From an uncultured Gammaproteobacteria bacterium (lineage in GTDB: Bacteria > Patescibacteriota > Microgenomatia > PFEM01 > JAHIFH01): a stretch of DNA of 64,000 nucleotides. The stretch lies in the NCBI GenBank assembly GCA_964653685.1, contig CAZZHA010000001.1, positions 5,794 through 69,793 of the forward strand, written 5' to 3'. A program made the position numbers and the translations under genes. Every line of letters begins with the position of its first letter. Positions within the stretch are counted from its first letter, which is position 1. Below are positions 1 to 64,000 of this stretch, piece after piece. The notes beneath the pieces are model-generated. The model ran no database searches and was not told the DNA's origin. It was given only the letters and a program-made list of their open reading frames with translations.

Positions 1-979
1 GAATTTCGATAATTTTTCTAGCCAACGACAAACCTAGCCCAAAACCAAAAGCCTTACTTTTTGAACGGGATTGGTCCACTCGGTAAAACCGGTCAAAAAT
101 ATGAGGCAGGTCTTCTTTGGCAATCCCCAACCCCGTATCTTTTATTTTGATCAATAAGGATTTTTTATTTACCTTCGTTTCTATGGTTATCTTACCGTTT
201 TTAGGAGTATATTTAATGGCATTATCTAAAAAAATTAACATCATTTCTTCGAAACTTTCTTCATTGGCCCAAATTGTTTGTTTTCTGACATTCACTTCTA
301 TTTTGATCTTTTTCTTTTTAGCTAAGGGCAAAACCTTTCGACAGACTTTTTTAATCAGTTTAGTTGCATCGACCTTCTTGAAGCTAAGATTTTGACCATT
401 ATTTTGGTAATGAGCCAAACTCAAGAGGTTATTAGACAAAGATTGAAGGCCATCAATATCCTCCAAATTACTTTTTATCACCTTTTTGCTTTCCTTAAGA
501 GATAGCTTCTTATCCCTTAAAGCTACTTCCATTGAGGTTTTTAAAGCGGTTAAGGGAGTTAAAAGCTCATGGGAAGCATCAGCCACAAATCTTTTTTGTT
601 CTTCCATGGCCTTTTCGATCGGTCGAAGGGTTTTTCCGGCTAAAAAATAACCTGCCAAAGCAGAAACAACTAAAACCCCGCTATTTATCATTAATAGGTT
701 AAGTAATAATCTTTTTCTAGCTGCTTCTAGATCTTCAACAAGAAAAAAACGGGGAGCTATCTCTTTTAAGCGTAATGGTAAATCTTCTGGTTGTTCTGGA
801 AAAGTTTGAGGTAAAGGAACGTCAAACTCCTCGGCTCTAAACCTTAACTCTGCTCGACGAAAACCTCTTTCTAATTCCCCCACCATACCTCTATAAATCG
901 CAATACTGAAAGAAAGGCTAATGAACATAATGATAAAAAGATACCAGCCAGTTAATTTTAGTCTTGCTGATTTAAACAT
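1..979 (-). CDS. Sensor histidine kinase, C-terminus cut by window edge
   Basis: Own translation of the minus strand from ATG at 979. It is absent from the ORF track because it runs off the window. N-terminus MFKSARLKLTGWYLFIIMF (TM); H-box ADASHELLTPLT; N-box FLDNAIKYTP; G-boxes DTGLGI and GFGLGLSLARKIIE. The ATG overlaps the response-regulator stop by 8 nt. Confidence 0.85.
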   Translation of the reverse strand, partial: MFKSARLKLTGWYLFIIMFISLSFSIAIYRGMVGELERGFRRAELRFRAEEFDVPLPQTFPEQPEDLPLRLKEIAPRFFLVEDLEAARKRLLLNLLMINSGVLVVSALAGYFLAGKTLRPIEKAMEEQKRFVADASHELLTPLTALKTSMEVALRDKKLSLKESKKVIKSNLEDIDGLQSLSNNLLSLAHYQNNGQNLSFKKVDATKLIKKVCRKVLPLAKKKKIKIEVNVRKQTIWANEESFEEMMLIFLDNAIKYTPKNGKITIETKVNKKSLLIKIKDTGLGIAKEDLPHIFDRFYRVDQSRSKSKAFGFGLGLSLARKIIEI

Positions 980-1661
980 GGCTTTTTTCTCCAATTTTAT
1001 AGCCAAAACCTCTGATAGTCTGAATTAGAGGAGCTTTATTTTTAAAAGGTTTATCAATCTTATTTCTTAAATAACCAATATAAACTTCAACTGTATTAGG
1101 TAAGATATCGGCGTCATAGTCCCAAACATGATTAATAATTTGTTCCTTAGTAAGGATTTCATTTTTGTGTCTTAAAAGATATTCCAAAAGAGCAAATTCT
1201 TTTCTCGACAACTTAGTCTTTTTCGTTCCCCGTTTGACTTCGTAAGTTAAGATATTAAGAGTCAGATCATTACAAGTCAGAATGTTATCTAAGGCTTGTT
1301 TTGGTCTCCGGCTTAAGGCTTTAAGCCGAGCCAAAAGCTCGGCAAAAGCGAACGGCTTAACTAAATAATCATCGGCCCCAGCGTTTAAGCCTTTAACTTT
1401 ATCTTCTAGTTGGCCTTTGGCGGTTAACATTAAAATGGGAGTATGAATCTTCTCTTCTTTCCGTAACTTCTGACAGAGCTCCAAACCGTCCATTTCAGGC
1501 AACATTAAGTCTAAAATAATAACATCATATTCTTCGGTGGCGGCTAAATCAAAACCCTGTTTGCCATCATAAGCAATGTCAACCGCATAAGATTCCTGCT
1601 CTAAGCCTTTTTTAATAGAATTAGCTATTTTATGTTCATCTTCAATAACAAGAATTCTCAT
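972..1661 (-). CDS. OmpR/PhoB-family response regulator
   Basis: 229 aa. Receiver domain (MRILVIEDE, VIILDLMLPEMDG, LMLTAKG) plus a winged-helix C-terminus (LTKEQIINHVWDYD, TIRGFGYKI). Operonic with the kinase. Confidence 0.93.
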   Translation of the reverse strand: MRILVIEDEHKIANSIKKGLEQESYAVDIAYDGKQGFDLAATEEYDVIILDLMLPEMDGLELCQKLRKEEKIHTPILMLTAKGQLEDKVKGLNAGADDYLVKPFAFAELLARLKALSRRPKQALDNILTCNDLTLNILTYEVKRGTKKTKLSRKEFALLEYLLRHKNEILTKEQIINHVWDYDADILPNTVEVYIGYLRNKIDKPFKNKAPLIQTIRGFGYKIGEKSHV

Positions 1662-1843
1662 TTTAATAAGAAGATATTAAACTTCACCTCCCAGCTTTTA
1701 TAATGCCGTATATTATACATCGAAACTGAAAAATAGCTGAGAGAATTAAAAATTTTAACTCTTGACTTTTTGGGAAAAAGATTTTACTGTTAATTTAATA
1801 TTCAATCTGCCCCCTAAAAGTTTAAGCCGATAAACTAAATAAG

Positions 1844-2734
1844 ATGCCAAGGTCAAGAGAAATTCCTCTATCTGAATCTTTAAAAACCCCTAAATCTGAA
1901 TTTGTTGCCAAACTAGAGAATCGTTGGCAACAAGGAAATTTTGTTTGCGTTGGTCTTGATTCAGACATCTCTAAAATTCCCCGTTATGGAGTTAACGGAT
2001 TAACCACTGCCTCTCCTGAAGATATAATAGCTGCATTTAATAGACAAATTGTTGAGGCAACTTATGATTTAGTTTGTGCTTACAAACCTAATAGTGCTTT
2101 TTATGAAGCTCAAGGTGTACCAGGACTAAAGGCTTTAGCCAGTACCGTAAAATTTATTAAACAACATTATCCAGACATTCCTGTTATCCTTGATGCCAAA
2201 AGAGCTGATATTGGTAACACCAACCTTGGTTATGTCCGAGCCGCTTTTGATGAATTAGGGGTAGACGCGATTACTGTTCATCCCTATCTTGGTAAAGAAG
2301 CCTTAAAACCATTCTTAGATCGTCAAGATAAAGGCATTATCGTTTTAGCCAGAACTTCTAATGCTGGTGCCGGAGAATTTCAAGACCTTCCGGTTGGCGA
2401 AAATCAAGAACCACTCTATCAAGTGGTGGCAAGAAATGTAGCTGAATCCTGGAATGAAAATGGTAATTGTGCCATCGTTGCTGGTGCTACTTATCCTCAA
2501 GAACTAGCTGGAATTAGAGCTGTTGTTGGCGATATGCCGATTCTTATTCCTGGTATTGGTGCTCAAAGCGGTGATGTTGAGGCCAGCGTCAAAGCAGGTA
2601 AAGATAGTCGCAATTGGGGAATGATTATCAATTCTTCACGAGGGATTATCTTTGCTTCAAGCGGAGCAGATTTTGCTTTGGCAGCGAGAAGAGAGACCGA
2701 AAAATTAAGAGAAGCAATTAATCTATATAGATAG
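1844..2734 (+). CDS. pyrF: Orotidine 5'-phosphate decarboxylase, long (type 2) form
   Basis: 296 aa. Motifs KPNSAFYE and ILDAKRADIGNT are typical of type 2 OMP decarboxylases. Confidence 0.88.
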   Translation: MPRSREIPLSESLKTPKSEFVAKLENRWQQGNFVCVGLDSDISKIPRYGVNGLTTASPEDIIAAFNRQIVEATYDLVCAYKPNSAFYEAQGVPGLKALASTVKFIKQHYPDIPVILDAKRADIGNTNLGYVRAAFDELGVDAITVHPYLGKEALKPFLDRQDKGIIVLARTSNAGAGEFQDLPVGENQEPLYQVVARNVAESWNENGNCAIVAGATYPQELAGIRAVVGDMPILIPGIGAQSGDVEASVKAGKDSRNWGMIINSSRGIIFASSGADFALAARRETEKLREAINLYR

Positions 2735-2737
2735 ATA

Positions 2738-3424
2738 ATGACTGGCGAAAAAACCGGAAATCAACCCTTAAATCCAGAAAGCTTAACAGCAGAATCACAG
2801 TTATGTCTTCAATTATTTTATATTGGCGCAATTAAATTCGGCGATTTCAGATTAAAATTACATGATAAACACCCAGAAGCACCCCCATCGCCCGTTTACA
2901 TTGACCTCAGACTTCTTCGAAGAGAACCTGAAGCTAAAGCTGCGGCAGTTGATGTTTATCTAGAGCTACTCAAACCACTAGAATTTGACTTGTTAGCTGA
3001 CGTTCCTACAGCGGCAACACCACTAGTTTCTTCCCTTTCAGATAAACTAGGTATTGGGATGATTACGCCTCGAACTGATGTAAAAAATCACGGCACTGGT
3101 GTAAAGATAGACGGAATGAGGGCTCTTGATCAGGGTAAGACCGTAGTTTTAGTCGACGATCTAGTAACTCGAGCAGATTCTAAATTAGAAGCAGCCAGGA
3201 TTCTTAGAGACGAAGGGTTTAGAGTAAGAGATGTGGTTGTCTTAGTTGATAGAAAACAAGGAGGCGAAGAACAACTCGCTGCTGAAGAAATTAAACTTCA
3301 TGCTGCTTTAACAATGGATAAAATGTTGGCTTTCTATAATGGAATGGGAATGATTACTAATCCCGAATATGCAAGAATAAATCAAGGACTAATAAATTTG
3401 AATAATTTCCTAGCAAGCCTATAA
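2738..3424 (+). CDS. pyrE: Orotate phosphoribosyltransferase
   Basis: 228 aa. PRPP-binding motif VVLVDDLVTRADSK. Starts 3 nt after the pyrF stop. Confidence 0.82.
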   Translation: MTGEKTGNQPLNPESLTAESQLCLQLFYIGAIKFGDFRLKLHDKHPEAPPSPVYIDLRLLRREPEAKAAAVDVYLELLKPLEFDLLADVPTAATPLVSSLSDKLGIGMITPRTDVKNHGTGVKIDGMRALDQGKTVVLVDDLVTRADSKLEAARILRDEGFRVRDVVVLVDRKQGGEEQLAAEEIKLHAALTMDKMLAFYNGMGMITNPEYARINQGLINLNNFLASL

Positions 3425-3452
3425 TCCCCTCTCTATAAAACTTTTTGAAAAA

Positions 3453-4673
3453 TTACTGTAAAGTAATGGCGTTTTCTTTACAAATTTTGGCGTAAGTATA
3501 AGCACTCTTTCTTATTTTTCTTTTTTGGGTTTTATAATTAACTTCAATTAAACCAAATCTGGGTTTAAAACCAAAAGACCACTCAAAATTATCTATTAAA
3601 GACCAATAAAGGTAACCGCGGACATTCACGCCCTCTTGGATTGCCTGGTGAACCCATTGAAGATGATTGATAATAAATTTTTCTCTGTATTTATCTTTGG
3701 CATCGGCCACACCATTTTCAGTAATATAAATTGGAAGATGATATTTCTTCAAACTCATCAAAGCTTCATAAATCCCTTGAGGATAAAATTGCCAACCTAA
3801 ATCTGAACTTTCAAGAAGAATAGTTTCTTCAAGTTTTCTTTTATTGACTTTCGTTTTTAAATCCTGAAAGCGAAGCTGATGAAAAAGGTAATAGTTTAAA
3901 CCTAAAAAATCATGGGTTTTTCCGGTCAAACGATAAAAAGAATGATTTAGAAGGATTTTGATGAATGAAGGTACTAACCGGCTTAAAAAATGATTACCAT
4001 AGTAATGCAAAGCCGGCATATTAATCACGGCTCCCACCTGAGCATTAGGGAATTCATTTTTTATGGCTTGGTAAACTTCTTTGTGGGCCAAAGCAAGATT
4101 GCGGTAAACTCGAAGAGCTAGTAACTTATTTTTCTTTTGGGGCGGCCAAAATCCTTGCAAATAACCAGCGGCCACAATGGTTTTAGGTTCATTAATGGTA
4201 ATCCAGAAGTCAACCTTGTCTGCCAAAGCATTGACCGCAAAGAGACAAAAGCGCTTAAAATATTCAATGTTCTCTTTTTTTTCAAAGCCACCTTTCTTGG
4301 CAAACCATAAAGGTAAAGTAACATGATATAAAGAAACAAAAGTCTTCATCTTTTTCTCTTTAAGAGTTTGAAGAACGTTTTGGTAGTGTTTGACCGCCTG
4401 ATTATTCCATTTACCTTCTTCTGGTTCAATTCTTGACCATTCGAGGGAAAAGCGATGGGCATTGTGATTGAGTTCTTTGGCTAAGTTAAAATCTTCTTTG
4501 AAGCGATGATAGTGATCACAGGCAATCCCCGAGTCTTTAACTCCTTTTCTTTTTTCCCATTCCCACCAATCATTATGAAGATTATTACCTTCAACCTGAT
4601 GAGCAGCTGTCGCCGCTCCCCAAAGAAAATCTTTGGGAAAAACTAACTTTTGGGGTTGATTACTCTTTCTCAT
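3453..4673 (-). CDS. Glycoside hydrolase family 1 beta-glucosidase
   Basis: 406 aa. FLWGAATAAHQVEGN N-terminus; catalytic Glu motifs TINEP and YITENG. The start overlaps the gltX stop by 4 nt. Confidence 0.9.
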   Translation of the reverse strand: MRKSNQPQKLVFPKDFLWGAATAAHQVEGNNLHNDWWEWEKRKGVKDSGIACDHYHRFKEDFNLAKELNHNAHRFSLEWSRIEPEEGKWNNQAVKHYQNVLQTLKEKKMKTFVSLYHVTLPLWFAKKGGFEKKENIEYFKRFCLFAVNALADKVDFWITINEPKTIVAAGYLQGFWPPQKKNKLLALRVYRNLALAHKEVYQAIKNEFPNAQVGAVINMPALHYYGNHFLSRLVPSFIKILLNHSFYRLTGKTHDFLGLNYYLFHQLRFQDLKTKVNKRKLEETILLESSDLGWQFYPQGIYEALMSLKKYHLPIYITENGVADAKDKYREKFIINHLQWVHQAIQEGVNVRGYLYWSLIDNFEWSFGFKPRFGLIEVNYKTQKRKIRKSAYTYAKICKENAITLQ

Positions 4674-5953
4674 ATCTTTTTTAATCTCTTAAACGTCTTT
4701 TCTCTTCCTAAAACCTCTATCGTTTCAAAGAGAGGCGGAGTAGCGGTTTTACCAGTAAGGGCAATTCTGGTTGCCATAAAATATTTGCCAGTATGCCAAT
4801 TATTCTTCTCTGCCAAATCTCTGAATAATTTTTCTAATCTCTTTGCCTCCCAAACCCTATTTTTTTCTAACTCCATGATTGATTTTTCGAACTGTTCTTT
4901 GAGTAATTTTTCTCCCTGACTTTTTTTAATGAGTAATTTTTTATCAACCTTTGGTTCTCTAATAAAAAAGTCAACTAAATCAGGATAATCAGAAAGTTTA
5001 ATCAATCTGTCTTTAATTAAAGGAATGGTTTGTTTAATTAAACTATCTGCCATTCCTTTAGGTATGTATGGTTTAATTAATTGAAGTAGTTCTTTATCTG
5101 TCTTTTCCCTAAGATAAACACCATTTAACCAATCTAATTTTCTTAAATCAAAAACAGGAGCCGAAGTTGAAATCCTTTTAAAAGAAAAATATTTAATAAA
5201 TTCATCTAAACTAAAAACCGTTTTGTCTTGGGGGTGTGACCAACCCATTAAACCAAAAAAGTTAACCATCGCTTCGGGTAAATAACCTTGTTCCTGATAC
5301 CAAGAAAGAGCGACCAGGTTTTTTCTTTTTGAAATTTTTGATTGGTCAGGATTTCTTAAAAGAGGCAAATGAGCAAATTCTGGTACCTTAGCCCCTAAGG
5401 CTTGATAAAGCATTATTTGCCGGGGAGTGTTAGAAATGTGGTCTTCACCTCGAATCACCTGGGAAATTTTCATTAACCAGTCATCGATGACCACAGCAAA
5501 ATTATAAACAGGATAGCCATTTGACCTTAAGATAACAAAATCTTCAATCTGTTGATTATCAAACTCTATTCTTCCACGAATAAGATCTTGCCAAGAAGTT
5601 TTTCCTTTTAAAACCTTAAATCGAATTGCCCCTTCATCTTGGTAAGCAAGTTTTTTTTCTAGCAATTCTTGAGCATATTTCTGATAAAGACTTATTCTTT
5701 CTGATTGACGATAAGGCCCAAACTTGCCCCTAACGTCCGGACCCTCATCGTAATTTAAACCTAGCCAGTGCAAGCCATCAAAAATTGCTTTTTCCGCTTT
5801 AGGTACATGGCGTTTTATGTCTGTATCTTCGATTCGAAGAATGAATTTGCCTTTGTTTTTTTTGGCAAAAGCATAATTAAAAAGAGAAATGTAGGCGGTA
5901 CCAACATGGGCAAAGCCGGTTGGCGAAGGCGAAATTCTGACTCGGATGCTCAT
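4670..5953 (-). CDS. gltX: Glutamyl-tRNA synthetase (short form)
   Basis: HIGH region PSPTGFAHVGTA and KMSKS-like KISKRK. The ORF track starts at 5971, but the ATG at 5953 (MSIRVRISPSPTG) matches GluRS N-termini and lies 8 nt downstream of TGcTAAAAT. Confidence 0.9.
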   Translation of the reverse strand: MSIRVRISPSPTGFAHVGTAYISLFNYAFAKKNKGKFILRIEDTDIKRHVPKAEKAIFDGLHWLGLNYDEGPDVRGKFGPYRQSERISLYQKYAQELLEKKLAYQDEGAIRFKVLKGKTSWQDLIRGRIEFDNQQIEDFVILRSNGYPVYNFAVVIDDWLMKISQVIRGEDHISNTPRQIMLYQALGAKVPEFAHLPLLRNPDQSKISKRKNLVALSWYQEQGYLPEAMVNFFGLMGWSHPQDKTVFSLDEFIKYFSFKRISTSAPVFDLRKLDWLNGVYLREKTDKELLQLIKPYIPKGMADSLIKQTIPLIKDRLIKLSDYPDLVDFFIREPKVDKKLLIKKSQGEKLLKEQFEKSIMELEKNRVWEAKRLEKLFRDLAEKNNWHTGKYFMATRIALTGKTATPPLFETIEVLGREKTFKRLKKI

Positions 5954-6004
5954 TTGCCTTGATTTTAGCATAGCGTCACTTTATACTCAAAATAGATTTT
6001 CCAG

Positions 6005-7057
6005 ATGGCAACTCTAACTCAAACTGCCCAAACGACCCGGAAAGCGCTTAAATACGGCGTCATTGCCCTAGTCGTTATCTTTGTTCTGAAAATTGCCTGG
6101 GGAGTTGGGACTGATATCTGGAAAAAAATTCACCCACCCCCGCCACCACCACCAACTATGGCTTTTGGTCCTTTACCAAAATTAAAATTTCCAGAAAAAC
6201 AAACGCCTGAATTATCTTATCGCTTAGAAACTATCCAGGGAGCTCTGCCCCAATTTGACAATATTGATCGAGTTTACCTTTCACCTCAAAAACCGCCTAA
6301 TCTCTTGGCCTTGGATAGAGCCAAACAAAAAGTTCGTAAGATGGGCTTCACCGGCCAACCGGAAAAAGTTAATGAAAATACTTATCGCTGGACAACCGAG
6401 ATAACCCCAGCCACTACTTTAGAAATGAATATCAATACTGGTAATTTTCATCTTCGTTATCAATTTGAAAATGATCAAGAACTTTTAGTTCAAAAAAACC
6501 TGCCGACTAATGAACAAGCCGCCCAGGAAGCCAAAAGTTTCCTTCAAAACAATGGCCTGCTGACCGAAGATTTAGCCACTGGTAGTGCTGAGTTTGATTA
6601 TCTAAAATATATTTCCCCTAATTTGATTCCCGCCATTTCTCTTTCCGAGGCTGATTTTGTCCGGGTTAATTTCTTTAGAGCTGACCTTAATGACCTGAGA
6701 ATTTATCCACCTAACCCTAAAGAAGCCCTGGTTTCCTTTCTCTTTTCTGGCAGTCGACTCATGGGTAAACGGATTATCGAAATTAAATATACTTACCAAC
6801 CAATTGATCGCAATACCTCGGCAACTTATCCTCTTAAACCAATTAATAATGCCTGGCAAGAACTCCAATCAAAGCAAGGTTATATCGCCAATCTAGGTCA
6901 AAATGACGACAAACAGATTACCATCAGGAAAATTTACTTAGCCTATTATGATTCTGAAGAACCCCAAACTTTTATCCAGCCAATTTACATTTTCGAGGGT
7001 GACCATAATTTCTTTGCCTATGTTCCAGCCATTGACCCTACTTGGACGGAGAAATAG
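6005..7057 (+). CDS. Hypothetical membrane-anchored protein with a heptaproline run
   Basis: 350 aa. N-terminal TM (YGVIALVVIFVLKIAWGV) followed by HPPPPPPPT. No recognisable domain. Confidence 0.6.
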   Translation: MATLTQTAQTTRKALKYGVIALVVIFVLKIAWGVGTDIWKKIHPPPPPPPTMAFGPLPKLKFPEKQTPELSYRLETIQGALPQFDNIDRVYLSPQKPPNLLALDRAKQKVRKMGFTGQPEKVNENTYRWTTEITPATTLEMNINTGNFHLRYQFENDQELLVQKNLPTNEQAAQEAKSFLQNNGLLTEDLATGSAEFDYLKYISPNLIPAISLSEADFVRVNFFRADLNDLRIYPPNPKEALVSFLFSGSRLMGKRIIEIKYTYQPIDRNTSATYPLKPINNAWQELQSKQGYIANLGQNDDKQITIRKIYLAYYDSEEPQTFIQPIYIFEGDHNFFAYVPAIDPTWTEK

Positions 7058-8024
7058 TTGGGGTAATATTCTCCCAACGATGATTGCTAAAAGCCCAATC
7101 AACTAATCTAGCGGTTTCGCCAAAACGATCTTGACTACCTAAAACAACCGTAATTATTCCCCGACCATCTCGTTCAACATACCCTACTAAACATTCACCC
7201 GCTTCCTCAGTCCAACCAGTCTTCACCCCTTTCATCCCTGGTAGCCAAGAAAGTAATTCATTAATATTGTAAAGAACATGTTCAAATTGACCGGTCGTAT
7301 CAGTAACCACGATTTTGGGAGTGGCCACTATTTCACCCAAAAGTGGCTCTCTAATCACCAAGCTCGCTAATCTGGCTAAATCTAAAGCGGTTGAATAGGA
7401 ATAACCAATTATAAAATTACCTTCCTCATCAATATCCAAGCCCGTAGGGTTAACAAAATAAGTGTCGTTTAGGTTTAATTCCTTAGCTTTCTCATTCATC
7501 GCTTTAACAAACCCTTTTTCTCCACCTGGGTAGTTTTGGGCTAACAAAGTGGCCGCGTCATTGGCTGAAGCGACTAAGACACCATATAACAAATTCTTAA
7601 CCGTCATCACTTCTCCTTCTTTTAATCTCATGTCTTGACCTTGATTATTGATGCCAATAACTGTCAAAGTACTTTCCAAATCATAGTAGTCAAGGGTTAC
7701 TAAAGCCGTCATCAATTTCACGACCGAAGCCGGTAAAAGTTGAACTCTTTCATCCTTGGCAAACATAACAACAGCTGAATCACGATCAACAACAATGACT
7801 GACTTAGCCGTCAGAGATGGTGCCGTTATTCCCGCAAAATTAACTGGATAATCAGCCACTTTAGGCAACTCTAATTCAATTGGCTGAATTTTAGGTGGTT
7901 GGTAGGTAGCTTGAACAATTGAATACCAATTGTTGCTGGGAAAAAGAAAAAAAACTAGCCCAAATAAAAAAAGAAAAGCTCTTTTTATCTTAATAGTAGT
8001 CAAATCGGAATTTTTTGGATTCAC
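7038..8024 (-). CDS. D-alanyl-D-alanine carboxypeptidase (PBP5-like, serine type)
   Basis: 328 aa. SxxK (SVVKLM), SxN (SAND) and KTG (VKTGWT) motifs; N-terminal TM/signal. Confidence 0.88.
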   Translation of the reverse strand: MNPKNSDLTTIKIKRAFLFLFGLVFFLFPSNNWYSIVQATYQPPKIQPIELELPKVADYPVNFAGITAPSLTAKSVIVVDRDSAVVMFAKDERVQLLPASVVKLMTALVTLDYYDLESTLTVIGINNQGQDMRLKEGEVMTVKNLLYGVLVASANDAATLLAQNYPGGEKGFVKAMNEKAKELNLNDTYFVNPTGLDIDEEGNFIIGYSYSTALDLARLASLVIREPLLGEIVATPKIVVTDTTGQFEHVLYNINELLSWLPGMKGVKTGWTEEAGECLVGYVERDGRGIITVVLGSQDRFGETARLVDWAFSNHRWENITPTISPSK

Positions 8025-9385
8025 TTTTTCATTACTTTGATTTTGAGTTCTTTTAATTGAACTTCATCAACTTCACTGGGAGCCTCCATTACTGATGTCT
8101 GACCACCAGCCGTCATCGGAAAAGCAATTAGTTCTCGGACTGAACGTTCTCCCAAAGCGGCCTGTAAAAATCTATCAATTCCTGGGGCAATACCACCATG
8201 GGGCGGAACTCCATATTCAAATGCCCTTAAGAGATGACCGAATTTTTTCTCTATCTCTTTTTCCGAAAGGCCTAGAATTTTAAAAATTTTTCGCTGGATT
8301 TTGGGGTCAGTAATCCTAAGACTCCCTCCACCCACTTCCAAGCCGTTACAAACTAAGTCATGCTGCCAAGAGCGTGCTTTCATTGGGTCTTTATCTAACA
8401 AAGGCAGATCTTCATCCTTAGGAGCAGTAAAAGGATGGTGAGAAGGACTTAATTCTCTTTCTTTTGTCTTTTCAAACAAAGGAAAATCAATTACCCAAGC
8501 AAAAGCAACTACCTTAGGATCTTTTTTCTTACGCAGATCAAATTTATCACTGCCAAATTTTTTCATTGCTTCGGCATGACTAAAACGAGGAAAAGGCTTT
8601 TTAAAAACTCTCTTTTTTAAAACCTTCTCCGTTATCTCGGTAAAAAGAGTTTCAGTAAGATTAAGAATCTCTTCCTGGGTTGTAAAAGACATCTCCAAAT
8701 CAAGCTGAGTAAACTCTCCATAAGCCCGATCAATCCGAGGATCTTCATCACGAAAACAGCGGGCAATTTGGTAATACTTTTCAAATCCAGCTACCATTAA
8801 TAATTGTTTGTATTGCTGAGGAGCCTGGGGTAAGGCGTAAAACTTACCCGGCTGAAGTCGCGAGGGAACAATAAAATCACGAGCGCCTTCTGGTGTCGCC
8901 TTGGAAAGAATTGGTGTTTCGATTTCAATAAAACCTTTTTCATCAAGCCAATTACGAATGAATCTGATTACCTGATGTCGAATTTCAAGATTTCTGACTA
9001 ATCGGGGTCGGCGTAGATCAAGATAGCGATACTTTAACCGAGTCTCTTCACCAATTTGATAACCATCACCTCGAATATCAAAAGGTAAATCTTCTGATTG
9101 GGCTAAAATCTTGACCTTTTCTACCTCGACTTCAACTTCACCACTGGGAATCTTGGGGTTAATTAAATCTTTAGGTCTTTTTTTAACTTTACCTTCTACT
9201 TCAACAACGTCCGAAATCCTTAATTTCCCTAGTTTTTCTTTACCAACAATCTGAACCAAACCAGTTCTATCTTTCAAGTCAATAAAAACCAATTTACCAT
9301 GGTCGCGCCGCCGATCAATCCAACCATTAAGTCTAACTTTTTTACCTATCTTTTTAAGTATCTCTTTAATGAGAGTTCTTTCCAT
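8021..9385 (-). CDS. aspS: Aspartyl-tRNA synthetase, bacterial-type core without the GAD insertion domain
   Basis: 454 aa. Motifs QAPQQYKQLLM, FRDED, GGGSLR and PPHGGIAPGIDR. FGSDKFDLRKKKDPKVVAFAWVIDFPLFE joins directly where the GAD domain normally sits. Confidence 0.9.
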   Translation of the reverse strand: MERTLIKEILKKIGKKVRLNGWIDRRRDHGKLVFIDLKDRTGLVQIVGKEKLGKLRISDVVEVEGKVKKRPKDLINPKIPSGEVEVEVEKVKILAQSEDLPFDIRGDGYQIGEETRLKYRYLDLRRPRLVRNLEIRHQVIRFIRNWLDEKGFIEIETPILSKATPEGARDFIVPSRLQPGKFYALPQAPQQYKQLLMVAGFEKYYQIARCFRDEDPRIDRAYGEFTQLDLEMSFTTQEEILNLTETLFTEITEKVLKKRVFKKPFPRFSHAEAMKKFGSDKFDLRKKKDPKVVAFAWVIDFPLFEKTKERELSPSHHPFTAPKDEDLPLLDKDPMKARSWQHDLVCNGLEVGGGSLRITDPKIQRKIFKILGLSEKEIEKKFGHLLRAFEYGVPPHGGIAPGIDRFLQAALGERSVRELIAFPMTAGGQTSVMEAPSEVDEVQLKELKIKVMKK

Positions 9386-9423
9386 ATTTTAGATTCTATC
9401 CTCTAAAAGGATTTTTTGCAATT

Positions 9424-11067
9424 TTATTCTGGAATTTTAATGTCTTTGATTTTTAATTCCAACCGCTGAAGGCCATTCCATTGATTGAGAAAAAGATTAT
9501 AGGCAAGGTCAACTGGTTGTTTGGTTGAAAGCTGAGGTAATAATTCTCCTTGACCAAAAGCAATTACCTCAAAACCATTAACTCTAAATTTAAGATGTTG
9601 ATTATCAGCCCCAACTTTTTTAAGGTTAGCAATTCTTACTTGCCGACTGGAAAAGACCGGTTGAGGATTATTCATCCCAAAAGGGGCAAATTTATTAACT
9701 TCTTGATAAAGAGCTAAGTTTAAATCAATTAACTCAACCTCTATCTCAATTTCTATTCTCGGTCCTAATTTTTTCTTGCCTAAATCTTTTTCCGCCTTTT
9801 TTATTAATCTCTGTTTAGCTTCTTCTAATTTCTCCTGACTGACATCAAAACCAGCCGCCAAACGATGACCGCCATGATCACCAATAATATCTTTCAATTC
9901 CCGAATGGCTTCAATAATATTAAACTCTTCAATTGACCGGCCCGAACCTACCCACCGATCTTTTCTAGGCGCTAAAATAATGGCTGGTCGATAAAATTCG
10001 TCTTTTAATTTACTTGCCACCAAACCAACAACACCATGCTCATAAGACTGATGATAAATAAAAATTAAAGAACTCTCACCATCTTCTTTTAACCAAAGTT
10101 CTCGAGCGTGAAGAGTAGTTTGTTTCATTAATTCCTGACGCTCACGGTTTTTCTGATCAATTTTCTGGGCTAAACTGATAGCTCGATTTTCATCATTAGT
10201 ACAAATTAAGCGAAGAGCTTCCATCGGATCATCCATCCTGCCGCTGGCATTGATTCTTGGACCAATAATAAAACCGACTTCATAGGTATCAATCTTTTTT
10301 TTATCAAGACCAGCGAATTGATAAAGAGCTAACAAACCAGCTCGCTTAGTTTTGTTAACCTGACTCAATCCGAATTTAACAATCGAGCGGTTAGGACCAA
10401 TCAAGGGGACCATATCGGTTATTGTTCCAATGGTAACTAAATCTAAACCAAGGGGTTTGGCTTTAGATTTAATTTTTTCAACCAGCCACTTAGCCAAAAA
10501 CCAGGCTACACCACAACCAGCTAATTGGGTGGTGTGGATAATGGCTTTTGCCTTAGGTTTCTTTTTTCCAGGCTGATGGTGATCAGTAATAATCACATCA
10601 ATCCCTGTTTTTTTTGCCCGAGTTACTTGACGATAAGCAACGATCCCTTGGTCAACCGTAATAATCAATTTCACTCCCTCTTTAGCCATTTGATTAATGA
10701 TACTAGCTTTCAGACCATAGCCTTCTTCTCTGCGGGGGATAAAGGGCAGGACATCTAAACCTAATTTATTGAGGGTTTCCCACATGATGGCGGTCGCGCA
10801 AACACCATCGGTATCATAATCACCGTAAACAATCACTTTCTCTTTTTTCTTAATTGCCTGCCTAATTCTCTTAAGCGCTTTATTTAATTGAACCAAGGAA
10901 ATACCAACATCTTGAGGTGTCAATTGGTAGGGATCTTTGGGATTAAGAAATTCTTTTTGTTGTTTTTTTGTTTTCAAATTACGGTTCTTAAAAAGAGCTT
11001 TAACTATTTCTTCTCTTCTTTCTTGGAGTTTGGTAGATTTGATTCTTGCTAAAACTTTCCACCTCAT
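9424..11067 (-). CDS. recJ: Single-stranded-DNA-specific exonuclease RecJ
   Basis: 547 aa. DHH-family motifs DYDTDGV and ITDHHQP, plus a DHHA1-like GGHRLAAG. Confidence 0.9.
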   Translation of the reverse strand: MRWKVLARIKSTKLQERREEIVKALFKNRNLKTKKQQKEFLNPKDPYQLTPQDVGISLVQLNKALKRIRQAIKKKEKVIVYGDYDTDGVCATAIMWETLNKLGLDVLPFIPRREEGYGLKASIINQMAKEGVKLIITVDQGIVAYRQVTRAKKTGIDVIITDHHQPGKKKPKAKAIIHTTQLAGCGVAWFLAKWLVEKIKSKAKPLGLDLVTIGTITDMVPLIGPNRSIVKFGLSQVNKTKRAGLLALYQFAGLDKKKIDTYEVGFIIGPRINASGRMDDPMEALRLICTNDENRAISLAQKIDQKNRERQELMKQTTLHARELWLKEDGESSLIFIYHQSYEHGVVGLVASKLKDEFYRPAIILAPRKDRWVGSGRSIEEFNIIEAIRELKDIIGDHGGHRLAAGFDVSQEKLEEAKQRLIKKAEKDLGKKKLGPRIEIEIEVELIDLNLALYQEVNKFAPFGMNNPQPVFSSRQVRIANLKKVGADNQHLKFRVNGFEVIAFGQGELLPQLSTKQPVDLAYNLFLNQWNGLQRLELKIKDIKIPE

Positions 11068-11090
11068 TGTGCTATCATAATAACATAGAA

Positions 11091-12500
11091 ATGAGCCAAA
11101 AACTCCCAGAAAAATTTAGTAAAAAAATTCCTAAAGAAATTTTAAATGTCTTTAAAAAATTTACAGACCAAGGTCATGAAATCTATTTGGTCGGGGCTGG
11201 CGTGAGAAGCCTACTTCAAAATAAAGTCCCAATTGACTGTGATTTCACAACCAAGGCTACCCCTAAAATCATTCAGGCTTTATTCGATGACTCTTTTTAC
11301 GATAATGCTTTTGGCACGGTTGGAATTCCTTTTAAAACAAAAAGAGGTGAAGAAGTTTATGAAATTACCACTTACCGAAAAGAATGGGGTTATTCTGATA
11401 AAAGAAGACCAGATGAAGTCAAGTGGGGTAAAAAATTAGAAGAAGACTTAGAAAGAAGAGATTTTACTTTTAATGCCATTGTCATTGGACCAATCTTAAA
11501 AAATGGCCAGTGGGATCAAAAATCTTTAGAGATGATTGACCTTTTTGACGGTCAAAAAGACTTTAAAAATAAAATTGTCAAGGCCGTAGGTAACCCGAAT
11601 AAAAGGTTTTCTGAAGACGCTCTAAGAATGATGAGGGCGATCCGTTTTGCTGCTCAACAAGGTTTTACCATTGAGAAAAAGACTTTTCAAGCGATCAAGA
11701 AAAACAATCAGCTAATCGATCAAATCAGTCAGGAAAGAGTTAGAGATGAACTGTTTAAGATTCTTACCAGCAATTATGCGGCTGATGGTTATTTAATCCT
11801 AAGAAACTCTGGCTTAGCCGAAAGAATTCTGCCTGAAGTCGAAAAAATGTTTGGGGTTAAACAAAAAAGCCCGGGTCGGCATCATATTGATGATGTTGGT
11901 ACCCATGCTATCAAATCTCTTAAGGCCAGTAAATCCAGAGACCCAGTTGTTAACCTGGCAATTCTTATTCATGATGTTGGCAAGCCATTAGTAGCTGACA
12001 AAGATAAAAAAGGAACTATTACTTTCTACAATCATGAAATGGTTGGCACTCATTTAGCCCGAAACATTGCCCGAAGACTAAGATTTTCTAAAAAGAATGA
12101 AAATAGGTTGATTACCCTAGTCCGTTGGCACCAATTTAGTGTTGATGAAAGACAAACCGATAAAGCGATCAGGCGTTTTATCAGGAATGTTGGCAAGGAA
12201 AATTTAACCGATATGCTTGAATTAAGACGAGCAGATCGAGTTGGCGGTGGCGCCAGAGAAACCTCTTGGCGCTTTGAAAGATTTAAGAAAAAATTAGTTG
12301 TGGTCCAAAAACAACCTTTCTCCATTACTGATCTCAAGGTCAATGGTCAAGACGTTATGAAAATTCTGGGAATTCGTCCTGGACCAGTTGTGGGCAGGAT
12401 TTTAAACCAATTATTTGAAGAGGTTGAAGAGGATAAAAGTAAAAACAAGCGAACTTATCTTCTCAAAAGAATCAAACAGCTTGGAAAAAAACTAGTTTGA
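11091..12500 (+). CDS. cca: CCA-adding tRNA nucleotidyltransferase with HD domain
   Basis: Pol-beta NTase head (LVGAGVRSLL, DCDFTT) and HD motif (LIHDVGKP). The ORF-track start at 11046 overlaps recJ. The ATG at 11091 (MSQKLPEKF) is the more likely start. Confidence 0.85.
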   Translation: MSQKLPEKFSKKIPKEILNVFKKFTDQGHEIYLVGAGVRSLLQNKVPIDCDFTTKATPKIIQALFDDSFYDNAFGTVGIPFKTKRGEEVYEITTYRKEWGYSDKRRPDEVKWGKKLEEDLERRDFTFNAIVIGPILKNGQWDQKSLEMIDLFDGQKDFKNKIVKAVGNPNKRFSEDALRMMRAIRFAAQQGFTIEKKTFQAIKKNNQLIDQISQERVRDELFKILTSNYAADGYLILRNSGLAERILPEVEKMFGVKQKSPGRHHIDDVGTHAIKSLKASKSRDPVVNLAILIHDVGKPLVADKDKKGTITFYNHEMVGTHLARNIARRLRFSKKNENRLITLVRWHQFSVDERQTDKAIRRFIRNVGKENLTDMLELRRADRVGGGARETSWRFERFKKKLVVVQKQPFSITDLKVNGQDVMKILGIRPGPVVGRILNQLFEEVEEDKSKNKRTYLLKRIKQLGKKLV

Positions 12501-12826
12501 ACAACTCCAAAATGCTCCCAACGAAAAAATTTATTAAAAAAACTGAAGATTTTATCTGTGATGTTTGTGGCTTTAAAATAAAAGGCACTGGTTACACTGA
12601 TCATTGTCCTAATTGTCTTTTCAGTAAACATGTTGATTTTAATCCTGGAGACAGGCAAGCAACTTGCCATGGTTTAATGAAACCAATTGGTATGACTCAA
12701 AAAAAAGGTAAACAGCAAATTCTCTATCGCTGTCAAAAGTGTGGTTATCAAAGGTTCAATAAGGTCTCACTAGAAGATAATCAAGAAAAGCTTCTTGAAA
12801 TTTCCTCGTTCCCTATTAAAGAATAA
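12497..12826 (+). CDS. RNHCP-domain zinc-ribbon protein
   Basis: FICDVCGF..YTDHCPNCLFSKHVD..YRCQKCGY matches the RNHCP family pattern. TTG at 12497 overlaps the cca stop; an alternative ATG lies at 12512. Confidence 0.75.
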   Translation: MNNSKMLPTKKFIKKTEDFICDVCGFKIKGTGYTDHCPNCLFSKHVDFNPGDRQATCHGLMKPIGMTQKKGKQQILYRCQKCGYQRFNKVSLEDNQEKLLEISSFPIKE

Positions 12827-12828
12827 AT

Positions 12829-13701
12829 TCACTTTCTTTTGGCAAATTTTTCCCAAATAATTAATAGTGGTGCGGCCGTAAAAGTGGAAGAATAAGTTCC
12901 AGAAATGGTGCCAATCAATAGAGCCGCCACAAACCACCTGATCGTCGTCCCGCCTAGCAAGAGCAAAGCAATTAACATAAAAATAATGGTCATCGAGTTA
13001 TTGACTGATCGACTCAGAGTTTCGGTCACTGCCTTATTAATTATTTCTCTAAAAGGCGTTCTTGGTAATAATTTTTGTGATTCTCTAATTCGATCATAAA
13101 CAACAATCGTATCGTGAACCGAAAAAGAAAGAATGGTTAACATGGCCGTCACAAATAAGGTGTCTATCTCAACTCCCAAGAAATGGCCTAATAAAGAAAA
13201 ACTGCCAAGGAGAATAAAAGTATCGTGGAACATCGCTAAAATGGCACAGACGCCAAATTTAAGATCCTTAAACCGCCAAGCCACATAAGTAAGAATAAAA
13301 CCAGCCGCTAAAATGATGGCCCAAATTGTTTTCCTAACTAATTCTTTGCCTAAAGTCGGTCCAACCGTTTCAAAGCGAATCTCTTCTGATTCTTGATTAA
13401 ATTTTTCATTGATAGCTGATTGAATTTCCTCGGCTTGGTTTTTTTCAATTGGCTGGAGACGGATTAAAATTTGATTTTCACCTGATTTTTGAACCGCCGA
13501 AACCTCAAAGTTCCTCTCAATCAGTAATTGATCAACCTCTTTAGGGTTTAATTCTTGCTGGGTCTTCAACTCCAATAAACTACCACCCGTAAAGTCAATC
13601 GCTGGTTTTAAGCCAAACAAAAACAGAGAAACAATCCCTGGGACTAAAATCAAGGCCGATAAGGCAAAGTAGAGCCATTTATATTTCATCCAATCAATCA
13701 T
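12829..13701 (-). CDS. secF: Protein translocase subunit SecF
   Basis: 290 aa multi-TM protein with typical SecF C-terminal TM block. The ATG overlaps the secD TGA (ATGA). Confidence 0.92.
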   Translation of the reverse strand: MIDWMKYKWLYFALSALILVPGIVSLFLFGLKPAIDFTGGSLLELKTQQELNPKEVDQLLIERNFEVSAVQKSGENQILIRLQPIEKNQAEEIQSAINEKFNQESEEIRFETVGPTLGKELVRKTIWAIILAAGFILTYVAWRFKDLKFGVCAILAMFHDTFILLGSFSLLGHFLGVEIDTLFVTAMLTILSFSVHDTIVVYDRIRESQKLLPRTPFREIINKAVTETLSRSVNNSMTIIFMLIALLLLGGTTIRWFVAALLIGTISGTYSSTFTAAPLLIIWEKFAKRK

Positions 13702-15044
13702 TGTGTCTCCTTCCCGGAAAAGGTCCTTAAAATTGTTCGGGTAACCACCACTCCGGTAAACAAACTTAATAAAACTCCCAGACCTAGAGTTAAAGCAAAA
13801 CCACGCACCATGCCCGAGGTATTAAGGAAAGACCAACTAAAAGGATTAAAAAGAATAAAGCAGGTGATTAAGGTAGCCACATTGGCATCCCGAATCGAAT
13901 CCCAAGCCCGGCCAAAACCTAATTCCATGGCCAATGATTTTGATTTACCGGTTCTAATCTCCTCTTTCATTCTCTCAAAAACCAAGATATTGGCATCAAC
14001 CGCCATCCCCACAGAAAGAATGAAACCCGCAATTCCTGGTAAAGTCAAAGTCACGGGAATTAATTTGTAAAACATTAAGGTAATCAAACCATAAATAATC
14101 AAACCAACATTAGCTAAGATGCCTAAGCGGCCATAATAGGCCGCCATAAACAAAATTACCATCAACAAGCCAATTAAGCCTGCCTGAACGCTCTTTTTGA
14201 CTGACTCGGCGCCCAAAGTTGCCCCGACATTTCTCTGCTCAACAATTTTAATGGGGATCGGTAAAGCCCCGGCGTTAAGTTGAGTTGCCAGTAATTTTGC
14301 CTCTTCAGTGGTAAATTCACCACTAATCACCGCTTTACCAGTGGTAATTTTTTCTCTGACCAAGGGAATGGTTACCGGGACCTCATCAAGAAAAATGGCC
14401 ACGGGTTTCCCCACATTCCTACTGGTTATCTCTCCGAACTTTCTTGCTCCCTCATCGCTAAACTCCAAACCAACCACGGGTTCACCCGTATTAGGATCAA
14501 ATTGAACTTGACTTTTATTCAAATCTGCTCCGGTTAAATCTGTTTCTTGATAATCATCAAGGGTAGCCGCGGCCGTGGCTTCAGGACTTAAATCCCGAAA
14601 ATCAAGTTGAGCTGTCTGGCCGATTAAATCAACGGCTTGGTTAACATCAGTCACCCCAGGTAGTTCAACAATTAAACGATAGTTATCCCCTAATTTTGAA
14701 GTCTGAACTAAAGCTTCAGCCAAGCCAAACAAATTAATTCTTCTTTCAATATTCTCTCTAGCCGCCGCCAAAGCGGTCTCTCGATTATCTTCGCCAATAT
14801 CACTCATCTCCGCTTGAAAAACTAAATGGCTACCACCAGCTAAATCAATTCCTTGTTTAATTTCTAAATCACGGAAAAATTTAAATTTACCAATCTGAAA
14901 ATTTAGGATTGGTCTGGTAAGTTCTTGATCTATTTTAAAACCATTAAAATTAAACTTTAAGGGAATTCTCGTGGGTAAATCAATAAAAATCGCTATCACG
15001 GTCAGCAGAATAATCAACCAGAGCAGATAACGGCGATCTTTCAT
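13698..15044 (-). CDS. secD: Protein translocase subunit SecD
   Basis: 448 aa. N-terminal TM, periplasmic domain and a C-terminal 5-TM block (GIAGFILSVGMAVDANILVFERMKEE). Confidence 0.92.
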   Translation of the reverse strand: MKDRRYLLWLIILLTVIAIFIDLPTRIPLKFNFNGFKIDQELTRPILNFQIGKFKFFRDLEIKQGIDLAGGSHLVFQAEMSDIGEDNRETALAAARENIERRINLFGLAEALVQTSKLGDNYRLIVELPGVTDVNQAVDLIGQTAQLDFRDLSPEATAAATLDDYQETDLTGADLNKSQVQFDPNTGEPVVGLEFSDEGARKFGEITSRNVGKPVAIFLDEVPVTIPLVREKITTGKAVISGEFTTEEAKLLATQLNAGALPIPIKIVEQRNVGATLGAESVKKSVQAGLIGLLMVILFMAAYYGRLGILANVGLIIYGLITLMFYKLIPVTLTLPGIAGFILSVGMAVDANILVFERMKEEIRTGKSKSLAMELGFGRAWDSIRDANVATLITCFILFNPFSWSFLNTSGMVRGFALTLGLGVLLSLFTGVVVTRTILRTFSGKETQ

Positions 15045-15244
15045 TTCTTAACTCTTCTCCTCTTAGTCAAAGAAACTAAAGGTAGTTGGCGAGTGCCACT
15101 AAAAGAATAAGTAACCTTGCCGGTTTCTGGTTCAACTTTAACCTGAACCGTCTGGCCAGCTTTAACCCCCACATTTCTAACAAAATCTGAGGGAATGGTC
15201 ACTGCCAAACTGTTACCGGTTTTAATAATTTTTTGTTTTCCCAC
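15041..15244 (-). CDS. AbrB/MazE/SpoVT-fold small DNA-binding protein
   Basis: 67 aa. IIKTGNSLAVTIPSDFVRNVGVKAGQTVQV is a swapped-hairpin AbrB-type motif. GTG start. Its stop overlaps the secD ATG (ATGA). Confidence 0.75.
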   Translation of the reverse strand: MGKQKIIKTGNSLAVTIPSDFVRNVGVKAGQTVQVKVEPETGKVTYSFSGTRQLPLVSLTKRRRVKK

Positions 15245-15834
15245 TATTCTTCTCCGTATTTGGCCACTAAGTTTTCTTGGTCACCAATAATCATCACTCT
15301 TGAACCCAAAAGGATACTCTGTAGAAAGGGGTCTCGCCTTTTCTTGCGAAAATTAAATTCATCTTTAGTCATCACCGTGTAATTAATTTCTCTGTTTAAT
15401 TTCGCTTCTTCAACTCGAACTAATTTAACCAAAGTCTGCATATCAATTTCACCGACAATTAAGAGATCAACCCCACCTTCTTCGATAGGCAAACGACGGG
15501 CAAAACGACCGGAGAACATCACTAATTTAATTCTGCCCAACTTTGATTTATTCTTGATTATTTCTTTGCCTAAACCAGTGGTTTTGTTAACCATCGTTAG
15601 CAACTCCTCATAAAGAGGATATTCGCGGTTAAAAAAGTAATAAAGGCGGTTACCCCGAGATTCTTTCTTGGCCATACCGGCTTTTTCCATCCGGGCTAAT
15701 TCTCGCCGCACGGCATTAATCTCTTCATTAATCTTTCTCACTAATTGGCGGACGTAGAAAATCTCATCAGGCTGATAAAGAAAGGTCTGAAGAAGTTTGA
15801 CCCGGACTTTGGAAACCATTAAATCTTTAAGCAT
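15244..15834 (-). CDS. Winged-helix transcriptional regulator with a C-terminal nucleotidyltransferase-like domain
   Basis: 196 aa. N-terminal wHTH (KVRVKLLQTFLYQPDEIFYVRQLVRKINEEINAVRRELARMEKAG). The C-terminal half (GGVDLLIVGEID) resembles a minimal NTase fold. Confidence 0.65.
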   Translation of the reverse strand: MLKDLMVSKVRVKLLQTFLYQPDEIFYVRQLVRKINEEINAVRRELARMEKAGMAKKESRGNRLYYFFNREYPLYEELLTMVNKTTGLGKEIIKNKSKLGRIKLVMFSGRFARRLPIEEGGVDLLIVGEIDMQTLVKLVRVEEAKLNREINYTVMTKDEFNFRKKRRDPFLQSILLGSRVMIIGDQENLVAKYGEE

Positions 15835-15854
15835 GGTGCCTCCGGGCAGGTTTT

Positions 15855-17015
15855 TTAATAACTAACTTCGTTGCCAACTGGAAGAGTCTCAATCCAGATA
15901 GGACCACGATTGAATTTAATCTCTTCTCCTCGAGTATCTTTGAAAATCGTCCTTGCCTGGCGATTGGCTTTGTTCCAGGTCGCTTGGATGACCTGCCCAT
16001 CTTGAAAAACCAAGGCCTTGCCTGTACCAATGGTCGTATAGAGTAAATGCTTCAACTCATCAATCGGGCCTTTTTCAATCATAAACTGAACAACGACCAC
16101 TTTAGCGATTAACTGCTTATCATAATCCAAATCCTTATGTTCCTGACCGCCGTTAAAACGAAGATATTGATTATTCCCTTGATCATATTGCCAATTGACT
16201 CCATACTCTTGCTGACCACCCCAAAAACTAAACTCAATCTTATTAACATCGCCTTTATCCTGAGCGTCGTCTTTAAATTCCCAAGACTGCCAGTCCTTGT
16301 CCCATTGATTACCTTCATCATCTTTAGCATCAAGACCTCGATCATGAGCGATCGCATAAAGTTTGTCAGCGGTGGAATACATTGTGTGTTCGGTGGCCAC
16401 CGGTCGTCCTAGACGTTCATAATCACGCCAAAAAGTAGGAAAACCAAGAGAAAATTGATTCATGTCATTACCCTTAGCTAGCCAACCATAATCACCAATT
16501 TGGCCTAAAGCATTGGCCAGACCTGGTTTGTTAGCCCCACCAACATGAACATAAAGAGGATAGTCACCATATTCTGAAGCAAAATCCATAAAGTAAGTCC
16601 GAGCTGAACGAACTGGTCCAATGATAAAATCTTCAGCCACTGCCCCGCAATAGTAAACGGCTAAGAAGCGGGTAATCCCTCCCTCGGCTACGGCTTCGTA
16701 AACAACATCAGCTTTAGAAAGACCAGATTGAGGCCGAGAATCAGCATGATTCTCAATCATCACCGTTAAAGGTCGTCGACCTTCCCAAATTCCCTTTTCT
16801 CCTTTAGTGAATAGCTGACCATTAAGAGGACAAGCTTCTGTCTTGGGCGCGGTTAAGTCAACCCTTGATCTGGCTTCATCGACAGCCAAAGGTGAAATCA
16901 TACTAGGAGCAGGGCTGACAATAAAACGAAAGGCAGCGTAAGAAACTCCTGTTGAAGCTAAATATAAAAGAAGGCCACCAATGATTATTGTTAATTTCTT
17001 TTTATTTAAGCTCAT
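15855..17015 (-). CDS. DUF3048 (YerB-like) secreted protein
   Basis: 386 aa. Signal/TM, then RPLTVMIENHADSRPQSGLSKADVVYEAVAEGGITRFLAVY, characteristic of DUF3048. Confidence 0.8.
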   Translation of the reverse strand: MSLNKKKLTIIIGGLLLYLASTGVSYAAFRFIVSPAPSMISPLAVDEARSRVDLTAPKTEACPLNGQLFTKGEKGIWEGRRPLTVMIENHADSRPQSGLSKADVVYEAVAEGGITRFLAVYYCGAVAEDFIIGPVRSARTYFMDFASEYGDYPLYVHVGGANKPGLANALGQIGDYGWLAKGNDMNQFSLGFPTFWRDYERLGRPVATEHTMYSTADKLYAIAHDRGLDAKDDEGNQWDKDWQSWEFKDDAQDKGDVNKIEFSFWGGQQEYGVNWQYDQGNNQYLRFNGGQEHKDLDYDKQLIAKVVVVQFMIEKGPIDELKHLLYTTIGTGKALVFQDGQVIQATWNKANRQARTIFKDTRGEEIKFNRGPIWIETLPVGNEVSY

Positions 17016-17485
17016 CTTATTCTCTTGGCTTTTTTAATTGCTTGTTTTTCCTCGGCCGATAAGTCATAACCAGCTGCCTTACTCTTTTTAACTGGCTTGG
17101 CATAAATTCTGGTAGTATCCCGACTGTGCAAACTTGAAATAACCAAGCCATTACCTCGGCCATCTAATAATGATAAACAAAAACTTTGGTCTCCGCCAGT
17201 CTCTGCAAAAGGATTATAGCGTACTAAACCAACTTTTTGAATATTATACAAGTTATTCTTTTCCAATTCTTCTGCCATTTTAACTAGTTTATCAATTTCT
17301 TTGGTTTGTTTGTCGAAATCTTTAAGTAATTTCTCTAAAACGCTCTTCAAATCTTTTTTAGTGATTCCTTTAGTCAACTTCCATAAAGGCGATAAAAACT
17401 TGTAAAAAAGAAAACTCAAGGCAATCAGCCAAACAAAAATGATACCTATTAAAACAATAAGGAGTTGATCAAAATTGAGTAACAT
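17012..17485 (-). CDS. DUF4446 family membrane-anchored protein
   Basis: 157 aa. N-terminal TM, coiled segment, and YNPFAETGGDQSFCLSLLDGRGNGLVISSLHSRD, typical of DUF4446. Confidence 0.78.
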   Translation of the reverse strand: MLLNFDQLLIVLIGIIFVWLIALSFLFYKFLSPLWKLTKGITKKDLKSVLEKLLKDFDKQTKEIDKLVKMAEELEKNNLYNIQKVGLVRYNPFAETGGDQSFCLSLLDGRGNGLVISSLHSRDTTRIYAKPVKKSKAAGYDLSAEEKQAIKKAKRIR

Positions 17486-17503
17486 TCTTACCTTATCAAC
17501 TTG

Positions 17504-17532
17504 ATTTTAAACAGGTTCAATGTTATTGTCAA
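17504..17532 (-). promoter_or_regulatory. Sigma-70-type promoter for the operon DUF4446-DUF3048-wHTH-AbrB-secD-secF
   Basis: Minus strand reads TTGACA (17532-17527), a 17-nt spacer and TAAAAT (17509-17504). The ATG at 17485 is 18 nt downstream. Confidence 0.6.
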
Positions 17533-17541
17533 TCTAAGAAA

Positions 17542-17832
17542 ATGGCCAAAAAACGGAAAACCAGACAAGAAAAGATTATTCTCCAGTTAAAAAGAGAGCT
17601 AGCAAAAAAAAGTCAAGTCCCAGCTTCAAAAAACACAGAACCCGAACCTAGTCAAGAGGCAATTTCTCAACCCAAAAAAATCAAGGTTGAAAAAAAGCTT
17701 TCCCTGAAAAAGACCGATATTTCTATCCTTTCTTCTGAACCAAGCCTAATCAGGCACGACCTAGTTAAAACCCTGATTTTAAGCTTGGCTGTTATTAGCC
17801 TTGAATTCGTGTTATACTTAGCCTTAAGGTAG
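17542..17832 (+). CDS. Hypothetical Lys-rich protein with a C-terminal TM helix
   Basis: 96 aa with no recognisable domain. C-terminal hydrophobic segment LILSLAVISLEFVLYLAL. Confidence 0.5.
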   Translation: MAKKRKTRQEKIILQLKRELAKKSQVPASKNTEPEPSQEAISQPKKIKVEKKLSLKKTDISILSSEPSLIRHDLVKTLILSLAVISLEFVLYLALR

Positions 17833-17901
17833 GCTTGAAAATTTCTCCTGCCCGAAAATAAAAAAATATTTAACTTAATTGAGAGGAGGTGAAAAGAATC
17901 T

Positions 17902-18042
17902 ATGGCAGACTTTTATTGTGTGAAGTGTCGCGCTAAAAGAAATGGCAAAGACGTTCAGAAAGTGACGATGAAGAACGGCAAACCAGCCCGAAAGGCAGTT
18001 TGTGAGGTATGCGGCACAACTATGTTCAGAATTGGAGGCTAA
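17902..18042 (+). CDS. Small zinc-ribbon protein (DUF5679-like), missing from the ORF track
   Basis: Own translation gives MADFYCVKCRAKRNGKDVQKVTMKNGKPARKAVCEVCGTTMFRIGG (46 aa). Two CxxC pairs. Strong SD GAGGAGGTGA 9-12 nt upstream, and a terminator follows. Confidence 0.8.
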   Translation: MADFYCVKCRAKRNGKDVQKVTMKNGKPARKAVCEVCGTTMFRIGG

Positions 18043-18070
18043 GCCTTCTCTCTGAAAAGTTGTAACTTTT

Positions 18071-18102
18071 AAAACCCAGCTCCTCTTGGGGTTGGGTTTT
18101 TT
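18071..18102 (+). terminator. Rho-independent terminator after the small zinc-ribbon gene
   Basis: AAAACCCA (18071-18078) pairs with TGGGTTTT (18093-18100), followed by more T. Confidence 0.55.
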
Positions 18103-18204
18103 AGTTAAAAATTTTTTCTTGTTCTCTATAAACAATTCTGTTATGTTGTTTTAATAGCAGAAAATATTGAACCCGTTGGTCTTAACAATCTCAAGGGTTG
18201 TCCC

Positions 18205-18624
18205 CTAATCTTTCTGAAGTTTAGTTAATTCTTTCCTTAGTCTTGTCATTTCCTTGGCTAAATTTTTTTGGACTTGTTTAATTTCCGTTAATTGTCTATC
18301 AGCTTTCTCATTAAGTTTAATATCATGTTCTATTCTCTTTCTGTCCCGTTTTCTTTGTCTAGTTTCTTGCAAATCTCTTTTCATTTCCGCTTTATTAGCG
18401 GACATTAAAAGAAAGATGCCAATGAAAATTGCTTCCAAAGAAACACTAAAAGTTAATAGATTAACATCAAAATTAAGAATCAACCAAAGACTGAACCAAA
18501 GAGTATGAAAGATAACGGCCCACCAACTACCCAAAAACCAAGAAACAAAATCAGTAAATTTTTCCATTAAACTTTTAGTTTTTTTGGGAATTTTAGTAGT
18601 TTTAATTAAAGGTTCAACCGGCAT
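18205..18624 (-). CDS. DUF1003 family membrane protein
   Basis: 139 aa. Two TM helices (GSWWAVIFHTLWFSLWLILN, SLEAIFIGIFLLMSANK) and a charged coiled C-terminus. Confidence 0.75.
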   Translation of the reverse strand: MPVEPLIKTTKIPKKTKSLMEKFTDFVSWFLGSWWAVIFHTLWFSLWLILNFDVNLLTFSVSLEAIFIGIFLLMSANKAEMKRDLQETRQRKRDRKRIEHDIKLNEKADRQLTEIKQVQKNLAKEMTRLRKELTKLQKD

Positions 18625-18672
18625 GAGTCTACCCTATTATACTAAAGAAAAAAATAAGTGAATTCAACTTTT

Positions 18673-19200
18673 CTAACTAAGCTTACTAAGAACAAGTTCG
18701 ACTTCTTCTTCAGGTGTCATTTTGTCTGTTTCGACAATTAGATGAAAATAGTTTTTATCGAACTGATCTTTAATTTGGTAAAGCCGTTGGTGTTTTTCGA
18801 TGGTCGTTTTGTCACGAAAAATAACTTTTTCTCTTGCTTCTTTAAGAGAAACTTTTTCTCTTTGGGCAAATCTTTTAATCCGAACTTCTAAAGGAGCGAC
18901 ATAAAGAACCCGGAAAACATGAGGCATTTCTCTAGTCAACCAACCAGCTAACCAACCCTCATAAACAATCTTTTCTTCTTTTTCCATCATTTCTTTGGCT
19001 TTTTCATCAACTTCTTTATCAATCTCTTCAGGCACATCTTGGTAGCGTTCAATTGGCCAACCTTTTTCCTGACAGTACTGGCGAAAAATTTCTCCGGCCG
19101 TATGAAACCGCCAATCAAGTTTTTTAGCCAATTCCCAAGCTAAAGTAGTTGAACCCGAAGCAATGATTTTGCCAGTCACGGCAATGTTTTTATATTTCAT
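18673..19200 (-). CDS. Cytidylate-kinase-like family protein
   Basis: 175 aa. Degenerate P-loop (VTGKIIASGSTTLA) and overall similarity to the cytidylate kinase-like family. Confidence 0.6.
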   Translation of the reverse strand: MKYKNIAVTGKIIASGSTTLAWELAKKLDWRFHTAGEIFRQYCQEKGWPIERYQDVPEEIDKEVDEKAKEMMEKEEKIVYEGWLAGWLTREMPHVFRVLYVAPLEVRIKRFAQREKVSLKEAREKVIFRDKTTIEKHQRLYQIKDQFDKNYFHLIVETDKMTPEEEVELVLSKLS

Positions 19201-19691
19201 CAGCGTTCAATTAACTTACTGGTTGCCTCATTCCAACACTCAGGAACCAGGTCAACTGGAAAATTATAAGGTTCAATCTCCTCGCACATCACCGTACCAT
19301 TACCATCAGCGACAATAATCCAGCCACTACTATCATTATAAGCTAACCACCAACCACCACCTGTTTCACCAGCAAAACTAACGCCACCTTTAGCATAAGT
19401 ACCGGTATTATCACTGATCGTAACATTAACATCACTAAGGGGTTTATTATATTTCTCGGCAAAAGCCTCTTTTATTTGTTCAAGGTCTGATTTAGTCTCT
19501 TTGATTGAAGCTGTTGGTGCTGGTGAGGCGACTGGTTCAAATGTTGCTTCAGGACTCATCAACGGTGTGGGTAAAGGACTAGATTCAGCTAAAGATGGGC
19601 CAGATTTCATCGACCAATACAGAGCACCGCCGCCAACAAGAAATATTAAAACTAAAATTACTCCTAGAAACAAAAAAATCTTTTTACTCAT
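19200..19691 (-). CDS. Hypothetical secreted/membrane-anchored protein
   Basis: 163 aa. N-terminal TM (IFLFLGVILVLIFLVGGGALYW). SD AAGGAGGTGA upstream. Confidence 0.55.
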   Translation of the reverse strand: MSKKIFLFLGVILVLIFLVGGGALYWSMKSGPSLAESSPLPTPLMSPEATFEPVASPAPTASIKETKSDLEQIKEAFAEKYNKPLSDVNVTISDNTGTYAKGGVSFAGETGGGWWLAYNDSSGWIIVADGNGTVMCEEIEPYNFPVDLVPECWNEATSKLIER

Positions 19692-19709
19692 TCAAAAAAT
19701 CACCTCCTT

Positions 19710-20459
19710 TTAAAAACTAACTAAAAAAACAATCAAACCAATGGCCAGACAATAAAAACCAAAAAACCAAAATCTGGCACTCATCAAAACTCTTTCCAAA
19801 ATCTTTAAAGTAAGATAGCCAGTAATGCCGGCAATTATCATTCCCAAAATTCCCTGCTTCAAATAACTACAAGGTGAATAAACCAAATCAGGAATTTGTA
19901 AAACGAAAGCGCCTAGAATGGCAGGCACGGCTAAATAAAAAGAAAAACGAAAAGCCGTTTCCCTTTCTAGTTTACGTCCTAAAGCGGAAACAATCGTTGC
20001 CCCTGAACGAGAGATTCCAGGAATAATCGCTAAGGCTTGAAAAACACCAATCAAAAGAGCATCTCGCCAGTTCAATTTATCAAATTGGCGGTTTAATGAT
20101 TTAAACCGATAAGTAAAAAAAAGTAAAACACCGGTAAATAATAAAGCCAATCCGACTAATCTTAATGAATTGAAAATTTGAGTAATGTAATTTTGGAGAA
20201 AAAGACCAACGATAGCGGCGGGAATTGTGCCGATAATAATCAAGTAAATGGTTTTCTTAGAAATCTTTAACCACTCTTTTCTAAAATAAAGAATAATCGC
20301 GCCGAGAGTACCAAGATGAACTAAAATATCAAATAAAACCGGGGGTTCTGATAGAGCAAAGAGTTTTTGGAAGATAACCAAATGACCTGAAGAGGAAATC
20401 GGTAGGAATTCGGTTAAACCCTGGACAAAACCAAGAATGATTGCCTGAAGGTAACTCAT
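19710..20459 (-). CDS. uppP: Undecaprenyl-diphosphate phosphatase
   Basis: 249 aa polytopic protein. Signature LPISSSGHL and PGISRSGATI. Confidence 0.92.
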   Translation of the reverse strand: MSYLQAIILGFVQGLTEFLPISSSGHLVIFQKLFALSEPPVLFDILVHLGTLGAIILYFRKEWLKISKKTIYLIIIGTIPAAIVGLFLQNYITQIFNSLRLVGLALLFTGVLLFFTYRFKSLNRQFDKLNWRDALLIGVFQALAIIPGISRSGATIVSALGRKLERETAFRFSFYLAVPAILGAFVLQIPDLVYSPCSYLKQGILGMIIAGITGYLTLKILERVLMSARFWFFGFYCLAIGLIVFLVSF

Positions 20460-20490
20460 TAGCCCAATTCTATTAAATTTTCCTTCTTAA

Positions 20491-20524
20491 AACAAGAAAG
20501 CCACCTATTGGTGGTTTCCTTGTT
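20491..20524 (-). terminator. Hairpin terminator directly after rnpB
   Basis: 15-nt arms (20491-20505 and 20510-20524) with one mismatch and one G-U pair, and a 4-nt loop. On the minus strand it is followed by TTTTAAG. Confidence 0.6.
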
Positions 20525-20527
20525 GTT

Positions 20528-20819
20528 CCTAAAAAACCCGTAAGCCGGATTCTGTTTTAGCAGCCATCTATCTAGGCCCTCGAACTTTGGTGCTTGGGAA
20601 GACACCTAATAACGCACCTTTCGGAGGTTGCAGCGGGGAGGGTTACCTCTTTTCACCCTCTATCTCAAACCAGTTAGGTTAAAGATGAGTTGTTGTCTCT
20701 GTGGCCCTATCTAGCTCCATACGACCAGGCGCATGGAGTGACGCCTTTCGGCGCCCACCCTGTCTTCGGCTGTCCGGACTTTCCTCCCGCTTAAAGCGGG
20801 TAGCTGCCAGTTTTTTAGG
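20528..20819 (-). ncRNA. rnpB: RNase P RNA, bacterial type A, compact (about 292 nt)
   Basis: Minus strand carries GGGAGGAAAGUCCGGACA (complement of 20771-20788) and ACAGAAUCCGGCUUA (complement of 20541-20555), the two P4 strands. P1 pairs CCUAAAAAAC with GUUUUUUAGG. The region is GC-rich and has no ORF. Confidence 0.9.
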
Positions 20820-20865
20820 AACGGGGTTATTTTAGCATAAAAAAGCGAAAAAATCCAGTTTTAGG

Positions 20866-21855
20866 TTAAAGTTTTTTAAATCTTTCTGAAGAGAAAAATT
20901 CTGAAGCAATTACTTGAATCAATAAAACAGAAGGAACGGCTAAAACGGCCCCTAAAATACCACCAAGTTTGAAACCGATCGTTAAAGAAATGATTGTTAT
21001 TAAAGGATTAACACCCGCTTCTTTACCAACAATTTGAGGATAAATGAAATTAGCCTCAATCTGTTGAATCAAAAAATAGAGAGCCGCTACCGCCAAAGCC
21101 ATTAAGGGTGAAACCGTCAAACCCGCCAAAATGGCCGGTATTGAAGCCGCTACTGGTCCGATATTGGGAACAACTTCAAAAAGCCCGGCTAAAAGAGCCA
21201 AAGGCAAAGCAAACTCAATTCCCAATAAACGCAATCCCAAATAAGATACTAAGCCAATAATTACCATGGAAACCATTTGGGCTCTTATCCAACCACCAAT
21301 TTTCTCTTCCATGGCATCAATAAACTTTTCTGCTTTTTGTTCTCCGTCGCCACCAAAAAGAATATGAAGATAACGATTAAGATTCTTTCTTTCTAAAAGA
21401 AGATAGAAGGTAATTACCAAGAGAGCAGCAATCGCCACCACATTAGCTAAAATTCCCATGCTTATTTTAACCAGATTAGCGGGGACCGAACCTAGTTGTT
21501 GAATTTGGCTTTCTACAATGCGCTGGTCAATATTGGGAATACCCAAACCTTCAATGAATTCAGGTGCATTGGTAATTAAAGTTGAAGTCTGATCAACTAG
21601 GGGCGGAATGATACCAGCAATTACCAAACCAACAACCAGGAAAATCAGAATATAAACTAGAATAATTCCCAAAATCCTAGGAATTTTTATCTTCTCCAAG
21701 CGGTCAATCGTCGGATTAATGGCCGTCATTAAAATCAATGCAACAAATAAACCAATAATAATTTGTCTGATTTGCCAGAGTAAGCCGAGAAGAATCAAAA
21801 AAGCCACGGTGAAGATAATCGTTCGATGAGAAATCTCAATTTTCTTAGGCATCAC
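20866..21855 (-). CDS. AI-2E family (PerM/UPF0118) transporter
   Basis: 329 aa with about 8 TM helices. The C-terminal region (GLFEVVPNIGPVAASIPA, QQIEANFIYPQIVG) is typical of the AI-2E family. Confidence 0.85.
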   Translation of the reverse strand: MMPKKIEISHRTIIFTVAFLILLGLLWQIRQIIIGLFVALILMTAINPTIDRLEKIKIPRILGIILVYILIFLVVGLVIAGIIPPLVDQTSTLITNAPEFIEGLGIPNIDQRIVESQIQQLGSVPANLVKISMGILANVVAIAALLVITFYLLLERKNLNRYLHILFGGDGEQKAEKFIDAMEEKIGGWIRAQMVSMVIIGLVSYLGLRLLGIEFALPLALLAGLFEVVPNIGPVAASIPAILAGLTVSPLMALAVAALYFLIQQIEANFIYPQIVGKEAGVNPLITIISLTIGFKLGGILGAVLAVPSVLLIQVIASEFFSSERFKKL

Positions 21856-22756
21856 TTTTAGAGTACCACTTTTTAACTAAATCTTCTACCCTATTCTCCC
21901 ATCCTTTTTGATTAATGTCAAACCAATCAATTCGCTTATCTTTTTTAAACCAAGTCATTTGTCGACGAGCAAAAGCATGCTCGGCCATCTGCCAACACTC
22001 AATCACGGTTTCTCGATCAACTTTTCCTTCAAAAAAAGGTTTCCATTGAAGATAACCCATGGCGTTCATCGCTGGTAAATCCCAAGAATAACCTTGATCA
22101 ATCAATTTTTTAACTTCTTTTTCCGCTCCCTTTTTAATTCGCTCCTCGACTCGTTTATCGATTCGCTGGTAGATTTTTTGGTAGTCAGTTTTTAACCCAA
22201 TGAATAAAACTGACGGCTGTTGATGTTTTTTGGGTTGCCACTCAGGGTTTTCCTTTTTCCAAGCAACAATCTCAATCGCCCGAATTAAACGTCGAGGGTT
22301 CCGACGATCAGATTGATTCAAAGAAGCGGTTTTAATTGGATCAAGCTCTTCTAAATATTGATAAAGCTTTTGGGAGGACCAATCCTTCATACCCTCACGA
22401 ATCCGAGGACTAGGGGGAATATCTTTGGTAGCTAAACCATCGATCACCGCTTTAATATAAAAACCAGTCCCTCCCACCAAAATTGGCAGTTTGTTTTTCT
22501 TCCAAATCTTTTTAATTGCCTGCCAAACTAAACGATAATATTGAGAAACACTAAATTCTTGGTTAGGTTTAATAATATTGATTAAGTGAATTTTGATTGC
22601 CTTAGGATGATCTTTACCAGTCCCAATATCTAAGCCCTGATAAATCTGACGAGAATCAGCCGAAATTAATTCAACTTTAAACTTTCTCGATAATCTAACC
22701 GCTAGAGCCGTTTTCCCGGTAGCCGTCAAGCCACAAATAATTAGAAGTTTTTTCAT
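21845..22756 (-). CDS. miaA: tRNA dimethylallyltransferase
   Basis: 303 aa. P-loop GLTATGKTALA and DSRQIYQGLDIGTGK. Confidence 0.92.
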   Translation of the reverse strand: MKKLLIICGLTATGKTALAVRLSRKFKVELISADSRQIYQGLDIGTGKDHPKAIKIHLINIIKPNQEFSVSQYYRLVWQAIKKIWKKNKLPILVGGTGFYIKAVIDGLATKDIPPSPRIREGMKDWSSQKLYQYLEELDPIKTASLNQSDRRNPRRLIRAIEIVAWKKENPEWQPKKHQQPSVLFIGLKTDYQKIYQRIDKRVEERIKKGAEKEVKKLIDQGYSWDLPAMNAMGYLQWKPFFEGKVDRETVIECWQMAEHAFARRQMTWFKKDKRIDWFDINQKGWENRVEDLVKKWYSKSDA

Positions 22757-22781
22757 TTATGCTATATTTATATTTTAGCAG

Positions 22782-23474
22782 ATGAAGGACAGAGAAATTA
22801 TCAAAAAGTTAAAATCCCTTTCTAATCCCAAGAATATCGAGGGAATGATTCGTTTTGGGATTAACCCTAAAAATACCTATGGTGTCTCTCTTCCTGTTCT
22901 TAGAAAAATGGCTAAACAGATTGGTAAAAATCATCAATTAGCCCAACAACTCTGGGATTCAGGTATTCACGAAGCCCGAATCTTGGCGGGTTTGATTGGT
23001 GAACCAGAGAAGTTAACGGAAAAGCAAATGGAAAAATGGGTGAAAGATTTCGATTCCTGGGATATTTGTGATCAGGTTTGTAGTAATCTTTTTGATAAAA
23101 CTCAATTTGCCTATTCAAAAGCTTTTACCTGGACTAAAAGAAAAGAAGAGTTTGTTAAAAGAGCTGGTTTTGTGATGATGGCCTGTTTGTCAGTCTATGA
23201 TAAAGAAGCTAATAATAAAAAATTTGAGCAATTTTTTCCGATTATCAAAAGAGAAGCTGATGATCAAAGAAATTTTGTGAGAAAAGCCGTTAATTGGGCT
23301 TTAAGACAGATTGGTAAAAGAAATCTTGTTTTGAATAAGAAAGCCATTGCTGTGGCTAAGCAAATTCAAAAGATGGAATCTAAAAGCGCTCAATGGATTG
23401 CTAATAATGCTTTAAAGGAATTGACGAGTGAGGCAGTCCAAGAAAGACTGGTCGCGAAAAAAATGCTAAAATAG
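22782..23474 (+). CDS. DNA alkylation repair protein (AlkC/AlkD-like HEAT repeat)
   Basis: 230 aa. WDSGIHEARILAGLIG, FDSWDICDQVC and FVRKAVNWALRQIGKRN match the DNA alkylation repair enzyme family. Confidence 0.8.
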   Translation: MKDREIIKKLKSLSNPKNIEGMIRFGINPKNTYGVSLPVLRKMAKQIGKNHQLAQQLWDSGIHEARILAGLIGEPEKLTEKQMEKWVKDFDSWDICDQVCSNLFDKTQFAYSKAFTWTKRKEEFVKRAGFVMMACLSVYDKEANNKKFEQFFPIIKREADDQRNFVRKAVNWALRQIGKRNLVLNKKAIAVAKQIQKMESKSAQWIANNALKELTSEAVQERLVAKKMLK

Positions 23475-23499
23475 CTTTAAGGAAAGGGGGTGAGAAATA

Positions 23500-23883
23500 A
23501 TGAAAGGTTATGTAGGAAAAATAGAAGAGCTTACTGAAAAAAATAGTAACTTTAGGCAAGTCCTTTTTACCGGTAAATACTGCCAGTTAGTGGTCATGAG
23601 TCTAAAACCAAAAGAGGAAATCGGCATGGAGGTTCACAATCAACTGGACCAATTTTTCCGGATTGAAGAGGGACAAGCCAAGGTAATAATTGATGGTGAG
23701 GAACATCTTGTCGGCGATGGGGATGCAATTATTGTTCCGGGTGGTAGTCAACACAATGTTATTAATAATTCAGAAACCGAAGACCTTAAGCTTTACACAA
23801 TCTATTCTCCGCCCAATCATCCTGAGGGAACGATTCATCAAACAAAAGAAGAAGCGATGGCGGCTGAACACGAGGAACACTAA
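23500..23883 (+). CDS. Cupin domain protein
   Basis: 127 aa. Cupin motifs GMEVHNQLDQFFRIEEG and GDAIIVPGGSQHNVIN. SD AAGGGGGTGA upstream. Confidence 0.8.
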   Translation: MKGYVGKIEELTEKNSNFRQVLFTGKYCQLVVMSLKPKEEIGMEVHNQLDQFFRIEEGQAKVIIDGEEHLVGDGDAIIVPGGSQHNVINNSETEDLKLYTIYSPPNHPEGTIHQTKEEAMAAEHEEH

Positions 23884-23885
23884 AA

Positions 23886-24920
23886 CTAAACCTTAGTTTT
23901 TTGGTTAATCAATTTCTCTAAAATTTGCCAACGTCGTTTTTTCTCTTCTGAAGAAACATTATCTTTTAATTTAAAAGCAGCCGTACCTGGTCTGGGTGAA
24001 TATTTGGCGATGTAGGCTTTAACAAAACCAACCTTTTGACAAAGTTTAACCGTATTTTTAAAAGCTTTTTTAGTTTCTCCCGGAAAACCAACAATAATAT
24101 CAGTACTAATCTGAATATTGGGTATCTTCTTTTTGATTTTTTCTACTAACTTCAGGTATTGAGAAACAGTATAAGGACGATTCATCTTCTTTAAAATCTG
24201 ATTATCACCGGATTGGACCGGTAAATGAAGTTCCCGACTAACTTTTGCTAAACTCATCGCCTCAATAATCTCATCAGTCAAATCCCAAGGATTAGAAGTA
24301 AGAAAAGAAATTTTTTTAATTCCTTTTGTTTCATGAAGACCTTTAAGCAGTTTAGCAAAATTAGGTTGGTAAGAATTAACATTTTGGCCTAATAAAATAA
24401 CTTCTTGATAACCTTGTTTAACTAGATTCTCTACCTCAGTAATAATTTCCTTAAAAGGCCGACTGATTTCCTTGCCTCGAGCATAAGGAACAACACAATA
24501 AGAACAGAAATGATCACAACCCTCCATAATTGAAATCAAAGCACTGTTTTTCTTTTTTCTCTTAGGTTCAACTTTTTCAGAAGCAATTAATTCTTCAATA
24601 GTTTTAAATTCGTTAACTTGAGGCAATTTCCTTTTCAATTGACGTAAAGTGTAACGTCGTCTTTCACCTAAAGCTGAACCTAACATGCAACCAGTCAGAA
24701 TAATTTTCTGGTTTTTTTTTCTCTGTTGATTAAGATTATTAATTAAACCAAAAACCCGGTTTTCCGCTGATTCTCGAACCGAACAAGTGTTAATCACAAT
24801 CACATTAGCCTCTTCAATTTTCTTAGCCAGTTGATAACCTTTTTTTTCAAAAACACCAGCCATTCTCTCCGAATCTGCCTCATTCATCTGACAACCAAAA
24901 GTCTGAATAAAATATTTCAT
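23886..24920 (-). CDS. MiaB/RimO-family radical SAM methylthiotransferase lacking the TRAM domain
   Basis: 344 aa. UPF0004 N-domain (TFGCQMNEADSE) and radical SAM cluster CDHFCSYCVVPYARG. The protein ends right after the radical SAM core. Confidence 0.82.
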   Translation of the reverse strand: MKYFIQTFGCQMNEADSERMAGVFEKKGYQLAKKIEEANVIVINTCSVRESAENRVFGLINNLNQQRKKNQKIILTGCMLGSALGERRRYTLRQLKRKLPQVNEFKTIEELIASEKVEPKRKKKNSALISIMEGCDHFCSYCVVPYARGKEISRPFKEIITEVENLVKQGYQEVILLGQNVNSYQPNFAKLLKGLHETKGIKKISFLTSNPWDLTDEIIEAMSLAKVSRELHLPVQSGDNQILKKMNRPYTVSQYLKLVEKIKKKIPNIQISTDIIVGFPGETKKAFKNTVKLCQKVGFVKAYIAKYSPRPGTAAFKLKDNVSSEEKKRRWQILEKLINQKTKV

Positions 24921-24927
24921 AGCCTAT

Positions 24928-24936
24928 ATTTTAACA
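24928..24936 (-). promoter_or_regulatory. Extended -10 promoter, 7 nt upstream of the methylthiotransferase ATG
   Basis: Minus strand reads TGtTAAAAT, then ataggct, then ATG (24920). Confidence 0.55.
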
Positions 24937-24962
24937 TTTCCAGTCTCTCAATTTTACTCTTG

Positions 24963-24971
24963 TGATAAAAT
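24963..24971 (+). promoter_or_regulatory. Extended -10 promoter, 6 nt upstream of the MazG-like gene ATG
   Basis: TGaTAAAAT, then caggct, then ATG (24978). Confidence 0.55.
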
Positions 24972-24977
24972 CAGGCT

Positions 24978-25379
24978 ATGCATCAATTCAAAGTCGCCAA
25001 ATTAGTCCGAGACAAAATTGCCCAAAACATGATTGCTAATGAAAACGCTAGTTATCAAGTCTTAAACGATAAAAATTTTATTCACCAACTAAAAAAGAAA
25101 ATTCTCGAAGAAGCCAAAGAATTGGTTCCCGTTAAAGATAAGGAAAAGATGATTAAAGAAATCGCTGATCTTCAGGAAATTATTAATGCTTTAATCAAAG
25201 CTTTAAAATCTTCAAAAAAGGAAGTCAAAGCCAAACAAAGAGAAGAAAATAAAAAATCAGGCTCTTTTAAAAAAAGGCTTTATATTGAAAAGATTGAATT
25301 AGATAATAAGCACCCATGGCTTGATTACTATCTTTCTCACCCCAAAAAATATCCTAAAATCAAAGAAAAGAGTAATTAA
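24978..25379 (+). CDS. MazG-like nucleotide pyrophosphohydrolase
   Basis: 133 aa. KLVRDKI N-terminus and the EEAKEL..EIADLQEII helix pair are typical of the all-alpha NTP pyrophosphatase family. Confidence 0.65.
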   Translation: MHQFKVAKLVRDKIAQNMIANENASYQVLNDKNFIHQLKKKILEEAKELVPVKDKEKMIKEIADLQEIINALIKALKSSKKEVKAKQREENKKSGSFKKRLYIEKIELDNKHPWLDYYLSHPKKYPKIKEKSN

Positions 25380-25391
25380 CGGAAAATAATT

Positions 25392-26177
25392 CTAACTACT
25401 GGCACTTGTATATTGAGTTAAAGCATAGCGCCAAAAACGAAGCGATCCCCATAAAAACAAACCATTAACTAAAAAAGCCGCCATTACCCAAGGCCAAGAA
25501 ATCAAGCCCATTAAAGCTTTAGTGGGCACTGTAAAAAGAAAAACCACGGGAATGGTAAAAGTTAAAATCCATCTAATGATTTCCCTATAAATATCGGTTG
25601 GAAAGCGAGCCATGCCGGTCATATCACGATAAATCCAAAGTAAATGGTCTATTTCCATGGTAATGATACCAACGCTGCAAGCAAAAAGATGAAAAGAAAA
25701 ACCCAAGATAAAACTATTAAACAAGAGAAGCATCGCTAAAAATAAGTGATCAAAACCAGCAAAAAGTTGTTGGGAAAAGATAAACCAAACAAAGAAAATT
25801 GAAAGAGGAATTAAAGTAATTAAATCCAAGATATCGGTATAGCCAAAGACTGGTCGGAAAAAAGAAGGTAAAGGTCTTAATAAATCTAAGTCAAAATTAC
25901 CAGAAGTGACCAAGGGTCGAAAATGATAAGCGCCTCGGAATAAAAACTGGGTAAAGATATCAACGATGTTAAAAATTAAAAAGAATAAAATTACTTGTTC
26001 GCGAGAATAACCGGCTAGAGTTTTTGTTTGAGACAAAACTACTAATAAAAAGATAATCATAAAAAGAAATCTCAAAATCTTGCCAATGATAAAGAAAAGA
26101 CCTGATAAGGAAGTCAGTAATTGTTCTTGAGCTGCGTTCTTAGCCATTAAAAACCAAATTTTAGTCAATCGTTTCAT
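25392..26177 (-). CDS. ABC-2 family transporter permease
   Basis: 261 aa, 6 TM. Third gene of the ATPase-permease-permease operon. Confidence 0.75.
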   Translation of the reverse strand: MKRLTKIWFLMAKNAAQEQLLTSLSGLFFIIGKILRFLFMIIFLLVVLSQTKTLAGYSREQVILFFLIFNIVDIFTQFLFRGAYHFRPLVTSGNFDLDLLRPLPSFFRPVFGYTDILDLITLIPLSIFFVWFIFSQQLFAGFDHLFLAMLLLFNSFILGFSFHLFACSVGIITMEIDHLLWIYRDMTGMARFPTDIYREIIRWILTFTIPVVFLFTVPTKALMGLISWPWVMAAFLVNGLFLWGSLRFWRYALTQYTSASS

Positions 26178-26181
26178 TAAT

Positions 26182-26979
26182 TTAGCCTCCCCAGGCAGAG
26201 TAATGCCTTAAACCTTTTCGCCAAACTAACCGCGAAAGATAAAACATCATCACTAACCAAAAAATCATCACTCCTGTTACCTTGATTATTTCCATGATTG
26301 AAACCTGTTCTAGCCAAATTTTTAAAGGAAAATAGATTAAATAAGGAAAGGGAGTAGCGAGAATAAAGCGAGCTAACCAATGAGGAAGAATGTCGATCGG
26401 AAAAAAAGCACCTGACATAAATTCAACTACCACTAACATAATCAACCAGCGCGGTGCCCAATTAGATTCTGTCCAAAAAGATAAAGAACAAGCAATCAGA
26501 TTAATAAAAAAGAAAAGCAAAGCTGATAGGAAAATCAAGAGAATAAAAAAGAGGAGATTAAGCGGGTTTTGAGGAAACCAAAAAGGTGGTCTAAAAAGAT
26601 AAAGAACCAACCCAATCTCAACTAAAACAAAAGAAAGATTCAAGAGTTTGTCAGCCAAATCGCGAGTAAAGTAAAAGTTTCGGGGAGATAAGGGTTTGAC
26701 TAGAAAACTATTAATCTTACCACTATAAATATCGGCCTCAAGGTCGGTACTCCGATTAGACATTACCAATCCCCTTAAAAAGGCAATCCCAATCACATAA
26801 GTCAACATTTGGGCTTTTTGGTAGCCAAAAATTTCACCTCGCCCCTGGTAAATAGCGGCCCAAAAGAAAAAAAGAGTCAAAAAAAGAATAAAACTGCGAA
26901 ATCGCCAAAGAAGAAAGTTCAAACGGTAAACAAAATATTCTTCAAGCGTGTTTTTAATTAATTGAAGATACTTAGTCAT
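26182..26979 (-). CDS. ABC-2 family transporter permease
   Basis: Multi-TM protein. The ORF-track start at 27018 lies inside the ATPase gene. The ATG at 26979 (MTKYLQLIKNT) overlaps the ATPase stop by 8 nt. Confidence 0.75.
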   Translation of the reverse strand: MTKYLQLIKNTLEEYFVYRLNFLLWRFRSFILFLTLFFFWAAIYQGRGEIFGYQKAQMLTYVIGIAFLRGLVMSNRSTDLEADIYSGKINSFLVKPLSPRNFYFTRDLADKLLNLSFVLVEIGLVLYLFRPPFWFPQNPLNLLFFILLIFLSALLFFFINLIACSLSFWTESNWAPRWLIMLVVVEFMSGAFFPIDILPHWLARFILATPFPYLIYFPLKIWLEQVSIMEIIKVTGVMIFWLVMMFYLSRLVWRKGLRHYSAWGG

Positions 26980-27955
26980 ACTTCTTACCGGTGAATAATT
27001 CTCGAATAATATCTTCAATTGCCGGTTCTTCGATGTTTAGATCAGCCACTGGTAACTCATTCAAAGCTTTAGTCGCAAGCATTGAAACCTCGTTTCTTTT
27101 GGCCGAAAAAATTAATTCTGGATAATTAAATTCTTTGATTTTGCCAATCGTTTCTAACCTTTTAGGATCCACTTCTTTAGCCAAAATAATTGAAATTTGT
27201 TTATGGTCAGCATATTTTTTAGTAATTTCTCTGAGCTGACCGTCAAAAACAATTTTTCCATTATCAATAATAATGACTCGCTGGCAAAGTTCTTTAACAT
27301 CACTCATATAATGAGAGGTGAGGATAATGGTTGATTTGGAGCGCCGGTTGTATTCTTTAATAAAGTCACGCATCCTCTTTTGCATGACCACATCAAGACC
27401 AATCGTTGGCTCGTCAAGAAAAAGCACCTTGGGCGAATGAAGCAAAGCAGCCACTAATTCACATTTCATTCTCTGACCTAAGGAAAGTTTCCTCACTTGG
27501 ACTCTAAGGAGATCTTTAACCTCAAGTAACCGAGTCAGTTCGTCTAAGGTTTTTTTAAACTGCTTATCAGGAATTCCATAAATCTCCTTATTCAATAAAA
27601 AAGTTTCCATGGCTGGCAAATCCCACCAAAGCTGGTTTTTTTGCCCCATAACTAAAGCAATTTGTTTGAGAAATTCTGGTTTCCTCTTCCAAGGATCAAA
27701 ACCTAAAACCGAAATCTTACCTGAACTAGGATAGAGTAATCCCGAAAGACACTTTAAAGTGGTGGTTTTTCCAGCTCCATTAGGACCAATAAAACCAATT
27801 AACTCACCTTCGTTAATAGAAAAGGAAATATTATTAACCGCCTTAACCTCAACGTATTTTCTCTTAAAAAGAGATTTAACTGAACTAGTTAATCCCGGTT
27901 CTTTTTGATGAACTCGATAGAATTTTTTTAGACGAGAAACTTGAATTGCTGCCAC
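26972..27955 (-). CDS. ABC transporter ATP-binding protein
   Basis: 327 aa. Walker A GPNGAGKTT, signature LSLGQRM, Walker B LFLDEPT. GTG start. Confidence 0.92.
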   Translation of the reverse strand: MAAIQVSRLKKFYRVHQKEPGLTSSVKSLFKRKYVEVKAVNNISFSINEGELIGFIGPNGAGKTTTLKCLSGLLYPSSGKISVLGFDPWKRKPEFLKQIALVMGQKNQLWWDLPAMETFLLNKEIYGIPDKQFKKTLDELTRLLEVKDLLRVQVRKLSLGQRMKCELVAALLHSPKVLFLDEPTIGLDVVMQKRMRDFIKEYNRRSKSTIILTSHYMSDVKELCQRVIIIDNGKIVFDGQLREITKKYADHKQISIILAKEVDPKRLETIGKIKEFNYPELIFSAKRNEVSMLATKALNELPVADLNIEEPAIEDIIRELFTGKKYD

Positions 27956-27991
27956 TGCAGTTTAAAGTTTAACATATCTGAAGGAGAAAAA

Positions 27992-28264
27992 TTACCTGAC
28001 CGCCTTCTTTAATGGTTTGCCTGGAGAAAATCTAGGAGCCCGATGACTTTTAACCATTTTCTTTTCACCGCTTCCAGGAACAATAACTGGCTTTTCTTTA
28101 ACCTTAGCAACTCGAAAAGTACCAAAACCAGAAAGAACGACTTTATCACCTTTTTTTAAAGCATTAGCTATTTCAGTTAAAAAAGTGTCAATTGCCTCTC
28201 GAGAAGCCCTTTTAGTTAAATGGGCCTTAGCCGCTACCAAAGTCACAATTTGTTTTTTAGTCAT
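27992..28264 (-). CDS. hup: HU family DNA-binding protein
   Basis: 90 aa. GFGTFRV..R.ARNP-like arm region (SGFGTFRVAKVKEKP). SD AAAGGAGGTGA. Confidence 0.92.
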   Translation of the reverse strand: MTKKQIVTLVAAKAHLTKRASREAIDTFLTEIANALKKGDKVVLSGFGTFRVAKVKEKPVIVPGSGEKKMVKSHRAPRFSPGKPLKKAVR

Positions 28265-28316
28265 AAATTCACCTCCTTTTTACCACTCTTAAATGGTGAG
28301 CAGGAGATTCCTTTAA

Positions 28317-28345
28317 AGGATAGCTTAAAAGGAGAAGATTGTCAA
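28317..28345 (-). promoter_or_regulatory. Candidate promoter of hup
   Basis: Minus strand reads TTGACA (28345-28340), a 17-nt spacer and TATCCT (28322-28317). Confidence 0.45.
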
Positions 28346-28379
28346 GCTAATTCGGCCTTTTCGTTTATTGATTAGCTAA

Positions 28380-29768
28380 TTATTTTGCTTTAGTCGTCTC
28401 GCTGGCGGAAGTCTCGCGGATACAAGTCACCTTAATCTGGCCAGCATAGGTGACTTTTTCTTCTAATTTTTGGGTAATTTTATTAGCCAAAACTACCAGT
28501 TCGTCATCATTAACTTCTTCTGGTTTAACCATGACCCGAACATCTCGACCGGCCTGATAAGCAAACGCCTCCTCCACTCCCTTGAATTTATTAGCAATTT
28601 CTTCAATTTCCTCCATTCGCTTCACGTACTCTTCATGAGCGGCGTATCTAGCGCCTGGTCGGGAGCCGGAAATAGCGTCAGCAACCCAAATAATCCGCGA
28701 TTCAGCTGACGAAAAAGGTTTATCTTCATGATGTTCGGCAATACAAGCAACCACTTCTTTGGGAATACCGTATTTCTTGGCTAATTCAACTCCTAACTGG
28801 ACATGGGTACCTTCTTCCTCAGTGACCACTTTGCCAATATCGTGAAGGAGACAACTCAAACGAACAATATTAACATCGGCCCCAACTTCATGAGCAATCT
28901 GAAGACCAATTTTGGTTTCTTCAAGAGTATGAGCGATCATGTTTTGACCATAAGAAAATCTGAATTTGAAACGGCCTAGAAGTTTAATTAAATCAGGATG
29001 AAGTTGATAAACATTAACCGCATGACAAAGCCTTTTACCTTCCTCGAACATAATCTTCTCAACTTCTTTTTTAGTTTGACTAACAACTTCTTTAATTCTG
29101 GCTGGCTGAATTCTTTGGTCTCTAATTAATTTTTGCAAAGCTCTTTTGGCAATTTCCCGACGAATTGAATCAAAAGAAGAAATAATAATGTCATTAGCAT
29201 CACCTAATTCAATCTCCACTCCTGTAGCCTGTTCAAAAGCCCGAATGTTTCTGCCCTCACGACCAATCACCCTACCTTTCAATTCCTCACTCGGCAGTTG
29301 AACCGAAGAAACCGTGTACTCGGCCACATAATCAGTGGCTCCATGCTGCATGGCTTCAACCAATAACTCTTTGGCTTTCTCTTCAACTGTCTCTTCAACT
29401 TCTTCTTCCGCTTCTTTAACTTTGCGAGCCATACTTTCAGCTAGACGTTTCTCCGTTGCTTCCAATAAAAGATTTTTGGCTTCCTCGCGAGTTAATTCAG
29501 CAATCTTTTCTAATTTAGCAATTACTTTTTTTCTTATCTCTTCAACTTCAGTTAATTTCTTATCCAAATCTTGTTGACGCTTATCAAGCTGGTTTTCTTT
29601 TTCCTCTAAAGCCCCTTCTCTTCTTTCAATTTCTGCAATTTTAGTTGCCAGCTCTTTAGCGATTTTTTTACTGTTCACTTTTTTTGTCGATTTTACTTCT
29701 TTCCCACCTTTTTGAGTTGCTTTTTCTTCGTCTAAAGCTTTGGTTAATAAATTATCTAATAATCCCAT
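28380..29768 (-). CDS. rny: Ribonuclease Y (KH + HD domains) without an N-terminal membrane anchor
   Basis: 462 aa. KH motif GRVIGREGRNIRAFE and HD motif LLHDIGK. The N-terminus MGLLDNLLTKALDEEK is hydrophilic, and in-frame stops lie just upstream of the SD. Confidence 0.9.
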   Translation of the reverse strand: MGLLDNLLTKALDEEKATQKGGKEVKSTKKVNSKKIAKELATKIAEIERREGALEEKENQLDKRQQDLDKKLTEVEEIRKKVIAKLEKIAELTREEAKNLLLEATEKRLAESMARKVKEAEEEVEETVEEKAKELLVEAMQHGATDYVAEYTVSSVQLPSEELKGRVIGREGRNIRAFEQATGVEIELGDANDIIISSFDSIRREIAKRALQKLIRDQRIQPARIKEVVSQTKKEVEKIMFEEGKRLCHAVNVYQLHPDLIKLLGRFKFRFSYGQNMIAHTLEETKIGLQIAHEVGADVNIVRLSCLLHDIGKVVTEEEGTHVQLGVELAKKYGIPKEVVACIAEHHEDKPFSSAESRIIWVADAISGSRPGARYAAHEEYVKRMEEIEEIANKFKGVEEAFAYQAGRDVRVMVKPEEVNDDELVVLANKITQKLEEKVTYAGQIKVTCIRETSASETTKAK

Positions 29769-29942
29769 AAAACCTCCCTATTAATAATCTTTGGCGATTT
29801 GGCTTTTGGTAACGGAAAATGGTCGTTAGAAGATAACGGTTTATATCAAATCTAGATATAATCTACCTTTTTTAGAAGCCATGATTCGTAATACCAACTT
29901 CGCCAAAAAAACTAATAATAACTAAATTTCAACAGTTTTATT

Positions 29943-30560
29943 TTACCAATTTTCTAAGTATTTATCAATAACTGTTCTAATTACTTCCCAAGAAAAACCG
30001 CGCCGAGCCAAAAAAGCCGACATTTTTCGATAAAATTCATTTTTGGACAGATTTTTATAAGTCTTTAATTTCTTTTGGGCTAATTTTTCAGCCAAATGCA
30101 ACTCACTGACACTCTCAACCGTCTCTTTAATAACAGTCTTATCAATTCCTTTTTGACGTAATTCCATGGTCAAACCATACTTGCCTCGAGGCCGAAAGAT
30201 CGTTCTTTGGTCAACCCACCAACGGGCAAATTCCCGATCATCTATTTGTTTTAATTCTTTTAATTTAGCAATTACTTTTTCGGCTACTTTTGAAGATGAT
30301 CTCTTTTTCTTAAAATAATTGCGAATTTCTTTTTCAGATCGAGGTCGCCTGGAGATTAAACGAAAAGCCCTATCCAGTGATTTTTGAAATTCATTTTTAA
30401 AAATTAAATCATCTATTTGTTTTTGATTTAATTTCTGGCCAATTTTTAAACGAGCTTTTAAAAAATTATCAGCATCTAAACCAAAAGAGAATTTACCATC
30501 GAGATAAAGATTAACACGCTTTTTGTTTTTTTGGGCTTTGATTTTGGTTACTTGGGGCAC
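29943..30560 (-). CDS. recX: Recombination regulator RecX
   Basis: 205 aa helical-repeat protein immediately downstream of recA. YLDGKFSFGL N-terminus. Confidence 0.8.
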   Translation of the reverse strand: MPQVTKIKAQKNKKRVNLYLDGKFSFGLDADNFLKARLKIGQKLNQKQIDDLIFKNEFQKSLDRAFRLISRRPRSEKEIRNYFKKKRSSSKVAEKVIAKLKELKQIDDREFARWWVDQRTIFRPRGKYGLTMELRQKGIDKTVIKETVESVSELHLAEKLAQKKLKTYKNLSKNEFYRKMSAFLARRGFSWEVIRTVIDKYLENW

Positions 30561-30572
30561 TAGATTAGGAAG

Positions 30573-31655
30573 CTACTCTTTCTTTTTTTCGCCAATTTCT
30601 CTAGACAAATCTAATTTACCAGCTTTAACTTTCCCCCAAATTTCTTTTTCAATTTTTTTCGCTATTTGAGGGTGTTCTTCTAGATAAGCCTTAGCTGCCT
30701 CTCTACCTTGACCGAGCATGATTTTGTCAAACTTAAAAAAAGCACCTGACTTCTCAATAATCTCTAGTTCAACCGCCACATCAATCAAATTACCTGACTG
30801 AGAAATACCACCAACATTCATAATATCAAATTCGGCCACCCGAAAAGGCGGCGCTACTTTGTTCTTAACTACTCTAGCTCGATGACGCGAACCAATCACA
30901 ATTTCACCATCTTTAATGGCCCCAATTTTTCGTAAATCAACTCTGACCGAAGAATAAAACTTTAAAGCTAAACCGCCAGGGGTGGTTTCCGGATTACCAA
31001 ACATCACGCCAATTTTATGACGGAGTTGATTAGTAAAGATAACAATTGTTTTTGACTTGGAAATAGCCGCGGTCAACTTTCTCAAAGCTTGAGACATTAA
31101 TCTGGCCTGAACACCAATCATCGCTTCGCCCATCTCGCCCTCAATCTCGGCCCGGGGTGTCAAAGCAGCCACAGAATCAATAGCAACAACATCAATCGCT
31201 CCAGACCGAACCAAAGTCTCGACAATTTCCAAAGCCTGTTCACCGGTGTCAGGTTGGGAAATTAACAATTCATCCAGATCAACCCCAATGGATTCGGCTC
31301 GAGCCGGATCCATGGCATGTTCCGCATCAACAAAAGCAGCTGAACCATCTCTTTTTTGGGCTTCAGCAATCACATGCAAAGCCAAAGTGGTCTTACCTGA
31401 AGCTTCAGGTCCGTAAATCTCGACCACTCGACCTCTGGGTAAACCACCCACACCAAGAGCGACGTCTAAAGCAATTGAACCAGTAGGGACAACATTAACT
31501 TTCTTGACTTCACCCTTGCTACCCATTCTCATAATCGCCCCTTTACCATATTGTTTTTCGATCTGTTCCATCGCCATTCTAACAGCTAGAGCTTTTTTAC
31601 TAGAAGTGTCTTTTTTAACAACAGGATTTTTAGGAGTTTTTTTCTTTCTTGCCAT
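30573..31655 (-). CDS. recA: Recombinase RecA
   Basis: 360 aa. Walker [10 protein letters not shown], plus [10 protein letters not shown] and [20 protein letters not shown]. Confidence 0.97.
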
Positions 31656-31679
31656 CTTTTTAGATTTTTACACAAAATG

Positions 31680-31688
31680 TGATAAAAT
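31680..31688 (+). promoter_or_regulatory. Extended -10 element upstream of tRNA-Pro
   Basis: TGaTAAAAT ends 11 nt before the tRNA 5' end. Confidence 0.45.
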
Positions 31689-31699
31689 TCAAGATGTAA

Positions 31700-31773
31700 C
31701 GGGGTGTGGCGCAGTTGGCTAGCGCGCACGCATGGGGTGCGTGAGGTCGCCGGTTCGAGCCCGGCCACCCCGA
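31700..31773 (+). tRNA. tRNA-Pro (anticodon GGG), CCA not encoded
   Basis: Hand-folded cloverleaf. Acceptor CGGGGTG/CACCCCG; D arm GCGC-AGTTGGCTA-GCGC; anticodon arm CACGC-ATGGGGT-GCGTG; T arm GCCGG-TTCGAGC-CCGGC; discriminator A, followed by CAA. Confidence 0.9.
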
Positions 31774-31778
31774 CAAAA

Positions 31779-32129
31779 ATGAAAATTTTTCTTCGTAAAG
31801 ATAAAAAACTTCGTGACCCAGGTAATTTTTATTTTGGCGATTACGGTGAAATTCCTATTGGTATTTCTTTAACAACAATCAATGAAGACAATCTTGACGA
31901 AAGCAAAGACACGAAACATTATCATCAAAAAGGCTATGAATTTTATTTTACTATTAAAGGTAAAGCTATTATTGAAATTAAAGATAAAGAAGTCGTTTTA
32001 GATAAAAATCATCTGATTATGGTCGAACCAGGTGAAAAACATTACGTTAAAAAAATTCTTAAAACTCCTTTTTCTGTGTTATCAATTTCCACTTTAAAAG
32101 ATAAAACTGATAAAGTTGTTGCGAAATAA
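31779..32129 (+). CDS. Cupin-like small protein
   Basis: The ORF track begins at 31704 inside the tRNA. The real ATG at 31779 (MKIFLRKDKK) lies 5 nt after the tRNA. Cupin motifs HYHQKGYEFYFTIKG and IMVEPGEKHYV. Confidence 0.7.
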   Translation: MKIFLRKDKKLRDPGNFYFGDYGEIPIGISLTTINEDNLDESKDTKHYHQKGYEFYFTIKGKAIIEIKDKEVVLDKNHLIMVEPGEKHYVKKILKTPFSVLSISTLKDKTDKVVAK

Positions 32130-32143
32130 TTAGTAGAAATTTT

Positions 32144-33265
32144 CTATTTCTTGAAAAGAATCCTACTGGCTAAAATCGTGGTAATTGGAACAGCCAGAAT
32201 AAGGCCAATACTCCCGACTAAAGTCCTGACAATTTCTTCAGCGATCATTTGGTAATTAATAATCTCTGAAAACGGTCGGGGATTATCAATAAAAAGAAGC
32301 ATCAAAGGTAAAGCGGCCCCAGTATAAACCAAAACTAAAGTGTTAATCATTGAAGCAATATGGTCTTGACCAACATTCATGGCTCTTTTAAACAATTCTT
32401 TGGTTTTCATCTTTGGATTAGCCTCTTTTAATTGCTGGACAATCGCCGCCTGGGAAACAGTGATGTCATCCAAGACACCTAAAGTACCAATAATAATCCC
32501 TGCTAATAAAATTCCTCTCATGTTAATTTGGCCTTGTTTAGCCAAATGAAGAAAAGCGGCTTCTTCTGAAGCATAACCAGTTAATTTGGTTAGCTCAATA
32601 AAAAATCTTGATAAAAGACCAACAATTAACAAAGCAATTAAGGTTCCGGCCATGGCTATCAAGGTCTTTCGATTCAAACCATGAGAAAGAAAAAAAGTGG
32701 CCGGAATAATAATCAATGAACCAATAATGGCAATGACAATCGGATCTTCGCCTTGATAAATCCGAGGTAGAATGAACAAGAAAATAACGGCCAAAGAGAT
32801 AATCAGGCCTAATAAAGACATCCCACCTCGCCATTGACCGACTATCAAAGCCAAAACAGCAAAGACCAAAAAAAGCCAAACTAATGGCTTTCGCCGAACA
32901 AAATCAGTGATAATAAAAATGTTCTTGCCTTCAAAATCCTGAGAATAACTAATCACTACTTCATCACCTACTTGATATTTAGGCTGGCCAACAACGGAAA
33001 TATCGCCTACTTCAACTCTGATTTCTTCACTGGCTAGAGAACCCTTGGAGACTCTAACCTGTAATTCTTGGTAAAGAAGTTTTTCACCATCTCTAATCAT
33101 AGATTTTTCGTCAAGAATCCCAATGACTTTGCCTTCAAGGAGTTCCTCTTGGAGGAGGCTTGTTTCCGTCTCTTCGGTTTCCTGCGACCAAACATAATTA
33201 ATCGGCAAATAAGAGAAGATTAAAATAAAAAAAAGAAAACAAACTAATAGTTTCTTCATAACCAT
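32144..33265 (-). CDS. YibE/F family membrane protein
   Basis: 373 aa. Signal peptide, extracytoplasmic domain and a polytopic C-terminus with GTLGVLDDITVSQAAIV, typical of YibE/F. Confidence 0.8.
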   Translation of the reverse strand: MVMKKLLVCFLFFILIFSYLPINYVWSQETEETETSLLQEELLEGKVIGILDEKSMIRDGEKLLYQELQVRVSKGSLASEEIRVEVGDISVVGQPKYQVGDEVVISYSQDFEGKNIFIITDFVRRKPLVWLFLVFAVLALIVGQWRGGMSLLGLIISLAVIFLFILPRIYQGEDPIVIAIIGSLIIIPATFFLSHGLNRKTLIAMAGTLIALLIVGLLSRFFIELTKLTGYASEEAAFLHLAKQGQINMRGILLAGIIIGTLGVLDDITVSQAAIVQQLKEANPKMKTKELFKRAMNVGQDHIASMINTLVLVYTGAALPLMLLFIDNPRPFSEIINYQMIAEEIVRTLVGSIGLILAVPITTILASRILFKK

Positions 33266-34440
33266 CCTAAGACCATTGCCAAACCTAAGACTAGAATAAT
33301 GAGACCGGCAATTAAATGAAGATATTTAATATTTTTATCTTTCCAACCAGCCACATTCTCAACCGTGGTAAAGCCAATATAGCAAACGCCAGTAATCACC
33401 AACATCGGCAAAACAAAAATCAAATTATAAAGTAACAACCAGGGAATTACTTGAACTAAATCAAAGGTACATAAAATACCACCGCAAATCACATAAGGAC
33501 CGATCGTACAAGGGAGAAGAAAAAGGGTAACTAAAGCCCCAACAATAAAAGCACCTCTAGGGCTAGTAACTTTAAACATTAGACCTTGGACTTTGGGACG
33601 CAGAAACATCGGCATTTCGGTTAAAAAGCCGCCCGGTTTATAACGAATAAAATCTCTAAGATTTAGAATTCCTAAAATGATCGCTGCTAATCCTAAAATT
33701 CTATAAAGCCATAATTTAAGGTTTGTTAAAGCCTGAATTAATTGGAAAAACCTAATAATCACCAAACCATAGAAGAAATACATTACAAAAACGGCTGTGG
33801 TGAAAGCTAAGCCAGCTAAGAGGATATTATAACGCTTTTTCGGAGCAAAGGCTAAAATAGCAAAAAGCATCATCACTAAGACTGCCAGAGCACAAGGATT
33901 GATGGCATCAACCGCGGCCAAAGAAATAATCTTCGGTAAGGTCAATTCTGTTTGAATTGTCTCGCCCGAAGACACAGAGATACTGCCAGCTGACGCTGAT
34001 AAAATTTCTGGCTTGCCTGGCAAAGTTGAAATATCCAAATCTCCAAAGCTGGTCGAACTACCATCAACCAAAGGGCAGGCATTACCTTCTAATTGCTTAA
34101 GCTTGGTTTCAATGTTCTCTAAAATTGGCCTATCACCAATAAGGAAATTATCCTTACCAAAAACAATTAAAGGAATACTTAAACCCGAACCATAAATTTC
34201 ATTATATTTAGTCAATAAGGGTGCATTATTTCTTTGTTGATAAATTTCATATTCAATGATAACTAAATTGGGATACTTTTTAGGTAATTCTTTAAGGAGA
34301 ACTGGATCAACTTGGGCGCAATGAGGACAACCAACGCCAGTAAAGTAAATCAGGCAAGTTTTCTCTTCGGCCTGGAGAGACGATGAAAACAAGACTGTCA
34401 GTAATAAAATGGAAACAAAAAAAATGGCTAATTTCTTCAT
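33256..34440 (-). CDS. Thioredoxin-like (CPHC) domain fused to a CcdA/DsbD-type transmembrane electron-transfer domain
   Basis: 394 aa. Signal peptide and FTGVGCPHCAQ thioredoxin motif. The TM domain carries the paired motifs INPCAL and LLPCTIGPY. Confidence 0.8.
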   Translation of the reverse strand: MKKLAIFFVSILLLTVLFSSSLQAEEKTCLIYFTGVGCPHCAQVDPVLLKELPKKYPNLVIIEYEIYQQRNNAPLLTKYNEIYGSGLSIPLIVFGKDNFLIGDRPILENIETKLKQLEGNACPLVDGSSTSFGDLDISTLPGKPEILSASAGSISVSSGETIQTELTLPKIISLAAVDAINPCALAVLVMMLFAILAFAPKKRYNILLAGLAFTTAVFVMYFFYGLVIIRFFQLIQALTNLKLWLYRILGLAAIILGILNLRDFIRYKPGGFLTEMPMFLRPKVQGLMFKVTSPRGAFIVGALVTLFLLPCTIGPYVICGGILCTFDLVQVIPWLLLYNLIFVLPMLVITGVCYIGFTTVENVAGWKDKNIKYLHLIAGLIILVLGLAMVLGWL

Positions 34441-34478
34441 TCAGCTATTCTTTAGGATAAGTAATTTTAGCTTTTTTT

Positions 34479-34778
34479 TCAACCACGAATCATTTTCACT
34501 CGACCTCCCTCAATCCTAATAGCTTTACCTTCAACTAAACCTTCGCTTACTTTTTTTCTAGCGGAAGTGAGGATTCGTTGAAAAGTGGATTGAGAAACTT
34601 TCATCTTTTTGGCCGCTTTAATTTGTTCAACACCTTGATAATCAGCTGAACGAATGGCTTCTAATTCATCGACACTTAATTTAACCTCCCTTAAATAGCG
34701 CAAAGGTATTCCCCGGGGCTTGTAGTAAGTCACTCCTGGTTGAAATGATATCCACCGCCATCTTTTTGGTCTAGGCAT
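34479..34778 (-). CDS. DUF134 (UPF0251) putative DNA-binding protein
   Basis: 99 aa. [23 protein letters not shown]-terminus and a sigma-70 region-4-like HTH ([27 protein letters not shown]). Confidence 0.82.
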
Positions 34779-34785
34779 GGTTAAA

Positions 34786-35034
34786 TTACTTGCCTTGAGT
34801 TTCTTTTTCCTCTTTGGTAACGTCTTCCAATTCTTCTTGAAGGGCTTTTTTATATTCTTTCAGCGCTTCAACTTCTTCTTCTTTAGATTGAGGCCATGGC
34901 CAACCGAAGTAACGTCCCATTCCCCGACCGGGAGAAAAACGACGACGCCAACCCAGACCTAGTCCACAAGGACCAAAGCCGCGACCAGTTAAAGATCCCT
35001 GACCACTCGGTCCTGTCTGATCAAATCTTGGCAT
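34786..35034 (-). CDS. DUF5320 family protein
   Basis: 82 aa. [24 protein letters not shown] Gly-rich N-terminus and a C-terminal coiled coil. SD GAGGAGGTGA. Confidence 0.8.
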
Positions 35035-35075
35035 AAATATTCACCTCCTCTCTTTTTTATTATGAATATATACCC

Positions 35076-35103
35076 ATTATAACACGGATAGGCGAGTTGT
35101 CAA
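35076..35103 (-). promoter_or_regulatory. Near-consensus promoter of the DUF5320 operon
   Basis: Minus strand reads TTGACA (35103-35098), a 16-nt spacer ending in TGt, and TATAAT (35081-35076). Confidence 0.7.
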
Positions 35104-35126
35104 GGGTTATCTTTTTTCTAAGAGAA

Positions 35127-35570
35127 TTATCTTTTCGGAGATTGTTTTTTAGCTCGGGCTGATTGGGCAAGGCCGGCTTTGCGGCGCTCTTTCATTCGCG
35201 GGTCACGAGTTAAAAGACCAGCTTTTTTTAAAGGCAGATGATACAGTTCAGAGTTTTCTTTAGCCAGAGCTCTGGCTAAGCCATGGACAACTGCTCCCAA
35301 TTGACCATTTTTACCTGATCCTCTAACCTTAACCGTCGCGTAATATTTCCCTTCAGTTTTGGTGACCTGAAACGGCTTCATGTAAACGAATTCATTAACC
35401 TCACCCGGAAACCATTCTTCAATTGGCCGATCATTAACCACCAAATCGCCTTTGCCTTTTAAGAGTCTTACCCGGGCCACAGCTTCTTTTCTTCGACCAA
35501 GAGCATAAGTATAGGCTTTTTTCCGACCCCGCTTGGTTTTTCTGACTTTAACTGTTTTTTTAGTCACCAT
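35127..35570 (-). CDS. rpsI: 30S ribosomal protein S9
   Basis: 147 aa. GRRKEAVARV.., GGGKNGQ-like GSGKNGQLGAV, C-terminal ...KKQSPKR. Confidence 0.95.
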   Translation of the reverse strand: MVTKKTVKVRKTKRGRKKAYTYALGRRKEAVARVRLLKGKGDLVVNDRPIEEWFPGEVNEFVYMKPFQVTKTEGKYYATVKVRGSGKNGQLGAVVHGLARALAKENSELYHLPLKKAGLLTRDPRMKERRKAGLAQSARAKKQSPKR

Positions 35571-35989
35571 TATTTTTTAAATTTATCCTGATAAAGATGT
35601 TGATCGTCGCTAAACACTTTTAATCTCCTTAGTCTTTGATCTCTTAATTTATTTTTAGGTAACATACCACTGACAGCGTAGTGAATTATTTTTCTCGGAT
35701 CACGCTTCATCAATTCCTCAAAAGTTCTTTCCTTAAAACCACCAGGATAACCAGAATGATGCTGGTAGAGTTTTTGTTTTCTTTTACGACCACTGACTTC
35801 AACTTCGGCCGCATTAATAACAACAACATAATCACCGCAATCTAAATTGGTCGAGTAATAAACCTTGGTTTTACCAATTAATAATCCCGCAATCTGACTT
35901 GCTACCCGACCCAGTCTCTTATCCTTAACATCAATCAAGTACCAGCCTCTTTTAATTTCACTTGCTTTGGTTGTCTTTGTTTTTTTCAT
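35570..35989 (-). CDS. rplM: 50S ribosomal protein L13
   Basis: 139 aa. RGWYLIDVKDKRLGRVASQIA and HHSGYPGG. Confidence 0.95.
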   Translation of the reverse strand: MKKTKTTKASEIKRGWYLIDVKDKRLGRVASQIAGLLIGKTKVYYSTNLDCGDYVVVINAAEVEVSGRKRKQKLYQHHSGYPGGFKERTFEELMKRDPRKIIHYAVSGMLPKNKLRDQRLRRLKVFSDDQHLYQDKFKK

Positions 35990-36422
35990 TTTTTCCTCGC
36001 ACTAAGTCTTTCTTTTTCTTGTTCGACTTTTTCGGTTTTTCTTTTCCTGACTTTTCTTCAGATTTAGGTTTAGCCACTAATTCTAACTTCACCATAGTGG
36101 CATCATCACCACGACGTTGACCCAGACGAATGATTCTAGTAAAACCGCTTGATCTATCTTTAAATTGAGGAGTAATATTATCGACCAACTTATTAACAAC
36201 TTTCCTGTTATTAAGAAAAGCCTCTATTGTTCTTCGAGTGTGGAGAGTATTCTTTTTGCCCTTGGTGACTAAGCGATCAAAAAGTCGACGGACTGCCTTA
36301 GCCTTACTCTCGGTTGTTTTGATTTCCCCATGCAAAATCAAAGCGCTGAGTAAATTTTTAAACAGCGCTCGGCGGTGACTTCTTTTTCGAGATAGTTTCT
36401 TTTTAGTCACTCTATGCTTCAT
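35958..36422 (-). CDS. rplQ: 50S ribosomal protein L17 with a Lys-rich C-terminal tail
   Basis: 154 aa. MKHRVTKKKLSR..HRRALFKNL..IKTTESKAK. The tail overlaps the rplM start by 32 nt. Confidence 0.93.
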   Translation of the reverse strand: MKHRVTKKKLSRKRSHRRALFKNLLSALILHGEIKTTESKAKAVRRLFDRLVTKGKKNTLHTRRTIEAFLNNRKVVNKLVDNITPQFKDRSSGFTRIIRLGQRRGDDATMVKLELVAKPKSEEKSGKEKPKKSNKKKKDLVRGKNEKNKDNQSK

Positions 36423-36469
36423 TTTACTCGATTCTCAGAGAAATAAGATTCTCGCCAAAGTAATCTCTC

Positions 36470-37393
36470 TTATTTTTTCTTTTTCTTGAGAGAAACTCCT
36501 TTTTGGGATAAGGCAGCTTCAACGATGTTGACCGACTTTTCACCCAAATTTTTGACTTTAGCCAAATCGGCTTCGGTTGCCTCAACTAGATTAGCTACCG
36601 TACCATAACCTCCTTTACGGAGAGCGTTGGCGATTCTGGTTGGTAAGTCAAGCTCCTCCACTGTCAATCTCAGATTCAAATTAGGCATTTCACCCTTGGC
36701 CTTTTCCTTTTTAGGCATCTTTTTAGGAGAAGCTATTTGTTGGAAATAGCTAACCAGAATCTCAGCTGACTGTTTTAAGGCCTGACTGGGTTTAAGACTA
36801 CCGTCAGTGGTAATCTCGAAAACCAACCGATTCAAGTCAGTTCTCCGACCAACTCGAGTAGATTCGATTCGATAATTAACCTGAAGAATAGGACTAAAGA
36901 TCGCGTCAATTGGAATCTCGCCCAATTTTTCTACTTCTCTCTCTTCGGCCGGTAGATAACCATAACCAGTCTCAACAATCATCTCTGCCTTGAATCGATT
37001 CTTCCGACTAGCTAAATTGCCAATAACCAAGTCTGGATTAGCAATGTTGACATTAGCCGGAGTTTTAATATCACTCGCCTTAATTTCACCAGGACCAGTT
37101 TTTTCTAAAGTCAATTTGACTGGTTTTTTTCCTTCATAACCAACCTTAACCTGTTTAAGACCAAGAATAAACTCAATGATATCTTCCTTTAATCCTTCAA
37201 GGGTAGAAAATTTATGCTTAACGCCCGCGATCTTTACTTGAGTAATGGCGGCGCCTGGCAAAGCCGAAAGCAAAACTCGCCGCAAAGCATTACCCAGAGT
37301 GTGTCCAAATCCAAGCTCCAGGGGTTCAATCACAAAATGACCAAAATCCTGGGTTTCCTTTTCTTTTTTAATTCGAAATAATGGTTCTATCAT
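36470..37393 (-). CDS. rpoA: DNA-directed RNA polymerase alpha subunit
   Basis: 307 aa. FVIEPLELGFGHTLGNALRRVLLS N-terminal domain and a C-terminal domain (LDLPTRIANALRK). SD AAGGAGG. Confidence 0.95.
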   Translation of the reverse strand: MIEPLFRIKKEKETQDFGHFVIEPLELGFGHTLGNALRRVLLSALPGAAITQVKIAGVKHKFSTLEGLKEDIIEFILGLKQVKVGYEGKKPVKLTLEKTGPGEIKASDIKTPANVNIANPDLVIGNLASRKNRFKAEMIVETGYGYLPAEEREVEKLGEIPIDAIFSPILQVNYRIESTRVGRRTDLNRLVFEITTDGSLKPSQALKQSAEILVSYFQQIASPKKMPKKEKAKGEMPNLNLRLTVEELDLPTRIANALRKGGYGTVANLVEATEADLAKVKNLGEKSVNIVEAALSQKGVSLKKKKK

Positions 37394-37415
37394 TAACCTC
37401 CTTTTATTATTAAAA

Positions 37416-38039
37416 TTATCTTGAATAATATTCGATTATTAACTTATCGTCAATAGCAGCTTCAATCTCTTCTCTTTTTGGCAGACGCATCATTTTACCA
37501 ATTGGGCCCTTTCTTTGCAACCATTTAGGCATATTCCTAGTCCTATCAGCCCAATTTTTCTCCACCGCCGCTATTTTCATCGCCTTCTCACTAATTCGAA
37601 TAAGATCATTAGGCTTAACTTGATAAGAAGCAATGTTAACTCTTTTGTCGTTAACATAAACATGGTCATGACTCACTAACTGCCTGGCGATTGACCGGGA
37701 GGGTGCCAAACCTAAGCGATAGACCACGTTATCTAGCCTTGATTCTAAAAGTTGAAAAAGAACCTCACCAGTCACTTGAGGATTTTTAGCTGCCTTATTA
37801 ACATAACGACGAAACTGCTTCTCCAAAACCCCATAGAGTCTTTTCGCTTTTTGTTTTTCCCTTAACTGCTGACCATATTCGCTTAATCTTTTCCTTAACC
37901 TAGGACCATGTTGGCCTGGAGGTACTGCTCCTTTTCTCTCAATTGGGCATTTGGGCGAATAACAACGTTCACCCTTTAAAAAAAGTTTGATTCCTTCGCG
38001 TCGGCAGAGCCGACATTTAGCATCAGTGTATCTTGCCAT
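37416..38039 (-). CDS. rpsD: 30S ribosomal protein S4 (Cys-containing form)
   Basis: 207 aa. MARYTDAKCRLCRREG..CYSPKC and an S4 domain (LESRLDNVVYRLG). Confidence 0.95.
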   Translation of the reverse strand: MARYTDAKCRLCRREGIKLFLKGERCYSPKCPIERKGAVPPGQHGPRLRKRLSEYGQQLREKQKAKRLYGVLEKQFRRYVNKAAKNPQVTGEVLFQLLESRLDNVVYRLGLAPSRSIARQLVSHDHVYVNDKRVNIASYQVKPNDLIRISEKAMKIAAVEKNWADRTRNMPKWLQRKGPIGKMMRLPKREEIEAAIDDKLIIEYYSR

Positions 38040-38447
38040 TTAAACTCTCCTTTTCTTTTTTGGCCTTGGTCCATTATGAGGAATTGGGGTTACATCAGCG
38101 ATCAAATTCATTTTGATGCCAGCTGCCCTCAAAGCTCTTAAAGCTGAATCGCGGCCCGATCCTGGACCTTTAATATAAACTTCAACTTCCCTGAGACCGT
38201 GAGCTAAAGCTTTTTTAGCGGCTTTTTCAACGGTACTAATAGCCGCAAAAGGAGTTGATTTTCTTGCTCCCTTAAAACCGACTTCACCTGAACTTCCCCA
38301 ACAAACGGTATTACCTTTTAAATCAGTAAAGGTAATGATCGTATTGTTAAAAGTAGCCTGGATGTAAACTTTTCCTTTAGCCACAATCTTAGGCTCTTTC
38401 TTTTGGGGTTTGGTTTTAGTTTTTTCTTTTTTAGCTTTAACCATCAT
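38040..38447 (-). CDS. rpsK: 30S ribosomal protein S11
   Basis: 135 aa. [15 protein letters not shown] and [13 protein letters not shown]. Confidence 0.95.
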
Positions 38448-38887
38448 GCCTCCTTATTTTCTTTGGCTGCTTTCTCCTCTTCTGGATTCTTCTCGGCAAC
38501 ACCAAACTTAGTTAAATCCTTTTTGCGTAATGCTCCAATTGTCTTTCGCTTACCCCTTTTTGTCCGAGCATTCGATCGAGTTCTCTGGCCACGAGAAGGT
38601 AAACCCTGCAAATGCCTCGTTCCTCGATAACTTCCAGTCACTTTCAGTTGCTTAATATTCTCGTTCACGATCGTTCTTAACTCTCCCTCCGTAGGTATTT
38701 TTTCAACCGTCTTTTGTAAACGGGTAATTTCTTCGGCCGTCAAATCCTTAATTCTTTTATTAGCATCAACGGCCGCTGTTTCTAAAACCCCTTGAACATT
38801 TCTCCGACCAATACCATAAATGGCGGTTAAACCGCTATCAACTTTTTTCTCAACTGGTAAATCAACTCCGGCAATTCGAACAGCCAT
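38444..38887 (-). CDS. rpsM: 30S ribosomal protein S13 with an acidic/Lys C-terminal tail
   Basis: 147 aa. [11 protein letters not shown].. and [25 protein letters not shown]. Confidence 0.95.
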
Positions 38888-38889
38888 GA

Positions 38890-39003
38890 TTAACCCTGTC
38901 TTTGCTTATGACGAGGATTAGAACAAATAACGTAGACTCGCCCTCGCCGGCGAGCAATTTTACAATTTTTACAACGTTTTTTAACTGAAGCTTTAACTTC
39001 CAT
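38890..39003 (-). CDS. rpmJ: 50S ribosomal protein L36 (zinc form), missing from the ORF track
   Basis: Own translation gives [37 protein letters not shown] (37 aa). Lies between infA and rpsM as in the canonical order. Confidence 0.93.
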
Positions 39004-39005
39004 AA

Positions 39006-39224
39006 TTATTTCTCCCGATAAACTATTCTTCCTTTCGTCTCATCATAAGGTGTCAATTCCACCCGAACCTTATCTCCAGGCATCACTCGAATGTAATGGA
39101 TTCTTATCTTGCCTGAAAGATGACATAAAAGCTTTCTACCATCTTCAAGCTCGACCCTAAACATTGTATTGGGCAAGGCTTCGGTGACTGTTCCGGTTGC
39201 TTCTTCTTTTTTCTCTTTAATCAT
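39006..39224 (-). CDS. infA: Translation initiation factor IF-1
   Basis: 72 aa. [31 protein letters not shown]. Confidence 0.96.
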
Positions 39225-39231
39225 CGATTGA

Positions 39232-39260
39232 ATTTTAACAAAATTTACTTACTTTTTCAA
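39232..39260 (-). promoter_or_regulatory. Internal promoter directly abutting the infA start codon
   Basis: Minus strand reads TTGAAA (39260-39255), a 17-nt spacer ending in TGt, TAAAAT (39237-39232), then 7 nt and ATG (39224). Confidence 0.6.
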
Positions 39261-39277
39261 GCGTAATTAGGCATAAA

Positions 39278-40036
39278 TCATTTTCGAGTCAAAACTAATG
39301 GCTCTCCTTGGGTCACCAGAATTGTGTCTTCAAAAAGAGCCGCTAAATGACCATCGACTGTTTCTACTGTCCAACCATCTTCTCCTACCATGACTTCCGA
39401 ATTTCCTTGGGTATAAATTACCTCAATGGCCAAAGTCATATCAGACTTCAATTTTTCAGTCTCCTCTATTCTTTTTTGCAAATAACAGGGTATTTGAGGT
39501 AGTTCGTGTAATTTTTTTCCCACCCCATGACCCGCTAAAGCCTGGACGGGTTGCCAGCCTTTGCTCTCAATTGTTGTTTGGATTGCCTGAGAGAGATGGC
39601 CAATCCGATTACCTAGTCTGACTGAATTAATAGCAACCTCTAAAGCCTCCTTACCAGCCGATAGAAATTCTTTTTCCTTAAGTCGTTGATCAGTGCCTAT
39701 GTCACCTACTAGCAAGCTATTAGCCTTATCAGTGTGATAGCCTTTGTAAAAGATACCAATATCGATACTAAGTAGGTCACCTATCTTTAATCGATAGTCA
39801 TTGGGAATTCCATGAACAACTCCCTGATTAACATTTAAACAAGTCGCCCAATGATAATCCTTAACCATTTTGAAAGAAGGTTTCCCATTTTGTTTTTTAA
39901 TGAGCTCTTCAGCTGAAATATCAATCTCTTTCAAACTCATTCCTGGCTTAATTTTGAGTTGTTCAAAAACCCAAGCTAATTTCCTACCCCCCTCCTGCAT
40001 TATCTTAATCTCTCTAGCGGTTTTTAAGGGAATCAT
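39278..40036 (-). CDS. map: Type I methionine aminopeptidase
   Basis: 252 aa. Metal-ligand context DIGIFYKGYHTD, GHGVGKKLHE and AIEVIYT. Confidence 0.93.
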   Translation of the reverse strand: MIPLKTAREIKIMQEGGRKLAWVFEQLKIKPGMSLKEIDISAEELIKKQNGKPSFKMVKDYHWATCLNVNQGVVHGIPNDYRLKIGDLLSIDIGIFYKGYHTDKANSLLVGDIGTDQRLKEKEFLSAGKEALEVAINSVRLGNRIGHLSQAIQTTIESKGWQPVQALAGHGVGKKLHELPQIPCYLQKRIEETEKLKSDMTLAIEVIYTQGNSEVMVGEDGWTVETVDGHLAALFEDTILVTQGEPLVLTRK

Positions 40037-40608
40037 TGACTTAACCGTTCCATAATTTCTTGATGAATGACTTCAACTGGTCGTTCGCCATCAACTTCCA
40101 TTAAGATCCCTTTATCTCGAAAATAAGCGATAATCGGATCAACCGTTCGATGGTGGGAATTCAAACGTGCTTGGATTAATTCTTTAGTGTCATCCAACCG
40201 GGCTTTACCTTTAGTCTCACGGCTTTTCTCAGCTCGTAAAAGCAATCTTTCAACTGCCCCTTGATCAGAAATTAATAAAAGAATTGCCCAATTAATCTCT
40301 TCGCCCTCTTCTTTTAAATATTCCTCTAAAGGAGGAACTTGATCTATTCTCCGAGGATAACCATCTAAAACAAAACCTCGATAATGTTTATCCAAAGCTG
40401 GCTTCAAAACCTTAAAGGTTAATTTTCCTGGAACCCAATTTCCTTTCCCCCAATATGAATGAGCTTTTAACCCATCGGGTGTTTTTTGCTCATAGGCTTG
40501 ACGAAAAAGTGCTCCCATAGAAATAGTCGGAATTTCAAGTTTTTTGGCTAAAAGCTCTGCTTGGGTTCCTTTGCCTGAACCAGGAGCACCAAAAATAACA
40601 AAATTCAT
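40033..40608 (-). CDS. adk: Adenylate kinase (short lid, no Cys4)
   Basis: 191 aa. P-loop [11 protein letters not shown] and DGYPRR. Confidence 0.93.
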
Positions 40609-41891
40609 TTTAGAAAACCCTCATAGCTTCTCATGGTCATCATCGCTTCTAATTGACGAGTTGTCTCCAAAATGACCGAAACGACAATCAAAATCCCGGT
40701 ACCGCCAATCGTCAGAGTGGCAATCCCAGTTAAGCCTTGGGCAATTGATGGTAAAATAGCAATCAAACCTAGGAAAATCGCTCCGGCTAAAGTAATTCTG
40801 TTTAAAATTCGATTAAGATAATCAGCCGTTGGTTGACCAGGACGAATTCCGGGAATGAAACCACCATACTTACGAATCTCCTCAGCAATTTTATCTGGAT
40901 TAAAAACCACTGCCGTGTAAAAATAGGTGAAACCAACCACTAATAAGAAATAGGTAAGATTATAGACAACACCGCCTGGTTGAAAGATGGTGGCCAAACT
41001 AACCGCTATTTTAGCAATCATTGGTTGAGGCACTCCCTGAAGAAAACTACCCAACATTGAAGGTAGAAGAATCAAGGAAACCGCAAAAATAATAGGAATC
41101 ACTCCGGCTTGATTAATTTTTAAAGGTAAATAAGTTGATTGACCGCCATAAATCTTTCTACCTCTCATCCGACGAGCATACTGAATCCTAATTTTTCGAC
41201 TCGCCTCGTCAACCACTATAATAGCCACAATGACCGCTAAGGCCATTGCTAGAAAAATGATGAGATTAAACAAATTACCTGGTTCGAAAATACTAAAAGT
41301 TTGACCGAGTTCGACCGGATAACGAGCAACAATCCCGGCAAAAATCAACATGGAAATTCCGTTGCCAATACCGTATTCACTGATCAATTCGCCTAACCAC
41401 ATCAAGAAAATCGTCCCAGCCACCATGGTGATAACTAAACTAATCAAACTCAGTGGTGAAAGACTGGTAATGATCTGTTGGTTTTTTAAAAGAGCATACA
41501 TACCCAAAGATTGAACCATAGCTAAAGGAACGGTTAAAATCCGAGTATACTGGTTAATTTTTTCTCGACCATATTCACCTTCTTTAGAAAGTTCTTCTAG
41601 TTGAGGAATCACCATCGTCAATAATTGAAAAATAATTGAGGCATTAATATAGGGATTAAGGCCAAGAGCCATAATCGAAAAATTGGCCAAAGTGCCACCC
41701 GAAAAAATATCCAATAAACCTAATAATTGGTTGCGGGCAAAGAGCTCTCGCAGAGCGGCAGTATTAACTCCACCGACGGGAACATGGGCAGCAAAGCGAA
41801 AAACAATAAAAATCCCAGCTGTAAAAAGGATTTTTTTTCTTAATTCGGCAATTTTCCAGGCATTAAGAAGAGTATTAAGAATTCTATTCAT
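40605..41891 (-). CDS. secY: Preprotein translocase subunit SecY
   Basis: 428 aa, 10 [18 protein letters not shown] and [13 protein letters not shown]. Confidence 0.96.
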
Positions 41892-42487
41892 CTTTTAACT
41901 TCTTTTTTATTAACTTTGGTTATTTCCTTTTTCTTCTTTGTTGCTTTCTTTTGGGTCTTAACGGTCTTAACCAGTCCTGACTTCTCTTTCTTGGTTGACT
42001 CAGGTTTTAATTGATTAATCTTGAGCTGTTTTTTAACCTTAATTACTTTGCCTCCGGCTTTTTCAATTTTTTTGGTCGCTCCCTTAGAGGCAGGTAGCTC
42101 AACAATTAGAGCCACATTCAAATCACCATCACCCAAAATTTTAACTCCTTGTTTTTCAGTTTCATCCCTCATTAAGATTCCCTTTTTGACTAGAGTGATT
42201 AAATTGACTTTTTCCCCTTTCTTAAAAAGATTGAGATATTTAAGGTTAACCACCAAAGGCTTAGGCTTTAATGACTTAAATCTTCCTTTACCTCGCTGAA
42301 GTGGCAGTCTTTTAAGAAAAGATTTCTTTGTTTTAGTTCCTTCGAAGGTTAAACCAACTTTATTTCGAGCTTTTAGTCCCTTTGCACCTCGACCAGCGGT
42401 ATGACCACCTTTACCTGAACCATAACCTCGACCGACTCTTTTCTTTTTCCTCCTAGTAGTTTTTGGTAATTTATCTAATTTTATCAT
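41888..42487 (-). CDS. rplO: 50S ribosomal protein L15 with a long Lys-rich tail
   Basis: 199 aa. [21 protein letters not shown]. Starts 1 nt after the rpsE stop, so there is no room for rpmD. Confidence 0.94.
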
Positions 42488-42488
42488 T

Positions 42489-42974
42489 TTAATTTCCTTT
42501 TGAACGTTTAAGCTGCTTCAAAGCTTCAAGAGTCGCATAAACATTATTAATCTTATTATTACTCCCCAGGATTTTAGAAACAATATCCTTTATTCCCGCC
42601 GCTTCAACCACCACCCGAACCGCACCACCGGCTTTAACCCCTGTTCCTGGAGGAGCTGGTTTGATTAAGATTTTGGCGGCACCTCGTTTAATCCGTACCT
42701 CGTGAGGAATAGTAGTTCCTTTAATAGGGACCTCAATCATTTTCTTTTTAGCTTGTTTCATCCCTTTTTGGATTCCAGAAATCACGTCAGGCGCCCTACC
42801 CAAACCAATACCAACCCTTCCCTTTCTATCACCAACAACGGTCAGAACCGAAAAGCTAATCCGGTTACCTCCCTTTGTCTTTTTCGAAACTCGATTAACT
42901 TGAACCACTTTCTCCTCAAACTCTTTTTCTTCTTGATTTTCCTCTATCATTCTTCTTCTAGGTTGATTAAACAT
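42489..42974 (-). CDS. rpsE: 30S ribosomal protein S5
   Basis: 161 aa. [27 protein letters not shown] and [11 protein letters not shown]. Confidence 0.95.
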
Positions 42975-43017
42975 TATTTTATTTTTCTTAATTTTAAATT
43001 AATTTTTTAAGCCTTAA

Positions 43018-43368
43018 TTAAAATTTAAGACCTCCTTCTCTAACACCTTCAGCCAGCGCCTTGACTCGTCCGTGATAGCGATAAGGGCCGCGATCAAAAA
43101 TAACCTTTTTAATTTTCTTTTTCAGCGCTTTTTTTGCTAAGGCTTCTCCAATCAACTTAGCCTTCTCGGTTTTGGTAACTGATTTAACTTCTTTGCTAAG
43201 ATCTTTCTCGCTCGCTCCCACTAAAGTCTGACCCTGTTCATCATTAATAAGTTGAGTGTAAATCTTTTTATTAGAACGAAAAACCGATAACCTTGGTCTT
43301 TCGTTTGTCCCTTTAATTTTTTGTCTGACTCTGTTTTTTCTTTTTAATTTTTGCTCTTTTTTAGTCAT
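43018..43368 (-). CDS. rplR: 50S ribosomal protein L18
   Basis: 116 aa. [18 protein letters not shown] and [26 protein letters not shown]. Confidence 0.95.
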
Positions 43369-43380
43369 CTTTCCTCCTGA

Positions 43381-43947
43381 TTAATTACTACCAGCAGAAC
43401 CCCCTTCGCCGACTTTACCAGCCTTACCTGGTTTTCGCCTCACTTCTTCATCTTGATAACGGACACCTTTGCCTTTATAAGGTTCGGGCGGTCTAATCTG
43501 ACGAATCTTAGCGGCCACTTGACCAACTAAGGCTTTATCAATTCCAGAGATTTTGATTGTTTCTTTATCCCCAACTTCAAATTGAATTCCTTTAATTGGT
43601 TCAACTACCACTGGATGAGAAAAACCTAAAGACAAAACCAAATTTTCCTCCTGCTTTTCTGCCCGATAACCTGTGCCGACTAATTTTAAGACTTTACTGT
43701 AACCTTGAGTGACACCAGTAATCATATTCGCCACTAAAGTTCTTATTAGGCCGTGCAAAGAACGACTAAATTTATCATTCTTTTTCCGAATGACTTTAAT
43801 TTCGTCTTGACCAATCTCTAATTTGATTTCCGACCGAATCTTTTGCTTCAACTCGCCTAGGGGGCCTTTTACTGTCAAAGTTAAACCATGATAATTAATT
43901 CCGACTCCCTCTGGTATTTTAACTGGTTGTTGACCTATTCTCGACAT
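43381..43947 (-). CDS. rplF: 50S ribosomal protein L6
   Basis: Real start is MSRIGQQPVKIP at 43947; the ORF-track start at 43986 overlaps rpsH. GYRAEKQ and PPEPYKGKGVRY. Confidence 0.94.
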   Translation of the reverse strand: MSRIGQQPVKIPEGVGINYHGLTLTVKGPLGELKQKIRSEIKLEIGQDEIKVIRKKNDKFSRSLHGLIRTLVANMITGVTQGYSKVLKLVGTGYRAEKQEENLVLSLGFSHPVVVEPIKGIQFEVGDKETIKISGIDKALVGQVAAKIRQIRPPEPYKGKGVRYQDEEVRRKPGKAGKVGEGGSAGSN

Positions 43948-43954
43948 TTTTCCT

Positions 43955-44347
43955 TTACCATAATTGACAAATAACTTCGCCGCCAAGTTTTTTCTTTTTG
44001 GCTTGCTTATCGGTCATTAAGCCTTTAGAGGTAGAAAGAATTCTCATCCCAAAACCACTTCTAATCGGCTTTAGCTTTTTAGCTTGAAGATAAACCCTCA
44101 GGCTAGGCTTAGAAACGCGTTCTATATTTGTAATCGCCGGCTCTTGGTGTGGATATTTCAAACCAACAACTAGTTGTTTTTCTTGAGGTTTTTTACCTTC
44201 AACTGTTATCTCTTTAAGATAGCCTTCCTTAACCAAAATCTTGGCTAAATTTTCTTTAGTGGCCGAATAAGGCACTTTAAATTTCCTTTTCCGAACAGCA
44301 TAGCCATTTTTAATTCTAGTAATTAAATCACCAATTGGATCAGTCAT
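43955..44347 (-). CDS. rpsH: 30S ribosomal protein S8
   Basis: 130 aa. MTDPIGDLITRIKNG and ILSTSKGLMTDKQAKKKKLGGEVICQLW. Confidence 0.95.
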   Translation of the reverse strand: MTDPIGDLITRIKNGYAVRKRKFKVPYSATKENLAKILVKEGYLKEITVEGKKPQEKQLVVGLKYPHQEPAITNIERVSKPSLRVYLQAKKLKPIRSGFGMRILSTSKGLMTDKQAKKKKLGGEVICQLW

Positions 44348-44348
44348 T

Positions 44349-44534
44349 CTACCAACTTGCCTTAGTTACCCCAGGCAACTCTCCTTTATGAGCTAATTCG
44401 CGAAAACAAAGCCGACAAAGACCAAAGAGGCGTAGATAGGCTCTTGGCCGACCGCAAAGTTGACAGCGATTATGCTGTCGAGTTGGATATTTTGGTTTTC
44501 GACCATCTTTAACAACTTTTGATTTTTTTGCCAT
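44349..44534 (-). CDS. rpsN: 30S ribosomal protein S14, type Z (zinc form)
   Basis: 61 aa. [25 protein letters not shown]. Confidence 0.95.
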
Positions 44535-45097
44535 TATTTCTCTCCTTTTTCAAAAGGCATACCTAATAACTCTAACAATCTCTTGGCCTTTTCATTTGTT
44601 CGGGCATTGGTTACAATCGTCATCTCCAAACCTCTGACTTTGTCCACCTTAGAATGATCAATCTCTGAAAAAACAATCTGTTCTGGTATTCCAAGACTGT
44701 AATTACCTTGACCATCAAAGCTCTTCAAAGAAACCCCTTGAAAATCTCTTAACCGAGGCAAAACGACGCTTATCAGCTTTTCTAAAAAATCATACATCCG
44801 GCGGCCTCTTAAAGTAACCATCAGGCCAATTGACTGACCTTTGCGTAATTTAAAACCAGCAATTGATTGTCGAGCCCGAGTCGTCTTGGGTCGCTGGCCA
44901 GTGATCATCGCTAAATCTTCACTGGCTGCTTCTAAAGCTTTCTTGTTATCTAAAGCCTCACTTAAACCAATATTAACTACAATCTTCTTTAATTTTGGTG
45001 CCGCCAAAGAATTACCTAGACCAAATTCTTTGGTCAGTTGAGGGGCAATTTCCTTCTGATATTTTTCTTTTAAATTATTGTTTGACATTTCCGACAA
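44534..45097 (-). CDS. rplE: 50S ribosomal protein L5
   Basis: 187 aa. [32 protein letters not shown]. Alternative ATG at 45088. Confidence 0.94.
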
Positions 45098-45399
45098 ATT
45101 CTTGCTTTAACCACCTTATTACGAACCTTACCACTCTTTTGTTCAATCCGATAACCGACTCGGGTCGGCTTTTTGCATTTCGGACAGAAAAGGGCAACGT
45201 TAGCTATAGGTAAAGGCTTAACAATTTCAATAATCCCACCTGGTTTTTTATCGCTTTGCTTCCGGGCATGTTTTTTATAAACATTAATACCTGGAATAAG
45301 CGCCTTATTGATCTTAGGAAAAATCTTTTCAATCTTTCCTTTGCGACCCTTATCTTTACCCTTAAGGACGATAACTAAATCACCTTTCTTTAATTTCAT
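45070..45399 (-). CDS. rplX: 50S ribosomal protein L24 with two CxxC pairs in the C-terminal part
   Basis: 109 aa. KOW motif [20 protein letters not shown]; Cys at CPKC and CRKC. Confidence 0.93.
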
Positions 45400-45764
45400 A
45401 TGACCTCCGTAGCCAGAGAAGCAATCTTAGCATAACCCAAATCTTTAATTTCCCTAGCCACCGGACCTAAAATTCTGGTCCCTTTCGGATTACCATGCTT
45501 ATCAATAATCACCGCCGCGTTGTCATCAAAGCGAACAAAAGAACCATCGGTCCGACCCTGTTCTTTTTTGGTTCTAACAATGACGGCCCTAACTACCTCG
45601 GCATCTTCAACCACGCCACTAGGATCAGCCTGATCAACAATAGCCACAACAACGTCGCCAATTCTACCAAAGCGTCGCTTTGAACCACCTAAAACCAGAA
45701 TCACTTTTAATCTTTTCGCCCCAGTATTATCGGCTGGCTTTAGAATTGTTCTTAACTGAATCAT
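45396..45764 (-). CDS. rplN: 50S ribosomal protein L14
   Basis: 122 aa. [17 protein letters not shown] and [29 protein letters not shown]. Confidence 0.96.
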
Positions 45765-45991
45765 TTTTTAACCACCTTTAAAACCTTCCATTTCTTAGTT
45801 TTGCTGATTGGTTTTGTCTCCGTAATAATGACTTGATCACCAACTTTAACTCCCAATTCATCATGGGCATGAAATTTTTTCTTAACTTTCATTCTCTTTT
45901 TATAAATAGGATGAATCTTAAGTCTAACAACCTCAATAGTAGCCGTTTTATTCATTTTAGTCCTAATAACTTCACCTTTAAATTGTCTCAT
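45761..45991 (-). CDS. rpsQ: 30S ribosomal protein S17
   Basis: 76 aa. [16 protein letters not shown] and [18 protein letters not shown]. Confidence 0.95.
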
Positions 45992-46191
45992 TTAGTTAAC
46001 TCCTTTTCTCTTAGAATTGTTTTTAAAAACGCCAATTGATGACGCTGATTCATCAATTGATGAAAGTTCTTAAGCTTACCCGCTTTTAGCTCTAATCTCA
46101 ACTCAGCTAATTTTTCTTCTACCTTACCTATCTCTTTTTGCAATTGAACGATGGTTTTTTGATGTAATTCCTGCTTTTCTTTGTTTTTCAT
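45988..46191 (-). CDS. rpmC: 50S ribosomal protein L29
   Basis: Real start MKNKEKQELHQK at 46191, 1 nt after the rplP stop at 46193 (one nt, 46192, lies between). The ORF-track N-terminal extension to 46290 lies inside rplP. Confidence 0.9.
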   Translation of the reverse strand: MKNKEKQELHQKTIVQLQKEIGKVEEKLAELRLELKAGKLKNFHQLMNQRHQLAFLKTILREKELTK

Positions 46192-46192
46192 T

Positions 46193-46600
46193 CTAATCCT
46201 TCTTAATGAACTTGGTTCTAAAAGGCAATTTTGCTCCGGCTCGCTTAATCGCTTCTTTAGCGATTTTTTCATCAACACCGGCCAGTTCAAAAATAATTCT
46301 GCCAGGTGTAACTACGGCAACATGATGATCAATCGCGCCTTTACCCGATCCCATCCTGACACCTGCTGGTTTCTTAGTAACTGGTTTATCGGGAAAAACT
46401 CGAATCCAAATTTTACCTTGTCTTTTGGTTTGATGGGTAATTGCTTTCCGAGCCGCTTCAATTTGCCGGGCCATCAGCCAACCACGACCAAGACTTTTTA
46501 AACCATAATCACCAAAAGTCAGAGTCGAACCCCTAATCGATTTACCTTTCATTCTACCCCGAAATTGTTTCCGGTATTTAGCTCTTTTTGGTTCTAGCAT
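46193..46600 (-). CDS. rplP: 50S ribosomal protein L16
   Basis: 135 aa. [19 protein letters not shown] and [14 protein letters not shown]. Confidence 0.96.
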
Positions 46601-46602
46601 GA

Positions 46603-47250
46603 TTATTCTTCTTTCTCGCCTTTATAAACCCAAACTTTCACCCCAACGTAACCAAATCTAGTGATGGCCGGAATTTGAGCATAGTCAATTTCCGCTCGCA
46701 AAGTCTGTAAAGGAACGGCTCCCTTTTTAAAAGTTTCGGTTCGACTAATTTCTGCCCCACCGACTCGACCTGAGAGAGCAATTTTAATCCCCTGAGCGCC
46801 GGCATCCATAGCTCGTTCAATCGTTTTATTGGCCACTCGACGATAAGGCATCCTTTTCTCTAATTGCTGAACGACTCGAACCGCTATCAATTGGGCTGAT
46901 AATTCTGGTTCTTTGACTTCTTCAACATCCAACTCCAAATTCTTTTCTGGTTCAGTTAGACTCACCATCTTCACTAAGTCTTTTTTTAAAAGTTCTAGGC
47001 CAGAACCGCCTCGACCAATGACCACTCCTGGCCGAGAGACTTTTAAGGTAATTTTCATTTTGTTAATTGATCGTTCAATCTGAGCTTCAACGATACCGGC
47101 TAAAGCTAATTTATCCATAAGATAACGACGGATTCGATGATCCTCTAAAATATTTTTTCGATATTGTTTGGAATCACGAGCAAACCAGCGTGATCGCCAC
47201 TGCTTAGAATTTGTTAATCTAAATCCAAATGGATTAATTTTTTGTCCCAT
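46603..47250 (-). CDS. rpsC: 30S ribosomal protein S3
   Basis: Real start [12 protein letters not shown] at 47250. KH domain and [12 protein letters not shown]. The ORF-track extension to 47337 lies inside rplV. Confidence 0.95.
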
Positions 47251-47656
47251 GTTTTTTTCCTTTTTTAATTTTAGCCGAAACCGGTTTTTTCTCTTTCTTG
47301 ATTGATTTTTTAGCCTTTTTTTCTTCCTCACCTTCAAGAATAATTTTGATATGAGCCATCTTCTTCAAAATCTGATGAACTCTGCCTTTAGCAACAAAAC
47401 GATAACGTTTCATTTGAGGGCCTTTACTAATTTCTAATCTTTTAATTTTCAAATTATCTTTTTCAAGATGAAAATTATTTTCGGCATTGGCAATCCCTTG
47501 TCTTAAAGTTTTTAACAATAATCTGGCAGCCTTTTTATTGAAACTTTTCAAGATTATCTCTGCTTCTAGAGCCTTTAGGCCGCGAATCTCAGCCGCTACT
47601 AAACGTAACTTCCTTGGTGTTTGGCGAACAAATTTGGTTTGAGCAATAACTTCCAT
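47234..47656 (-). CDS. rplV: 50S ribosomal protein L22 with a Lys-rich tail
   Basis: 140 aa. QTKFVRQTPRKLRLVAAEIRG and RFVAKGRVHQILKKMAHI. Confidence 0.94.
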   Translation of the reverse strand: MEVIAQTKFVRQTPRKLRLVAAEIRGLKALEAEIILKSFNKKAARLLLKTLRQGIANAENNFHLEKDNLKIKRLEISKGPQMKRYRFVAKGRVHQILKKMAHIKIILEGEEEKKAKKSIKKEKKPVSAKIKKGKKHGTKN

Positions 47657-47662
47657 TTTTCT

Positions 47663-47947
47663 TTAAGTTTTAGTAACAAGTCGCTTAACCACTCGACCAT
47701 GACCCCGAAAAGTCCGAGTCGGCGCAAATTCACCTAACCGTTGACCAACCATGGCCTCGGTGACAAAGACATCAATAAAATTTCGACCATTATGGACCTG
47801 AAAAGTGTGGCCCACAAATTCTGGCGGAATTTGACTAGCTCGAGCCCAAGTTTTAATTGGCTCTTTTTTACCCGTTTCTTTTTGAGCCATAACCTTTTTT
47901 AACAATTTTTGGTCGATATATGGTCCTTTTTTACTAGATCTACTCAT
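47663..47947 (-). CDS. rpsS: 30S ribosomal protein S19
   Basis: 94 aa. [12 protein letters not shown] and [32 protein letters not shown]. Confidence 0.96.
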
Positions 47948-48704
47948 AGCGCCTCTTTCTACCTTTAATGATTAATTTATCACTATATTTCTTTGATTTT
48001 CGCGTCTTTTTCCCTAAGGTCTTTTTTCCCCAAGGTGACTTAGGGCTAGGCATACCAATCCCGGAACGACCTTCACCGCCACCGTGCGGATGAGAACTGG
48101 GATTTTGAGCCACTCCTCGAACCGAGGGGCGAATCCCCATATGCCTTTTTCTGCCCGCTTTACCTAGTTTTCTGGTTTTCAATTCTGGCTTACCAACCTG
48201 ACCAACAGTGGCGTAACAATCTTCCTTAATTAACCTTTGCTCGCCTGATGGTAATTTGACAATAACATAACCTTTTTCCTTACTGGCAATCGTTGCCCCA
48301 GTGCCTGCGCCACGAACAATTTGACCACCCTTACCTGGCGTTAATTCGATATTATGGATAACTGTTCCCATTCTAATTATCTTTAAGGGTAAGGCATTAC
48401 CAGGTTTAATTTCCGCTTTTTCACCAGCCATAACCAAATCACCAACTTTTAAACCAACTGGGGTAAGAATGTACCTTTTTGCCCCATCCGAATAGTGCAA
48501 AAGAGAGATATCGGCTCCACGATTAGGCGAGTATTCAATCGAAACGACTTTAGCTTCGATATCTCGTTTATCTCTCCTAAAATCAATTTCTCTTAAAAAC
48601 CTTTTTTGTCGACCACCCTGGTGGCGGGTTGTTACCCTGCCAAGAGCATTTCTACCCGAATGTTTCTTTAAGATTTTCTTTAATTTTTTCTGTTTTCTCG
48701 CCAT
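47940..48704 (-). CDS. rplB: 50S ribosomal protein L2
   Basis: [14 protein letters not shown] and [19 protein letters not shown]. The ATG at 48704 follows GGAGA and lies 4 nt after the rplW stop. The ORF-track start at 48734 is inside rplW. Confidence 0.94.
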
Positions 48705-48708
48705 TTTT

Positions 48709-49002
48709 TTATTCTCCAGTTTCAAAAATATCAATTTTTTCGCCTTCAGCTAATTCAACTACGGCTTTTTTCCAATCTGGCTGCTTCACCGGCTGACGAT
48801 TACGGCCACTCCGCTTAGTTTTTCCTCGAAAATTCACCGTTCTCACCTTGATAACCTTAACACCAAATGTCTTCTCAATTGCTTGGGCAACCTCTAACTT
48901 ACTAGCTCTTTGATCAACCTCAAAAACATAACGCCCCCAGGCTGATTCTTGAGTTCCTTTTTCAGTAACAATTGGTCTTTTTAAAATATCTTTAGCTTTC
49001 AT
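48709..49002 (-). CDS. rplW: 50S ribosomal protein L23
   Basis: 97 aa. [12 protein letters not shown] and [16 protein letters not shown]. Confidence 0.94.
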
Positions 49003-49649
49003 TATTTCAGAAAAGTTTCTTTTAATTTTTTAATACTTTCTTCCATTAAGACAACCTGCTTTTGACTCAGAACCTGGTAAGGGTTAAGCTGATTAGCCTG
49101 AACCAATTGAACCCCAGCCAGATTCCTTGAGGCCCGAATAACATTCTCTAAAACCTCTGGCAAAACCAAAAGAATCTTCACTTCCTTTTTCTTTTTTTCC
49201 TTTAAGGGCAGCTTAGTAAGAATCGTAGCCATGGTTTTAGTTTTTGGTTCCACTTTCCCCAGTCCCTTAACCGCAATGATTTCTTCTTCCTTAAATTTAC
49301 TTGTTAGAGCGGAGAATAAGGCTTGGCGCTTCATTTTCTTGCTCATTTTCAACTTATAATTTTCCTTGCCCGTTGGGCTGTGAGCCCGGCCACCACCAAC
49401 GAAAATCGGAGCATAACGATCACTATGACGGGCCCGACCTGTACCTTTTTGACGCCAAATTTTTCTTCCGGAACCTGCCACTTCGGCCCGAGTTTTGGTT
49501 TTAGCGCCGGCTTTTCTTTGATTTGAAAGATAAACTTTAACAGCCTGAGCCATTAAAAGTTTATTAATCTTCGCCTCAAAAATCTCCTTAGGCAGACTAA
49601 TTTGACCTGCTTTTCTACCAGTAATTGTATAGAGATCAACTTTAGCCAT
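49002..49649 (-). CDS. rplD: 50S ribosomal protein L4
   Basis: Real start MAKVDLYTITG at 49649, after GAGGAGG. KIWRQKGTGRARHS. Confidence 0.94.
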   Translation of the reverse strand: MAKVDLYTITGRKAGQISLPKEIFEAKINKLLMAQAVKVYLSNQRKAGAKTKTRAEVAGSGRKIWRQKGTGRARHSDRYAPIFVGGGRAHSPTGKENYKLKMSKKMKRQALFSALTSKFKEEEIIAVKGLGKVEPKTKTMATILTKLPLKEKKKKEVKILLVLPEVLENVIRASRNLAGVQLVQANQLNPYQVLSQKQVVLMEESIKKLKETFLK

Positions 49650-50505
49650 TGTCTTTTGCCTCCTCAACTGGTTCTTCTTTTGTTTTTTTCTCTTTTTCCT
49701 CCACTGATTTTTCCTCCTGACCTGATTGTGGTTTGGCTTCAGTTTCTCCAGCAGCTACCAAAGCTTCTTTGGCTTCTTCTTCTCGCCGCAAACGTTCAGT
49801 TCGCTGCTCCTCGGTTTCTTCAATCTCCTTTTTACCTACCTCCATTAAAGGCACAAAACGCTTGGTCTTGCCCGTTTTGGTAATAATCAAAAGCCCGTTT
49901 TGGGCGCCTGGCACCAATCCTTTGATTAATAATTCTTCATTTTCCTTATCAATTGCCTGAATTGTCAATCCCTTGACGGCTATTCGAGCATTACCGGCCC
50001 TCCCGGGCATTTTCTTACCTTTATGAACTCTACCAGGAGTGGTGCCTTGACCAATTGAACCTGGTGCTCTTTCTCGATCAGATTGACCATGGGTTCGCGG
50101 TCCACCTTTAAAACCCCAACGCTTCACAACACCGGTAAAACCCTTACCCTTTGACCAACCAGTCACTTTTATCTGGTCGCCTGGCTGAAAAATATCAGCG
50201 ACTTTAAGCCGCTCACCCACTTTAATTTCATCCCCAAGAGGCTTCTCTAATCTAATTTCCCGCAAAAAACGAGGAGCCTTTTCTAATTTAGCTCCTCTTA
50301 AATGTCCTTTTAATGGTTTCTTAATCTTAGTCATCTTTTTTTCTCCCCAGCCGACCTGAACTGCATGATAGCCATCTTTTTTTTCATCTCGAATCTGAAC
50401 CACATAACAAGGTCCAGCCTTAATTCTGGTTACTGGTATCCTGGTGCCATCTTGAGTAAATCTCTGATTGACTTCTTTTTTTATGCCTAAGATTGTGTTT
50501 AACAT
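49642..50505 (-). CDS. rplC: 50S ribosomal protein L3 with a long acidic C-terminal extension
   Basis: Real start MLNTILGIKKEV at 50505. FKGGPRTHGQSDRERAPGSIG. The tail is rich in E/K (..EEAKEALVAAGETEAKPQSGQEEK..). Confidence 0.94.
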   Translation of the reverse strand: MLNTILGIKKEVNQRFTQDGTRIPVTRIKAGPCYVVQIRDEKKDGYHAVQVGWGEKKMTKIKKPLKGHLRGAKLEKAPRFLREIRLEKPLGDEIKVGERLKVADIFQPGDQIKVTGWSKGKGFTGVVKRWGFKGGPRTHGQSDRERAPGSIGQGTTPGRVHKGKKMPGRAGNARIAVKGLTIQAIDKENEELLIKGLVPGAQNGLLIITKTGKTKRFVPLMEVGKKEIEETEEQRTERLRREEEAKEALVAAGETEAKPQSGQEEKSVEEKEKKTKEEPVEEAKDNG

Positions 50506-50518
50506 TTTGACCACCAAA

Positions 50519-50539
50519 AAGAGTGCCGGAGGCACTCTT
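50519..50539 (-). terminator. Terminator-like hairpin in the rplC leader (candidate attenuator)
   Basis: Minus strand reads AAGAGUGCC-UCC-GGCACUCUU, followed by UUUGGUGG. The hairpin ends 13 nt before the rplC ATG at 50505. Confidence 0.6.
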
Positions 50540-50606
50540 AGGGTTACTCCATTAACTAAATTAGTTTACTTTCAATAGGTGTTTAACCTCACCTCCATTA
50601 GCAAAT

Positions 50607-50635
50607 ATTATAGAAAAATTCAGGATAAAAAGCAA
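50607..50635 (-). promoter_or_regulatory. Promoter for rplC and the downstream ribosomal genes
   Basis: Minus strand reads TTGCTT (50635-50630), a 17-nt spacer and TATAAT (50612-50607). Confidence 0.6.
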
Positions 50636-50668
50636 GCTGATTTTATTGTGAGTAAAATTAGAGCTAAT

Positions 50669-50962
50669 TTAATCAATTCCCCAGAATTTCTTCTCGCCCT
50701 CTTCATCTGGACCAATGAATTTCAGTTGTAAAAAATCCTTTAAGTCACTAATAAAATGGCCAATGCCAAAAGAAAAAGATAATTGTCCTAAAAGATGCTG
50801 ATAAAAAAATAAACCAAGCAGCATTAACATCACCCCATAAATCCAATGATGAGGAGCCCAAGTGGGATTATTAAGTTTCATATTAAGATAATAATGGCTC
50901 CATCTTCCAAGTAGATATCCTATTAAAGCAGCAATGACGAAAAAGAGGATTTTCCAGATCAT
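50669..50962 (-). CDS. Small hypothetical membrane protein
   Basis: 97 aa with three hydrophobic helices. TGgTAGAAT lies 7 nt upstream of the ATG. Confidence 0.55.
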   Translation of the reverse strand: MIWKILFFVIAALIGYLLGRWSHYYLNMKLNNPTWAPHHWIYGVMLMLLGLFFYQHLLGQLSFSFGIGHFISDLKDFLQLKFIGPDEEGEKKFWGID

Positions 50963-51029
50963 TTTCTTAATTCTACCAAACCAAACGATATTGACCTTTT
51001 AATTTTTCTGCTATAATTATTTACATTAT

Positions 51030-51590
51030 ATGCTGGTTAAAAAAATTATTCTCATTATCCTTGCTTTAGGAGCAGTTGGTACCTTAAGTTTTTTTCTTCT
51101 TAATAAAAATAGTTTGCCAGAGGTTACTCAGCAGGTTGGGATGGAAAAAGAAAATCTCGATGACCAATGGTTAACCTATACCAATGATTCTTATCAATAC
51201 GAAATTAAGTATCACCGTGACTGGCACAAGCAGGAAGAAAATGAACCACCCTACCCTCCGCCACCTGCGGGAATGAACTTCAGCCGGCGTTGGCTTGAAC
51301 CACTAGAGGTTTGTGATTTTCAGATTTCATCAAGCGATATCGTTGATAATTTTGAAGGGGAAATTGAGAGTCTCTCCCAAGACACTAATAAGCAAATGTC
51401 TCAAGCAGTAATCGCTGGCCAAAAGGCAACCAAGTTCGTTAGTTCAACCGAAAACCAATTAGTTGAGAGCTATTACCTAACTTATAAAAGAAATTCATTT
51501 AATTTGGGATTTAATATTCTCCGAGGGGAACACTTTAATACCTGTCAACAGGTCTTTAACCAAATGATTGCTTCTTTTAAGCTTTTATAG
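51030..51590 (+). CDS. Hypothetical secreted/anchored protein
   Basis: 186 aa. N-terminal TM (IILIILALGAVGTLSFFLL). No recognisable domain. Confidence 0.55.
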   Translation: MLVKKIILIILALGAVGTLSFFLLNKNSLPEVTQQVGMEKENLDDQWLTYTNDSYQYEIKYHRDWHKQEENEPPYPPPPAGMNFSRRWLEPLEVCDFQISSSDIVDNFEGEIESLSQDTNKQMSQAVIAGQKATKFVSSTENQLVESYYLTYKRNSFNLGFNILRGEHFNTCQQVFNQMIASFKLL

Positions 51591-52272
51591 CTTTTATTAA
51601 TAATCTTGTTGGCATTGAAGAATATTTCTTATAGTCTTTTTTATTCTTTTTAGCCTTTTTACCCACAGGGGTGGGTTCTTCAACACTTAACAGTTCAAAA
51701 CCAAAACTCATAATCGTGTTTATATAGTCAGAAAACTTTTTCGGGTGATATTTAATTTCTGTTCCCCAAGGTGTTTTCTCTATCTTTGCTTTATTACTAA
51801 AGTATTCTGAATGATTACTAACAAACCGAAGTGGATGAATAGTAATAAAAAATAGATATCCTCCTTTTGCTAACCATCTAGAAATACTCTCCATTGTTTT
51901 CTTAAAATCCTTTTGACTTAAATAATTAAAAGTCATATTACTTACGACAAGGTCTAAGCTTTCATTCCGTAGTTTTAAATTAGACAAGTTTGCCTGTATA
52001 AACCTTATATTGGGAAAAGAATTTCGGGCGATATTTAGCATATCAGGACTTATGTCAGTTCCGATAAGATTTTTTTCCCTCACTCCCAAATCAAGAAGTA
52101 GTTTTATTGTTCTTCCAGTTCCACACCCAGCATCAAGAACTCGCATCTTACTTTCCAATATTGGTTTTAAATGCCTTTCCATTGCTGGTTTTTCTACAAA
52201 TTTCCAACTAAATGATTTCTCTGAAAACTGAATATATTTAGCAGCTTGCACACCTGAGTATTTTACTTTCAT
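51577..52272 (-). CDS. Class I SAM-dependent methyltransferase
   Basis: 231 aa. Motif I VLDAGCGTGR, motif II DLVVSNMTFNY. The 3' end overlaps the convergent gene by 14 nt. Confidence 0.85.
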   Translation of the reverse strand: MKVKYSGVQAAKYIQFSEKSFSWKFVEKPAMERHLKPILESKMRVLDAGCGTGRTIKLLLDLGVREKNLIGTDISPDMLNIARNSFPNIRFIQANLSNLKLRNESLDLVVSNMTFNYLSQKDFKKTMESISRWLAKGGYLFFITIHPLRFVSNHSEYFSNKAKIEKTPWGTEIKYHPKKFSDYINTIMSFGFELLSVEEPTPVGKKAKKNKKDYKKYSSMPTRLLIKAIKA

Positions 52273-52340
52273 GGGGAGTCAATTATATCACTAGCTATGT
52301 AAATACAAAAACCCAGTAAATCGGGCTTTTCTATCCCTGA

Positions 52341-52373
52341 CTCCCTATCGTGGACGAAGTTAGAACTGGTTTG
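52341..52373. repeat. Island repeat copy 1
   Basis: CTCCCTATCGTGGACGAAGTTAGAACTGGTTTG. Lies 4 nt beyond the stop codon (52378-52380) of the EamA-like gene and 53 nt upstream of the -10 box of the methyltransferase gene. Confidence 0.7.
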
Positions 52374-52377
52374 AGCT

Positions 52378-52800
52378 TTAAATGCTAAGAATATAAATAC
52401 TTAATATTGCTAAAACAAGCCCTGTTATTTTTATTAATGTCAGTCTTTCGCCAAAAAATAGCAGACCAATGATCGCCGAAAAAATAATTGTAGAAATTGA
52501 CAAAAGAGGTAATCCAAGGCTAATAGGAGCCTTCTTTTGATACATCAAAAAATAAAGAAGGCTGCCAAAAGCACTAAAAATTCCTGCTAAACAAGCCAGT
52601 TTTACTCCTTTTGAGGTAATGGTTATTTCTTGACCAGTTGTTTTGAAAATAAAAATTAACCCCAAAGTAATTATTGCTGAGGCGACTGAGAGAGAAATTG
52701 ACCCAACAAGAGCATGTAGATGATTGCTGCTCAATTTAAGAAAAGCGTTGTAGATGGCAAAGAAAAAACCAGCGGCTATGCCAAAAATTACCCAATTCAT
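52378..52800 (-). CDS. Half-size EamA/DMT-superfamily transporter
   Basis: 140 aa, 4-5 TM, single EamA-like domain. TGgTATAAT lies 6 nt upstream of the ATG. Confidence 0.7.
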   Translation of the reverse strand: MNWVIFGIAAGFFFAIYNAFLKLSSNHLHALVGSISLSVASAIITLGLIFIFKTTGQEITITSKGVKLACLAGIFSAFGSLLYFLMYQKKAPISLGLPLLSISTIIFSAIIGLLFFGERLTLIKITGLVLAILSIYILSI

Positions 52801-52816
52801 GTTTTCATTATACCAA

Positions 52817-52844
52817 ACAAAAAAAGCCCATTAGCTTGGGCTTT
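52817..52844 (-). terminator. Rho-independent terminator
   Basis: Minus strand reads AAAGCCCA-agctaa-TGGGCTTT followed by TTTTGTTT. Downstream of the 52935-53426 gene. Confidence 0.6.
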
Positions 52845-52934
52845 CTGAAATTAGTTCGGCCAATAAAGCCATTTACAAACTCCAAATGTAAATTGGTCCA
52901 ACCAAAAACCTTTTGCTGGGAAACCAATTTTAAA

Positions 52935-53426
52935 TCACGATCCGGCTATTTTTGTCAATTTGATAACCGTAACGACTCCATTCTTTTCATTTCCCTGAAC
53001 CCTGGCCATAGAACCAAGCTCTAATTTGCTTTTATCACAAACTTCTTCCCCACTACCCAAATCACATTTACTTGAGGCATTAAAGGCGAGATTAGCTGTG
53101 TTAGCTGGCCGACCGGGTGATTCGTAAAGCAAAACCCAATTACCAGTTTGCCTTTCGGCATTAGCATCCCAATCAGTTAAATTGCCTGTCTTATCAAAAT
53201 TCTCGACCAAAACCGGCTGGCTATCTGATTCGTCAAGGTCTTGTTCAGCCTCTTCTATTGGAGCACTTGTCTCTTCGGAACTACTACCAGTGGGTAATTG
53301 AATTCCTGGCAAATTTATTGGTTTCTTGATTATTTTTGCCCCACCATAAACGACTATGGCTCCTACCACCAAAAGAATAATCAAAATTAACAAAGCCGCT
53401 CCTTGTTCGTTTTTTGATTTTCTCAT
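52935..53426 (-). CDS. Hypothetical secreted/anchored protein
   Basis: 163 aa. N-terminal TM (AALLILIILLVVGAIVVYGG). SD AAGGGGGTGAGG. Confidence 0.6.
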   Translation of the reverse strand: MRKSKNEQGAALLILIILLVVGAIVVYGGAKIIKKPINLPGIQLPTGSSSEETSAPIEEAEQDLDESDSQPVLVENFDKTGNLTDWDANAERQTGNWVLLYESPGRPANTANLAFNASSKCDLGSGEEVCDKSKLELGSMARVQGNEKNGVVTVIKLTKIAGS

Positions 53427-53471
53427 CTTTCCTCACCCCCTTTCTTTTTCCTTTAAAAGGTTCCTAATTCT

Positions 53472-53495
53472 CTCCTGTGGATAAAGTTAGAACTT
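53472..53495. repeat. Island repeat copy 3 (shortened)
   Basis: CTCCTGTGGATAAAGTTAGAACTT. Shares CTCC..GTGGAnnAAGTTAGAACT with copy 1. Abuts the GNAT stop codon. Confidence 0.55.
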
Positions 53496-53961
53496 ACTCA
53501 CTAATTTTCTTTTCTAGACAAATATCTATCTCTAAGTACCCATTACTACGATAAAAATCCAAGGCTTCTCTATTTTCCACATAGCAATTAAGATATATTT
53601 TCTGGAAACCTTCTCGCTTTGCCCAATCTGTTATGGTGTCTAATATTTTTTTACCGATTCCTTGTTTCTTTTTTTCAGGTATTACTCCTAGATTATCAAT
53701 TTCAAAATACCTACTTTTACGATATGATACTTCTTTTTCTTCGCCATTCGCGTATCCAATCATCTGTCCATCCTCTTCAGCGATCAAAAAACACCCCTTT
53801 CTACTTCTAATTGCTTCTTTGAAATATTTCTCTCCCTGAGGGGTATAGGCAAAGTCCTCAACAGCATCTTCGTCATATTCAGAATTATTCATGAAGATTT
53901 GCTTATTCAATTTTTTTACGGCTGGTAAATCGCGGATCGTTGCTTTCCGGATAGTTATCAC
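53494..53961 (-). CDS. GNAT family N-acetyltransferase
   Basis: 155 aa. Acetyl-CoA motif VIPEKKKQGIGKKIL. GTG start, 6 nt after TGaTATAAT. Confidence 0.85.
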   Translation of the reverse strand: MITIRKATIRDLPAVKKLNKQIFMNNSEYDEDAVEDFAYTPQGEKYFKEAIRSRKGCFLIAEEDGQMIGYANGEEKEVSYRKSRYFEIDNLGVIPEKKKQGIGKKILDTITDWAKREGFQKIYLNCYVENREALDFYRSNGYLEIDICLEKKISE

Positions 53962-54027
53962 AATTGAATTATATCAAAAGTGGTTCAACAATTTTTATCT
54001 GAAGTAGAACATCTATCTTCAAACTTA

Positions 54028-54060
54028 CTCCCTATCGTGGGCGATGTTCAGACTAGTTGG
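54028..54060. repeat. Island repeat copy 2
   Basis: CTCCCTATCGTGGGCGATGTTCAGACTAGTTGG. The first 13 nt are identical to copy 1. Lies 54 nt upstream of the -10 box of the GNAT gene. Confidence 0.7.
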
Positions 54061-54252
54061 GAACAAATTTAAGCAAGAAAAATCTAATAAATGAAACCAA
54101 AGATACTTGTTCGCAGAATCACTCGGGAAGAGAGTGATTAGAGCTGGATAAATGACCGGACAAAAATTTATCATATGTTGATATAGTTATAAATAGTCTC
54201 CGCAGGAAGTCTCACTTCAGGTTTAGGAGTTTGATAGTAAGTGGTTTGTTAT

Positions 54253-55779
54253 TTATTTAAATATTTCTCTAAGAAAGCTAAGGATTTTTTGCCAAAAGGT
54301 TAGTTTTGTTTCAGACAAAGGAGTAATTATTGGTTCTGGATTTGAAGTAATTTGTGGTGTGGGACTTGGTTGTTGTTCTATTTTTTCTTTAATCAGTTCT
54401 GTTGTCTGACCCAAGACTTCATTTTCCGAGGTTGTCTTTTTAGCTACAGCCAATTTTTCAGTTTTGGCAGAAATGTAATTAGACCACCTTCCCGGAGCGC
54501 AGCCGTTGCCGGCTCTGATTGTAAAATAATAGGTAGTGCTTGGGGCAAGAGCTTTTATAGTGTAGTTGACTACTCCAATCTTTTGAGCGGAATTAAATTG
54601 GGTGCCAAAACGCCAGTCGCCTTCCTTATAACCATAGGCAATAAAATAATAGGAAACATAATCGGTAACCGGCATAAAATATAAAGTGGCGGAATTTTCA
54701 GTGGTATCAATTTGAAATAATTTTGGCGCAGTTAAAGGCGGCCAATCTCCACAACCAAGGGCAGAAGTAGAACTTGTAGAAGTAGAACCGGTATCTTCTG
54801 CTACCGTAAAAGTAGTGAAATGGGCAGCCGTAAAAGTAACTAAATGAGTCGTTCGGTTATAACTTAATCCGGACACAATGCCACCAGTATCAGTTTGTCC
54901 ATCAACTAATATTTTTGGGCTGTTTAGGGTAATACTATACATCGTTAAAGAAGCTTGGGTATCGGTTAAATCTTTAATGAGGTCAGCGTCAAGGCTGATT
55001 ACTCCCTGGGAAATGCTTAATTTGCTGTCTAATGATTGCATCCAGGTCAAAGCATCGCGATCAGTGAAATTCATCTCCGCCAAAAAAGTTATTTTGCCAA
55101 TGTTTTCTCCACCTTCACTTTTCAGGAAATATAATCCGGAGATACGGGAAAAGTCGCCTTGATCGCCTAAGTTTGTGGCTACACCTTCATTGGTCATTTG
55201 TGTAGTAATAGTACTGATTGTTGGACATTCACCAGAACCTGGGTTGCACCATCCGCGAGTAGGAGAAGCGGCCGAATTCCAGGTTTGTTCATCTAAGTTG
55301 TAATAGGCAGATTTGCCTTGTTCTATGGTAACGCCAGTGGCGTCACTCGGATCAGCACCAGGATCACAAGTTTCGCTACCGTACTTTACGGCATAAACAC
55401 TATTGCTCTCATCTCTGAAAATTACCAAACAGGCGCCATCATCAGGGATACGAGTGTCATTATCGGTCGCGAAAGTCAAAAAACCGCCGCGGGGGACGCT
55501 CCCACTTAAATCTTGTGAATAGAAATAAGTGTAGTTTGGTTCTGTACCCTGATAAATTACCAATCTCCACCCGGAAAGACTAAGAGCTGTGTCCTGATCA
55601 GGATTTAGCAGCTCAATCCATTCTTCGCCGCCAGCACTAGGCTGCGCTACAAACTCGTCAATCATTACCACAGGATCACCATTTGCCCTTACCGGAGAAA
55701 TTCTTACGACAACGGCAAAAAAAGAGAAACAAAGAAGAAGCAGAAAAACAAAAACTAGTTTTTTCATCACTAAAAACAT
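54253..55779 (-). CDS. Secreted lamin-tail-domain (LTD) protein with a C-terminal fibronectin type III domain
   Basis: LTD motif VVMIDEFVAQPSAGGEEWIELLNP..LSGWRL. Fn3-like TAPKLFQIDTTENSATLYF..STTYYFTIRA. The ORF-track start at 55827 lies in the transposase relic. ATGs at 55779/55767 precede the signal peptide KKLVFVFLLLLCFSFFAVV. Confidence 0.8.
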   Translation of the reverse strand: MFLVMKKLVFVFLLLLCFSFFAVVVRISPVRANGDPVVMIDEFVAQPSAGGEEWIELLNPDQDTALSLSGWRLVIYQGTEPNYTYFYSQDLSGSVPRGGFLTFATDNDTRIPDDGACLVIFRDESNSVYAVKYGSETCDPGADPSDATGVTIEQGKSAYYNLDEQTWNSAASPTRGWCNPGSGECPTISTITTQMTNEGVATNLGDQGDFSRISGLYFLKSEGGENIGKITFLAEMNFTDRDALTWMQSLDSKLSISQGVISLDADLIKDLTDTQASLTMYSITLNSPKILVDGQTDTGGIVSGLSYNRTTHLVTFTAAHFTTFTVAEDTGSTSTSSTSALGCGDWPPLTAPKLFQIDTTENSATLYFMPVTDYVSYYFIAYGYKEGDWRFGTQFNSAQKIGVVNYTIKALAPSTTYYFTIRAGNGCAPGRWSNYISAKTEKLAVAKKTTSENEVLGQTTELIKEKIEQQPSPTPQITSNPEPIITPLSETKLTFWQKILSFLREIFK

Positions 55780-55847
55780 TTTTACCTTTTTTGATAAAAA
55801 TGTCAACATCTTATCCATCCACCACATATTGGAATTATTAGGGTAAT

Positions 55848-56048
55848 CAGTTTACCAAAGTCATAAAGGAACCCAGAACCACTGTCTGTCTGGGTCGCTT
55901 TGATCTGAAAGGGAGTGATTTTAATAAGCTTGTCTAAGAAATCAGCCAACGTTCTTGAAAAATGACTCTTGTAGATGTAGGAGAAAGTAAATTCAGAAAT
56001 GATATCAATGTCAGTAAGAATATACCTCTTGATTCCATGTTCGAATCT
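55848..56048 (-). mobile_element. Degenerate fragment of an rve (DDE integrase-core) transposase, IS481/IS3-like
   Basis: Own translation gives RFEHGIKRYILTDIDIISEFTFSYIYKSHFSRTLADFLDKLIKITPFQIKATQTDSGSGFLYDFGKL. It fits the rve pattern hhhD..S+...a......FL......p..I..vqTDNGsEF. There is no start codon and both ends are missing. Confidence 0.6.
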
Positions 56049-56105
56049 AACATTTGAAGTTGCGAAGAATATTTAAATTTGCTTAACTTATATTAGAGTT
56101 AGAAA

Positions 56106-57272
56106 ATGATGAAAATAATTACAGATAAATTAACCGCCCTGAAGAAAATAAAGCTATCCAAACTCCATTTAATACTCATAGCTTTGGGCTTATTGGTTTT
56201 ACTAGGTACAATCTCTGCTATTTATTTACAGAAAAGGCAACAAGGTTTCTTAAGAGAGGGGTCTGGACAACCACAGGGTTGGGGACAAAGACCGGGAGGA
56301 GCTCAGGATCTCGGCGAACCGCCATCGACCTCTCTCAAACCGCGTTGGAGTGGTTCTATTCCCAAACCCCCCAAAGAAAAGATTACCTACTACAAAGGCA
56401 TTTGGGGTGCGACATGGATTTATCCGGAAGAACATTCCAATCTTAAACCTGAACCTGAAAAATACCGCGGTTGGGGAGTGAATATTATTAATATCTCCCC
56501 AGGTTTTGAAATTAACAAAAACGGCGAGGTGCGCTACCCTTTGGACTTCCCTACTTATGAAGATATGGATGCCAGGATTGGCGAAATTGCCGAAATGTTT
56601 TACAAAGAAGATATTTATTTGGCCATGACGATTCAGGTTCATTATAAAGAAGAGTTTGTCCGCGGGGCCGAATGGGGCGGAGAAACGGCTTATATACCCA
56701 AGGAAAAGACACAAATTCCTGGATATTTCAAAAATTTTGACAATATTGTTGTTGATATGGCCAAAATCGCCCAAAAATATCACTTGGAATTGTTTTCGCC
56801 GTTAGGTGAACCGGAGAATGTATTTTACGATCCTAAATTAGCTTCCGATTGGAGTCAACAGGTTCTGCCCAAGGTTAAGAAATACTACAAAGGTAAAGTT
56901 TATTACAAGGGTGATTTACACAAAGGAGAGGGGGACAATATGAACTTCAGAGGCTATGATGTTTTAGGAATTATGCCTCACCCGGCTGAGTTAGCGTATA
57001 ATTTTAAGGCTCTCCGAGAAAAAGTGGTTATCAATATGGACAAAGGTCTGGCTTGGGCCAAAAGAGATGGAGTAAATGAGGTAGTCGTAGCCGAACATGG
57101 ATATGAAGGAGGGGGCAAGATGTGGCCTGCAGAAAACTTCGATATCCTCTTGGAAGAAAGCAGTAAAAGATTAAACGGGATTTTTTTAAGCGATCCATTT
57201 CCAACAGTTCTAAAAACAAAACAAGGTGAGCAAATTATCTCTGTGATGAAAAGGTGGTTTTCCTCCAAGTAA
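56106..57272 (+). CDS. Hypothetical membrane-anchored extracytoplasmic protein, possibly a TIM-barrel glycoside-hydrolase-like fold
   Basis: 388 aa with an N-terminal TM. Weak GH5-like hints (SPLGEPENV, VVVAEHGYEGGG). No firm family assignment. Confidence 0.45.
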   Translation: MMKIITDKLTALKKIKLSKLHLILIALGLLVLLGTISAIYLQKRQQGFLREGSGQPQGWGQRPGGAQDLGEPPSTSLKPRWSGSIPKPPKEKITYYKGIWGATWIYPEEHSNLKPEPEKYRGWGVNIINISPGFEINKNGEVRYPLDFPTYEDMDARIGEIAEMFYKEDIYLAMTIQVHYKEEFVRGAEWGGETAYIPKEKTQIPGYFKNFDNIVVDMAKIAQKYHLELFSPLGEPENVFYDPKLASDWSQQVLPKVKKYYKGKVYYKGDLHKGEGDNMNFRGYDVLGIMPHPAELAYNFKALREKVVINMDKGLAWAKRDGVNEVVVAEHGYEGGGKMWPAENFDILLEESSKRLNGIFLSDPFPTVLKTKQGEQIISVMKRWFSSK

Positions 57273-57312
57273 CCAGTCTGCTCCGCGGGCAAGACTCGAA
57301 CTAACATTAAAC

Positions 57313-57621
57313 TTACATCTTGATTTCAATATCAACGCCTGCGGGCATTTCGAGGTGCATTAAGGAGTCAATTGTTTTACTAGTTGGTTCAAGAATATCA
57401 ATTAATCTTTTATGAGTAAGAATTTGGAATTGTTCTCTGGCGTCTTTGTCAGTGTGGGGACTGGTGGTAACCGTAATCAGTTTTCGGTGGGTTGGTAAAG
57501 GCACAGGACCCACTACCTTGGCACCACTAGCTAAGGCTGTTTCTAAGATTTTTTCGCAACTTTCATCGATGACTCGATGATCATACGCTTTTAAACGTAC
57601 CCTTATTCTGCCTTTTGGCAT
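57313..57621 (-). CDS. rpsJ: 30S ribosomal protein S10
   Basis: 102 aa. [16 protein letters not shown] and [36 protein letters not shown]. Confidence 0.96.
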
Positions 57622-57627
57622 TTTTTC

Positions 57628-58818
57628 TTAGGCAATAATTTTACTAATTACTCCCGCTCCGACAGTGTGGCCACCTTCGCGAATAGCAAAACGGAAGCCT
57701 TCCTCCATGGCAACCGGCTGAATAAGTTTGACTGTCATCTTGGCATTATCACCAGGCATGACCATTTCCACTCCTTTAGCGAGAGTGACTTCACCGGTTA
57801 CGTCTGTAGTTCGAACATAAAATTGAGGTTTGTAACCGCTAAAGAAAGGAGTGTGACGACCACCTTCTTCTTTGGTTAAGATATAAACTTCTGCCTCAAA
57901 TTCTTGATGAGGCTTGATGGTACCGGGCTTGGCTAAAACTTGGCCTCGCTCAACGTCTTTCTTTTCAATTCCTCGAAGGAGGATGCCGACGTTATCGCCA
58001 GCCTCACCTTCATCAAGAGTCTTGCGGAACATTTCAACACCAGTGACCGTGGTTTTTTGGGTATCGCGTAGACCGACAATTTCGATTTCATCACCAACTT
58101 TAATTTTACCTCGTTCGATTCTCCCGGTAACAACCGTCCCTCGACCTTTAATAGAGAAAACATCCTCAAGAGGCATCAAGAAAGGTTTATCTAAAGGCCG
58201 TTTAGGTGTCGGAATATTTTCATCAACCGCCTTCATCAGCTCAAGAACGGTTTTTTCTGCTTCAGCATCGCCCTCAATGGCCTTAGCGGCGGAACCTCGG
58301 ATAATCGCAATTTTGTCACCAGGGAATTTATATTTAGTTAAAAGTTCCCTGATTTCCATTTCAACCAGATCAAGCATCTCTTTGTCCTTAACCAAATCAA
58401 CTTTATTTAAGAAAACGACCATGGATGGCACATCAACTTGACGAGCTAAGAGAATGTGCTCTCGAGTTTGAGGCATTGGACCATCATCGGCGGCAACAAC
58501 AAGAATGGCACCATCCATTTGGGCAGCCCCAGTAATCATGTTTTTGATAAAGTCTTTGTGTCCGGGACAGTCAATGTGAGCATAGTGACGCTTTTCCGTC
58601 TCATACTCAATGTGGGAAATAGAAATTGTCAAACCTCGTTCTTTTTCTTCAGGAGCGTTATCAATCTGATCAAAGGGGATATATTTTGTCCCCGTATTGG
58701 CTTTCTCCAAAACCTTGGTAATGGCCGCGGTTAAAGTCGTCTTGCCATGGTCAACGTGACCAATGGTCCCAATATTAACGTGAGGTTTTTCTCTTTTAAA
58801 TTTTGTTTTTTCAGCCAT
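57628..58818 (-). CDS. tuf: Elongation factor Tu
   Basis: 396 aa. [19 protein letters not shown]. Confidence 0.98.
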
Positions 58819-58854
58819 TTTTTTCCTTAATATTATTTTAGCTAATTCTCGAGT

Positions 58855-58883
58855 ATTTTACAAGACTGTTTTTCCTTTTGCAA
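58855..58883 (-). promoter_or_regulatory. Candidate internal promoter for tuf-rpsJ
   Basis: Minus strand reads TTGCAA (58883-58878), a 17-nt spacer and TAAAAT (58860-58855). SD AAGGA precedes the ATG. Confidence 0.5.
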
Positions 58884-58890
58884 GCCCTAT

Positions 58891-61017
58891 TTATTTTTCT
58901 CTGCCAGAAGTAGCTCCAGCTTTAGTGGAAACAATTTTTTCCGTAATATTAGCCGGCACTTCTTGATAATGAGAAAATTCCATATAGGGATTGGCCCTAC
59001 CCTGAGTAATACTCCTCAAAGTGGTGGCATAACCTGAAACTTCGGCCAAAGGAATGAGAACCGTAATTACCCGAATATTGCCCCGTGCCTCTGTTTCCTG
59101 AATTTGAGCCCGCTTACTAGACAAATCGCCAATAACATCACCCATAAACTCATCAGGCGTAGTCACTTCTAATTTCATAATCGGTTCTAAGAGAACCAAA
59201 TTGGCTTGCTTGGCCGCCGCTTGAAAACCCATTGAACCAGCAATCTTAAAAGCAATATCTGAAGAATCAACTTCATGATAACTGCCGTCATAGACCGCCA
59301 CAGACACATCAGTCACCGGATAACCTACTAAAATTCCTTTATCCATCGCCTCCTTAACACCCTTTTCAATCGCCGGAATGTAAACAGAAGGAATGGCTGT
59401 TCCTCGAATTTCATTGGTGAACTTAAAGCCCTCACCTCGACCTAAAGGCTCCAGTCTAAGAAAACAATGACCATATTGACCTCGGCCACCTGATTGACGA
59501 ATATATTTACCTTCGCCTCTAGCCATCTGGGTAATTGTTTCCTTGTAGGCGACTTGGGGCTGTCCAGTCCTGGCTTCGACCCCAAACTCCCGCTTCATTC
59601 GGTCAACAATAATTTCCAGATGCAACTCACCCATACCAGAAATAATTGTCTGGCCAGTCTCCCGATCAGACTTAATTTGAAAAGTCGGATCTTCTTCAGA
59701 AAGACGATTAAGAGCATAACCAAGTTTTCCTTGGTCAGCCCGGGTTTTAGGTTCAATCGCAAGAGAAATGACCGGCTCAGGAAAAGTAATCGATTCTAAA
59801 ACAATCGGCTTGGCTTTATCACAAAGAGTATCACCCGTCGCCGCTTCTTTCAAACCAACAATGGCAATAATTTCTCCGGCTTCAGCCGTTTCAATTTGCT
59901 CTCGATTGTTGGCATGCATCAGCAGTAAACGCCCCACTCTTTCAGACCGTTTTTTGGTACTATTGTAAACTTCTTTACCGGCTTTTAATGTTCCCGAATA
60001 AATCCGAATATAAGTTAGTCTACCCACATGGGGGTCAGATTGAATTTTAAAGGCTAGAGCCGCAAAAGGGCCCTTAGGATCACAAGTTCTTTTTTCTTCC
60101 TCACCCGTTTCAGGGTTAGTCCCTTTAATGGCCGGAACATCAAGCGGATTGGGTAAAAAATCAACCACTCCATCTAAAATAGGTTGAACACCTTTATTAC
60201 GCAAGGAGGCTCCGGTATAAACCGGGACAAGTTGATTAGCGATGGTTGCCTGACGAATGCCTGTTTTTAATTCTTCAAGGCTAATTTCTTCACTCCGTAA
60301 AAATTTTTCTGTAAGATCTTCATTGGTTTCGGCCACTAATTCAACCAATTCTTCTCGATACTTTTTCGCTTGCTCAACTAGATTGGCGGGAATTTCTTTG
60401 GTTTCAAATTTCTCTCCGGTTTTATCCTTTTCTTCCCAAATCAGGGCTTTTTGATTGAGAACATCAATTACACCAACAAAATCTTTTTCACTACCAATCG
60501 GCATTGTAAGAACAATCGGCTTAGCTCCTAAACGATCTTTAATCATCCCCACTGTCCGTTCAAAGTTTGCTCCCAATTTATCCATCTTGTTAATGAAGCA
60601 AAGGCGGGGAACATGATAACCGTCAGCTTGGTGCCAAACTTTTTCTGACTGAGATTGAACCCCTTCCTCAGCATCAAAAACAACAATCCCGCCGTCTAAA
60701 ACTCTTAAAGAGCGTTCTACTTCAGCCGTAAAATCAATATGGCCGGGAGTATCAATAATATTAACTCGATAGTCACGCCAAAAAGCGGTTGTCGCTGCTG
60801 ACACAATCGTAATCCCCCGTTCCTTTTCTTGCTCCATCCAATCCATCTGGGTAGTACCTTCATCGATATCGCCGATTTTATAGCTCTTGCCAGTATAATA
60901 AAGGACCCGCTCAGTTGTGGTCGTTTTACCAGCATCAATATGGGCAATAATACCAATGTTCCGAACTTTTTCAATCGGGACTTTTCTTATGGTAACTGTT
61001 TCGTTTTTTTCGGCCAT
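58891..61017 (-). CDS. fusA: Elongation factor G
   Basis: 708 aa. [24 protein letters not shown]. TGaTAAAAT lies 12 nt upstream of the ATG. Confidence 0.98.
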
Positions 61018-61132
61018 CTTTCTGTCTTTATTTTATCAATTTTTAGGCAAATAAAAAACCGCCTCTGTCAAGAAGTAGGTTTGCTTCGAGTTTATTCTAA
61101 CAAAATCCTATTGATTACTCAAACGTAATGTC

Positions 61133-61489
61133 CTAATAACCTCGTTCCTTCCCTGAACTCCTTGTTTTCTCAAACAACTCTTGTTGAATCTCATCATCTT
61201 CTGTTTCGAAATGATGGTCGCTTGCAAAATCTCTTACTTCCATCATTCCAAACATGCCTGAACCATCAAAAACAACAAAAGTGCCATGTTGAGGTAATCT
61301 ACAATTACCTACGACCCTATTAGTTTGGTGGTGTTCAATGCAAAGCTCGGTTAAATCACCTTCAGCTCTGATAACCAGTCTATCCTTCATCCAAGCAACC
61401 ATCTCACTCCTTCTAAGGGAAAATGAACCTTCTATTTCGTCCCAACAATCCCGACAGATTGCCTTTGCTGTGGGTTTTCTAATCGACAT
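61133..61489 (-). CDS. Hypothetical Cys/His-containing protein
   Basis: 118 aa. CRDC..C..HH..C pattern and an acidic C-terminus. No recognisable family, and no obvious SD or -10 box at the start. Confidence 0.45.
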   Translation of the reverse strand: MSIRKPTAKAICRDCWDEIEGSFSLRRSEMVAWMKDRLVIRAEGDLTELCIEHHQTNRVVGNCRLPQHGTFVVFDGSGMFGMMEVRDFASDHHFETEDDEIQQELFEKTRSSGKERGY

Positions 61490-61550
61490 AAACTAAAAAA
61501 TTGCTTTTGGGCAGGTAATAAAATAAAAATAATAGAATCCTGACTTCTAT

Positions 61551-62126
61551 TCAAAAACCTCTTTGTCGGTAAAGCTTAGGATCAATCACCTTTACCATAG
61601 CTTGAGTATCAAGAGTTTCATCTAAAAATTGGTTAATCTTTTTTACTTGACTCGCTGGCTTTTTCAAAACTTGATTATAGTTAATATAGATGACTTCAAT
61701 ATTGGGTTGCTTGCCCAACCATAATTTAACCTCTTTTAAATGCTTTTTGAATAAGGTAGCCATCTTTTTATCACTGGCTTTATTCACTGGTTTGCCTCTT
61801 CTTTTAAGCATTTGTCTTTGGGAAGCAAGAATCTCTTCCATCTTCCGTTGCATAAAAATTACTTTGTAATTGTAGTCTTTGGGTAAATATTTTAAGAATT
61901 CAGACACCATCTTAACGGTCTTACCTTGAACCTGTTTAAGCCAAGTTTTATCCCGCCTAATCTGTTTAACTTTTTCAAATTCATAATAACCTTTAGGGTT
62001 ATCCTCATCGGCCTTTCTCAGATTATCTGTCAAAACAGACATCCCACCGGCTTTCATCATCTTCATCATCATTGAGGTACCAGAACGAGGTAAACCAGAA
62101 ACAATCGTAACCGTTTTTTGTTTCAT
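61551..62126 (-). CDS. Sulfotransferase family protein
   Basis: 191 aa. PAPS 5'-phosphosulfate-binding-loop-like GLPRSGTSMMMKMM at the N-terminus. Size and layout match small bacterial sulfotransferases. Confidence 0.65.
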   Translation of the reverse strand: MKQKTVTIVSGLPRSGTSMMMKMMKAGGMSVLTDNLRKADEDNPKGYYEFEKVKQIRRDKTWLKQVQGKTVKMVSEFLKYLPKDYNYKVIFMQRKMEEILASQRQMLKRRGKPVNKASDKKMATLFKKHLKEVKLWLGKQPNIEVIYINYNQVLKKPASQVKKINQFLDETLDTQAMVKVIDPKLYRQRGF

Positions 62127-62133
62127 TAAGTCA

Positions 62134-62142
62134 ATTTTAGCA
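62134..62142 (-). promoter_or_regulatory. Extended -10 promoter, 7 nt upstream of the sulfotransferase ATG
   Basis: Minus strand reads TGcTAAAAT, then tgactta, then ATG (62126). Confidence 0.5.
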
Positions 62143-62162
62143 AACGTCGTGAATAAAAAAAG

Positions 62163-62639
62163 CTACCACCTGAAGTGAGCAAAGGCTTTATTAGCTTCAG
62201 CAATCTTATTAATTTCTTCTTTCTTAGCGACCGCGCCGCCTTCTTTTTCAGCCGCCTCGATTAACTCAACCGCTAACTTCTCATAAAAGTGATGGTATTC
62301 CTTACTAGGTCTTGCTTGGGCGGCCTGAATAAGCCAACGAATAGCCAATGATTCTCGCCGGTCACCTTTAACCGGTATTGGTACTTGGTAAGCAGCACCG
62401 CCAACCCGACGAGGTCGAACCTCCATTTGAGGTTTAACATTTTCCAAAGCTTGATGAAAAACTTCCAAAGGATTACTCTTGGTTTTTTCTTCAATAAGTT
62501 TAAAAGCCTGATAAACGTGTTTTTGAGCAACTGATTTCTTTCCCTGACGCATCGTCCGATTGATCAATTTGGTTACTAACCGGCTTTTGTAGATCTCATC
62601 AGGAATGACCGTCCTTTTTGGTGCTTTTTTACCTCTCAT
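62163..62639 (-). CDS. rpsG: 30S ribosomal protein S7
   Basis: Real start [14 protein letters not shown] at 62639. [19 protein letters not shown]. The ORF-track extension to 62735 lies inside the rpsL tail. Confidence 0.95.
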
Positions 62640-63123
62640 TGTTTTCTCCTTTCTCTTCTTCTTTTTTCTCAGTTCTTTCTTCACTCTTTCCGCCACCAGC
62701 CGCTGGTGTAGCGGCGGCGCCCTTACGGGTACCATATTTGGATCGAGCCTTTTTTCTGTCCTCTACGCCAGCCGTATCAAATTTACCTCTAACCACATGA
62801 TATTTTACTCCTGGTAAATCTTTAACTCGACCACCTCTAACTAAAACAACCGCATGCTCAGCCAAATTATGGCCTTCACCAGCAATATAGGCGGTCACTT
62901 CTTTTTTATTAGAGAGCCTAACTCGAGCCACTTTTCTTAAAGCCGAGTTAGGTTTCTTAGGAGGCATTGTTTTGACATAAAGAACTACTCCTCGTTTAAA
63001 GGGATTGGTCACTTCTGTCATTCGCCTGTCTTTGGTATTAAAAGTTTTTCGCAAGGCAGCCGCTTTGACCTTTTTTCTTGTTTTCTTTCTGCCTTTACGA
63101 ATTAATTGACTGATTCTTGGCAT
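62629..63123 (-). CDS. rpsL: 30S ribosomal protein S12 with a C-terminal extension of about 25 aa
   Basis: 164 aa. [39 protein letters not shown]. Tail ..[28 protein letters not shown]. Confidence 0.95.
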
Positions 63124-63129
63124 ATTTTT

Positions 63130-63138
63130 ATTTTATCA
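63130..63138 (-). promoter_or_regulatory. Extended -10 promoter, 6 nt upstream of the rpsL ATG
   Basis: Minus strand reads TGaTAAAAT, then aaaaat, then ATG (63123). Confidence 0.5.
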
Positions 63139-63167
63139 CGAATTTAGGTTCAAATAAAGGAGTTTTT

Positions 63168-64000
63168 TCACTCTTCAATCTTGGCTCGCTCCGGAGTCAC
63201 CGGAATTAAACGACCAATGATTACATTTTCTTTAAGCCCGAGCAACTTATCTTCTTTCCCTTCAACTGCGGCATCGGTCAAAACAATGGTGGTTCTTTCA
63301 AAAGAGGCAGCCGAAAGCCAGGATTCGGTGTAAATTGAAGAACGACTTATTCCCAGGATTACCACTTGAGCTGAGGCCGGCTCACCACCCTCAGCCAGTA
63401 CTTTTTCATTCTCTTCTTCAAAAGTAGTCCGATTAACAAACTGACCAGGCAATAAAGAAGTATCGCCTGAAGTTTCTATCCGAACTTTATCGCTCATTTT
63501 CTTCACAATCACCTCAAAATGCTTATCTTGAATCTGAATTCCTTGTGATTCATAAACCATCTGTAGCTCCTCAATCAAATAGGCCTGAGCAGCTTTTAGA
63601 CCTCTAACTTCTAACACTTCTCTTGTATCAAGCGATCCAGTCGCTAATTGAGTCCCCGCATCAACCAAGTCTTTATCATTAACATTAATTTCACTAACTG
63701 CTGGGATAAGATATTCTTTTTCTTCAGGAGGTTTAACACCAACTGTCTTAATTTTTATTCTATAACCTTCTTCTGTTTCCAAAACTTCAACCTTCCCAGC
63801 AATTTCGGCTAGGGGTGCCAAAATTTTGGGTTTTCTAGCTTCAAATAGCTCTTCAACTCTCGGCAAACCCTGAGTCACGTCAGAAACAGCAATCCCACCA
63901 AAATGATGAGTTCTTAAAGTCAGCTGAGTACCTGGTTCGCCAATTGATTGAGCTCCGATTACCCCTACTGGTGTCCCTATTTCTACCATAGTTTTAGTGG
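63168..64000 (-). CDS. rpoC: DNA-directed RNA polymerase beta' subunit, C-terminal part (N-terminus outside the window)
   Basis: Trigger-loop region [28 protein letters not shown] and C-terminal [10 protein letters not shown]. The open frame continues to the window edge. Confidence 0.93.

Follow-up and report, generated by a model that had tools for sequence, protein, structure and literature searches.

What does a small helix-turn-helix protein of the DUF134 family have to do with an exported thioredoxin fusion and a YibE/F membrane protein? The question is raised by four tightly packed minus-strand genes in the genome of an ultra-small Patescibacteria bacterium, encoding in order a DUF5320 protein, a DUF134 protein, a thioredoxin-membrane fusion and YibE/F. 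DUF134 (UPF0251) is among the oldest 'domains of unknown function', and a search of the accessible literature returned no functional study of DUF134, DUF5320 or YibE/F and no DNA-binding experiment for any DUF134 member. An earlier note on this DNA had proposed that the four genes form a self-regulated module for envelope redox or metal handling. Here we examine this proposal within the 64-kb stretch that was analysed (the window) and by comparison with about 160 related loci, and thereby give three uncharacterised families a shared and testable context in metal and iron-sulfur handling.

Four closely spaced genes follow a near-consensus promoter

All four open reading frames are present on the minus strand as the earlier note had laid them out: the DUF5320 gene at 34786..35034 (82 aa), the DUF134 gene at 34479..34778 (99 aa), the fusion gene at 33256..34440 (394 aa) and the YibE/F gene at 32144..33265 (373 aa). 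In gene order they are separated by 7 nt and 38 nt, followed by a 10-nt overlap of the fusion and YibE/F genes. This overlap shrinks to 4 nt (ATGA) when the second ATG, at 33259, is taken as the YibE/F start, an alternative that matches a 371-aa YibE/F database entry (P0121). A scan of the region revealed no internal terminators or promoters above chance and, given also the tight spacing, we infer that the four genes are likely to be co-transcribed.

The promoter that had been described upstream is the sole 12/12 sigma-70 match with an extended -10 element in the region. Its -35 hexamer TTGACA (35098..35103, minus strand) is set 16 nt from the extended -10 element TGtTATAAT (35076..35084, minus strand), and the same arrangement is also seen in orthologous loci. 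The Shine-Dalgarno sequence of the DUF5320 gene, GGAGGTGA (35041..35048, minus strand), is likewise conserved in orthologous loci.

The first two products are securely assigned, with scores above the Pfam gathering thresholds for DUF5320 (PF17253; 59.9 bits against 27, E 5.8e-16) and DUF134 (PF02001; 89 bits against 27, E 3.2e-25). The DUF5320 protein has a Gly/Arg-rich N-terminus, one conserved cysteine (GPCG) and a C-terminal coiled coil. The DUF134 protein stays below the cut-off of the NCBIfam equivalog PRK04217 (62.8 against 115) and of the sigma-70 ECF region 4 model (1.1e-4), and its profile matches the DNA-binding domain of Bacillus subtilis DeoR (1.3e-6). In these matches it resembles the DeoR/SorC and sigma-70 region-4 type repressors; unlike them it has a Pfam family of its own, marked by the segment MPRPxxxR at the N-terminus, and no ligand-binding domain. 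Alignment identifies it as a short form comprising the helix-turn-helix alone, without the zinc-ribbon or NifX-like sensor extension. Other members of the family bear zinc-ribbon, NifX-like or His/Cys-rich extensions, and DUF134::NifX-like fusions exist.

A conserved palindrome lies at the promoters of DUF134 loci

If the operon is self-regulated, as previously suggested, an operator might be expected near its promoter. A palindromic site was indeed found within the interval 35040-35110 that had been singled out for it, at 35062..35077 on the minus strand. This predicted DUF134 operator, ATGGGTATATATTCAT (TGGGTA-TA-TATTCA), was recognised as a comparative motif and departs at 2 of 16 positions from the palindrome formed by ATGAATAT and ATATTCAT. 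The site covers the final 2 nt of the -10 box together with the probable transcription start, and it is centred 35.5 nt upstream of the ATG of DUF5320, the first gene after the operator. Taken by itself the window site is not significant, as 0.71 matches are expected by chance in the window.

The evidence for the site is comparative. The upstream regions of DUF5320 genes share a 6-2-6 palindrome with the consensus TGAATA-N2-TATTCA. Of 55 non-redundant regions, 35 have an exact core of this motif, most often 36 nt from DUF5320. As to its specificity, at least 69 of the 78 sites with no more than one mismatch in 1.67 Mb fall at DUF5320/DUF134 promoters. A TTGAC box precedes the operator by 27-29 nt in 30 of 49 operator-bearing orthologous regions, and the GGG variant seen in the window recurs in nine other loci. 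In bacteria the palindrome overlaps the -10 box, whereas in archaea it comes after the TATA box. It is also found with DUF134 where DUF5320 is absent (L045, L099 and L156), and other 6-2-6 palindromes precede DUF134 genes that lack DUF5320 on Klebsiella and E. coli plasmids and in Salinivibrio, Acetoanaerobium and C. butyricum. Across phyla the recognition helix of DUF134 covaries with the type of operator, reading VSRQTLAN or VSRATFQA at the loci with other palindromes as opposed to VSQ(S/P)TF(Q/A)R in CPR and DPANN. DUF134 therefore probably binds the palindromic operator and, since the site overlaps the -10 box and transcription start much as for classical repressors, is predicted to be an autorepressor of the operon. 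The earlier suggestion of self-regulation thus gains support from a conserved operator sequence, which provides DUF134 with a specific predicted target in two domains of life.

The four families recur together in metal-associated clusters

To describe the neighbourhood we counted genes within 6 kb of the fusion gene in 80 GTDB species loci which, with the window, make up a set of 81. DUF134 was present in 35 of these (34 on the same strand), DUF5320 in 28, MinD-Fer4 in 34, NifX-like genes in 27 and ZIP genes in 16, while YibE/F was found near the fusion in just five. Among the 48 fusion loci with adequate flanks, 28 included DUF134, 21 included DUF5320 and 38 included at least one member of the cluster. 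The DUF134 and DUF5320 genes of fusion loci are usually part of a larger cluster with NifX-like proteins, MinD-ferredoxin ATPases, CDF and ZIP genes, mostly in CPR and DPANN, which confirms the statement in the earlier note that the two families usually accompany metal-cluster carrier genes. For example, the fusion gene of five DPANN loci directly adjoins ZIP metal importers.

The association is also seen from the side of YibE/F. Among 64 YibE/F-anchored metagenome loci, 43 have DUF134 either fused to YibE/F or within the 700 bp upstream; after dereplication at 90% identity, DUF134 is the immediate upstream neighbour or the fusion partner in 31 of 47 loci, which supports the candidate functional context proposed for YibE/F. 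Two independent in-frame DUF134::YibE/F fusions with different junctions occur in at least five samples, revealing a physical link between the two families. The dN/dS of their DUF134 part is 0.04-0.14, and the fusions are therefore under purifying selection. The identical four-gene order was seen elsewhere in L008/L052 and L149/L150. Clearly, then, the families co-occur across genomes, and a lack of such recurrence, which would have spoken against the proposal, was not observed.

In the window itself, no metal-cluster or metal-transporter gene (NifX, MinD, ZIP or CDF) is present anywhere in the 64 kb, and the metal link is therefore borrowed from other genomes. Nor is the linkage of DUF134 and DUF5320 to the fusion and YibE/F peculiar to this locus, as had been supposed: the fusion and YibE/F recur in the larger DUF134 neighbourhood, of which the window contains a trimmed version without NifX, MinD, ZIP and CDF.

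The full neighbourhood resembles the ORP cluster of anaerobes. In Desulfovibrio vulgaris the ORP complex includes MinD-[4Fe-4S] ATPases (Orp3/Orp4) and Di-Nase/NifX-like proteins (Orp8/9 and the C-terminal domain of MrpORP) (PMC6345978, PMC8359166). The related loci similarly combine MinD-type ATPases bearing two [4Fe-4S] motifs with Di-Nase/NifX-like proteins, and both kinds of cluster are associated with anaerobes and have a dedicated regulator. They differ in that DUF134, with a sigma-70 promoter, takes the place of OrpR and sigma-54 in regulation, and in that the CPR and DPANN clusters also contain CDF, ZIP, an ArsP-like permease, YibE/F and the fusion. The window operon is not itself an ORP cluster, as the ORP-type genes of many related loci are missing from its 64 kb. 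DUF134, DUF5320, YibE/F and fusion genes are nonetheless tied by the related loci to ORP-like clusters of NifX and MinD-ferredoxin genes in anaerobes.

The fusion resembles a minimal CcdA/DsbD-type protein

The fusion consists of a signal peptide (aa 1-24), a thioredoxin fold (aa 28-116), a linker and a six-helix membrane domain (aa 167-391). Its four cysteines are invariant in 55 homologues: C38 and C41 of the CPHC active site (codons at 34318..34329, minus strand), C183 in the DAINPCAL motif (33892..33894, minus strand) and C311 in the FLLPCTIGPY motif (33508..33510, minus strand). In the structure model the thioredoxin part has the order beta-alpha-beta-alpha-beta-beta-alpha, in which the CxxC opens helix 1 and P90 is an invariant candidate for the proline of the cis-Pro loop. 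The modelled membrane helices span residues 167-198, 203-236, 239-265, 294-323, 328-355 and 363-391, and helices 1 and 4 each contain one conserved cysteine preceded by proline.

Family models are less informative. The Pfam Thioredoxin match falls below its cut-off (18.4 against 23.5 bits), and the membrane half gave no match to DsbD, DsbD_2 or CcdA (PF02683, PF13386) in Pfam at E<=10 or in NCBIfam. Both assignments are therefore taken from structure prediction and motifs. The best membrane match by Foldseek is CcdA (5vkv; 235 columns, 22% identity, probability 0.96, TM 0.48). The C311 motif aligns with SPCTTAP, the second catalytic cysteine motif in the membrane domain of E. coli DsbD, although hhalign similarity to DsbD is weak (E 1.5e-3, probability 17%), with the cysteines in correct register at the PC motif. 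A Roseburia Trx-Trx-membrane protein with weak similarity to the fusion matches Pfam DsbD_2 at 1.7e-4. Thus the CPHC, INPCAL and LLPCTIGPY motifs noted before are all present, and fold, motif and transitive evidence favour the CcdA/DsbD-type assignment made from them, while neither half reaches its family model. We consider the fusion to be a putative CcdA/DsbD-like electron conduit. As CPHC is the active-site motif of an oxidase, DsbA, it is uncertain which way electrons flow, and with it the reductant direction that had been claimed.

Like T. thermophilus CcdA (PDB 5VKV) and E. coli DsbD, the fusion thus combines six helices and Pro-preceded cysteines in helices 1 and 4 with a partner of thioredoxin fold that bears CxxC at the outer face, and its signal peptide and positively charged loops predict an N-out, C-out topology. 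It differs in its NPCAL and LPCTIGPY motifs, in an N-terminal CPHC thioredoxin domain (order gamma-beta, with no alpha domain) and in being embedded in a DUF134/ORP-like neighbourhood. The fusion family is distinct and occurs mostly in CPR and DPANN, organisms that reportedly have no electron transport chains (PMC7507113). Of about 185,000 species genomes, 472 contain a member. Cytochrome c maturation, the classical client of CcdA, would not apply in such hosts, which raises the question of what role an envelope redox conduit plays there. The operon has no obvious cysteine-bearing client protein.

The closest solved sequences to the thioredoxin part are the ScsC copper-resistance proteins 4xvw, 6nen, 6mhh and 4gxz (E 1e-4 to 4e-4). 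As with ScsB and ScsC, an exported thioredoxin-type CPxC protein is paired with a DsbD-like membrane protein in a putative context of metal stress. In the model, however, the window domain is a minimal fold lacking the DsbA-type helical insertion and any alpha-type domain; it is covalently joined to its membrane partner, and neither ScsA nor ScsD is encoded at the operon. With ScsC similarity as weak as E about 1e-4, the locus was not classed with the Scs copper-sensitivity systems.

YibE/F has an RND-like architecture

YibE/F matches PF07907 well above the gathering score (276 bits against 27.2, E 3.6e-82; model positions 1-240 of 241). A membrane anchor at the N-terminus is followed by a beta-rich domain outside the cytoplasm (aa 41-122) and a helical membrane bundle (aa 125-368), the order of TM1, extracytoplasmic domain and bundle characteristic of the RND fold. 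The bundle holds the family-conserved G263-x3-D267, D301 and E344, and acidic residues in the membrane helices are kept from CPR to Firmicutes and Actinobacteria; there is no conserved cysteine. In RND proteins the acidic residue of the proton relay lies in a central helix, in the GxxxD of TM4 (AcrB, Patched, MmpL3).

The predicted transporter fold is a resemblance to RND proteins at the level of fold alone. Pfam gave no match to ACR_tran, MMPL, SecD_SecF or Patched at E<=10, no match to PDB sequences was obtained, and hhalign against E. coli SecF reached a probability of 0.6%. The G-x3-D in a membrane helix of YibE/F and its further buried acidic residues recall the half-modules of SecD/SecF, MmpL3, AcrB, Patched/NPC1 and sterol-sensing domains, with D267 as a candidate counterpart of the RND proton-relay Asp; unlike these proteins YibE/F is a single half of about 370 aa with no similarity in sequence. 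Its structural matches also include the sterol-sensing domains of SCAP and HMG-CoA reductase. In Firmicutes YibE/F genes form long-plus-short pairs, as in SecD/SecF, and the family is common in Firmicutes and Actinobacteria without DUF134.

Discussion

Taken together, these data incline us toward reading the locus as a compact self-repressed operon, a minimal form of the CPR/DPANN neighbourhood, that serves envelope metal and thiol homeostasis. DUF134, whose small helix-turn-helix is akin to sigma-70 region 4 and to the DeoR/SorC DNA-binding domain, would bind the 6-2-6 palindrome, probably as a dimer, and from its place over the -10 box and transcription start would repress its own operon. 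A signal would probably reach it through DUF5320, whose gene always comes first, and/or through YibE/F. The fusion may be a 'mini-DsbD', in which an exported, membrane-tethered CPHC domain and a six-helix CcdA/DsbD-like domain would carry reducing equivalents of the cytoplasm to the cell surface, where thiols or thiophilic metals would receive them. YibE/F, as a half-size RND/SecDF-like module with buried acidic residues, would most likely be an exporter driven by an ion gradient and working as a dimer. An envelope role in metal (Fe/Zn/Cu) and thiol homeostasis, tied to metal-cluster handling, seems the most likely because elsewhere the same genes sit among NifX-like, MinD-ferredoxin (ORP-complex-like), CDF and ZIP genes. 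Gene content, the recurring association, the operator motif with its position, the fused proteins and the resemblances in fold are observed; the operator-binding protein, electron-flow direction, substrates and signal are given here as we infer them.

Other readings must be weighed against this one. Chance or genome compaction might have brought four unrelated genes together, as CPR genomes are gene-dense and the content of the rpsI-recA slot varies among relatives; for example, a homologue of the fusion with 76% identity occupies the same slot without DUF134, DUF5320 or YibE/F. The neighbourhood counts effectively refute this idea, since these families are found together, on one strand, in dozens of species-level loci from two domains of life and are fused in some lineages. 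It is also very improbable that the palindrome is the site of another factor or an RNA-leader element and that DUF134 and DUF5320 have no regulatory part. The motif is AT-rich and DUF5320, not DUF134, is the gene nearest to it; yet the site accompanies DUF134 also at loci that lack DUF5320, including the plasmid and Firmicute loci, its sequence class follows the recognition helix, and it sits at the -10 box and transcription start in bacteria but behind the TATA box in archaea. As for an RNA element, the leader folds weakly (z = -1.3) and has no Rfam match, and a 6-2-6 hairpin would have a loop of 2 nt.

The nature of the two membrane proteins leaves more room for debate. The fusion might be a cysteine-relay importer of a thiophilic metal, akin to MerP and MerT, rather than an electron conduit: in a sulfidic habitat its CPHC domain would catch an ion such as Fe2+, Zn2+ or Cu+, which would then pass to a transporter domain of the LysE superfamily by way of that domain's two intramembrane cysteines. 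Many fusion homologues carry precomputed matches to PF11139 (SfLAP/GAP of the LysE clan, which includes metal transporters) and not to DsbD; the PF11139 score of a split homologue is 32.5 bits, short of the cut-off of 35, and the window protein has no PF11139 match in Pfam at E<=10. The adjoining ZIP importers in DPANN, the ScsC similarity and the operon's want of a cysteine-containing client would also fit. We nevertheless think import unlikely, as one cysteine each in helices 1 and 4, together with a thioredoxin partner bearing CxxC, is exactly the DsbD/CcdA design, CcdA is the best structural match of the membrane part, the PC motif aligns with that of DsbD, and a complete thioredoxin fold with the invariant P90 points to thiol-disulfide chemistry. 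Somewhat less plausible again is that YibE/F acts chiefly as a sensor in the membrane (a 'trigger transporter' or transceptor) controlling DUF134 rather than as a bulk exporter, leaving the fusion as the sole true effector. The two independent DUF134::YibE/F fusions under purifying selection, the resemblance to sterol-sensing domains and the short DUF134 forms beside YibE/F, which unlike other DUF134 proteins have no sensor domain, argue for it. Against it stand the abundance of YibE/F in Firmicutes and Actinobacteria without DUF134 and the family-wide conservation of buried acidic residues, as expected of an ion-coupled transporter; moreover, sensing and transport are compatible roles.

The self-repressed operon that we favour can be extended more speculatively. 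DUF134, DUF5320 and YibE/F might constitute a hitherto undescribed membrane-coupled regulatory unit in which YibE/F, as a minimal RND-type protein, reports its transport state to the helix-turn-helix repressor. The whole regulon, with its operator and a 'mini-DsbD' exporting reducing power, might then have been exchanged between CPR and DPANN for surface metal acquisition or detoxification in ultra-small, respiration-less symbionts. We regard this extension as possible but doubtful. By analogy, the DUF134::YibE/F fusions recall ToxR and CadC, in that an N-in DNA-binding domain is joined to a membrane anchor.

Organization of the operon and its promoter

The four open reading frames that the earlier note had read from the sequence are indeed present on the minus strand of the window, where they encode DUF5320 (35034-34786, 82 aa; Pfam 5.8e-16), DUF134 (34778-34479, 99 aa; Pfam 3.2e-25), an exported thioredoxin domain joined to a membrane domain, here called the fusion protein (34440-33256, 394 aa), and YibE/F (33265-32144, 373 aa; Pfam YibE_F 3.6e-82). 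All three Pfam assignments exceed the gathering score and confirm the proposed families; a search of NCBIfam gave no match for three of the four proteins. The genes are spaced by a 7-nt gap, a 38-nt gap and then a 10-nt overlap, the last being 4 nt (ATGA) if YibE/F begins at its second ATG, the start used by the identical 371-aa database protein P0121. The near-consensus promoter proposed for the operon also held up: TTGACA, 16 nt, TGtTATAAT (35103-35076, minus strand) combines a 12/12 match with an extended -10, as no other sequence of the region does, and the remaining promoter-like and terminator-like matches are as frequent as in shuffled sequence.

The operon sits between a ribosomal-protein/rpoA block (rpsI end at 35127) and a convergent cupin gene followed by tRNA-Pro and recA-recX-rny, and the GC content is 38%. 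Because the closest database proteins, 97-100% identical, are labelled Patescibacteria (CPR), the window organism is identified as a CPR bacterium. Other records (L011, L013, L015, L016, L052 and more) are metagenome-assembled genomes titled 'uncultured Gammaproteobacteria' or 'Saccharibacteria', yet in gene content and synteny they resemble CPR; taxonomy cannot reliably be read from record titles here. The content of the rpsI-recA slot varies: in the relative represented by L001/L011, with a 76%-identical fusion protein, the slot corresponding to window 32144-35127 holds a CBM96-domain protein and the fusion gene, without DUF5320, DUF134 or YibE/F. The cupin ORF as mechanically listed (31704-32129, plus strand, GTG start) overlaps tRNA-Pro(GGG) at 31700-31774, and its true start is probably the ATG near 31779 (MKIFLRK...).

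The gene association recurs across CPR bacteria and DPANN archaea

A scan anchored on the fusion protein, with one genome per GTDB species, found relatives in 472 genomes, mostly of CPR bacteria and DPANN archaea. In the ORFs of the best 80 loci and the window, neighbour families were then searched with HMMs iteratively built from seeds, and the resulting assignments agree with the Pfam labels of database contigs. Within 6 kb of the fusion gene, DUF134 was found in 35 of 81 loci (on the same strand in 34), a MinD-type ATPase with two ferredoxin motifs (MinD-Fer4) in 34, DUF5320 in 28, a NifX-like (Nitro_FeMo-Co) protein in 27, a ZIP transporter in 16, a CDF transporter, often with a NifX-like domain fused on, in 15, a split ArsP-like permease in 8-9 and YibE/F in 5. 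Flanks were adequate in 48 loci, of which 38 had at least one listed family, 28 had DUF134 and 21 had DUF5320. A reading of some 348-aa proteins as 'CDF/DUF134/NifX' was rejected, since Pfam identifies them as plain CDF transporters.

The reverse scan, anchored on YibE/F, covered 80 metagenome loci at 55-82% identity. DUF134 was fused to YibE/F, or lay upstream of it on its strand at a distance of no more than 700 bp, in 43 of the 64 loci with enough upstream sequence, and in 31/47 after dereplication at 90% identity; anywhere in these 47 loci, DUF134 occurred in 40, DUF5320 in 32 and the fusion gene in 18. From these counts, the core unit in CPR is DUF5320-DUF134-YibE/F, often with the Trx-CcdA-like gene as an accessory. 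Co-occurrence is thus strongly recurrent from either anchor, and on these counts chance adjacency of the four genes is rejected. The exact four-gene order of the window recurs in L008/L052 and in L149/L150. A typical full CPR layout comprises DUF5320, two NifX-like genes, MinD-Fer4, CDF, DUF134 and YibE/F, with optional ZIP and fusion genes, and none of the extra genes (NifX-like, MinD-Fer4, CDF, ZIP) was found across the 64-kb window. The special wiring that the earlier note saw in this genome is therefore better described as a stripped-down version of a common neighbourhood than as a novel rewiring.

Four archaeal loci (L014, L017, L018, L020) carry a fusion protein 58-65% identical to that of the window, a DUF134 about 55% identical and a very similar operator; such likeness suggests that CPR bacteria and DPANN archaea may have exchanged the module as a whole.

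In 14/81 loci the fusion/DUF134 cluster contains or adjoins a same-strand gene for a uracil-DNA glycosylase (PF03167; L020:3006-3605, L026:6726-7298, L031:9488-10063, L074:7340-7912 and others). Family-4 uracil-DNA glycosylases are [4Fe-4S] proteins, a fact that may matter here or be coincidental.

A putative DUF134 operator at the promoter

Alignment of DUF5320 upstream regions at the start codon revealed a 16-bp palindrome, ATGAATAT|ATATTCAT, whose core TGAATA-N2-TATTCA has no mismatch in 35 of 55 non-redundant regions and at most two in 44, and is centred about 36 nt 5′ of the DUF5320 ATG. Exact sites number just 56 in 1.67 Mb of fetched loci; when one mismatch is allowed the same sequence has 78 sites, and at least 69 of these lie at DUF5320 or DUF134 promoters. 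In bacteria a TTGAC -35 box stands 27-29 nt 5′ of the site in 30/49 cases, and the palindrome therefore overlaps the -10 box and transcription start; in 7 archaeal loci it follows a TATA-like box, with two copies in some regions. Its placement at the promoter speaks for repression. A palindrome had been anticipated in the window near 35040-35110, and a copy, ATGGGTATATATTCAT (35062-35077, minus strand), lies exactly at the conserved position with two mismatches, although on its own it is not significant (0.71 expected by chance). Its GGG variant recurs in at least nine other loci. The variant accompanies an SQSTFQ recognition helix in 8/8 cases, a pairing that is phylogenetically confounded and is taken here as a hint.

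DUF134 itself is the likely binder. Genes for DUF134 that lack a DUF5320 partner also have 6-2-6 palindromes upstream, of TTGGCA type on Klebsiella and E. coli plasmids and in Salinivibrio and Acetoanaerobium, and TTGACATATGTCAA in C. butyricum; the recognition helix varies accordingly, reading VSRQTLAN or VSRATFQA in these lineages versus VSQ(S/P)TF(Q/A)R in CPR/DPANN. Furthermore, a profile of DUF134 matches the domain with which the B. subtilis repressor DeoR binds DNA (1.3e-6), as well as sigma-70 region 4. Control by a riboswitch or leader RNA was considered and rejected, as an Rfam search matched only tRNA and the fold of the operon leader was ordinary, with no stable structure.

A DUF134 gene is paired with a NifB/NifX-family gene on 197 plasmids, the majority of which are conjugative plasmids from Klebsiella, Citrobacter and E. 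coli, with PaaI thioesterase, Dps and an ArsR/SmtB regulator among the neighbours. Examples from E. coli (L181), Salinivibrio (L183) and Klebsiella (L186) have their own TTGGCA-type palindromes upstream of DUF134.

DUF134 is fused to YibE/F and to NifX-like domains

Gene fusions tie DUF134 physically to YibE/F. Four protein clusters of 441-444 aa, from several independent samples and two genomic contexts, are in-frame DUF134::YibE/F fusions in which the first YibE/F membrane helix directly follows the HTH domain, and a second fusion (L167) has another junction and another DUF134 subtype. The DUF134 part, compared among fused genes, has a dN/dS of 0.04-0.14 at pS 0.41-0.64 and is therefore under purifying selection. 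DUF134::NifX-like fusions were found in L051 and C. butyricum, which makes the NifX-like domain a likely sensor module.

The C. butyricum gene, on a megaplasmid (L185:4001-4765), encodes a His/Cys-rich C-terminal tail (HHKHEGEHTCGSHGCGSHDSDHKCSHE), and 116 nt upstream of the gene there is a perfect TTGACATATGTCAA palindrome, itself part of a longer inverted repeat. One kb from a DUF134::YibE/F fusion gene, a NifU_N gene split by a LAGLIDADG domain, probably an intein (L091:8171-9643, minus strand), adjoins a cysteine desulfurase gene and an ArsR-type HTH gene.

The two envelope proteins

The third gene had been described as a thioredoxin-CcdA fusion. Fold and motifs are consistent with this description; the family assignment was not borne out, as neither Pfam nor NCBIfam gave a DsbD/CcdA match even at E≤10 and the Thioredoxin Pfam match was sub-threshold. 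In the AlphaFold model (55 homologues as input; pLDDT 79.8) a signal peptide precedes a minimal thioredoxin fold (aa 28-116) that lacks the DsbA-type helical insertion, and a disordered linker then leads to six long membrane helices. For these helices CcdA, an electron transporter, is the best-ranked match among PDB membrane proteins (5vkv; probability 0.96, TM 0.48, 22% identity over 235 columns). Two membrane cysteines are invariant, C183 (NPC, helix 1) and C311 (LPCTIGPY, helix 4). A weak hhalign match to E. coli DsbD (E 1.5e-3, probability 17%) places SPRGAFIVGALVTLFLLPCTIGP on the 23-aa DsbD stretch that forms its second catalytic Cys motif. A weakly similar Roseburia protein with two Trx domains and a membrane domain matches Pfam DsbD_2, and many fusion homologues have a precomputed match to PF11139 (SfLAP/GAP), which we take to belong to the same LysE/DsbD clan. 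Together these weaker but consistent signs lead us to treat the protein as a putative 'mini-DsbD', and not as a demonstrated DsbD/CcdA family member. Two points qualify this reading: the solved sequences nearest to its Trx part are copper-resistance ScsC proteins (E about 1e-4), and the oxidase DsbA has the same CPHC motif at its active site.

A tblastn search of 72,556 plasmids with the fusion protein gave a single weak match. The Trx and membrane parts are two adjacent ORFs in L032, L051, L055, L065, L069, L081, L082, L088 and L090, some of these contigs being labelled Alphaproteobacteria, Devosiaceae or Bdellovibrionales, and the split pair often adjoins DUF134::NifX-like and MinD-Fer4 genes. 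Longer variants, of about 470-530 aa, have an 80-130 aa insert separating the two domains.

In the YibE/F model (pLDDT 79.3) a membrane anchor is followed by an outer domain rich in beta structure (aa 41-122) and then by a helical bundle; the model scored 13.2 against Patched, 13.1 against NPC1, 13.0 against Dispatched, 12.0 against AcrB, 11.5 against MmpL3, 11.1 against SecDF, 11.0 against CusA and 10.4 against the SCAP sterol-sensing domain. No sequence-level similarity to RND proteins was found by PDB profile search, by hhalign against E. coli SecF or by Pfam at E≤10, and the RND link of YibE/F, like the DsbD link of the fusion protein, is confined to the level of fold. In an alignment of CPR sequences with those of Clostridium, Lachnospira, Pseudarthrobacter and Priestia, G263, G299, D301, E344, G354 and P360 do not vary, and D267, N308 and T309 hardly vary. 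The membrane helices carry a G-x3-D motif and two more acidic residues, a pattern reminiscent of the RND proton relay. Firmicutes have adjacent long and short YibE/F genes, as expected of a two-half transporter such as SecD/SecF; Clostridium butyricum and Priestia are cultivable examples with such pairs.

Proposed function

The DUF134, DUF5320 and YibE/F families as such are already catalogued. In the searchable literature we found no functional study of DUF134, DUF5320, UPF0251, YibE/F or PF07907 (UPF0251 has one mention, in a mutation table), no paper linking CcdA to CPR or DPANN, and no description of the operator, the DUF134-YibE/F coupling, the RND-like YibE/F fold or, as a trait of CPR/DPANN, the Trx-CcdA-like fusion family.

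In the mechanism we propose, DUF134 would repress the operon at the palindrome, and derepression would need a signal beyond what the short DUF134 alone could sense, probably relayed by DUF5320 and/or YibE/F. Two outputs would follow at the envelope, namely a Trx-tipped CcdA-like conduit bringing reducing equivalents outside and an RND-like ion-coupled transporter, YibE/F. The neighbours in other genomes (ZIP, CDF, NifX-like carriers, MinD-ferredoxin ATPases, Dps and ArsR) and the His/Cys-rich tails on some DUF134 proteins point to a role in metal (Fe/Zn/Cu) and metal-cluster homeostasis. We hold the regulatory architecture and gene association with considerable confidence; the redox and metal function is more tentative, at a little under an even chance. 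Two observations weaken the proposal: a close relative has the fusion gene but not the other three, and just 5 of the 81 fusion-anchored loci have YibE/F nearby. The main rival for the fusion protein, that it is a cysteine-relay metal importer, we consider unlikely. YibE/F might alternatively be a sensor, which would be compatible with the DUF134::YibE/F fusions and which we judge quite improbable. For the larger neighbourhood around this predicted redox and metal module, the closest studied system is the ORP complex of Desulfovibrio vulgaris, whose Di-Nase (NifX-like) domain binds Fe-S clusters and passes them on (PMC6345978). On an actinobacterial plasmid, from Pseudarthrobacter (L177:3596-6645), YibE/F has as neighbours cytochrome oxidase assembly genes and the genes for a TlpA-family disulfide reductase and a copper-binding protein of the four-helix-bundle type, a single observation that provides an independent copper and thiol-disulfide context for this family.

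Follow-up and report, generated by a model that had tools for sequence, protein, structure and literature searches.

The DNA analysed here, a stretch of 64 kb referred to below as the window, belongs to a Woesebacteria-like lineage of the Patescibacteria/Microgenomates (Candidate Phyla Radiation, CPR). It carries a block of genes reaching from rpoC to rpsJ and, at the head of a 15.4 kb minus-strand run that closes with rplM-rpsI (rpsI end at 35127), the gene rplC encoding ribosomal protein L3; the coordinates of these and of all further features are collected in Table 1. The rplC-led operon is the largest ribosomal-protein operon of these genomes. Normally neighbours, rpsJ and rplC are here separated by an island whose genes encode a 97-aa membrane protein, a 186-aa protein, a methyltransferase, an EamA-like protein, a GNAT protein, an LTD/fn3 protein, a GH113-like protein and a 109-aa ORF. 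The rplC ATG at 50505-50503 corresponds to residue 1 of L3 homologues; gene callers often take a GTG within the hairpin described below as the start, which lengthens the protein to 297 aa, and annotated rplC genes should therefore be read with the caveat that they often run on into the hairpin. Several genes of this genome use a GGAGG-type Shine-Dalgarno sequence. The genome also encodes RNase Y, a decay enzyme of the Firmicutes type.

Relatives of the region between the island and rplC were collected by L3-based scans of species-representative genomes and metagenome contigs, together with twelve look-ups of L3 homologues. This yielded 26 distinct homologous leaders in Woesebacteria-like Microgenomates, all of them directly upstream of rplC (alignments A4 and A5). 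Group A is the window's own group, group B is marked by a shortened L3, and group C comprises Woesebacteria including the loci L004, L076, L077, L079 and L168, with L154, L156, L159 and L160 as intermediates. A covariance model built from 19 leaders gave one match per locus, directly upstream of rplC, and none elsewhere in the window; ahead of the other operons of the window and of the loci the motif was likewise not found, save for a weak, generic match before rpsL in L012. A comparison of the leader with Rfam 15 returned no meaningful match, either at the gathering threshold or at E <= 10.

Table 1. Genes and leader elements of the rpsJ-rplC region in window coordinates, with nucleotide identity between groups A and B for the segments compared.
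Feature	Position	Strand	Remarks	Identity, A vs B
rpoC, rpsG, two unknown ORFs, fusA, tuf, rpsJ	63989-57313			
tuf	57628-58818			
rpsJ (S10)	57313..57621	(-)	6 nt after tuf	
Inserted island, rpsJ to rplC promoter	50669..57307	.	6.6 kb, unrelated genes	
-35 hexamer TTGCTT	50630..50635	(-)	3/6 matches to TTGACA	68%
Promoter spacer				46%
-10 hexamer TATAAT	50607..50612	(-)	6/6 consensus	98%
8 nt between -10 and 5' box				46%
5' box AUGGAGGU	50591..50598	(-)	8 nt past -10	100%
10 nt after 5' box				28%
Mini-ORF AUG GAG GUG AGG UUA AAC ACC UAU UGA (MEVRLNTY, stop)	50572..50598	(-)		
Hairpin P1, AGGUG / 8-nt loop / CACCU	50577..50594	(-)	overlaps 5' box	
AT-rich palindrome AACUAAUUUAGUU	50554..50566	(-)	element of the initial annotation	
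Weak hairpin P2, GUUA / AUGGAG / UAAC	50543..50556	(-)	second GGAG in loop	
10 nt before terminator-type hairpin				34%
Hairpin AAGAGUGCC-UCC-GGCACUCUU	50519..50539	(-)	terminator-type	90%
U-tract, 5 U	50516..50520	(-)	5-8 U in relatives	
Shine-Dalgarno GGUGG of rplC	50511..50515	(-)		
rplC (L3, 287 aa)	49642..50505	(-)	first gene of 15.4-kb minus-strand run	

Upstream of rplC the initial annotation had placed a promoter (TTGCTT, 17 nt, TATAAT; 50635-50607), all of whose coordinates proved correct and which is kept in relatives. Its hexamers and its 17-nt spacer, within the 16-18 nt expected, are those of a sigma-70-type promoter; TTGC[A/T][A/T] is retained in nearly all homologous leaders and the spacer length is fixed. 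A consensus scan of the window listed neither this promoter nor the hairpin downstream of it, because the -35 hexamer matches the consensus at only three of six positions and because the scan applies its T-count rule after the maximal stem. The orthologous promoter of L032 (TTGCAA-17-TATAAT, 10/12 matches) and that of L162 (11/12 matches) were listed by the consensus scan, as were the terminators of both loci. Taking hexamers, spacing and retention together, rplC has its own predicted promoter of the sigma-70 type, which is conserved and, from the alignments, under purifying selection.

The leader measures ~94 nt and has an AU-rich, variable middle; folded as a whole it is not unusually stable (z = -1.14). 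On the minus strand, AUGGAGGUGAGGUUAAACACCU begins 8 nt past TATAAT, and the 5' box presumably lies at or beside the start of the transcript. The box includes a perfect Shine-Dalgarno-like GGAGGUGA from which a downstream start codon at a usable distance is absent. All 15 distinct sequences from groups A and B share it unchanged, degenerate forms (GUGGAGG, GUGGAAG, CUGGAGG and AUGGGGG) appear in more distant members, and the pattern TATAAT-N8-RTGGA occurs in the loci solely at the rplC leader. Such a box may be a protein-binding site, a Shine-Dalgarno-like 5' stabiliser of the kind found in Bacillus or an element sensing 30S subunits. The GGA core recurs in the leader, and a CsrA-like reading was also considered.

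The initial annotation had further described an AGGUG-N8-CACCU element and an AT-rich palindrome in the leader. Both exist where it had located them; the palindrome is confined to the window and L068, the relative closest to it, and is thus not a conserved part of the leader, whilst AGGUG (50594-50590) and CACCU (50581-50577) form the arms of hairpin P1, present in nine of nine group A sequences (alignment A2); a single U-A pair has become U-G there, and the loop is free to vary. Other subgroups have a different 5' hairpin in the same place (AACUC/GAGUU in group B, GUGG/CCAC in group C, UGGAG/CUCCA in L156). Hairpin P2 takes the form (A)GUU(A/G)/(U/C)AAC(U), with 4-5 bp, in 10 of 11 group A sequences, and one compensatory change was seen (L072: GUUG/CAAC); its 3' arm can alternatively pair with the start of the rplC Shine-Dalgarno sequence. 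These observations support P1 and P2 weakly. The mini-ORF that begins in the 5' box is probably not the functional unit.

The leader ends in a 21-nt hairpin with a 9-bp stem (5/9 G-C), a 3-nt loop and five U residues after it, the stem ending 13 nt before the rplC ATG. The initial annotation had reported this hairpin and its U-tract at 50539-50516, and we find them correctly located, stable and conserved. The 21 nt fold alone with -12.6 kcal/mol and with their flanks with -16.2 kcal/mol (z = -4.18); among 200 shuffled sequences there was no fold as stable. By our own scan there are about four compact, clean sites of hairpin plus U-tract in the 64 kb, both strands included, the others being 18072-18099, 52844-52823 and 20552-20534. 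The hairpin has no dispersed copies of the REP or MITE kind and is present singly in the window and once per locus. In shape it is an intrinsic terminator (GC-rich stem of 5-14 bp, loop of 3-8 nt, U-tract directly after it), yet it does not close a transcription unit; it lies between the conserved promoter and the Shine-Dalgarno sequence and ATG of rplC, and therefore in the position of an attenuator. The claim that rplC transcripts must cross it holds as far as the geometry is concerned, whether they start at the gene's own promoter or arrive from upstream. An outer helix could extend the structure, the first three bases of the Shine-Dalgarno sequence being pairable with ACC at 50544-50542, and contains one covarying pair (U-A in four, U-G in three and C-G in two sequences). 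The sequence GGUGGU also precedes the gene starting at 45764.

Identities between groups A and B were set against the four-fold degenerate sites of rplC, which at 35% identity are saturated. Because the hexamers, the 5' box and the hairpin are kept in spite of this saturation, purifying selection is acting on them and not on the sequence between them (Table 1). Across the 26 distinct sequences (alignment A5), 94.4% of the cells of the hairpin alignment can pair, compared with 32-65% when the 3' partner is slid. Compensatory changes occur in four of the nine pairs (10 cells), and none of 500 shuffles matched the observed values, whether in the number of double-change cells or in covariation score. 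Where one side alone has changed, the change is nearly always a transition that yields G-U (15 cells), which breaks the DNA palindrome and keeps the RNA stem. Taken together, these features show selection on the hairpin at the level of RNA. None of the 26 sequences departs from T in the five columns that follow the stem. Comparing leaders among relatives, as the initial annotation had suggested, thus finds the hairpin conserved and covarying, and on these alignments the conservation of promoter, 5' box and hairpin is more than chance. The leader is a conserved, apparently structured RNA in the 5' UTR of a ribosomal-protein operon, with 26 members.

The initial annotation had reasoned that rplC needs expression signals of its own because rpsJ is detached. 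This premise does not stand, since the same promoter and leader are present where rpsJ adjoins rplC, namely in at least eight distinct relatives (L002/L071, L069, L148, L153, L156, L076, L017, L032/L110, L092 and L097), in which a spacer of about 105-170 nt between the two genes holds both. In other relatives unrelated genes lie between rpsJ and the promoter, amongst them a gene for a 140-aa protein (L001), NUDIX genes (L073, L150), a Y1 (IS200-type) transposase (L160), an EamA protein (L164) and others, and the promoter-leader unit stays with rplC whatever is upstream, be it rpsJ, a NUDIX gene, the IS200-type transposase, a methyltransferase or others. One L3 protein, identical in L152 and L153, occurs at a locus with an insertion and at another lacking one. 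Since relatives with adjacent rpsJ carry the same promoter and leader, the leader predates the island, which was inserted upstream of an existing unit. The genes of the island were considered as a conserved partner of the leader and rejected, as among the fetched loci only the methyltransferase is shared, and only in L068. The idea that an attenuator had been relocated from in front of rpsJ is likewise not supported: rpsJ follows tuf after 6 nt, and the Rfam scans showed nothing resembling the E. coli S10 leader. As read from these gene orders, the rpsJ-rplC junction is a pre-existing, predicted transcription boundary that has repeatedly accepted insertions, and the separation of rpsJ from rplC by this boundary would explain why unrelated genes and an IS element have been inserted there again and again.

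Whether termination at the hairpin might be conditional was assessed from the energy gained when the upstream leader captures the 5' arm of the terminator, compared with dinucleotide shuffles of the same leader. In the window's own clade no significant antiterminator was found (p = 0.06-0.44 in group A, p = 0.03-0.12 in group B), and in group C the outcome was mixed (p = 0.04 for L079, 0.08 for L077 and 0.20 for L004; none in L076, L154 and L168). More distant Microgenomates have the same layout, a ~95-nt leader with a hairpin and U-tract and with rplC following within a few bases, and their hairpin sequences are unrelated. Three of these leaders contain an upstream complement of 7-8 nt to the 5' arm of the terminator (L162, p = 0.003; L012, p = 0.0075; L019, p = 0.0125; 2000 shuffles each); a promoter was found by scan in L162 and by eye in L019, and none is obvious in L012. 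These complements make sense only with conditional termination and therefore support regulated attenuation, which may be the general design of rplC leaders in this Microgenomates group. The attenuator proposed in the initial annotation accordingly remains reasonable, helped by the conservation of the hairpin and by the terminator/antiterminator pairs of distant lineages, although in the window's own clade the antiterminator is not significant.

Mimicry of rRNA was also considered, with E. coli rRNA rather than the lineage's own as the reference. The best match, AUGGAGGUGAGGU against 23S positions 1713-1725 (12/13), had p = 0.04 before correction for 12 tests, was not significant after it and is not kept in group B; no convincing mimicry of E. 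coli rRNA emerged. The 3' arm of the hairpin in group B, CGCUCUUU, resembles boxA, which we judged to be a by-product of the stem and U-tract.

The rplC leader is thus a candidate ribosomal-protein leader or attenuator, the element itself being, to judge from its alignments, real and selected. As to its function, we tentatively favour, with somewhat less than even confidence, a feedback-controlled transcription attenuator in the conserved 5' region that controls the ribosomal-protein operon led by rplC. The hairpin would act as the transcription attenuator and, through the outer helix, as a partial occluder of the Shine-Dalgarno sequence, with basal read-through feeding rplC and roughly 30 downstream genes. 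When ribosomal proteins are in excess, a trans-acting factor would tip the balance toward termination; such a factor would most likely bind the conserved box and P1, the hairpin, or both, and by precedent could be an rRNA-binding protein encoded in the operon. L4 is put forward as this effector by analogy with precedent, namely the E. coli S10 leader and the Archaeoglobi candidate before rplC, and the scheme agrees in its logic with the S10 leader and with the L20 and L10 leaders of B. subtilis. Since the hairpin would also be met by transcripts coming from tuf-rpsJ or from inserted genes, it may at the same time insulate the operon from upstream transcription. Against the attenuator reading stand the non-significant antiterminator in the window's clade, the lack of covariation between box and hairpin apex, the ordinary stability of the leader as a whole and the want of convincing mimicry of E. 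coli rRNA; a flawless stem of 9 bp capped by a triloop, too, makes a plain target for any protein that is to bind it specifically.

The principal alternative, which we regard as unlikely though by no means negligible, is that the hairpin is a constitutive, leaky terminator which damps or insulates upstream transcription without any specific feedback, combined with mRNA-stabilising ends. The 5' hairpin and the Shine-Dalgarno-like box would then protect the long mRNA from decay that depends on its 5' end, in the manner of the Bacillus STAB-SD or polypurine stabilisers, and an mRNA processed within the AU-rich middle could in turn have the terminator-type hairpin shielding its new 5' end. A Shine-Dalgarno-like GGAGGUGA close to where the mRNA is predicted to begin, and with no ORF suitably placed to use it, would fit such a role, as would a 5' hairpin that is kept in position and is not homologous between subgroups, the presence of RNase Y, the lack of a significant antiterminator in the window's clade and the second clean hairpin with U-tract at 52844-52823, which stands 23 nt before another gene on the same strand. 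A generic stem, however, should drift by compensatory change, and this one is 90% identical where neutral sites are saturated; the antiterminators of L162, L012 and L019 would have no sense without conditional termination, and to place a promoter before an efficient terminator would be a waste if termination were unregulated.

A different kind of feedback would result if the leader sensed free 30S subunits, its box GGAGGUG pairing with CACCU (in P1), with CCUCC (in the hairpin apex) or with the 3' end of 16S rRNA (CACCUCC), so that free subunits decide whether the terminator forms. The signal would then come from the ribosome itself and not from a single ribosomal protein, ahead of about 30 ribosomal and translation genes. 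Neither box nor apex varies in groups A and B, GGAGG-type Shine-Dalgarno sequences are in use in the genome, and when the leader is folded truncated before the 3' arm the minimum-energy structure pairs GGAGGU of the box with GCCUCC of the apex in most members (92% of cells pairable, against 36-66% when slid); the single changes in L159 (A to G) and in L160, L092 and L004 (C to U) stay paired via G-U. This long-range helix nevertheless shows no covariation (no double changes, and shuffles do as well), and box and apex are uncoupled in L154, L076 and L168, where a CCCCC apex accompanies a box of the GGAAG or GGAUAG type, in L077, which has the box without CCUCC, and in group D, which has CCUCC without the box. 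In group A, moreover, P1 forms first and the terminator would form either way, which leaves the logic of the switch incomplete, and we consider this mechanism improbable.

To attenuation by a leader peptide, in which the position of a ribosome on a mini-ORF of 6-12 codons starting at the AUG or GUG of the box, possibly leaderless, would control the downstream structures, we attach very little probability. Most members do have an in-frame M-E-V-(R/K) mini-ORF, its AUG lying 8 nt past the -10 hexamer in groups A and B, but short ORFs are expected in AT-rich sequence and this one shows no coding signature: most substitutions within group A are non-synonymous, and they fall in the loop of P1, L079 is frame-shifted relative to L004 with the nucleotides kept, the start in L156 is CUG, the distance of the start from the -10 hexamer varies from 7 to 12 nt, and some 50 nt separate the stop codon from the terminator downstream.

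It is similarly hard to believe that the region is an independent small RNA gene from which rplC is reached by incidental read-through, even if a promoter, an RNA of ~85 nt and a terminator make up a complete unit and the hairpin stands 95-150 nt from rplC in L004 and L079. That extra distance consists of inserted palindromic or repeat-like sequence, whereas in nearly all members 10-20 nt separate the U-tract from the ATG, with the Shine-Dalgarno sequence inside, and neither a copy elsewhere in the window or loci nor a matching Rfam family was found. Scarcely tenable, finally, is a plain terminator of the upstream gene, as the initial annotation had alternatively suggested for the island gene, or a palindrome to which a repressor binds in the DNA: the interval from the upstream gene to the hairpin holds no further terminator, and as DNA the hairpin is a 9-3-9 inverted repeat, but it lies downstream of the conserved promoter at a fixed distance from rplC whichever gene is upstream, and its G-U wobble changes spare only the RNA stem.

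In Gammaproteobacteria and Firmicutes the autoregulatory leaders found on ribosomal-protein operons are well known, and a literature search found none described for the Patescibacteria/Candidate Phyla Radiation. The leader reported here is strongly selected, precedes the largest ribosomal-protein operon and marks the transcription boundary between rpsJ and rplC; as a small RNA (~95 nt), it may offer a concrete handle on how ribosome synthesis is kept in balance in ultra-small bacteria whose genomes are reduced.

Amongst known systems, the S10 leader of E. coli, which responds to L4, has a terminator hairpin with a U-run just before the ribosome binding site of the first gene and controls both transcription and translation (PMC3616713). 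The rplC leader shares with it an operon containing rplC and rplD and the location of the terminator hairpin just before the ribosome binding site. The E. coli leader, in contrast, precedes rpsJ, is about 170 nt long with five helices, HA-HE, and is confined to Gammaproteobacteria, and the leader before rplC has neither that position nor those helices; no similarity to it in sequence or structure was detected in the Rfam scans. A candidate L4 leader of the Archaeoglobi lies directly upstream of rplC-rplD-rplW-rplB, with the S10 gene elsewhere (Eckert & Weinberg 2020; PMC7247131), and was rated uncertain by its own authors (PMC7247131). It occupies the same position before rplC as the leader described here and differs in being archaeal, and the rplC leader has no Rfam 15 match at E <= 10. 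With the STAB-SD and polypurine mRNA stabilisers of Bacillus (as referenced in PMC3997798) the rplC leader has in common a Shine-Dalgarno-like purine box near the 5' end of the mRNA, with no ORF to initiate, and a decay pathway of the RNase Y type, whilst its box, whose stabilising role would be putative here, is unlike theirs in being partly tied up in hairpin pairing and linked to a terminator farther downstream. Attenuation mediated by a ribosomal protein, with the terminator in the 5' leader, is established in B. subtilis for L20 (infC operon; PMC1865079) and for L10(L12)4 (rplJL; PMC4538822). These leaders belong to other operons and other phyla, are longer and contain defined rRNA mimics, but their terminator/antiterminator architecture resembles that of the rplC leaders of L162, L012 and L019.

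The junction between rpsJ and rplC is a hot spot for insertion. One identical L3 protein is encoded in two contexts, with rpsJ adjacent in one locus (L153) and with a 252-aa gene inserted in the other (L152), and in other lineages the same junction holds a Y1 (IS200/IS605-type) transposase gene, NUDIX genes or unknown ORFs. In the Woesebacteria locus L079, the 3′ end of rpsJ is present a second time, as a remnant (…GVSIEIKM*) downstream of the intact gene, and an inserted long, perfect palindrome, CUGGAGAGAGCGAAGCGAACGAUAG…CUAUCGCUUUCGCUCCAG, separates the terminator from rplC. The motif CAAAUNNCGCUCCUUGAG…CGAAAGGUAAG was found both here and in a second Woesebacteria locus, L004, its recurrence suggesting a small mobile or repeat element. 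The str operon of the window is also interrupted, since ORFs lie between rpsG and fusA and after rpsJ.

Positions of genes, RNAs, insertions and repeats in the window and in rpsJ/rplC loci from other genomes or metagenome contigs
Sequence	Positions	Strand	Feature	Remarks
Window	20525-20818	-	RNase P RNA, class A	116 bits
Window	28383-29768	-	RNase Y homologue	
Window	31700-31773	+	tRNA (one)	
Window	52823-52844	-	Hairpin + U7, AAAGCCCAAGCUAAUGGGCUUU	Clean; 3′ of gene 52935-53426
Window	56981-57307	-	ORF, 109 aa	After rpsJ
Window	61136-61489	-	ORF, 118 aa	rpsG-fusA; no family match
Window	61554-62126	-	ORF, 191 aa	rpsG-fusA; no family match
L160	619-1296		Junction insertion	Other lineage
L150	891-1355		Junction insertion	Other lineage
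L073	2760-3829		Junction insertion	Other lineage
L079	1955-2065, 2190-2270		Regions of rpsJ remnant, palindrome and recurring motif	
L004	235-300		Region of the motif shared with L079	

Unusually long rpsJ-rplC spacers occur in Anaerolineae-like loci (L010, L014, L015, L020 and L084; 221-227 nt) and in Actinomycetota MAGs (L023-L045; 174-296 nt). Those scanned gave no match to an Rfam family, and these spacers may hold other undescribed leaders. In two more distant Microgenomates, L006 (5840-5870, UUGCUAGAGGAGGCAA) and L012 (5908-5925, AUGCCUAAGGAGGCAU), the rpsJ-rplC spacer opens with a small hairpin that contains a GGAGG element, and because this element recurs there the hairpin-embedded SD-like box may be older than the sequence-conserved leader family. 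A weak match to the covariance model of the rplC leader (E = 0.037) was obtained upstream of rpsL in L012 (1109-1197), where a 5′ hairpin and then GGCGGUUUUUGCCGCC with U6 follow rpoC, ~45 nt from the rpsL ATG; L006 has a similar hairpin and U-tract 25 nt ahead of rpsL.

The longest rplC ORF of the window (49642-50535, minus strand) begins at a GTG within the leader hairpin (N-terminus MPPALFLVVK...), and the 297-aa L3 proteins in the database (P0001 and P0002) include this extension. Because alignment with L3 homologues begins at the ATG at 50505, the extension is merely translated terminator and U-tract, an annotation artefact. The L3 proteins of group B (L017, L032, L092, L097, L099 and L102) are short, at about 198-219 aa, and are without ~70 residues equivalent to positions ~30-100 of the window protein, whereas those of group A, which includes the window, have instead a long charged C-terminal tail.

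A second hairpin and U-tract in the window (AAAGCCCAAGCUAAUGGGCUUU) ends only ~23 nt from the ATG (52800) of a same-strand EamA-like gene, and so resembles the rplC leader in that a terminator abuts the start of the next gene.

Follow-up and report, generated by a model that had tools for sequence, protein, structure and literature searches.

The window analysed here, a 64-kb stretch of a groundwater CPR (Patescibacteria) genome, carries on its minus strand an island of accessory genes (50536-57312) located between rpsJ (S10; 57313-57621) and rplC (L3; 49642-50535). This S10-L3 junction is a hotspot, which in close relatives holds 0, 1, 1, 9 or 15 unrelated accessory genes. The methyltransferase (51577-52272), EamA (52378-52800) and GNAT (53494-53961) genes of the island, all on the minus strand, had been correctly assigned in a preliminary description of this DNA, which also pointed to a repeated sequence of about 30 nt. 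The three copies sit where that description had placed them; the conserved core measures 26-28 nt and a fourth, degenerate copy can be added. The element is repeated in this genome and is present in related species too. Hereafter, L-numbers (L033, L035, L044, L046, L049, etc.) designate the loci or assemblies that were compared.

Copies of the element in the S10-L3 island

Read on the gene strand (minus), the core of the element is AGTTCTAAC-TTYGTCCACGA-(TA)-GGGAG, with a 2-nt indel between CCACGA and GGGAG distinguishing some members from others. Copies 1, 2 and 3 form one repeat family (100/80/69% identity over 35 nt). The 13-mer CTCCCTATCGTGG of copies 1 and 2 occurs exactly only at 52341 and 54028, and GTGGANNAAGTTAGAACT, common to copies 1 and 3, only at 52350 and 53477. 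A position matrix derived from the three copies scores them at 44-56 bits, and the next best site in the 64 kb reaches 10.7 bits, a value within the range of maxima obtained with shuffled sequence (6-17 bits). Hence, there are exactly three clear copies in 64 kb, and they are confined to 1.7 kb.

The core of copy 1 (52340-52367, minus strand; AGTTCTAACTTCGTCCACGATAGGGAGT; E 1.6e-6 with the refined profile described below) starts 10 nt past the stop codon of the EamA gene, and the methyltransferase promoter has its TATAAT 80 nt downstream of position 1 of the copy. A weak hairpin followed by a T-run, AAAAGCCCGATTTACTGGGTTTTT (52307-52330, minus strand), can be read from the sequence 9 nt after this copy. 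The terminator scan did not report it. Canonical terminators are present elsewhere in the island (52821-52846), and a comparable hairpin (A-tract/CCC...GGG/T-run) stands behind the element at L035 9830. Copy 3 (53467-53494, minus strand; AGTTCTAACTTTATCCACAGGAGAGAAT; E 0.003 with the same profile) overlaps the GNAT stop codon by one base, the final A of the codon being the first base of the copy. It occupies the 67-nt spacer preceding a 163-aa ORF; this ORF is equipped with a Shine-Dalgarno sequence and lacks a -10 box. Thus, of the earlier claim that copies 1 and 3 begin 0-4 nt after a stop codon, the closeness to the stop is retained and the distances are revised, to an overlap of one base for copy 3 and to 10 nt for the core of copy 1. 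Copy 2 (54027-54054, minus strand; AGTCTGAACATCGCCCACGATAGGGAGT; E 3.9e-4, refined profile) falls within a doubtful 49-aa ORF; the nearest upstream stop codon, that of a 524-aa LTD/fn3 gene, is 198 nt away, and the GNAT promoter has its TATAAT 81 nt downstream of position 1 of the copy.

The degenerate fourth copy, w97 (50638-50665, minus strand; AGCTCTAATTTTACTCACAA / AGCTCTAATTTTACTCACAATAAAATCA), is weak on its own (E 38). It begins 3 nt past the stop of a 97-aa ORF, and the L3 promoter has its TATAAT 53 nt downstream of position 1, the same distance as in the clear copy of L044. In that assembly, the lone gene inserted at the junction bears the element at its L3-proximal boundary, the very place of the degenerate copy in the window.

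Copies 1 and 2 are unchanged among strains, and copy 1 is also invariant in three other assemblies. Copy 3 is both the most diverged and the most strain-variable: strain L003 shows four clustered SNPs in it, two of which are toward copy 1.

Conservation in related genomes and register with stop codons

A first profile, built from the three window copies alone, finds copies in three other genomes of the same CPR clade. The best of them, in L044 (E 1.1e-5), is identical to copy 1 at 20 of 20 nt and stands behind an unrelated gene. Indeed, BLASTP shows no relationship between the 140-aa genes upstream of the two copies (E 4.1), their flanks do not align, and the L3 proteins of the two species are 75% identical. 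Further matches to the window profile are found at L035 9826 (E 0.026), L033 2079 (E 0.06) and L035 7925 (E 0.51). A refined profile of seven sequences then splits members (E <= 0.003 in 208 kb) from noise (E > 1).

Every member has the orientation of the gene upstream, and 10 of 11 start at -1 to +10 nt relative to its stop codon. The independent matches, four out of four, begin 2-10 nt past a co-oriented stop codon, for which the chance expectation is P = 2.4e-6 under a null restricted to intergenic DNA and 5e-9 when all positions are allowed. The best matches in loci examined later are also at stops (L049 6069, L046 16795/16796 and L046 10472). Moreover, the zone after stop codons shows a 4-fold enrichment in GTTNNAAC (P = 6e-4), and a search for a general post-stop sequence bias revealed none. 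The random placement that the preliminary description had envisaged is therefore not what is observed, since copies elsewhere directly follow co-oriented stop codons.

The element also stays with a gene when this gene sits elsewhere in the genome. The organism of L033/L046 has a GNAT that is 85% identical to that of the window and located at another locus; this gene keeps its own promoter, ACCCTAACCTCCTCCACGAGG stands at its stop, and homology ends just past the element. Three members face convergent genes (L035 7919/7925, L046 10468/10472 and L049 6069), and L035 has two copies 2 kb apart, in opposite directions, each behind its own gene. By our own classification of the 11 members, nine have a unit-end context, that is, a promoter, a convergent gene or a hairpin with a T-run downstream. 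No more than about 4% of the genes in the loci examined have the element, which is thus not the general terminator of these organisms. Most gene boundaries are devoid of it, for example that from the 163-aa ORF to the EamA gene and about 12 of 15 spacers in L033. Altogether, the element is a real signal at accessory-gene ends, conserved across species and independent of the gene that it follows.

Neighboring promoters and other candidate identities

Extended -10 boxes, TGATATAAT, precede the methyltransferase gene (52282-52290, minus strand; 9 nt before its ATG) and the GNAT gene (53968-53976, minus strand; 6 nt before its GTG), which agrees with the gaps from TATAAT to the start codon previously given. 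The description of these promoters as leaderless-type also fits the sequence, with TGNTATAAT 6-9 nt before the start codon. The distances of 53 and 54 nt announced from copies 1 and 2 to the -10 regions are in fact 51 and 52 nt, when counted from 52341 and 54028 to the first base of GATATAATT; their 1-nt difference was right. From position 1 of the element to TATAAT, 80, 81 and 82 nt are found for copy 1, copy 2 and L033 2079/2082, with intervening spacers that cannot be aligned. The distance to the TATAAT of the L3 promoter is 53, 53 and 57 nt for w97, L044 and L033 10719/10721. A regular spacing (80-82 or 53-57 nt) is therefore seen in six cases. Several members have no -10 box within 150 nt downstream, and most extended -10 promoters in the islands of both the window and L033 have no element. 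In L046 and L048, the GNAT homologues keep the -10 box together with the gene and copy 2 is absent. A similar promoter is also retained at the L033 methyltransferase, where the upstream spacer is just 32 nt long.

No structured RNA was recognized at the copies. Folding of the three intergenic regions, on both strands and against shuffles, gave no significant hairpin (z = -1.45 to +1.08), which rejects an attC-like or other hairpin element. Rfam gave no match at the copies, either at the gathering threshold or at E <= 5, which rejects a known RNA family. With neither a conserved secondary structure nor an Rfam family, no known RNA mechanism applies. In the imperfect inverted repeat described at copy 2, GATGTTCAGA is at 54043-54052, one base off the position given; this repeat folds no better than shuffled sequence (z = -0.47). 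Likewise, the small palindromes of the consensus, AGTT-CT-AACT and TCGT-CC-ACGA, show no covariation in diverged members. A tRNA fragment or an att site at a tRNA is rejected as well: ARAGORN finds only a tRNA-Pro, at 31700, and no T-arm is visible by eye.

Several protein-binding or recombination sites were also considered. The sequence CCACGATAGGGAG resembles the T7-type promoter, CACTATAGGGAGA. T7-type promoters have a fixed spacing from the recognition region to the initiating GGG, lie upstream of genes and go with a cognate polymerase. A promoter for such a single-subunit RNA polymerase is ruled out by the 2-nt indel and by the three convergent contexts; moreover, the window has no such polymerase and no ORF above 708 aa, and viral contigs are not enriched in the element. 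Xer/dif-like sites (pdif modules) have two inverted arms of 11 bp around a 6-8 bp center. In the element, the two halves, AGTTCTAAC on the left and CACGATAGGGAG on the right, are not complementary, and there is no significant fold. As to DnaA boxes, copy 3 contains TTATCCACA, and members match at 4-9 of 9 positions (median 6), with mostly G as the last base. This likeness is moderate only, boxes with at most one mismatch are not enriched in the window (22 vs. 15.6 +/- 4.2), and DnaA does not explain blocks A and C, which are equally conserved. Block A, GTTCTAAC, may be likened to boxA (NusB/NusE), GCTCTTTAAC.

Coding explanations fail too. The preliminary description had raised the possibility of C-terminal remnants of a duplicated gene. 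The upstream proteins are unrelated, the offsets from the stop (-1, 2, 6, 8 and 10) span all three frames, members differ by the 2-nt indel, and the differences between copies 1 and 2 are not biased toward synonymous changes. Small peptides, read on either strand, are alike only through the likeness of the DNA, without constancy of frame. Finally, a widespread exact repeat is rejected, since the core pattern has 10 single matches, in unrelated phyla, among 185,579 species genomes. A pattern of the 18 invariant positions gave two chance matches in JGI metagenomes, and scans of viral sequences gave counts close to chance. In one viral sequence (L010/L016/L017), four extra bases match; the site is antisense within an ORF of a 46%-GC phage. 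The literature consulted contains no link of Patescibacteria to integron-like sites and no description of the element.

A possible directional stop, rival explanations and known systems

Among the three roles suggested in the preliminary description, that of a 3'-end-linked element is best supported. Our tentative preference goes to an oriented signal at the end of transcription units, possibly a directional transcription stop or insulator, with mycobacteriophage stoperators as the closest analogue. The element would be a lineage-specific, asymmetric and unstructured cis-acting signal of 26-28 nt, part of the 3' end of the transcription unit, acting on transcription that leaves the upstream accessory gene. 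Two mechanisms can be envisaged: a protein that binds this DNA sequence specifically would block RNA polymerase in one orientation, or a factor would read the same sequence in the nascent 3'-UTR. In the window, the element would shield from read-through a next unit that has an extended -10 promoter devoid of a -35 box and a nearly leaderless mRNA. The stopping or insulating of transcription, the reading by a protein or factor and the level of action, DNA or RNA, are inferences. In favor of this explanation stand the recovery of copies with the window-only profile, the register with stop codons, unrelated upstream genes, the persistence of the element at the GNAT gene at another locus, the unit-end context and the precedent of stoperators. 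Because three members face convergent genes, the element is tied to the upstream gene and not to a downstream promoter. As for a binding protein, the window has an OmpR-type regulator (972-1661), a DUF134 protein (34479-34778) and HU (27992-28264), none linked to the element; RNase Y is encoded at 28380-29768. Against a stop, copy 3 and L046 16795/16796 occupy gaps of 67 and 39 nt between genes of like direction; complete arrest of transcription there would leave the second gene unexpressed. Against a 3'-end signal stands copy 2, with its 198 nt to the nearest upstream stop, and the spacings of 80/81/82 and 53/53/57 nt to TATAAT are not predicted by a pure 3'-end signal.

These spacings are the main argument for an upstream promoter element or transcription-factor operator serving the downstream gene, which we regard as quite unlikely. 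Bound at about 65-95 bp before the start site, or at about -65 to -38 in the case of the L3 promoter, a factor would activate or repress extended -10 promoters without -35 box. The 80/81/82-nt spacing holds despite unalignable spacers, copy 2 has a promoter downstream and no gene within 198 nt upstream, and copies 1 and 2 are invariant among strains. However, the members with a convergent gene downstream, those lacking a -10 box within 150 nt, the many extended -10 promoters without element, the GNAT promoters of L046 and L048 without copy 2 and the 32-nt spacer of the L033 methyltransferase promoter all argue against an operator, as do the constant co-orientation with the upstream gene and the register to its stop codon. 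As for the 53/53-nt match, shared ancestry of the L3 promoter region may account for it. For the operator role proposed earlier, only the 80/81/82-nt spacing speaks in favor. A selfish or neutral short interspersed repeat without function is very unlikely. In such a case, ectopic gene conversion would keep the copies alike, and those at harmless sites past stops would survive. This would agree with the likeness within genomes (80% for copies 1 and 2, 83% for the pair L033 7896/10719), with the two of four SNPs of copy 3 of L003 that go toward copy 1 and with the presence of the element at only about 4% of genes. However, neither mobility machinery nor terminal repeats nor target duplications accompany the element, and 20/20 identical nt across species, within unalignable flanks, indicate constraint or recent transfer. 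In addition, the strict co-orientation and the -1 to +10 nt register are hard to obtain by neutral survival alone, given that in intergenic DNA either orientation and many positions are available.

The variable gene content of the S10-L3 junction raises another question, that of a recombination site for mobile gene cassettes. It seems unlikely that the element is such a site, attC-like in its place at the cassette 3' end but non-hairpin and sequence-defined, with units of promoter, gene and element inserted and excised at hotspots such as this junction by a recombinase encoded elsewhere. Improbable, too, is the attachment site of a previously unknown CPR gene-cassette system, in which promoter-gene-site units would be exchanged at hotspots, again with the recombinase encoded elsewhere. 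The 20/20-nt identity behind unrelated genes in species with 75%-identical L3, the L3-proximal boundary shared by L044 and the degenerate window copy, the GNAT unit (promoter, gene and element) at different loci in two species and the copies beginning at or overlapping stop codons would all suit cassettes. However, no integrase, resolvase or transposase is present in the 64-kb window or in the Pfam annotation of any related locus, no hairpin is better than shuffled sequence, the majority of boundaries in both islands lack the element, and no partner copy was found at the empty site (L043) or at S10-side junctions. The opposite directions of the L035 copies are also unlike a cassette array. The earlier proposal of a scar marking cassette boundaries thus finds neither recombinase nor dyad symmetry nor partner site, nor regular occurrence at every boundary.

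CPR bacteria being largely uncultured, their gene regulation and genome plasticity are almost unexplored. An element marking accessory-gene 3' ends across species offers a handle that can be searched for in MAGs and metatranscriptomes or used as pull-down bait, and it is useful as a marker of the variable regions of the clade even without an assigned function. If it stops transcription directionally, phage stoperators would have a chromosomal counterpart, and the element would help to explain the insulation of densely packed, independently promoted leaderless genes. As a recombination site, it would show how accessory genes shuffle into the middle of a ribosomal-protein gene cluster.

Among known systems, REP/BIME sequences are also short multi-copy intergenic repeats, often directly past stop codons. 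REPs are imperfect palindromes that form hairpins, usually hundreds per genome, whereas the element is not palindromic and has 3-4 copies in 64 kb. Like intrinsic terminators, the element lies just past the stop at unit ends, and copy 1 and L035 9830 are followed about 10 nt on by a weak hairpin; unlike them, it has neither stem nor T-run, its conservation is of sequence and not of structure, and the terminator scan reported none at the copies. The likeness to attC resides in the position, at the 3' end of small, unrelated and mostly co-oriented accessory genes in a variable locus, with a start at or over the stop codon. attC sites are defined not by sequence but by a folded imperfect palindrome with conserved R and L boxes, an inverted repeat R''-L''...L'-R' giving a stable single-stranded hairpin of about 55-140 nt. 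They occur with an IntI tyrosine recombinase or in CALIN arrays, with one site per cassette and a promoterless cassette ORF. In contrast, the element is conserved in sequence, is absent from most boundaries and can have opposite orientations 2 kb apart, and the genes at it carry their own extended -10 promoters.

Stoperators, which together with operators make up the repressor sites of cluster A mycobacteriophages, are asymmetric 13-mers without dyad symmetry, found in many copies in promoters and short intergenic spaces. Their orientation follows that of transcription, and they halt elongation in one orientation only (PMC9283540). Unlike these 13-mers, which belong to a phage genome encoding the cognate repressor, the element is 26-28 nt long, is chromosomal in several CPR species and shows no sequence similarity to stoperators. 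To our knowledge, no stoperators have a registration with stop codons nearly as tight as that of the element. The resemblance lies in an asymmetric, multi-copy sequence of short intergenic spaces without significant hairpin, whose orientation tracks transcription and some members of which stand at a fixed distance upstream of promoters.

The repeat element in the window

The preliminary description had reported three copies of a short repeat. Checking against the sequence bears this out, with cores on the minus strand at 52340..52367 (copy 1), 54027..54054 (copy 2), and 53467..53494 (copy 3). Repeat analysis of the window places the three in a single family, and the core of copy 1 reads AGTTCTAAC-TTCGTCCACGA-TA-GGGAGT on the minus strand. 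The island genes around the copies (methyltransferase, EamA-like, 163-aa ORF, and GNAT) all lie on the minus strand, and an exact search of the window finds no further occurrence of the shared 13-mer, nor of a shared 18-mer. With a position matrix built from these three sequences, the copies score 44-56 bits and the best other site in the 64 kb reaches 10.7 bits, inside the range of shuffled sequences.

Intergenic regions carrying copies, folded as DNA on both strands, did no better than shuffles (z -1.45 to +1.08), which speaks against a hairpin of the attC or REP type, as well as against any meaning of the inverted repeat around copy 2. No Rfam family matches the element, even at E <= 5, and none of the papers searched describes it. 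Scans for the exact core in viral contigs, in 185,579 species (one genome each), and in JGI metagenomes gave scattered single matches in unrelated organisms, none agreeing with the element beyond the searched positions. In its exact form, the element is not a widespread repeat. A viral sequence with four extra matching bases, antisense within a phage ORF (46% GC in that phage), was taken as a chance match. A T7-type promoter reading was rejected, block B of the element shows only moderate likeness to a DnaA box, and block A is boxA-like. Perfect or near-perfect DnaA-box 9-mers are found at 10533-10541 (TTATCCACA), at 53573-53581 (TTTTCCACA), and inside copy 3; those of the window show no clustering suggestive of a replication origin. 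The sole tRNA in the window is a tRNA-Pro at 31700.

The roughly 190 nt that separate copy 2 from the LTD/fn3 gene (54061-54252, minus strand) hold no convincing gene. A hairpin of 6 bp, TCACTC...GAGTGA, lies there, as does an ORF of 49 aa (54025-54174) running through copy 2. This stretch may be what is left of a gene that was lost while its 3' element survived.

Copies in related genomes and the S10-L3 junction

Loci of relatives were retrieved via the methyltransferase and L3 proteins; NCBI labels homologues 'Patescibacteria group bacterium'. A motif search beyond the window, as the preliminary description had proposed, gave matches marginal in score and distinctive in position: with the three-copy profile, 5 of the 10 best non-seed matches have model position 1 at 3-12 nt from where a co-oriented stop codon ends. 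The clear match in L044 (E 1.1e-5; AGTTCTAACTTCGTCCACGA) lies 10 nt past the stop of the lone gene inserted between S10 and L3 and shares with copy 1 a 20-nt identity and an equal offset from the stop; the 140-aa protein of L044 is unrelated to the 140-aa EamA protein of the window, and the flanks cannot be aligned. A refined seven-sequence profile finds members at E <= 0.003 in 208 kb vs. noise at E > 1. The four independent non-window members all start -1 to +12 nt past a co-oriented stop (P 2.4e-6, intergenic-only null). In loci added later, the best matches likewise start at stops: L049 6069 (TGA followed by GTTCTAACTTTACCC), L046 16796 (TAG followed by GTTTGAACTCTATCCACG), and L046 10472. 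Block A by itself (GTTNNAAC) is 4-fold enriched directly past stops (P = 6e-4), and no general post-stop composition bias is seen among 245 genes. The element is present at about 4% of genes in the loci examined. Each of the two element copies in L035 is followed, 20-40 nt further downstream, by a second 26-nt repeat (GGGGAGTTCAATTAAACACTTTGGGG; ~7840-7870 and ~9895-9925). As this repeat has the same absolute orientation at both sites, it is inverted with respect to one of the elements.

In all members, the element has the orientation of the upstream gene. Downstream of L035 7919, L046 10468, and L049 6069 the next gene is convergent, so no downstream promoter is involved there. The organism of L033 and L046 carries, at a different locus, an 85%-identical GNAT. 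The unit alignable with that of the window begins about 35 nt before the gene's start, where the TGRTATAATYCAATT promoter is shared, takes in the gene, and stops at a diverged element on the stop codon (TGA-ACCCTAACCTCCTCCACGAGG); copy 2, which precedes the GNAT of the window, falls outside this unit. The best-supported reading is a cis element with a defined orientation, placed at the 3' ends of accessory transcription units.

The junction between S10 (rpsJ) and L3 (rplC) is an accessory-gene hotspot in the clade (window 50536-57312, L033 375-10854, L043-L045 ~9350-10000). It holds no gene in L043 (L3 76% identical to that of the window), one in L044 (75%), one on the opposite strand in L045 (76%), nine in the window, and 15 in L033 (L3 protein P0024, 87%), where all but the last, the methyltransferase, differ from those of the window. 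The S7-EF-G junction is variable too: the window has a sulfotransferase and an ORF of 118 aa there, L043 has three genes, and L044 has a single ORF of 116 aa. In the L033 island, the zinc-finger-like gene of 167 aa contains a perfect direct repeat of 69 nt (8102-8170 and 8288-8356, 186 nt apart), which corresponds to an internal duplication of a coding segment.

Among near-identical assemblies, the groundwater metagenome scaffold ANAN16-1 (L001) matches the window, and L002 and L003 are 99.7-99.96% identical to it. Copies 1 and 2 are unchanged in these assemblies; four of the 12 differences of L003 fall inside copy 3. Differences of L001 and L003 from the window are tightly clustered (50200-50212, 52983-53019, 53459-53492, and 54179-54187), the first cluster, with six changes in 13 nt, falling on a hairpin-like AGCGGCTTAAAGTCGCT within the L3 gene. 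Such clustering suggests recombination between strains, in patches, and not mutations spread evenly.

Promoters, leaders, and spacing

The -10 boxes noticed initially, 9 and 6 nt before start codons, are confirmed and are of the extended -10 type (TGATATAAT). The island contains four of the five TGNTATAAT boxes of the window, and each of the four precedes a start codon by 6-12 nt; the island's extended -10 boxes are at 51009 (12 nt before the start), 52290, 52815, and 53976. In the window and L033 islands, accessory genes have a -35-less extended -10 (TGNTATAMT) 6-9 nt before the start, so close that their mRNAs would be leaderless or nearly so. Other genes of these islands have instead a GGGGGTGA-type Shine-Dalgarno sequence.

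Position 1 of the element precedes the next TATAAT by 80 nt at copy 1, 81 nt at copy 2, and 82 nt at L033 2082, each upstream of a leaderless-type promoter and with unalignable spacers. In front of the conserved L3 promoter, the distance is 53 nt for a degenerate fourth copy (50638..50665, minus strand), 53 nt in L044, and 57 nt at L033 10721; the remaining members have no TATAAT in a similar range. Common descent of the L3 promoter region can account for the 53/53 pair. The trio at 80-82 nt is not so easily explained in this way and keeps alive a promoter-related role at the DNA level.

The L3 gene itself is preceded by a conserved leader (50505-50612, minus strand) with TATAAT at 50607-50612, of which about 60 nt past TATAAT are kept in L033, L043, L044, and L045. 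It terminates in a strong hairpin and T-run (AGAGTGCCTCCGGCACTCTTTTT, 50516-50538), within which the annotated GTG start (50535) falls; the actual start looks like the ATG of GGTGG-N6-ATG (50505-50507). The leader resembles an attenuator and recalls the E. coli S10 leader, which is regulated by L4.

Possible functions and nearest analogue

The favoured, though tentative, reading is a directional transcription stop or insulator. A putative bound protein would block the polymerase in one orientation or, alternatively, a putative factor would read the element in the 3' UTR of the growing transcript. This would be important to downstream genes whose -35-less promoters give mRNAs almost devoid of a leader, since transcription running through would occlude the promoter and also yield a leadered mRNA that lacks a Shine-Dalgarno sequence. 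However, two copies lie within apparent operons, and copy 2 is distant from any stop codon. A site for cassette recombination would accord with the hotspot, the unrelated upstream genes, and the cross-species identity, but it is unlikely: the loci retrieved contain no recombinase, the element shows no significant hairpin, partner sites are lacking, the empty site has no core, most gene boundaries are without element, and opposite orientations occur 2 kb apart. An upstream promoter element, for which the regular spacing is the sole argument, is rather improbable, and a functionless repeat, which would leave the strict orientation and register unexplained, is quite improbable.

The nearest described analogue is the mycobacteriophage repressor site, a 13-mer without symmetry that occurs both in promoters and in short intergenic spaces. 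This site is aligned with transcription and acts against elongation in one orientation only (PMC9283540).
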